This document shows positions 1-64,000 of a stretch of 64,000 bases of DNA, piece by piece. The stretch's first letter is position 1. Each line of letters opens with the position of its first letter. The notes under the pieces were generated by a model. That model had not been told where the DNA came from, made no database searches, and saw nothing but the letters and a program-made list of their open reading frames with translations. A program made the position numbers and the translations under genes. This DNA is from Diadema antillarum (taxonomy: Eukaryota), in assembly GCF_040938485.1 (NCBI RefSeq), contig NW_027271099.1, positions 1,302,001-1,366,000 of the forward strand, read 5' to 3'.

Positions 1-11068: not shown

Positions 11069-12500
11069 GAAGGTTTGAAAGTGCCCTGTGCGCATTAAAC
11101 GCAGTAGTACATGTATCTTTGGTACAGTGGCCAGTTAAGTCGATGGTATTACGTAACCCGTAGGAAATGACTGGTCTCTATGGAGTGGGGCGGGAAATTT
11201 AAAACTTCCTTTACTCGACTTCAGGTTCATTCGGCCTTTACATGGGTGTTGAGTGTATCGCTCACATTTCCCATAGATATTCACAGTAAGCAAGCAAGCT
11301 GGTGCCAGAAACCATCTCCATGAAGTGGGGCGGGAGATTTGAATTTCCTTTACTCGAGTTCACGTTCACTCGGCTTTTGGTGGCTGTGGAGCATATCACT
11401 TGCAATATCGACATATTCAGAGCGAGCAATTTTTACTGCGACGTTGTAATTGAATTTTCCTCTGAACTTCAATACAATAAAAACAAAAACAAAACAAAAC
11501 AAAACAAAACAAAATAGAGCAAAACAGAACAAAACGCTAGAGCTTGAGGGAATTCATCATTGTATCGTACCAAGCTGAATAAACAGTAGAGATGATTATA
11601 CATGTCTGTTATTATCGAGTTATGATATCAGATAGATAACTCTCGTTGTATTCCCCGACAAAAGCATGGGATTGACGCATTTATTCGTAGTCGAGATTTT
11701 TGTTAAGAGGTGGTTATTTTCGTTTCGTGGTTTGTTTTTTGTAGTTTGGTCGGTTTGATATACTACACCGAAAACGAAGAAGTTTTTTTTTTCTTGAAAC
11801 ATTAGCCCGTTTTCTTCATTTAATTTTGCGGACGTTTACATCGTGCACGATAATATGAAGAATGATTTTGTTCGCGAATGAGAATGTATTTGCATTTCTC
11901 GCATTCATTTGTGTTTTATGTGTAAGCAATTTTAGTTGCTACCTGTGCGTTGCGATATATGATCTGCGAGGTTTCCTTTCTGCTGAGTTGTGTTTTTCCT
12001 GCGATAGATCTTTGGTTTATGATAGCTTTGTTTACCGACCATTCTTTTTTTTTTTCTAACGTGCGTGTAATTCAGGTTGTATTACAGTTTCCACTTCAAT
12101 AATCCTTGTATATTAAGCTTTGCATTAATTCGACAGTGTTTAAATGTAAGACAGTTAAGTGAAGCTCGCAAATGTTGTGAAAAAGTTTTTGTGTATTCAC
12201 AACTTCAAGTATTTTACTTGAGAGTGCATGAGACTATCATTTAACTAACAGCGTGACTACAATACGTGAGCAAGACTACCAGTCATTTTCATAAAGGTAT
12301 GGGGTCCTATATACAGTGTTTTGGTTGGCCATTGAAGGTTTGGAAGTGCCTGTTAATACATAACGCAGTGGGGGATCTGTGTACAGAGGCCAGAAATCAT
12401 TCAAGCGTGGCAGTATTACGTAACCGTAGGAAATTACCACTCTGCGTAATGTGGGGCGGGAGTTATAATCTTCCTTTACTCGAGACGAGGTTCATTCGAG
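11069..12500 (+). repeat. Dispersed direct repeats (~170 bp x2 plus one partial) with GC box, upstream of the ZnF-PolB gene
   Basis: GAAGGTTTG..AAGTGCC..ACGCAGT..GTATTACGTAACC..GTAGGAAAT..GTGGGGCGGGA..TTCCTTTACTCGA..GGTTCATTCG at 11069-11235 and 12334-12500; partial copy at ~11318-11395. Confidence 0.8.
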
Positions 12501-12626
12501 CTTTGGCAGCTGTGGAGCGTGGACCTCTGGAAGTTCAAGAAAGAAGTGTGTTTCTACTCATGTTGTGTAATCTTTGTTGATTACACCGGCCCGATGTTCT
12601 TACAGTAATAGAATACTAAAGCCACC

Positions 12627-15600
12627 ATGGAAGACGACTGTCGCAGATTTAGTTGTGAGTTTTGCAGCGCAGATTTCACAGAGAAAAAGAATTTGTTGCG
12701 CCACCATCGTGTATTTCATCAAGGACAGAGAGTATTGCACGTGTGTGATTTGTGTGGAAAAGGTTTCAGTCGGCCAGATAGTCTCAAACGACACATGAAA
12801 ACCCACCAAGATCCGAATAACGTTAAAACAAATGGTGAAGACCAGCGTCTAACTTGCTCACAGTGTGATGCACAATTCATAGAACAGAAGCATCTTGATG
12901 AACACGTGAAAACGCATCGCCTGAAAGAAACCTTTTTGTGTCATACGTGTGGACGGACATATTATCAACGTGAGAAATTTATGAAACATCTGGATTCCCA
13001 CCGACCCCGGACTCTTCAAAAAACACCCAAAAAGCGAGCACTTGAACAACAAGGAAACCAAGCAAAAAGTAGGTATAATTATTAAACTTAAAACAATGAC
13101 TGTGATGAAGGGGTAATAAAGAAGCTATACAAATCTGTTAAAATAGATTTTGAATTTTGCCATCACATCGATAACAAATGAATTTCAAATACTTATTAAG
13201 TTTGTTTTATATTCCCACCGTGTGATATCGATATGAGTACCAGTCAGCACGGAGAAAAAAAAAATGAATATCTCTATACTATGTGAATAGAGCCCAAGCT
13301 ACCAACATCAGAGATCGGCGTAAAATATATCTAGATACAGTATATATTTTTTCTTTTTTTTTTTACATTGAATAAGTGTAGTTAACATCGCATGTCAATA
13401 TTTTATTTTAGCGTTCATTGATGTGTGTATGGTATTGTGTGTGTGTGATTATGTGTGTTATTTTTTTTTTCTAGAATTTTTCAGTTCCTTCAAAATGTAC
13501 TGACGCGATATTCATGTGTCTTATAGCCAGAATTTCGCTAAGATTCATGTAATACTATCAAAATGTCTTTCAACGTTGAAACATAGAATGCTCCATGAAT
13601 GTTACATATCTATAAATGTCATCTAGTTTACACTTTCACGATAAAATTAGTTTAATGAGTTTGTTTCTTACAAGACCTAGTCAGTTCTCACGTGGTTTAA
13701 AGTACAAACATAGAGAAAACAGAGACTTCTTTGTAGCGTGGAAGAGACAACACACATGTATGCTTGAGTGTGACTTCAGATCGTAACAAAAATACAAAAA
13801 GTAATGAATAAAATAATTGAAATAACAGTAGACCTTCCCTGCATCGTTGTTTTTTTTAAAGCATGGTTACATGCATCATTGTGATGTTTTTACTTGCTGT
13901 TTCGTTCATAGTTGTTTAACACAGATCCATTCAAGTTTATAGTTGAATCAATGAAGAGTGAATTGTCGTAGGCGCACAATATTAACTTCTTAACTCAATT
14001 TAAACCGCAAAATATACGTACATGTATTTCCTTTCCAGAATATATTCCTATTTAAAGCGTAATGCCGCGATATATGTGCTACAGTGTACACGTACAGTAC
14101 ATGAGGCTTCAATTTAAGAAACAAATACTGTGTACCAATTAATGTACTTAATTTTCAGGACGTCGCGACCGGGCTGACTTGATACCAGTTATCAACGTTC
14201 CTCCGCACATCGATCCTGAAAGCTGCGCCGCCCAAGTGTACAGGGAACATTGGCTTGACATTCAAGATAGAGAGTCGTTTGGCAGAGTTCATCGCTTTTA
14301 CAACTTTCATCTTCCAAACCTTAACAACGAAATTCTTCGAGAAAAAGCGCAAAAAGTGTTCGAACAACAGTCTACCGTATTTAAGATCAATGCGTCTTAT
14401 GGTTTTGTATTGTGTAACAATGAAACAAACGAGTGTCGCTATTATTATGCCAGTAGAAATAACAGACTTTTCAATGAACCCGCTCTCATTTCAGACGAAA
14501 CATCATTCCAAAAGTTTTTGGATGAATTTCTCAAAGAAGATGTGCTGGAATATGCTCGAACACTTCGCCCAAATTCCAAATGGGTGGTTCAGCATATCAC
14601 GAATGTGACGTTCTACGTGTTTTGTATCAAAGATCATCCGATAGGTACTGGAATTGATCTCCCACTTTACATACTAAATAACAAGTCCATTGTTTCTTTA
14701 GCCAACAGCCATAGAGATGGTCGGGTATATGACGATAACTTGTGTCTTTTTAGATGTCTAGCTCTTTTCCGAGGGGTAGATCCTCGATGTCTTGAAACCA
14801 AGGCCAAAAAATTGCTGAAACAGTATACAGGCCTACCTCATGTTTCCACCTCAGAGTTTTCAGGCGTTAGACTCGGTCATTTGAGTAAAGTGGAAGAGTT
14901 CTTTAAGATCAATATTATGGTGTACGAGTTACAACCAGTACAATGTAGTGATGATGTAGATGTGACAGAATGTGAAAAGAAACTGGCAGACAATGATAAT
15001 GTAACAGTAGCCGCTAAACTCGTCCGACGGGGACTGGACAAATTTCCAGATACTATGTATGTAAATCTATACGAAAATCATTTCAGCTTCATCACAGATA
15101 TTGAACAATATTGCCAAAATTTCCAATGCCGCACATGTGGCAAACTTTGGAAAACTCGAAAGTCACTTCATCGACACGAAAAAATGTGTACTTCTAAAGC
15201 AACTAAGCATATTTTCCCTAAGGGAAGAGCTACATTTCACAACCCCTTTACAATATGGGAAGAGTTGGCTGATGAAGGGATTTTGGTTGAAGAAGACCGC
15301 AGATACTTTCCTTATTTTGCTACCTTCGACATGGAGTCTTACCTAGAAAAGATAGAAAACGGCAACGACCTGAATGATACCCCCACTGACAAATTACAAT
15401 ATAGCTCTAGACATATTCCGATGAGTGTAAGCGTTAACTCAAACGTTCCCGGGTACACGGAACCATTTTGTCAAGTGTCCGATGGAGACTCACAAAAACT
15501 AATCGATGACACTGTGATGTATATGTTAGAAATCAGTCGTCGTTCTTATTCTTTGCTTCAGTCTTTCTACAAGGACGTCACAGAAAAATTAGATCTAAAA

Positions 15601-18075
15601 ATACAAGAATTTGAAACCTCGCAAACGAAAAACAAAGACAAGCCTAAGAAAGCAACCCATCTCATGAGACTAAAACAACGGTTTGTCAATCACATCGAAG
15701 AACTGCCTGTGGTTGGGTTTAATTCGGGGAGGTATGACATTAATGCAATTAAACAATTTCTCTATCCTTCGCTTTTAAAGTATGATTCGGTCGACTTTGT
15801 GATAAAGCGAAACCATAATCACATGGCTCTGAAGTCGCAGCATCTCCAGTTCTTAGATATTTCAAATTTTCTTGCCCCTGGATTTTCGTACGCAGCATTT
15901 CTAAAGGCATATGACTGCGAACAGGGGAAAGGTTACTTTCCTCATGGCTGGGTAGATTGCCTCGATAAACTGAATGAATCTGAACTTCCCCCTATTGAAG
16001 CTTTCAGGGATAATCTCAACCATACCTCCTTTTCAAGAGAGCAGTATGAATACTGTCAGCGCATCTGGAAACAAAATAAGATGTCTTGCCTGAGAGATTA
16101 TTTGATATGGTACAATAATCTCGACGTTACACCTTTCATTGAAGCTGTGGAGAAGATGCGTGAGTTCTATATAAATCTCAAAATCGATCTGTTCAAAGAC
16201 GGTATTTCAGTTCCTGGACTTACCATGAAGTATCTGATAAAATGTAGCCCAGAGGCACACTTTAGCTTGATCTCGGAGAAAGACAAGGATCTCTATTACA
16301 CATTCCGTGATAATTTGGTGGGAGGTCCGTCTATCATTTTTCATAGGTATCATGAGCGTAACGTAACAAAAATTCGTGGGGGTAAGCCATGTAAAAAGAT
16401 AGTTGGTTTTGATGCAAATGCGTTGTATCTACACGCAATTATGCAAAGAATGCCAACAGGCCACTATGTAAGACGACGTATCGAGAATAACTTTAAGCCA
16501 GAAAATAGGCATCCGATCGCCCAAGAGTGGTTAGAATACGAAAGTTTTTGTCGACAAATTCCCATTCGACATGCCGGTAACCATTCTGAAAAGAAAATCG
16601 GACATCTACAACTTCCCGTGGATGGCTTTTGTGCCGAAACCAAACAAGTATTTGAATTTCATGGATGCTACTTCCATGGACATCCTTGTCATCTCAATAA
16701 GGGTCAGACAAAGAATACCAAACTGGGAAAAACTATGGAGGAATTGCTGGAAAAGACCGAGGAAAAACGGCGATACGTACAAAGTCTGGGTTATGAGTAC
16801 ATTTCCATTTGGGAATGTGAGTATAAACAAATGCGCAAAACTGATCCCAAACTAAGCGCTTTTCTCACGGAAAGGTTTCCTCCTCCTAAATACCGTCATG
16901 GGTTGACCCAAGAGAATCTTCTCTCTGCTATTCAACATGGTGCTCTCTTTGGGTTCGTTCAGTGTGATATCCATGTGCCTGATCATCTTACAGAACACTT
17001 TTCAGAAATGTGCCCAATTTTTAAGAATGTAGACATATCTAGAGAAGATATCGGGGACGTGATGGGATCCTACGCCAAGGAACATGACATCATGAACACT
17101 CCTAGGCGTAGCTTAATTGGTAGTATGTTTGGCCAGAACATTCTACTGTACACACCTCTACTCCAATGGTATCTTCGCCATGGATTGGTCGTATCCAAGA
17201 TACACCAGTTTGTGGAGTACAAGCCCGTTGCCTGTTTCAAACACTTTGGTGAAAGCGTGTCAAATGCTAGACGTAGGGGTGATATTGATCCCTCTAAGAG
17301 CATTATAGCTGACACCATGAAACTCATCGGCAACTCGTCTTATGGTAAAACAATAACAAATAAGGAAAGACATCGAAACGTCAATGTTTGCGATGGGAAG
17401 AAAGCCGAGAAACACGTTAACGATACATTTTTCCGGGACTTGAACCCCATCTCAGACAATTGTTACGAGGTTGATATGGCAAAGAGAAAGATTACCATGG
17501 ACCTTCCTGTTCAAATCGGTCATGCCGTCTACCAATTAGCGAAACTACGTATGCTTCAGTTTTATTACGATTTTCTCTTGGAATACGTGGATCTGTCAGA
17601 CTTTCAAATGTGCGAAATGGATACTGACTCCGCTTATATCGCCATTTCGTCCGAGTCGTTCGATAACATAATCAAACCCAATATGAGACAGAAGTATGAA
17701 AACAACAAGGCACACTGGTTTCCTCGAAACGATACCCCCGAGAACGCTCGATATGATAAGAGAACACCTGGGTTATTCAAAGTAGAGTGGGAGGGGGATG
17801 GGATAATAGCACTTTGCAGTAAAACGTATTACTGTTTTGGTCCTACTGACAAATTCAGTTGCAAAGGGATCAATAAGAAACAAAATGACATTTCAAAAGA
17901 TACGTACCTGCAGGTACTCCGTTCAAAGGTTGCTGGTAGTGGCATCAACAAAGGATTTCGTGTGGTCCAAAACGGAATTTCCACTTATTCACAAATTAAG
18001 AATGCCTTTACCTACTTCTATCCAAAGAGAAAGGTATTGGAAGACAACGTTTCAACTACCTATTTGGACATTTAA
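12627..18075 (+). CDS. polB: Spliced C2H2 zinc-finger / protein-primed family B DNA polymerase fusion (predicted 1452 aa); join(12627..13068,14159..18075)
   Basis: Exon 1 encodes four C2H2 fingers. Donor A|GTAGGT (13069) and acceptor TTTTCAG| (14158) are both phase 1 and join in frame. Exon 2 has vOTU-like LCLFRCL/NHFSFI, exonuclease FDMES, GFNSGRYD and YNNLDV, and polymerase DANALY, KLIGNSSYGK, MDTDS and KFSCKGI motifs; no stop codons. The PolB call is firm; the splice is inferred. Confidence 0.88.
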
Positions 18076-18439
18076 GATAAAGTGAAGCTGTTGTCATTAG
18101 ATCATTCTCTCTATATACATTTTGTTATCTTTGTTTGCTTGTTTTGACATTGGATAGTATCAATGCACGCTCTCAATAATGAAAGGAACTGTATCATATA
18201 GTTGTCACATCGCAGTGTCATCGGTTAGTCGTTGATAACCTAAGCTTTATATGTGAAATGCTTTTGACCTTTCTTTTCTCTCTCTCTCTCTCTAAGTGAT
18301 AATATTCTGTTTCATTTTTACGAGTGTATTTGTCCTGTATATTGCGTATTTTTTACTCACGTACACGCAGTATGGCACACCATTAAAACCGATGGTTATA
18401 CCGTCAGTCAATTCAGACCCGCATGTCAAAACTGACTTC

Positions 18440-18856
18440 AGAAGAATAGGTATTGGTATATAGATAGAGTGGCGTATAGATAGAGTTGGGGGGGCTTAAT
18501 CCCTTGCTCTGGGGGGGAAGTCGTAAAAAAAGATGAGGGTATGAATGGGGTGCGATATGAAAATATAAGGGTAATGGAGTTACGTGTCAGGTGTATGAGA
18601 AAGAGTTGATGGTAGTGAATGTTGGTAAATGGTGAAATTATGGTGGTATTTTATGGGTCAAGTTGAAGTTTGACAGACTTGTTCACATGATTTATAACGT
18701 GTTGTGTGAAAGGTTGGAGAGCATCGACTGGTGTGATTTTTTTGGAGCAAGGAAATATGTGAAGAATGATGGTAGTTACGTTCAAAGATTGGGATTAATT
18801 ATGATGGTGGGGTAAAGCTGTGGTAGAAAGTGTATAAATAACTTGACAGCGAGGAG
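18440..18856 (+). repeat. Polinton left terminal inverted repeat
   Basis: Reverse complement of 33869-34307 apart from small indels; 5'-AG terminus (AGA AGA); inward-facing TATAAAT at 18833-18839. Confidence 0.93.
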
Positions 18857-18933
18857 AACGACATGCATTTGCTGTTGCGATTTTTTTAGCTGTGAGCAAA
18901 TTGACTGTGAGTCTACAACATTCCGACTTTATC

Positions 18934-19624
18934 ATGACTTCTGCTTCATCATCGTACGCTGCTGTAGCGGCATCAGAGGAAAACCGTGCACTACTATCTC
19001 CGCATCAGTTGGCAGAGAACTTGCTTAACAACGCTTTCCAGGTAAGATTCGAAACGTAGTTTTGATACAATGTATAGTGTCGTTTGTATTGTGGATATCA
19101 TGTCGTAATGATCGAGTGTTGGCGTACAGTATTTTTTTTTGATGATGTCTGTTTCGTTGAATGTGCTACTGAAAGTTGAAATATGGCGTTGCGTGATAAT
19201 GATGATCGCTGATGGGATGATGGTAGTAGGTTTAAACGTTCGTAGTATTTGTTGATTTGTTTTTTTAAATTTTATTTGATAGGATTCGTCGTGTGAAAAT
19301 GTAAGCAAGATGCAACCGACAACTAGTGAAAATCAGCCTTTAGAAAAACCGTACAAATTCGAGGAGGGTGTCAAAGCTGCGTTTGAAATTGGGAAATCTC
19401 GTTTTGTAGTAGTCAAAACGTTTTATGGGAAACCCTACGTGAATATCAGGGAATATTATCAGAAAAAAGATAGTGGACCAAAAATGTTTGCTGGAAAAAG
19501 AGGCATCAATCTCACTTTAGAAAACTGGAAAGAGTTCATGAAAGTGATGAGGTCGGTAAATGCTCATGTCACCGAAGCGGATAGGTTTTTGTCAAAGCAG
19601 AGAAAGTTGAAGTCAACGAAGTGA
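18934..19624 (+). CDS. PC4/p15-like ssDNA-binding protein; join(18934..19041,19283..19624), 149 aa
   Basis: FEIGKSRFVVVKTFYGKPYVNIREYY...GKRGINLTLENW matches the PC4 fold signature. An upstream ATG exon ends CAG|GTAAGA and joins in frame (phase 0) at TTTGATAG|GAT. Confidence 0.85.
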
Positions 19625-19901
19625 ACTTTATATCTTGTTTGTTTGTTTGTTTGTGTTTTTGAAATACATTTTTTATTAATGTGAAAGTCAAATTGATACA
19701 AGGAGTGAGAACATTATACAAAATAGAAGAAAAAAAAGTTAACCAACAGGGGGATGATGGATAGGCGTGGAGATTATTTATTTATTTATTTTTTTTTTTA
19801 CAAAGAAAAAAAGAAGAAATAGAATAGTCGAAGGTTGTGTCGGACTAGTATATTTACGGTTGCTTTCTTCGCTGTGCATTATCTACCCTGCTCTACAACA
19901 G

Positions 19902-20591
19902 GATGCTCGCGCCGAACTTGAGCCTGGGGAGATTGTCAGCGGAGGCGATACACCTCCCTGTGTGGTGTTATCTCCCTTTAAAAGTCCTCGTTTTTGCTGG
20001 GCTCCGGAACGGTCGGGGCAGCTAGCTGAGATACCCCAAGCCTTGCTGGACGAAGTAAGGACAACTATCCAGTTTGGTGCTGTGCCTGGGTCTGAGAAGG
20101 AGGATGAGGGGAAGAAGGAGGAGGGAGGACACGCCGGTTGGCAGGACCAAGACGGAGAGGAGGAGGAGGAAAAGAGGGATGAGAAGGAGGACGGAGACCG
20201 GACCAAAACTGGGAAGGAGGAGGAGGAGGAGGAGACGGCGAGTCTCTCGGCGTCGCTGATGGTTGTAGTTGGAGCGGTGGTGACGAGAAGGATTAATGAG
20301 GTGGTACGTTCTCGCTGCTACGGTTGCCAACACGACCGGCCAGGACAGATGGACCATGTAGAGTGTTTGTGGAGGAGTTGGAGTGAAATAGTCGATGATT
20401 ATTTTGATGAAGCAATCAGGTCAGTCAGTGAGACTGACCTGATTGGACAACTGCGCCAGATTTATCATTGGGAGGAACTCTTTGAAGAGGATAGAGAGCT
20501 GTTGGTGGTGGAAATGGTGGAGTTTTTCCACTTTCAGTTAGGTAGAGAAGCAATACAGAAAACACTTAAAAAACAGGTGTTAAGCTTGTAA
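19902..20591 (+). CDS. Polinton accessory protein with acidic tract and CYGC...H..C putative metal-binding motif; 5' exon uncertain
   Basis: ORF 19767..20591; RCYGCQHDRPGQMDHVECL resembles a motif I recall from small Maverick ORFs. No ATG before 20258; good acceptor CTCTACAACAG| at 19901. Confidence 0.6.
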   Translation, partial: DARAELEPGEIVSGGDTPPCVVLSPFKSPRFCWAPERSGQLAEIPQALLDEVRTTIQFGAVPGSEKEDEGKKEEGGHAGWQDQDGEEEEEKRDEKEDGDRTKTGKEEEEEETASLSASLMVVVGAVVTRRINEVVRSRCYGCQHDRPGQMDHVECLWRSWSEIVDDYFDEAIRSVSETDLIGQLRQIYHWEELFEEDRELLVVEMVEFFHFQLGREAIQKTLKKQVLSL

Positions 20592-21106
20592 CCAGTTTTG
20601 TACAGCTCCTCCCTCCTTTTTTTTTTTGTCATCCGAGCTCTTTTTTTCCTTTTTTTTTTTGTTACTCTCTACCACAGCCGCTCCCAACCCCAACCCCCCT
20701 CCCCCAATAACAAATAAGCAAATATACTAGTTTGCTAGATAGCTAGCTCCCTATGGATTATTTTTATATGGATGTAATACGTGTATAACATGATGCTACT
20801 CAGTAAATTTGCGAATAAAAGCCTTTTTTTTAATACTGTATGGATGATTCCGTGAAAATTTGAAACTCGTTTGTATTTTGTTGATTTTATTGATAGTGTT
20901 TACAAACAAAATTGTGGATTTGTTGATGTTGTTTGGTGAATTCTGGGCTTACTCGTTCGTGCACTCTAGATTTAGTATGATCGATTGCTTGAGTGAATAT
21001 GCGTATACCCGTATGTTTCGCGCACCGACATGTCCTTGATATGGATATATTCATATACATGTACGTAACAATATTTACATATACATTTCTTTTAAATATA
21101 CAATTG

Positions 21107-21140
<34 letters not shown>

Positions 21141-21304
21141 ATCTTGAAATAGATTAAGGGGGTATTAGAAAATAAACAAACGAACAAACAAACAGATAGA
21201 CAAAATGGGTAGAGAGAAGGAGACAGACAGACAGACAGATAGACAGATTTGAGTTATAAGCGAGCTGAAGAACGGTGCGAGTGCATTTGAATAGCTATTA
21301 TTAA

Positions 21305-22420
21305 ATGCGTGAGGTTGTTAATGCGGATGCAATGGATGGATATCTGAGACAAATATACTTTAATCCTGAGCATGAGGCGAGTTTTGGCGGTGTAGATCGC
21401 TTGCATAAGTTTGTTAAGGAGGACGGTGTACATAAGCTGTCACGCAAACAAATTAAGGAGTGGTTAGCGAGCGTTGATACTTACACACTTCACAAACCCG
21501 TAAGGCGAACATTTCCTAAGAGTAAGGTGTTAGTGACTGGTATGGATGAACAATGGCAAATGGATCTGGTAGATGTGTCTTCACTTTCTAGACATAACGG
21601 TGGTAACAGATATTTGCTTACTGTCATAGATGTCCTCTCAAAATATGCTTGGGTGGTAGCGTTGAAAGACAAAACTGGCATTGCATTAACATGGGCTATC
21701 AAGGGTATTTTTAAATCAGGGCGCGTACCGTTAAAGATACAAACAGATAAAGGGACGGAATTTACGAATCGCCGAGTACAGACATTTTTAAAGGAGAGAG
21801 ACATAGAGTTTTTTACTACGGAAAATGACACGAAGGCGAGCGTGGTTGAAAGGTTTAATAGAACTCTCAAAGAAAAAATGTGGAAATATTTTACCCATAG
21901 AAATACTTTGAAGTACACAACGATTCTCCAAAAGCTAGTGACGGCCTACAATAATAGCTACCACAGATCTATCAAAACTAAGCCCAATCTCGTCAGCAAA
22001 AGGAACGAAGGAGACGTTTGGAAAACATTGTATAAAGACTCTATCTCGATCAAGTCTGATAGTGGGTATAGTGGAAAGTTTGAGAAAGGTGACCGAGTGC
22101 GTATTAGCAAGGCCAAGCAAAAATTTGAAAAGGGGTATTTACCAAATTGGACAGAGGAACTGTTTAATGTCAAACGTCGCAAATACAGAGGCTTACCTAT
22201 TTACGAATTAGAAGACGATAAGGGAGAATCGCTTACGGGCACCTTTTACGAACCAGAATTGCAGAAAGTAAACAAACCGAAAGAGGGCTATTACGGAGTT
22301 GAACAAGTGCTTAAGACGAGAAAGAGAGGAAAGAAAAGGCAGTATTTTGTCAAATTTGTTGGTTATCCTTCCTCTTTTAATCAGTGGGTAGATGAGATAG
22401 ATAAAGAGTATCATAACTGA
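21305..22420 (+). CDS. int: Retroviral-like (rve) integrase with C-terminal chromodomain-like region
   Basis: DDE triad in WQMDLVD, IQTDKGTEF and VVERFNRTLK; C-terminal YGVEQVLKTRKRGKKRQYFVKFVGYPSSFNQWV. Confidence 0.96.
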   Translation: MREVVNADAMDGYLRQIYFNPEHEASFGGVDRLHKFVKEDGVHKLSRKQIKEWLASVDTYTLHKPVRRTFPKSKVLVTGMDEQWQMDLVDVSSLSRHNGGNRYLLTVIDVLSKYAWVVALKDKTGIALTWAIKGIFKSGRVPLKIQTDKGTEFTNRRVQTFLKERDIEFFTTENDTKASVVERFNRTLKEKMWKYFTHRNTLKYTTILQKLVTAYNNSYHRSIKTKPNLVSKRNEGDVWKTLYKDSISIKSDSGYSGKFEKGDRVRISKAKQKFEKGYLPNWTEELFNVKRRKYRGLPIYELEDDKGESLTGTFYEPELQKVNKPKEGYYGVEQVLKTRKRGKKRQYFVKFVGYPSSFNQWVDEIDKEYHN

Positions 22421-22448
22421 CTAGATTGTCATTTATGATTGGGTCACG

Positions 22449-48083: not shown

Positions 48084-51000
48084 TTACTGGGCAGACAAGT
48101 ACTGTGTCAGTGCAGATCGCACTGCAGAAGCTGTGCCATGATTATCTGCACGAGGAGCTTGGTTTGTGACACGAGGAGTGTGGACATTGTCATGGAAGTA
48201 CCACTCATCATGGAAAGGATTTCCATGCGCCTCAACAATGTTGTGGAGGATGCAGCATGCCACTGTTATTTTAGCAACATTTTCCAATTCATGGTCAATT
48301 TTCTTAGAGAGAATTCTCCAACGACCCTTCAACCTACCAAAGGAATGCTCTACAGTAATTCGACATGTGCTCAGTTTGTAATTGAATCTATTTTGTTGAG
48401 GGGAGAGACGGCCAGTGTCGCTATAAGCTTTCATTAAATTTGGCATTAAGGGGTAAGCAGGGTCACCGAGTAACATGACTGGTACAGGGACATTATTAAT
48501 TACCTTTGGTGGGATGGGAAAAAGGGTTTTGTTTTGGAGTTTCCTAAAAATACTTGAATTTGAAAAGACTCTAGCATCGTGCACACTTCCTGGCCAGCCA
48601 CAATTAATATCAATAAACAGGCCAAAACTGTCTACTACTGCCTGAAGAATAATTGAGTAAAAACTCTTGCGATTATAATAATCAGAATGGTGGTTTCGCG
48701 GTGCTCGAATGGGAATGTGGGACCCGTCGATGGCTCCTGCCGCTTGTGGGAATCCCTTCCCCTCGAAGCGCTGGATGCACTCCTGAAATAAAAAGAATAA
48801 AAAAAACCTTTTAGAAATTTGCTCTTTTGTCTATTGTCATAAGTATTACAATGATAATTCTAGCTAACAGAAATGTTTTTTTTTTTCATGAGATTTTTGT
48901 TTTATTTACGTGTACTTTTGACAGTCTGCTGACAAAATTTAAAGCGGGGGTGGGGGAGATGCCACGTGTCTGTGAAGAGATCGAATCAGTATCATAACTT
49001 CAGTGAAAGACAAAAAAAAAATAATTGACTTATCAATGCAGAACTAATTAAATAAAATAAATTAATTTAGTTGCATTCCTGGCATTAATATAACTGCTGC
49101 GAAGTACTTGGGATTTTTAGTATGCCTTCATCCCTAGGTGCAAATACAATTTAATTTGAGGGTAGTATTAGTTCCTCTAAAGTAACTACCCCATTTCCCC
49201 CTACAATCACTTCCTCCTTTTGAATTTCTTTGATAGCCAAAACAAGCTAGTAGACTTATAAATGTACAAATGTACCTGCAGTCTCTGTCCAGTTGGAATG
49301 GCAATGTGTCGACCCTTTAGCTGGCGTACGATGATATGAATTGTCTCAAGAAAAATAACACACACGGTGGACCTCCCGACGCCAAACAAACCAGCCAGAG
49401 TACGATATTCAATGTTTGTTGCCAGCTTCCATAAAGTGATGGCAAGACGATGATCTGGTGAGATGGCTTTGCGCATCCTTGTGTTCTGTTTCTGAAGGTG
49501 GGGACGGAGTTCATTGAGCAGGTATTGGAATGTTGCTTTCCTCATCCTGAATAGTAGAAAAAAATACACCAAGGTTGGATATAATTGAATAAGTTATTTG
49601 AATAACTTATCTCCTAGTGGATGTAAAATTAAAAAAAAAAAAATAGGCCTTTAAAAACAGATGTGAAAGTGGGTTCCGTCAAGTTTCATTATTTTAGTCC
49701 TTGATCTTTTTTCTGAACTCAGTGCAATTCTGGTAACAGAATGAAATTTAAAATTCAATTAGGCCCTAATGAAGTAGTCTCCTTTTAACATTTGATTATT
49801 TTCATGTGAGGTTATCATTTTTTGTTTACTTAACTTAGATTGGAAAGAATTGACAAATATTTAAATATTTTGACTCTAGAAGTCGGAAAATTTTGCTTGC
49901 TCACGAGTGTCTCGAGTATTCTGAACATCGTGCGTGCCATATCATAGTGTATTCATAGATAAAGTTGTTAAACCTAGCTCGGCGGCGTATTTCTTTAGTA
50001 GAGACTATACAGGGTCTAGACTAATAGTATAGGTGTGTTTTGTACTGTACTGGGACTCAGTGGGAGGAGTCTATGCCAGTGAGTAAGTACATATAGCCAT
50101 AGGGCCTACTTGGGAGACCCGCAACTCGTCATAGTTAATGTTTGCGCATATTTGAATCACATTTCGCCACTGAAATTCTCTGAAATCCAACTCATATACA
50201 AGAAAAATGCTGAAAATTCCAATGGAATTACAAGTTCACTGATCGATATCGAAAATTTGCAGCTATCGTCAAACGCGAACGATGCAGAATAGCTGTGCGC
50301 TAAGGAAGGGGCCCGCAACTCGTCACCAGCGCTCCCATTGACTTATCACGACGGTCGTAAAAGACGTGTACGAGTGACCGTGTATGCTCCCATAGACATA
50401 CAAGTAAAAGATACGTGCGGGTGACAGTGATGAAATGCTTTCATAGCACGTATTCCTAATATAAATTTCAGATTTTCGCGAAAAACTGTTCGGTTTTCAC
50501 CACAATTGGCTTGGTTGTGGTAGCCCTGCAAAGTTTCATGCGAACTGAAGACAGTCCAGGGCATTACAGAATACCGGCAACCAATCACGGAGAGCGCAAA
50601 TCGCTCTGAAAAGAGCGTAATTACGCTTGCCGATAGCAACCATCTGAAATATTAATCCGCATTAAATTAATGTTTATAACGACTAAATAACGTTAGTGCG
50701 CTAACAGGAACACAATTTTAAGCGGGCTGACGTTGCTGACAGCATGACAGTATTCGGAATTCGGGCCCCCTGACGAGGTGCGGGCATCTCACTTACGTTA
50801 CAAATACAATACTATTACTAGTCAGAACGGTACGGTATAATTACAATTACAACGTGGCTAACCTGAAGTTCTCCAACCACAATTTGTCGTCCCATGTGGC
50901 GAGTACTACATGCGTCCACCAATGCATGGACTTTGGCAATGACCAAACGGATCTCGGCACCTCAGATTTATCTGTGTACATTGACAGTAGGAGAGACATG

Positions 51001-51140
51001 AGAATCGTCATCTCGTTCTGTCTCAACATGAAATGGTTGAAGAATTGATGTCTCCGTTCCTCCTCTTCTCGACGTCTTCGGCGTCGAATTCGTCTATAGA
51101 ACCTCGAAGAAAATGTTGATGGTCCCATCTCGTTCTCCAT
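48084..51140 (-). CDS. Harbinger DDE transposase (HARBI1 family); join complement(48084..48782,49276..49546,50863..51140), 415 aa
   Basis: FRMRKATFQYL, RLAITLWKLAT..YRTLAGLFGVGRSTV, GAIDGSHIPI, YYNRKSFYSIILQAVVD, WPGSVHDARVF, LGDPAYPL, VEHSFGRLKGRWRIL; exon phases 2 and 0 are consistent; no stop codons. Confidence 0.93.
50112..50790. mobile_element. MITE-like insertion in transposase intron 1
   Basis: GGAGACCCGCAACTCGTC at the left end; imperfect reverse complement GACGAGGTGCGGGCATCTC at the right end; internal copy at ~50310. Confidence 0.45.
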
Positions 51141-54100
51141 GAAGTCAGCTCCAATCACGATCAAATCAAAGATGAAGTATTACAAATAATACTCGACAGC
51201 GGTAGCTCGATCGGTGACTGTGAATGTGACATCCGTGTACGTGTAGTAAGCTTGTTTACAAGATCGAGTCTCTTTGAATCGCGCGCGCGCGAAACTCTAT
51301 TGGGACAGCGGGGTCAGTCTTCGGTCATGCAAGTTTCGCGCATGCGCAATTTGGCCACTGATCGTTCTTTCCTTGCTGGGAAGTGCGATTTTTCCCTGTG
51401 TATGAACGGTCGAAAAAAAAATCGAAATTTGGATCGCGATTGTAATTTCGATTTCCGGTGTGTGTGAACGGGCCTTATGTGTCAGTGACCTTTCTTCTTA
51501 CACTGATGAAAGCACAGCAAGTTTTAGCAAGGAAGTTTCAGATATCAAGTTTTCCTTGCAAACTTAAAAAAAAAATGGAACACAAGAAAATGTGATTTGA
51601 GCTTCAATTTAGATTACTTTATTTGTTAGTAGTGCCGACATCTGTTGCATTTTTGTCAGTTTCCGTGATTCAGAGAAGTGACACCATTATCATTTTTCAA
51701 GTGAAATTCCTTATCTACCAAGAACGGAGTGAGCGGTATGTGCCCTTTGACATTGGTATGAAATTTGGAGAGATAAGTTCCTGGATTATTTAAACAAGTG
51801 TGGGCAGGCAGAACTATCCTCTTACAGTTTCCTTAGTATTGCATGGAATTAGAAAGATTGACATAGTGGAGGAGGAATTCTGTAGGTGGATATGATACTA
51901 AAAATCTTGTTTCATTGACCATGTGACTATGAGCAAATTTGTCAGACTTATAGTGTGTGATATCCCTCACTAGGAAGCTGCTTTTGTCCGTATTTATTTT
52001 CTAGGGGAGCAAAAACTTTCAATGGTTAGTCAGAGTCTGTAGCTTCTGTTATAATTATTTGTTAAATTTTACCAATATTAAAGCTAGTCTGCATTAAAGC
52101 TCAATTTCAGCAGTACTGCATATTTCTGCTTTCCTTGATGTAGGCATATTTGTAATGTTCAGATCTGTATGCAGTATATATTTTCCTAATCCTCTGCATT
52201 CATTTCATTTCTACATAATAGATGTCCATCACACCAGTGCAAATTGCTTGTGTTTTACTTGTTACAGTGAATAGAAGCTGACGTTTTGCAGAACAATCTT
52301 CTACAGACTGAAAATGTTGACACAAGGCTTTTGAGCTAGAGAAAGATAAAAATTCCCCAAAACTGACAAAATCCAAAATGTAGGTGTAGACTGTAATTGA
52401 TGCCAAATGTGAAAATTGGGGCAGTGTTTTTCTTGGACTGGAGGACTTTCTGTAACCCTTGACACCACATGTCAAAGTGAATACCCCCACACCAATTCCT
52501 AATGCACAGCTTTTTTTTTTGCTCAGTTCTACGAGTATAAATGCCAGAGGTTTTGAAAGCATTTAACCCCATTTTAGAGAAAGTAGTTCTCATGAGTGAG
52601 CTTTCAGAATTTTAGCCAAAGTTCGTGTGAAGATGGCCTGTGGTATAAATTTCCTTGTGATCAAATTCAACAAGAACTGTACATTTGTTTTGCTGTAATA
52701 TGATACAATTCAGATGACTCCAGATCTTTTTTTCTAGCCTTTTATTGCACAATATGTCTTCCAGACATTTCAGGTAAAATAAGTCACTGAATTATTACAT
52801 TGTGATTTATGCACCATGAATTGGACCTGGTATGGTTATCTTGTCAGTATTTATTTCAATTTCAATAAGTTTAATCATCTCACCCCCCCCCCCCCCATGC
52901 TTTTATAGGTCAACTGCTGCTGCCTTGCCCTGTACCACGTCAGTTTATAGTTGGGTTGAGAGGCAAGGCACATTTGGAGACTGGCGATGTGGTAGATGAG
53001 CAAGTTTGTGAAAATAATTCTATTGACAATAAAATTCTTTAAAACAACATTGATTTGTTTAAGAATTCAGATGCATGGATGCGTTGTTATAGGTAAGTCT
53101 GACTTCTTCTTTACTGTAACGACAGAACTATATCATGACTAAGCACTAAGCAAGTAGTTTATTAAATGAACAACAAAGGATTACAGGAGTGTTCTTGTAG
53201 TTCTTGACTAAAATAGAGATGTTGATGTTAGATAGAGTGACCTTTGATTAAAATACTGTTGATGTTCAGCACAGTCAGTACTTTTGATACATTCAGGTAA
53301 CTACGATTTAGGGGAAAAAGATTGTAAGAATTAGGCACTACCCCATGACTGTACTAGGTGATAAACAGGTGGATATCAGGAAGTTCACTCAGTTCATTCA
53401 TTACAATTGTGTGGTTGTTTGTCAGGATTCCCAATTTGTATTTCAAGGTACTTTCAACCCCATGTTTGGGGAAAAAAAATTATTGTATGTTTGCAGATAT
53501 AACAGTGACCATTATGTTATCGGTGCGAGAAAGACACGATTCCTCTTTGATAGGGTAGACTCCATACAGTGCAATGCAATACACACACAGGCCTTTATGC
53601 GTGGGCATCGGAAATGAAACCTTACAAAGTTAATACCCTTCGGAGCAAATGACAGGGCCCCCAACAATCTAACAACTATGCAAAGTTGTTTTTTTTTTTA
53701 GTTTTTTTTTTCTTGGGGGTGGGACATGACATGCAGAGAAAACCTAACAATGATTTCTATAAGGTAAAATTTGATATCCCGTCCACTGAACTTTTTAAAC
53801 GAGAGCAGGCCTTTTTTCTTTGGGGCATGGTGTCTTGTAAGTTGTAGGAGGGCAGGGACATTGGGCGCTTATTCCCTCTTGAGTCACGATTGCTCAATTT
53901 TATGTTCGCAGTATTTGGGTGACGAGAACAAGGACGCGACATCAATTGACTTCGGTTTTTCTTTCTCTCCCTATTTTTTTTTTTTTCCAGAAGAGGTCTT
54001 GAGGATTTTCTGCCTCCTGTGATATTTCATTTTGTCTTTTTTTAGTCATTGCATAGTACAGCCACAAAGTCCCCCCCCCTTCCCTCCCCCACACACTTGA

Positions 54101-55599
54101 TGATTGAAGAGTGGTGGAATAAGTCAGGCGAAATGGGGAAGTTGACACATCCAGAAGATAATTGCAATGCTCTGTCTCGCCATAGACAGGAATTATGATC
54201 CATTCCAACTGGAAAGCTATTGCAATTCCCTTGGTAATTTAAAGCAAAGCAGGGGCTCAAACTGAACATTCCTGGAAATTGGGAATTCATTGCCATGTAT
54301 ATATGCATTATAAGGCAGTATGATATTGATGACAGCATGGTGTATGTAGGCAGTTTGCTTGTCAGGTATTTCATTTCATTTCATTTCATTTCATTCATTG
54401 ATTTTCAATTTCAACAAAGAATTTAAGTGTGTAAAATGTATGAAAAAAATAGGCCCTATACACTTACTACATAAATATTATATCAAAATATAATGTAAAC
54501 ACACAATGAATTGTGAAGCCTAGATAATAATGATAATATATGTCACTTATATTTTGCCAAATCCACTCTGTAGAGTGCTCAAGGTGTATACAAACTATTA
54601 TTACCCTGATGATATTACTAAATAATGTTGTCATATTCAGGTATGTCATGCCATATCACTCTCAAAATATGGATTCTTTTGTTAGCGAAGAAAAATGAGT
54701 AAGTGAAAGAAGAGTGATTTTTTATTATTTTTATTTTTTTTTGCTTCTTGAGAATTGATAACACATTGCATGTGGTTCTTAATATTGAATATAAATTTAG
54801 TATATGAGAAATAAAAGGATGTTATTGCATAGTAAAATTAGCCATGTTTTGCCTATCAATTGCTGATTGGCCTATATGTATGATTGTGCCTTTAATGCAC
54901 ACTTACGTTTTGGTTCTGGATTGTGTACACATGCTTTTCCTGTGCTTTACATTGGCATGATGGTTCACAGTGATATAACATAAAGCTTGACTGTTAAAAA
55001 ATGTACCTGGTACCAGAATGTATTTATTATTGTTACAATACATAAACTTGAGTATTTTTTGTGTGTGTGTGTGTGTTTGTCTAACATTGTTCTCTACTCA
55101 CTGTGCGTGGTGCAGCTTTACTACTGTTAGAAAGTGTTGTAATCCAGCCTTGATTTTAGAATGGGTTGTTGAGAACAATTCCAGGATGTGAGAAATGAAA
55201 ATGCAGCATTTGAATTTAGTGGCAATCATGCAGGGTTTGATTTGTCGTCACAGATATTGCTGCAGGCAGTGGAGTAGACTAATATCATCTGCGACTAAGA
55301 GACTGTTGATGCTGAAAAAGTGATTTTTCACTTCATAAATTGATAGCATTTTGGAAATGAACTGATTGCTGTGGGAGTAAACACACTGTGGCAGACAAAG
55401 TGTCTTTCCTATCCTGTTGCAGCACATGATTTCATAACAGAAATATCTACCTGATAACTTGATATGTGTGCAATTGTTGGAAGTAGGGATGGCTTCTGTA
55501 TAGTAACGCTTGTATTTTGTAATCCTCGTGGGAAAACACACCAAGTGGAGGGATGGGGAAATACAGAAATTTAGATAGTTTAGATACAGTGTAGGAAGA

Positions 55600-55740
55600 N
55601 NNNNNNNNNNNNNNNNNNNNNNNNNNNNNNNNNNNNNNNNNNNNNNNNNNNNNNNNNNNNNNNNNNNNNNNNNNNNNNNNNNNNNNNNNNNNNNNNNNNN
55701 NNNNNNNNNNNNNNNNNNNNNNNNNNNNNNNNNNNNNNNN
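55600..55740. other. Assembly gap (N run)
   Basis: 141 consecutive N. Confidence 0.99.
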
Positions 55741-57669
55741 AGAATGCAAGCTATTTGTTAATTTCCTTTCAAAATGAAACAGAGGTCAATGTTAATGTAA
55801 GCCAGGACTTACAAAACAAAAGGGTATATATTTAGAGAGAGGAATGTTTAAAGGACTGAGGGGATATATATTTGGAGGAAAATTAGATGGTAATGTCAAT
55901 ATTGCCCCCCCCCCCCCCCTCCACCAAGGAAATATTATTTTTATTAAGCTGGTGTTTGCAGCCTGATGTTGCATGACCCAATTCAGACATTACCAGGCAA
56001 TTGGCAGAGTCATTAGTCTACTGGGGTGCCTGCCAGGCATGCTTGATAGGGACAGTGGGGTGCCCTATTAGGCTCAGCTTAGCTGTGTTGGTGTTCCTCG
56101 GGTCTCTGTTCACGCTATCTCCTTTCTCTTTCCTCTCTTACTTTATCTCTTTCTTTGTACATATAATATTTCATATATTATATGCTTATATATATATGTC
56201 TCCCATGGCATAAATGTCTGTCATTTCCGTGCAATGTCACAGGAATATTATTTTCTGATTTTGAATAAACAAACCATTAGCTATTTATATAAGTCTTATC
56301 TAAATTTAGAATTTTTTATTTACAAATATTATGATTTTTGTCTTTCTTCTTTTATGTGTCATGCAAATGTGATATCAAGTACACATATCATTCGAAATGG
56401 CATAGGAACATATTTTCCTGAAAAGTTATAAATGTTGTGATAAATTTTGCATGGTTTTGCATTTTGACGTTAATTCTTAGCAATAACACTTTCCAGTTAT
56501 TCCTCCTCGTCAATGTGGAATCTCCCCTTTACAAGTCAGGCATAACCTAGTCTTTGTACACCACAACATTTCCGCTGTCTACCTGCCTCTGTTGGAATGT
56601 TCACCGTCGATCACACAATGCGTAGTTTCCCCTATATTATCATTCTGAATGTCTCTTTCATCATTTTTCTTTCCAGTCATGTTTCACATCAGGACCCCCG
56701 CCTGTGACTCAGAATGGGAAGATTTATTGCTAATTAACATGAACCCATAATGCCAGCCATGGGAACATTTATTGGTTCCCCTAGACACTGGTCACAGAAA
56801 TATGAATTACGGAGCAGAGCGGCGGGACCAAAACTGCCATACCGGTCGGTAATGTTACCAGATGATACTGAAGCGTTTCAAACTAAGTTGTCAGTAGGGT
56901 TGTGTTGTGCTGTCCAGACATTCATGATCTGGTTATTTACAAATTATCTTTCTTTTTCCTCCCAGACTTTCTCACAAAGATGATGGTTCATCACACAATT
57001 GGGATTCAAGACTCATGCAATTTAAAGGGAAAACTTGAAATCTAATTCTTTCTCTTTGTTCTTAGTACTTTTGAACAATAACAGGTCACTGTCAGTGGAA
57101 TGTTTGTGAAAATATGCAACAGATACAGTTGAATTAAAGTTAAACTAAACTTTAGTAAAGGTCTCTTGACTGTCATAGATAGAGTGAAATGAGGTAAACA
57201 AACTAATGGTATGAATATCTAAAATCCACAATATAATCTTTTCTTTGTTTCGATTCAGTTACAGTTCGCCCATGCGTTTCTTTAACTAAAAGTATGTTTT
57301 GTTTTATTTAAAAAAAAAGTGATCTGCATTTAAATCCCATTTGAATGTGCAAAATTCACTTGAATATGCCAAAGTCACACTGTACTTTATTTTATTTATA
57401 TGCAAATATCATATTGTATAGTTTTGTAGGAAATGAAATAAAATGAAATAAAATGTAATTAAATAAGATATTGTAGTTAGACAGTGTTACACAAAATCAT
57501 GTATTCTGTATTCTCACAATACAGTAATATTGACCATGGTTATTTTTTTTTTATGTGAATTGATGATGTGATGACATCATCACCTCTTTGGTCTCCCTCT
57601 GACCCACACATAAATCTTGTTGAGACTCACATTTACAATGTATATTGATGAAATAAAATCACAAAGAGC

Positions 57670-57700
<31 letters not shown>

Positions 57701-58189
57701 CACATCTAATTGCTCTAGAGTTTTGATAAAACTGCAGTCAACAATTACCTTTTTATATAATTTGGATAATTATGTAGCATATATATGGATATCACCTGCT
57801 AGATGCTTGTCACACTTTGCTGGAATGATCTGTATATGCCTTCAATTCTATTTTCGAATATTAATGATACATATGTGACTGCCCAGCTCAAAACCCACAA
57901 AAGTTGCAGTTTAGAATTCTCTGTAATGGACCAAATATGTCATGTGGGTTGACTGACTCATATTTTGAAAAGTTTGTCTTTAATGTCTGAGAGAGTAATC
58001 TTTTCTGTACCTACTGTCAAAATTTGTACTAATTTGGTACTGATTTTGATAGTTGTAGTAAGCCCTGGTAGCATGGGGGAAACATGGGTGGTTTGATTGA
58101 ATTTGCTGTCTACCACAGCATCTGAAAACCACAAATGGGTCTGTTAGCCAGGTGTCAGCAAATTTGTGCGTCAAAGTAGCCATGTCTAC

Positions 58190-58565
58190 ACCTATCCCAA
58201 AACTTCAAGTTATACTAACTACGATAAAAATTCCTTCCCTTGACCACGGCAAAACTTTGATGCTGTTCGTACCTACATGCAGTTAGCAAAACTTCAAGTT
58301 AATGCTAACTACGATAGGGTACCGCAAGTTCCGCCCGTAAAAGGTCACTCAAAACTACAAGAGCGTCGTGGTTAACAAAACTCCGTTCACATTTGTCATA
58401 GTTTTAGCGCTCTGTGGGGGGCATTCCCAAAACCACGACAAAACTATGACAAAACCCTAAGAAATCTTATTGTGTTCTCATGGTGTCTTCGCCTTAAGGT
58501 TTTGTCTTAGTTTTCAAAACTATGTGCGTCTATATCTACACTAACTTGAAGTTTAGTTCCCTAGG
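58190..58565. mobile_element. Possible MITE
   Basis: ACCTA..AAACTTCAAGTTA at the left end (repeated at ~58288) and TAACTTGAAGTTT..TAGGT at the right end; imperfect. Confidence 0.35.
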
Positions 58566-58608
58566 TGACTATCATAGTTTACAAAACTTTATGTTTTGAA
58601 AACCTTAA

Positions 58609-59177
58609 AGGACAAGTTCACCTTCATAAACATAAGGATTGAGAGAATGCAACAATAATAGTAGAACACATCAGTGAAAGTTTGAGGAAAATTGGACAAT
58701 CGATGCAAAAGTTATGAATTTTTAAAATTTTTGCGTTGGAACCGCTGGATGAGGAGACTACTACAGCTTGTGAGTCATATGCGTACAACAGTATAAAGAA
58801 AATGTAAAAGAAAATTCAACATATTTTCACTTTTTTCGCATAATAAAAGAGCACTTGACTTGCCTCTTTCTATAGGAGGGGGGAACAATATTACCCATAA
58901 CATTTGTCGGTAACGAGTCAGGGGAATGTGTACTTTTTTCAAAAGATGGAATTTTGTGAAATTCTCTTTATATTTTCCTTGTATTGTTGTACGCATGTGA
59001 CATCTAAGTTATACATACACTGCAGTAGTCTTCTCATCCAGCGGTTACTGCACAAAAACTTCAAAAATTCATAACTTTTGAACGGATTGTCTGATTTTCC
59101 TCAAACTTTCACTGATGTGTTCTACTAATATTGCTACATTCTCTCAATCCTTATGTTTATGAAGGTGAACTTGTCCT
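58609..59177. mobile_element. Palindromic MITE with TTAA TSD and AGG termini (Kolobok/T2-like)
   Basis: TTAA|AGGACAAGTTCACCTTCATAAACATAAGGATTGAGAGAATG ... CATTCTCTCAATCCTTATGTTTATGAAGGTGAACTTGTCCT|TTAA; arms pair over ~150 bp. Confidence 0.88.
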
Positions 59178-59333
59178 TTAAGGTAAAGGGATCTAGATGT
59201 GGACCCAACTAGTGTCTGCTTATTGGTAAAGGTCGACTCTGGTCAAGATTTTTGATTGATTTGTGTACTTGCGTAGAGATCAGTGATAAAGCTGTACACA
59301 ATTCATTACCAGGAAGCTCGAATATGACCTATA

Positions 59334-59540
59334 CTGTGAAACATGATATATTCGCGGTATGAATTTTTCGCGAATTGGAGCCAATGGCCTTTTTTGCGTC
59401 ATGACATTTTCGCGAATTGCCACTGGCATTCAATGCATATAGTGTAGACAAGAATTTTCGTGCGCATTTTAATTTCGCAAATCTTGGCGCTCGCGAAATT
59501 CACGAAATTAAAATGCACGCGAAAATCCCTCATTTTACAG
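59334..59540. mobile_element. Short Tc1/mariner-type MITE, TA TSD
   Basis: TA|CTGTGAAA ... TTTTACAG|TA with internal TTCGCGAA-like repeats. Confidence 0.65.
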
Positions 59541-62500
59541 TACCTCTGAGCTGGGCCCACCTTCCCATTCCATGGTGTCCCCATGCTACTGGGTGTTTAA
59601 TCCATGGGAAGTGGATACACCATGCACTATGTGGAATCACATGTGGAATAATTAATGACTACAAAATTTGTAAAAAGTGCTAACAGGTAATGACACAAGC
59701 TTTGAACATGATGAAGGTAATAGCAATCATGTAAAGAAATGACTTTCTTCATGAATAGTCACTCTCTGATGTGTTCCAAACAAATCTTGCTTGTATTCCT
59801 CTGCAGCAGACAGTGGCCTCTCTATTATTCAGTCTTCCACCCCCAAACAGACTGGTGTTCCCCACATCTTCTAAGCTTTTCATCCTTGACTGCATAATGT
59901 CTCCTCCAAACAACATCGTCCATCCTGACAAATATTCTGTGACAGATATTTTTTTTGCTTATTCCTGTGAATCCATGATGATTCCATAGAGTTATATATT
60001 TCGTGTGTTTACATGAGTGTGTTTTTTTTTTCCTTTCTTTTTTTTTTTGGGGGGGGGGGGGGGGAGTAGTGCATACCTGCCAACTGTTCAGTTTTAATCT
60101 GAATATTCAGATTTTTCACTGAAAGAAAACGCATTAATTTGAGTGTGTTCTGATTTTTTGGAAATATCTGTTGATAGTAAAGTATATGAATTTATGAAAG
60201 TTCAGATTTTCAAATTATTTTTCTTTGTTTGTTCAGATTTATTAAGTCTCAGGGTTGGTAGGTATGGTAGTGTATAGTAAAGTAGTATATTATATGGTTA
60301 GGAAGGGTAGTGAGGTTAGTTAGGGAGATGGGTTTAATTTAGATGTAATGTACTTCCATTTTTTCCCGGTCATTGCTGTACTATTGCTGTTTTATTTGTT
60401 ATATTGAAACATGAAAATGCTGATATGCCGATATGCTGAAATGCTGATATTCTTTAAAAGAATCATTCCCTTATGCTTGTACAGTAATACCAAAGAGAAT
60501 TGATGTATTTAGTATTATTTGATTGGAAGTGAATAAATCATATTTGGGAAAAAAAAACCTTGGTGTAAAGGTCATATAAGATCTTGAAATACCTATATTT
60601 CATGTTAAAGCCATAATGATCTGTAGGATGGAGTAATGTTTAACGAATCATCAGGAAGTAACTTTAGCACTCATGCATGTCATCAAGAATACAGAATGCT
60701 TATTCTCGAGAGGGAGTTTGACTATAGTCCACATATCTTGAGGCATTTCTTATGTAGGCCTACAAGAGGAAGTTTTGTGGATCAAGTGGAGAGCTTGGAG
60801 GAGATAGCTTCTTCTTGTAATGTCACGCCATGCATCGCAAGTCACAAGTGGATGAAAAACTGATTGGATGTGAACGATTCCCCGTGCTTAAATTCTCCTG
60901 CTCTCCCAGTCCCAGCTCTCATAGTCCCTCTTGTGGGGAAGGTAAATGCCGGTGCCTTCATTTCACCACTTTCTACCCCCTTTCACACTGGGCAATTACC
61001 AATGTTTGCGCCGAGCTTTGCAGACTTATTGGCCCAAATTCACAATGGTGGTTTAAACATAGACCATGGTACATATTTAGACCATTGTCTAAAATAAGCA
61101 TGAAATAGGCATACCTATGACATGCGCATATCAATGTGCATTTGTTTGTGGATGTCTATTGATATGCGCAATCTGTCAATCATGCGTAATCTGTCAATCA
61201 TATCTATGCAGAAGAAATTTGCATAAACCATGATTTGAATTTGTACCACCTTTGTGAATTTGGGCCATGAATTTGGGCCATGAATTTGGGCCATAGCCTT
61301 TGGTCTACAGAGTTGCTGGGGTAAAGCTCACTGCATGCTACCGGTACATGACTTTTCAACAATTCAAAAAAGTGTGATGTCACCAGCCTTGCCAATTTCC
61401 AGTCATGTGACTGGGTCATGATGCCAGATGTGAAAATTTGACATGTTAAATTTTCACATCAGACGTTGTGGACTTCCAGCCAATCACGCTACACTATGTA
61501 AAGACACAAGTACAGTCATACATCTAGCTGTGCAGTCTGATCGCGTAATGTGGGGTGTTGAGTCGTGTGTCTGGTCGTGCGACCTGGCTTGCCTCCAAAG
61601 TCATGTGACCAGTTGGATTGTGTAGTGTGTGATGGGCTGAACTCTCATGGAAATATTGTATGGAAATTAAAGCTCGAGTTCCCCTTCTCATTCCCTGAGT
61701 AAGTAAGATTAGGATTGCTATCTATGGCAAATCAACAAGAGACTCCGGTATGTAAAAATGTTTTGCCATTGGAACATTCTGAAGTTGCCCCTTATACTTG
61801 TGAGGAATCCGCCACTGTGCTGTTGTGCCCTTGTAGTAAAACTTGCACACAGGTAGTTGTCATCAAGGGTTCAGTTTGAGATCTTGAGCAGGCGTAAGTA
61901 TTTCTTCTGAGTCTAAAATCTAGGTGGGGGAATCCATCGGTGTTAATGATCAGAATTTTCCTTTTGAGACAGAGACCTCAGTGGGCCACCAGTGGGCAAA
62001 GTCAGTCTGAAAGGGGTGGGTTTTCCTTTATGCGCTTGCCCGACTTCAAGGACTCTCGCCAGGGGGATGATGGGTAAATGGGACTTGAGTAGACGGCAGT
62101 CGGTGTCGCCAATATGACCACAGGCCCCATCTCAGTCGAGGTGACCATTCCCACAACCCCTTGCATCCTCTCTGGCGGGCCTTCTTCATTTCGTGAAAGC
62201 GGATGAGGAACAACAACTCCCACTTCCGCTGTAGCACTTTGGAGGGTGTTTGTGGCACCGACTTCGATGATGCTGCATCAGGGTGCAAATTTGTCCGTCT
62301 GGCTGTCAGCTTTCCAAAAGACCAATCAATCTTTTGGTATTTTAGGAAGATGTAATTGTGTAGCCAGTCTTGATTAACTCTTTTTTTTTTCCATTTTTTT
62401 TTTTTTTTTTTTTTTTTTGGGGGGGGGGGGGGAGTTGTTATAATAGGGTCATCCATTTAGATATAAATATTGTGTCTGTGATTTCAGCTCTGGCCTGGCA

Positions 62501-64000
62501 GTCAGGATGGGGGTGAGGTGGAGGTGGAGGGGGAGGGGGACGTTGCTGGAGGAGGATGATATTGCTCTTCTAGTACTAAGATAGATGATATCAATTTTCC
62601 TCTTATCACTTTCATTGTGCATTTGCTAAGAAGCTATTCCTCATTCCCATTGCTTCATCATTACAGGCATTTACAGTCCATCCAGTGCACATGCAATTTC
62701 AGAAGAGCTTAGCATGAATACATGATCATGACACTTGATATGTGTGTATGTGTGTTTTCATTTTACTGTACTCATTATTCAATGCATGTCATCCTGAGGA
62801 TTACTGAATATGACTGCGATGGGGTTTAAATCTCCTTCCAGACAGACGTGACTGCAATCACATTACCAAGGGGAGAATGTGAGCACTTAGTCATTATTAG
62901 GTGTTGTCAATGTTTGAAATGTAATATTGTCCAGGATTTTCTCACTTTGAGCTTTTTGAGTTGCATGTGCTTGGAATGTGCAACCACTGAATACTGGCTG
63001 GAGTAGTGACTGCTTTCAAGTATTTATGAAGCCTGTTTTCTAATTATTGATTGTAGGGGTAACTCTGTCAGCTATAAAGCAATATATCTTTGCTTTTGGG
63101 GGTGTCAGTAGGCCTACATGTTTAGAAATAAATGAATTTACAGAAATTGAAAGAGACTGAAAGCCTGCGTCTACTGAAGCTGTTCAGCCACATGTCAGCA
63201 GAAAGTGGTCTATGCTAAAGACCTGGTGGTGTGGGGGATTCATGGAGTTGGAAGGCTTGCTCGGGTCAGATATATTCAAGAGTCCCCGTAACGAATTGTG
63301 TAGAGCTTTATCAATGATCTCTATGTATAAGTGGGGCCTACGCACACACAGATGAAAAAAAGAAAATTCTTAACTGGAGTTGACCGTTACCAATGAGTGT
63401 ATGCTTTGATGCATATATTTGCTGACTAGTGGTATTAGTGGTTTTTCAAAGTACCCCTGTGGGCAGCAAATGAATTAGGCCACCCATCAATCCCCACACT
63501 ACCTGGTCTTTGAGAGTCCTCGCACAGTGGAGGTGACGCATCTTTAACAGAAGCAAGAAGCAAGACAACCTAAACGTACCAAATGGTCAAAGTAATTAAA
63601 CACCATGTCATTGAAAAAGCAAAATATAACAACAATCAGTAATCAAGTGCATGCACAAGCATTGAAATAGAGCAAGAAGAGTGGGGGGGGGGGGGGGGGG
63701 AGAGAGAGAAGAGAAGCGGAGTATTAGAAGCGTCCGGATTCTTCCTCGTAATCTGCATTCCACTACGTGTTCGTACTTCAGCCTGAATAATGATAACCTT
63801 CAACAACTTGCTGTGTCTCTAGTGTTGAGGGGCCCCCTGTCTGCCTCAGTAATATAATACAAGCAGCAGAGACCCACATTTTCGATTTATTCAACGCATT
63901 GTTTACAGATGCCCCTAATTGCGATGCACACAATATTGCAAACAGAGAGAGAGAGAGAGTGGGAGATAGTGCATCTCTTTCTCTCTCTATCTCTCCACCT

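Follow-up and report, generated by a model that had tools for sequence, protein, structure and literature searches.

A gene on the forward strand occupies positions 12627–18075 of the window, the 64,000-nucleotide stretch of Diadema antillarum DNA analyzed here. Its first exon (12627..13068), opened by an ATG at 12627 upstream of the polymerase frame, encodes four C2H2 zinc fingers and a basic stretch (KTPKKR). The second exon (14159..18075) lies in an open frame of 1307 codons (14152–18075) and is predicted to encode a terminal-protein-like domain, a vOTU domain with Cys/His motifs, an internal C2H2 motif, a 3'-5' exonuclease, and a protein-primed family B polymerase (pPolB) with an endonuclease-like insertion. 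The core motifs DANALY, KLIGNSSYGK, MDTDS, and TPGLFKVE, listed in an earlier reading of the letters (the sequence-only reading), are all present in this frame. The 1090-bp phase-1 GT-AG intron by which that reading joined the fingers in frame to the polymerase also has its signals in place, with a phase-1 GT at 13069 and a phase-1 AG at 14158 delimiting a predicted intron at 13069..14158. An alternative donor at 13073 was rejected because it is in phase 2 and has no fitting acceptor. Among the ten subfamilies to which the copies of this gene belong, six have a predicted phase-1 donor and acceptor at the equivalent place and subfamily E has its fingers split from the polymerase, giving a predicted split gene in seven of the ten; in the three others, fingers and polymerase form a single, intronless frame. 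The fingers precede the terminal-protein/vOTU region and do not replace it.

The window also holds the left 10 kb (8364–18439) of an element of about 15.5 kb with AGTAGT ends, 3.7-kb inverted repeats, and a 6-bp target-site duplication. The left copy of the duplication, ATTGTA (8358..8363), is followed by a 3.68-kb left terminal inverted repeat (TIR; 8364..12041, forward strand) that starts with AGTAGT and is 99% identical to the right TIR. Contig C193 carries the right TIR and the second ATTGTA, where they follow another copy of the Polinton that interrupts the element in the window. Downstream of the gene, a non-coding 3' spacer begins (18076..18439), the last 6 bp of which, GACTTC (18434–18439), are the target duplication of this nested Polinton. 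The Polinton itself (18440..34307) is complete, as had been claimed, with AGAAGA ends, TIRs of about 420–440 bp, PC4, INT, penton, core, MCP, protease, ATPase, and its own pPolB of another polymerase class; it is nested in the element and is not part of it. The two pPolBs are indeed different, since the neighbor carries DFTSLYP, KLLLNSLWGR, YYDTDS, and GELTDE and only one significant block (31% identity over 182 aa) is common to both. Immediately beyond the Polinton lies CATGTC (34308..34313), the target duplication made by another Polinton insertion; the left end of that insertion lies on C193 and its empty allele on C58. This marks a reciprocal swap. The window locus is a chimera of two Polinton loci, the right arm of the element having been exchanged with another Polinton locus by misjoin or recombination.

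Because the right arm is on C193, the adjacency of gene and Polinton is incidental, a chance nested insertion. The adjacency had been read correctly, with a gap of 364 bp and not 365 bp, and two pPolBs do sit at one locus. In uninterrupted copies on C166 and C1224, 99–100% identical, nothing lies beyond the gene except about 2.2–3.2 kb of non-coding sequence and then the right TIR, which refutes, for this locus, the proposal that the insertion cut short a second Polinton lineage. The neighboring Polinton has six other near-identical copies, which lie off the contigs that carry element copies, save for the swapped C193 arm, and co-occurrence with that Polinton family is thereby ruled out. Nor is the gene an orphan without TIRs, as first described: it belongs to a multi-copy element with a TIR at each end.

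A host-domesticated polymerase gene, or an assembly artefact, might be suspected from the chimeric locus and from homologues annotated as host genes in several animals, zinc-finger names among them. The insertion evidence refutes this reading, and we regard its probability as close to negligible. The allelic contig C47 has a single ATTGCA and no element, so that the insertion is heterozygous with an empty allele; the copies are recent and dispersed, with distinct target duplications; intact uninterrupted copies lie on other contigs; and independent sequencing runs span both gene and TIR.

Genomic copies and their common ends were mapped in a survey of 45 other loci, outside which lay five near-full-length loci and 49 of the 146 search candidates. 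Besides the window/C193 pair, 30 of the 45 loci show perfect 6-bp duplications, all different, around AGTAGT ends. The element has therefore inserted repeatedly and independently. Ends with a duplication were not found for C616 (right end only), C596, C394, C96, C1316, C1617, C899, C202, C1880, C694 (two copies), and C664:624433, and two C120 copies have altered ends. The ten subfamilies are 51–96% identical in protein sequence, and a frame of more than 1200 codons is kept in 25 of 35 loci. Values of dN/dS were 0.19, 0.14, and 0.14 among subfamilies A, B, and C and 0.15 and 0.145 within F; between deeper families synonymous sites are saturated while protein identity is still 52–77%. These ratios show, at the level of codon comparison, that the polymerase is under purifying selection.

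No INT, ATPase, protease, or penton match was found in the 45 loci by tblastn, nor in 35 loci by nine profile HMMs (the INT profile being built from 30 sequences). No second long frame, DDE integrase, or helicase was found inside the bounded elements examined. The three sister subfamilies A, B, and C carry a decayed MCP scrap of about 47 codons, with stops or indels, about 1.25 kb after the gene. This scrap aside, other profile matches fell within or near the reversed-sequence control (maximum 12.2 bits), and candidate protease, core, and PW relics in the TIRs, at 9–14 bits, were rejected on the same control. Since even the known scrap went unnoticed in the HMM search of whole frames, faint relics or genes of many exons could have been overlooked as well.

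The scrap raises the question of whether the elements are non-autonomous deletion derivatives of an unseen or recently lost complete Polinton with a zinc-finger pPolB, in which case selection would have acted in the parent. Complete Polintons with this polymerase type do occur elsewhere (L122, L155–L165, L187), and deletion derivatives do arise, as seen in C976, a 10.5-kb element with INT and capsid genes but without polymerase. The survey, moreover, scored candidates other than 49 of the 146. However, this explanation requires a separate unseen parent for at least eight lineages that are 51–77% identical, and a search with a complete-Polinton polymerase returned intact matches only from members of these families. 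Subfamilies A, B, and C carry the same already-decayed scrap and spacer and have evolved at a dN/dS of 0.14–0.19 since their split, which argues that selection acted after the capsid gene was lost. The split gene in seven subfamilies also differs from complete vertebrate Mavericks, which are intronless (PMC8097293). We therefore consider descent by deletion from an unseen parent quite unlikely. The lone gene is instead probably the only intact gene of a self-replicating Polinton satellite that has neither integrase nor capsid genes, one of the possibilities raised by the sequence-only reading, and it is supported by the 30 loci bounded by TIRs and duplications.

The relationships of the polymerase are in keeping with such a satellite. 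Exo I–III and Pol A–C motifs are intact in the window and in 17 other copies, the few regular-expression misses being variants. The vOTU motif DNLC[LF] is present in all families and ENHF/GNHF in A, B, C, D, J, and H, as judged from motif and model. An alignment-based model (pLDDT 85.8) has phi29 polymerase as its best solved match (Foldseek E 4.7e-10; VIA Z 19.4, rmsd 4.0, 450 aligned), and the whole-length model matches bidnavirus and adintovirus polymerases. Residues ~10–145 of the same model form a confident alpha/beta domain with the strand and helix order expected for a PRD1-like terminal protein. The whole-model searches were dominated by polymerase and exonuclease matches, and so barely probed the terminal-protein and vOTU parts. 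No Pfam match was obtained for exon 2, many homologues of which do carry PF03175 matches; the neighboring pPolB matches PF03175 at 6e-49. Among the homologues are proteins of Lytechinus, Amphiura, Apostichopus, Holothuria, Branchiostoma, and Exaiptasia. The element polymerase may fall in the Beta-type 'adintovirus' PolB class, which is OTU-bearing and under 30% identical to the PF03175 type (PMC8502044).

In a FastTree phylogeny, all ten intact representatives form one clade (SH-like 99) that excludes all 19 tested relatives whose contigs carry other Polinton genes. Deep supports in this tree are SH-like only, and the tree does not include the near-copies L159 and L165 or L140, whose frame is split. 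The zinc-finger fusion is also present in complete Polintons (L122, L141, L187, and others), so the satellite is not alone in having it. In ten metagenome contigs the polymerase has no Polinton genes beside it; these contigs are scattered on the tree (7 changes) and are uninformative because most end near the 3' end of the gene, where an ATPase or protease follows in complete elements. No relative was found among IMG/VR viral contigs with either a single protein or an alignment as query.

Dependence of the satellite on Polintons is indicated indirectly. Resident complete Polintons with INT (C225, C498, C32, and C1346) have the same AGTAGT ends and 6-bp duplications, and lengths cluster: 26 of the 30 bounded copies measure 14.5–16.6 kb, and resident complete Polintons 15.9–17.6 kb. 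Insertion does not require this length, since family D measures 11.4 kb and the derivatives without genes range from 5 to 17 kb. It is likely that the element copies itself and likely that it takes its integrase from complete Polintons in the same genome. The supply might instead come from a partner with the same ends that carries the integrase and capsid genes, as in a linear-plasmid-like or segmented-virus replicon, or from another DDE enzyme that makes 6-bp duplications (e.g. Ginger-like). Past AGTAGT the element ends are unlike those of resident Polintons, with no clear DNA similarity beyond the first 6–7 bases in eight stretches compared. Three polymerase-less elements (C209, C778, and C894) have the terminal 86 bp of family D (100% identity) and nothing else in common with it, so family D ends do enclose other contents, and C976 shows that an INT and capsid element can exist without polymerase. 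The ends of C976, however, are those of the C498/C32 Polinton family and not of these elements. A search with the end pattern of families A, B, and D (44 ends) gave 11 further loci without any INT or capsid frame, holding only TIR DNA, decayed polymerase pieces, or the MCP scrap. A partner replicon or foreign integrase thus seems very unlikely.

The zinc fingers were compared with the element ends. In the left TIR in the window, GTGGAG occurs 26 times on the same strand; three of these motifs form a 9-bp tandem at 8394–8420, within a sub-terminal cluster (8394..8425, forward strand) that is the predicted binding site of fingers 2 and 1. Families with Ser at position 3 of finger 2 have G[CT]GG three to eight times in the first 100 bp (5/5), whereas those with Asn have none there (5/5) and carry NAGG(A) three to four times instead. 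One finger residue thus tracks the repeated end motif in 10 of 10 subfamilies, which amount to only 2 independent contrasts (sign test p 0.5); the match depends on the C2H2 recognition code and was first noticed post hoc. On outside contigs the predicted motif was found in L139 (2 sites; 4/1000 shuffles) and, only after relaxing one base, in L140. The prediction failed in L191, whose end is tentative. Fingers 1–2 are accordingly predicted, from residues and motifs, to bind near the ends of their own element.

C2H2 fingers are mostly found in transcription factors, and those of the element could act as regulators at a TIR promoter, by autoregulation or host-factor mimicry, without guiding replication, while cut-and-paste and host repair amplify the element. 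In A, B, C, and F the TIR carries 23–30 copies of the motif over its entire length, far more than an origin needs. In D, E, J, G, and I, however, it is concentrated in the first 100 bp, and it is contained in the 86 bp kept by the gene-less elements. The fingers are, moreover, fused directly to the terminal-protein region, and purifying selection on all polymerase motifs implies that the enzyme must benefit its own element. A purely regulatory role is rather unlikely. Transcriptional and replication roles of the fingers do not exclude each other.

For the satellite reading, the following course may be proposed. A spliced (or intronless) mRNA would yield a zinc-finger/terminal protein/vOTU/exonuclease/polymerase polyprotein, whose fingers 1–2 likely bind the short repeated motif located 30–70 bp in from either end, thereby directing the terminal protein to its own origin. 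Copying by strand displacement through a panhandle would maintain the near-identity of the two long TIRs and would generate fold-back derivatives; such derivatives occur, and the TIRs, at 1.3–5 kb, make up a large share of the element. Polinton integrase in trans would excise and insert the element by recognizing the AGTAGT ends. In the weakest step, non-coding DNA holds the length at about 15 kb, which may match what Polinton capsids hold. A more ambitious reading, to which we give somewhat less than an even chance, is that of an old lineage of one-gene, self-replicating Polinton satellites in marine invertebrates, in which the fingers read a family-specific end code, a capsid-sized genome of about 15 kb is padded by inverted repeats, Polinton integrase and capsids are hijacked, and gene-less elements that keep 86 bp are parasites in turn.

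Polintons are defined by polymerase plus integrase, and a polymerase-only lineage suggests that replication can exist as a module of its own that parasitizes the modules for integration and for the virion. No Polinton origin or replication step is known to have been demonstrated at the bench. The match between finger residue and end motif, together with the 86-bp end kept by second-order parasites, points to a short origin and a binding partner that lend themselves to direct tests, so the self-synthesis model proposed long ago could be tested with a small protein domain and an oligonucleotide. If the old-lineage reading is true, an animal genome would hold a chain of parasites three tiers deep, and origin choice by a Polinton-type polymerase would become accessible from sequence for the first time. 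Surveys that require capsid or integrase genes miss such elements, whose proteins are annotated as host zinc-finger genes. Our literature search found no description of such an element; supplements to papers lay outside it, and tables there could list some.

Among known systems, non-autonomous Polinton derivatives resemble the element in using integrase in trans and in having long TIRs and the same ends. Those of Kapitonov and Jurka (2006) reportedly have no intact polymerase, being simple offshoots of a resident family. The element differs in its intact polymerase under purifying selection, its own multi-family clade, and its own gene-less satellites. Polintons/Mavericks (PMC8097293, PMC11071308) share with it (AGT)2 ends (TIRs there start with (AGT)2 or (AG)3), TIRs, a 6-bp target-site duplication, a size of about 15 kb, and the TP-vOTU-Exo-Pol order. 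Relatives of its polymerase, some with N-terminal fingers, sit in complete Polintons. Unlike Polintons, the element has no integrase, ATPase, protease, penton, or intact MCP, and has one gene, TIRs of 1.3–5 kb, and an intron predicted in seven of ten subfamilies. Like the element, transpovirons and pPolB+DDE replication-integration modules are capsid-less, TIR-bounded, polymerase-bearing, and virus-dependent; the examples in 10.64898/2026.10.13.758929 keep a DDE integrase, consistently paired with pPolB. The element has no DDE integrase and resides in an animal nuclear genome.

Linear plasmids such as pGKL and kalilo usually encode an RNA polymerase. These fungal cytoplasmic and mitochondrial plasmids resemble the element in their TP-fused pPolB, long TIRs, and lost morphogenetic module (PMC11071308), but are extrachromosomal and outside the nucleus, whereas the element is integrated with 6-bp duplications and has a predicted spliceosomal intron and N-terminal C2H2 fingers. 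A parallel for the proposed role of the fingers is the adenovirus origin, where sequence-specific DNA-binding domains just inside the end would likewise position the priming complex. In adenovirus the host proteins NFI and Oct-1 bind beside the core origin and recruit pTP-Pol. The element, by contrast, encodes its predicted origin-binding module itself, as a fusion to the terminal protein, and this module changes as the end motif changes.

The polymerase open frame (14152-18075, 1307 codons) lies downstream of an exon 1 that starts with an ATG at 12627 and encodes four C2H2 fingers, and removal of a predicted 1090-bp intron (donor GT at 13069, acceptor AG at 14158, both in phase 1) would join the two. 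The sequence-only reading had described an orphan gene without TIRs; the gene sits instead in a multi-copy element with TIRs and 6-bp duplications. A DNA search found 17 full-length copies elsewhere in the genome at 93-100% identity, plus further families near 70%; the subfamilies as a whole are labelled A-J. Flank comparison showed that homology among copies begins abruptly at window position 8364, and in uninterrupted copies this left end recurs inverted, over 3.3-4.0 kb, 2-3 kb past the stop codon. The termini are AGTAGT...ACTACT with the duplications on either side, a signature reported for Mavericks (PMC8097293). Besides the window, 45 loci were examined for ends and duplications. The 6-bp duplication is perfect in 30 of them, and all 30 hexamers are distinct; the remaining 15 were cut by a contig end, interrupted, decayed or had altered ends. 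Most bounded copies measure 14.5-16.6 kb (26), with three at 11.4-11.5 kb and one at 19.0 kb. Mapping the copies, as had been proposed, gives sharp common ends. The polymerase-only element is real and of the Polinton kind, and domestication or artefact is a highly improbable account of copies bounded in this way.

At the window locus, the insertion point is a few bases away from where a short repeat of very high copy number (8301-8362, depth in thousands) ends. Family I (stretches L107-L109 on contig C1392, L116-L118 on C655, L235-L236 on C76) has TIRs of 4.7-5 kb that extend over the last ~200 polymerase codons, so that the 3' end of the gene is repeated, inverted, upstream of the gene. One copy (L065-L067, C58:2724810-2728594) has family-B ends, a 3' half 97% and a 5' half 90% identical to family A, and is likely a recombinant between subfamilies.

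The neighbouring Polinton (18440-34307) is complete, with TIRs of about 420-440 bp and PC4, integrase, penton, core, MCP, protease, ATPase and pPolB, and was rightly read as having a different polymerase of its own. This pPolB (1400 codons) matches PF03175 at 6e-49; for the polymerase upstream, Pfam gave no hit. The two have a single significant block in common (31% over 182 aa), and every polymerase motif quoted earlier was found in the window. Two kinds of pPolB in one genome are known, as two PolB classes are already described in PMC8502044. Pfam likewise gave nothing for two accessory frames of the Polinton: one of 172 codons (28540-29058, minus strand), predicted to encode a membrane protein, and an acidic, cysteine-bearing one of 277 codons (19758-20591, plus strand). 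Elsewhere in the window are a 332-codon DUF7041 frame (1819-2817, minus strand, E 1e-32), presumably the gag-like part of a retroelement, a Harbinger-type DDE_Tnp_4 nuclease frame (48084-48830, minus strand, E 5e-41), and arrays of a 13-bp unit (GTACCACAGGACA) at 3066-4673 and 5625-6024, in opposite orientations with ~1 kb of other DNA between, which look like a foldback or minisatellite-bearing element.

The element's right arm is missing from the window, and the flanks of the Polinton do not match: the left ends in GACTTC and the right starts with CATGTC. A copy of the same Polinton on contig C193 has CATGTC on its left and GACTTC on its right; beyond GACTTC come the remainder of the element and its right TIR, which is 99% identical to window 8364-12041. 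After this TIR stands ATTGTA, the hexamer preceding window 8364. Empty alleles were found on C58 for the CATGTC site (C58:3544803) and on C47 for the ATTGTA site (C47:655887). Together, the matching hexamers and empty alleles indicate that the Polinton inserted into the element and that the flanks of two loci were exchanged across 16-kb copies of the Polinton that are nearly identical (window 18440-34313 with C193:516772-541240). Judged from the assembly sequence, a misjoin seems appreciably likelier than real reciprocal recombination as the cause; C211, which holds the window, and C193 are probably misjoined here, the DNA right of 34307 being a different locus from that left of 18440. On C193, an insertion of ~3 kb interrupts the right TIR region of the Polinton. 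The four other copies of this Polinton with both ends read lie elsewhere and have ordinary matching duplications.

The reported lack of integrase and capsid genes extends to the other copies. Using the window Polinton's proteins, tblastn (E 1e-5 for 28 stretches, 1e-4 for the others) gave no match to INT, ATPase, protease, penton, core, PZ, PW or PC4 in any of 45 stretches. Nine profiles, each from 7-30 natural proteins, found nothing in 35 elements and recovered the genes in metagenome Polintons. The sole relic is about 47 MCP codons with stops or indels, 1.25 kb past the gene in subfamilies A, B and C (tblastn E 3e-7, 2e-6 and 7e-11). Profile searching in windows gave it 13-17 bits (control maximum 12.2); the whole-frame profile search missed it, which limits the sensitivity of the latter.

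Comparison of the copies indicates that the polymerase gene is under selection. A frame of more than 1200 codons is kept in 25 of 35 loci, with retention of the motifs of exonuclease, polymerase and vOTU. The proposed comparison of dN/dS between copies (Nei-Gojobori) gave 0.19, 0.14 and 0.14 among A, B and C, and 0.15 and 0.145 within F. Near-identical copies gave about 0.5, from under ten changes; in deeper pairs synonymous sites are saturated and protein identity is 52-77%. The intron, whose predicted splice sites were found where first placed, is well supported by comparison among subfamilies: a phase-1 donor (GTAAGT in five, GTAGGT in A) and a phase-1 acceptor occur at the equivalent place in six. 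Fingers and polymerase form a single frame in G, H and I, and public proteins have the same fusion.

The fingers may recognise the element's ends. By the C2H2 recognition code, finger 2 (Arg-1, Ser3, Arg6) with finger 1 (Asn3, Arg6) would predict G-Y-G-G-A-N, and Asn at finger-2 position 3 would predict N-A-G instead. Same-strand GTGGAG occurs 23-30 times per TIR in A, B, C and F, as compared to about 2 expected. Over the terminal 100 bp, the counts of G[CT]GG are 5, 3, 8, 6 and 4 for the five families with Ser and 0 for each of the five with Asn; the Asn families carry instead NAGGA (4, 3, 4 and 3 copies in D, E, J and I) or GAGG (3 copies in G). Either motif occurs 0-1 times in four resident Polintons. 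Finger and motif match in 10 of 10 families, but on the tree these amount to no more than 2 independent contrasts (p 0.5). Among contigs from outside this genome, GCG-NAG was predicted from the finger residues of L139 ahead of any inspection of its putative end, which has GCGCAG twice (4/1000 shuffles); L140 missed the exact prediction, its putative end repeating GATTAG, one base off; and the putative end of L191 did not agree with its prediction. These patterns make it reasonably likely that the fingers bind the element's own end motif. A purely transcriptional role, compatible with the main reading below, is rather unlikely.

At E 1e-20, 1945 proteins matched. Named relatives come from sea urchin, sea cucumbers, sea stars, brittle star, amphioxus and sea anemone, many with N-terminal fingers. 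The 35 metagenome contigs that reach 5 kb comprise 25 with other Polinton genes beside the polymerase and 10 without; the latter mostly end near the polymerase gene and are hence uninformative. In a FastTree tree of 73 rows, one branch (SH-like 99) splits 10 intact representatives from this genome from 19 gene-accompanied relatives; the former side also holds proteins labelled Lytechinus, Amphiura, Apostichopus and Holothuria, known from protein sequence alone. The gene-accompanied relatives and the tree indicate that the zinc-finger polymerase derives from complete Polintons and that, in this genome at least, the one-gene state forms one lineage. An origin by simple deletion, from a complete parent that went unseen, is unlikely: of 146 candidates retrieved with the C-terminal portion of a related polymerase, itself from a complete Polinton, 97 were scored, and the intact matches among them all fall in these families by frame length or inspection, with five unfetched. 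Several Polintons on marine metagenome contigs (L155-L165, L174, L177, L183, L187, L190) are complete or nearly so and have a polymerase of the zinc-finger class; at least three gene orders occur among them.

We favour, with fair confidence, transposition in trans. Polinton integrase supplied in trans would excise and insert the element, which between these steps would be copied by its own polymerase; such self-amplification would account for selection on a gene unable to insert anything. Bounded copies without integrase or intact capsid genes, with a polymerase under selection, favour the capsid-less replicon or satellite among the options first offered. Length alone suggests packaging in Polinton capsids. 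The candidate helpers are complete Polintons on C225, C498, C32 and C1346, which have the other polymerase class, AGTAGT ends, 6-bp duplications and integrase. A bipartite partner or other integrase is improbable, slightly more so than simple deletion. A 10.5-kb element on C976 (L206-L207, C976:797869-808381) has INT, penton, core, MCP and protease in broken frames, without polymerase or ATPase, and has the ends of the C498/C32 Polinton family and a perfect 6-bp duplication.

Gene-less derivatives, which would be second-order parasites, were also observed. An end-pattern search covering families A, B and D returned 44 ends versus 0 for the control. Eleven further loci from this pattern have no intact gene; they are derivatives 5-17 kb long, made of TIRs alone or folded back, and duplications flank most of them. 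Elements on C209, C778 and C894 are 100% identical to family D over exactly the terminal 86 bp and nowhere else, and are large palindromes holding decayed pieces of the other polymerase class. These 86 bp contain the finger motifs and are therefore likely the minimal cis-acting end. Strand-displacement copying through a panhandle would be in keeping with the fold-back forms and with long TIRs that are nearly identical. Large gene-less palindromic elements (L218-L219 on C209, L223 on C778, L224-L225 on C894, L230-L231 on C64, L056-L058 on C1365) carry decayed Polinton-type polymerase pieces as inverted pairs 7-9 kb apart, and there are at least ten such paired loci.

In the texts reached by full-text literature search, no paper was found that treats a Polinton derivative with polymerase only, or origin-binding fingers encoded by the element itself; an obscure earlier listing, for example in Repbase, may exist. 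The literature compared comprised 10.1101/2023.08.22.554363, PMC11071308, PMC11131425, PMC8502044, 10.64898/2026.10.13.758929, PMC4028283, PMC6431247, PMC8097293 and PMC13215967. An alignment-based protein model (pLDDT 85.8) has an alpha/beta N-terminal domain, a vOTU region, exonuclease and polymerase, in that order, and its best structural matches are phi29 polymerase (PDB) and bidnavirus and adintovirus polymerases (viral models). Within the N-terminal domain of the model, the order of strands and helices is that expected for a terminal protein. The domain order of the whole agrees with that in PMC11071308, as compared to which the zinc fingers of the element's protein are extra and placed in front.
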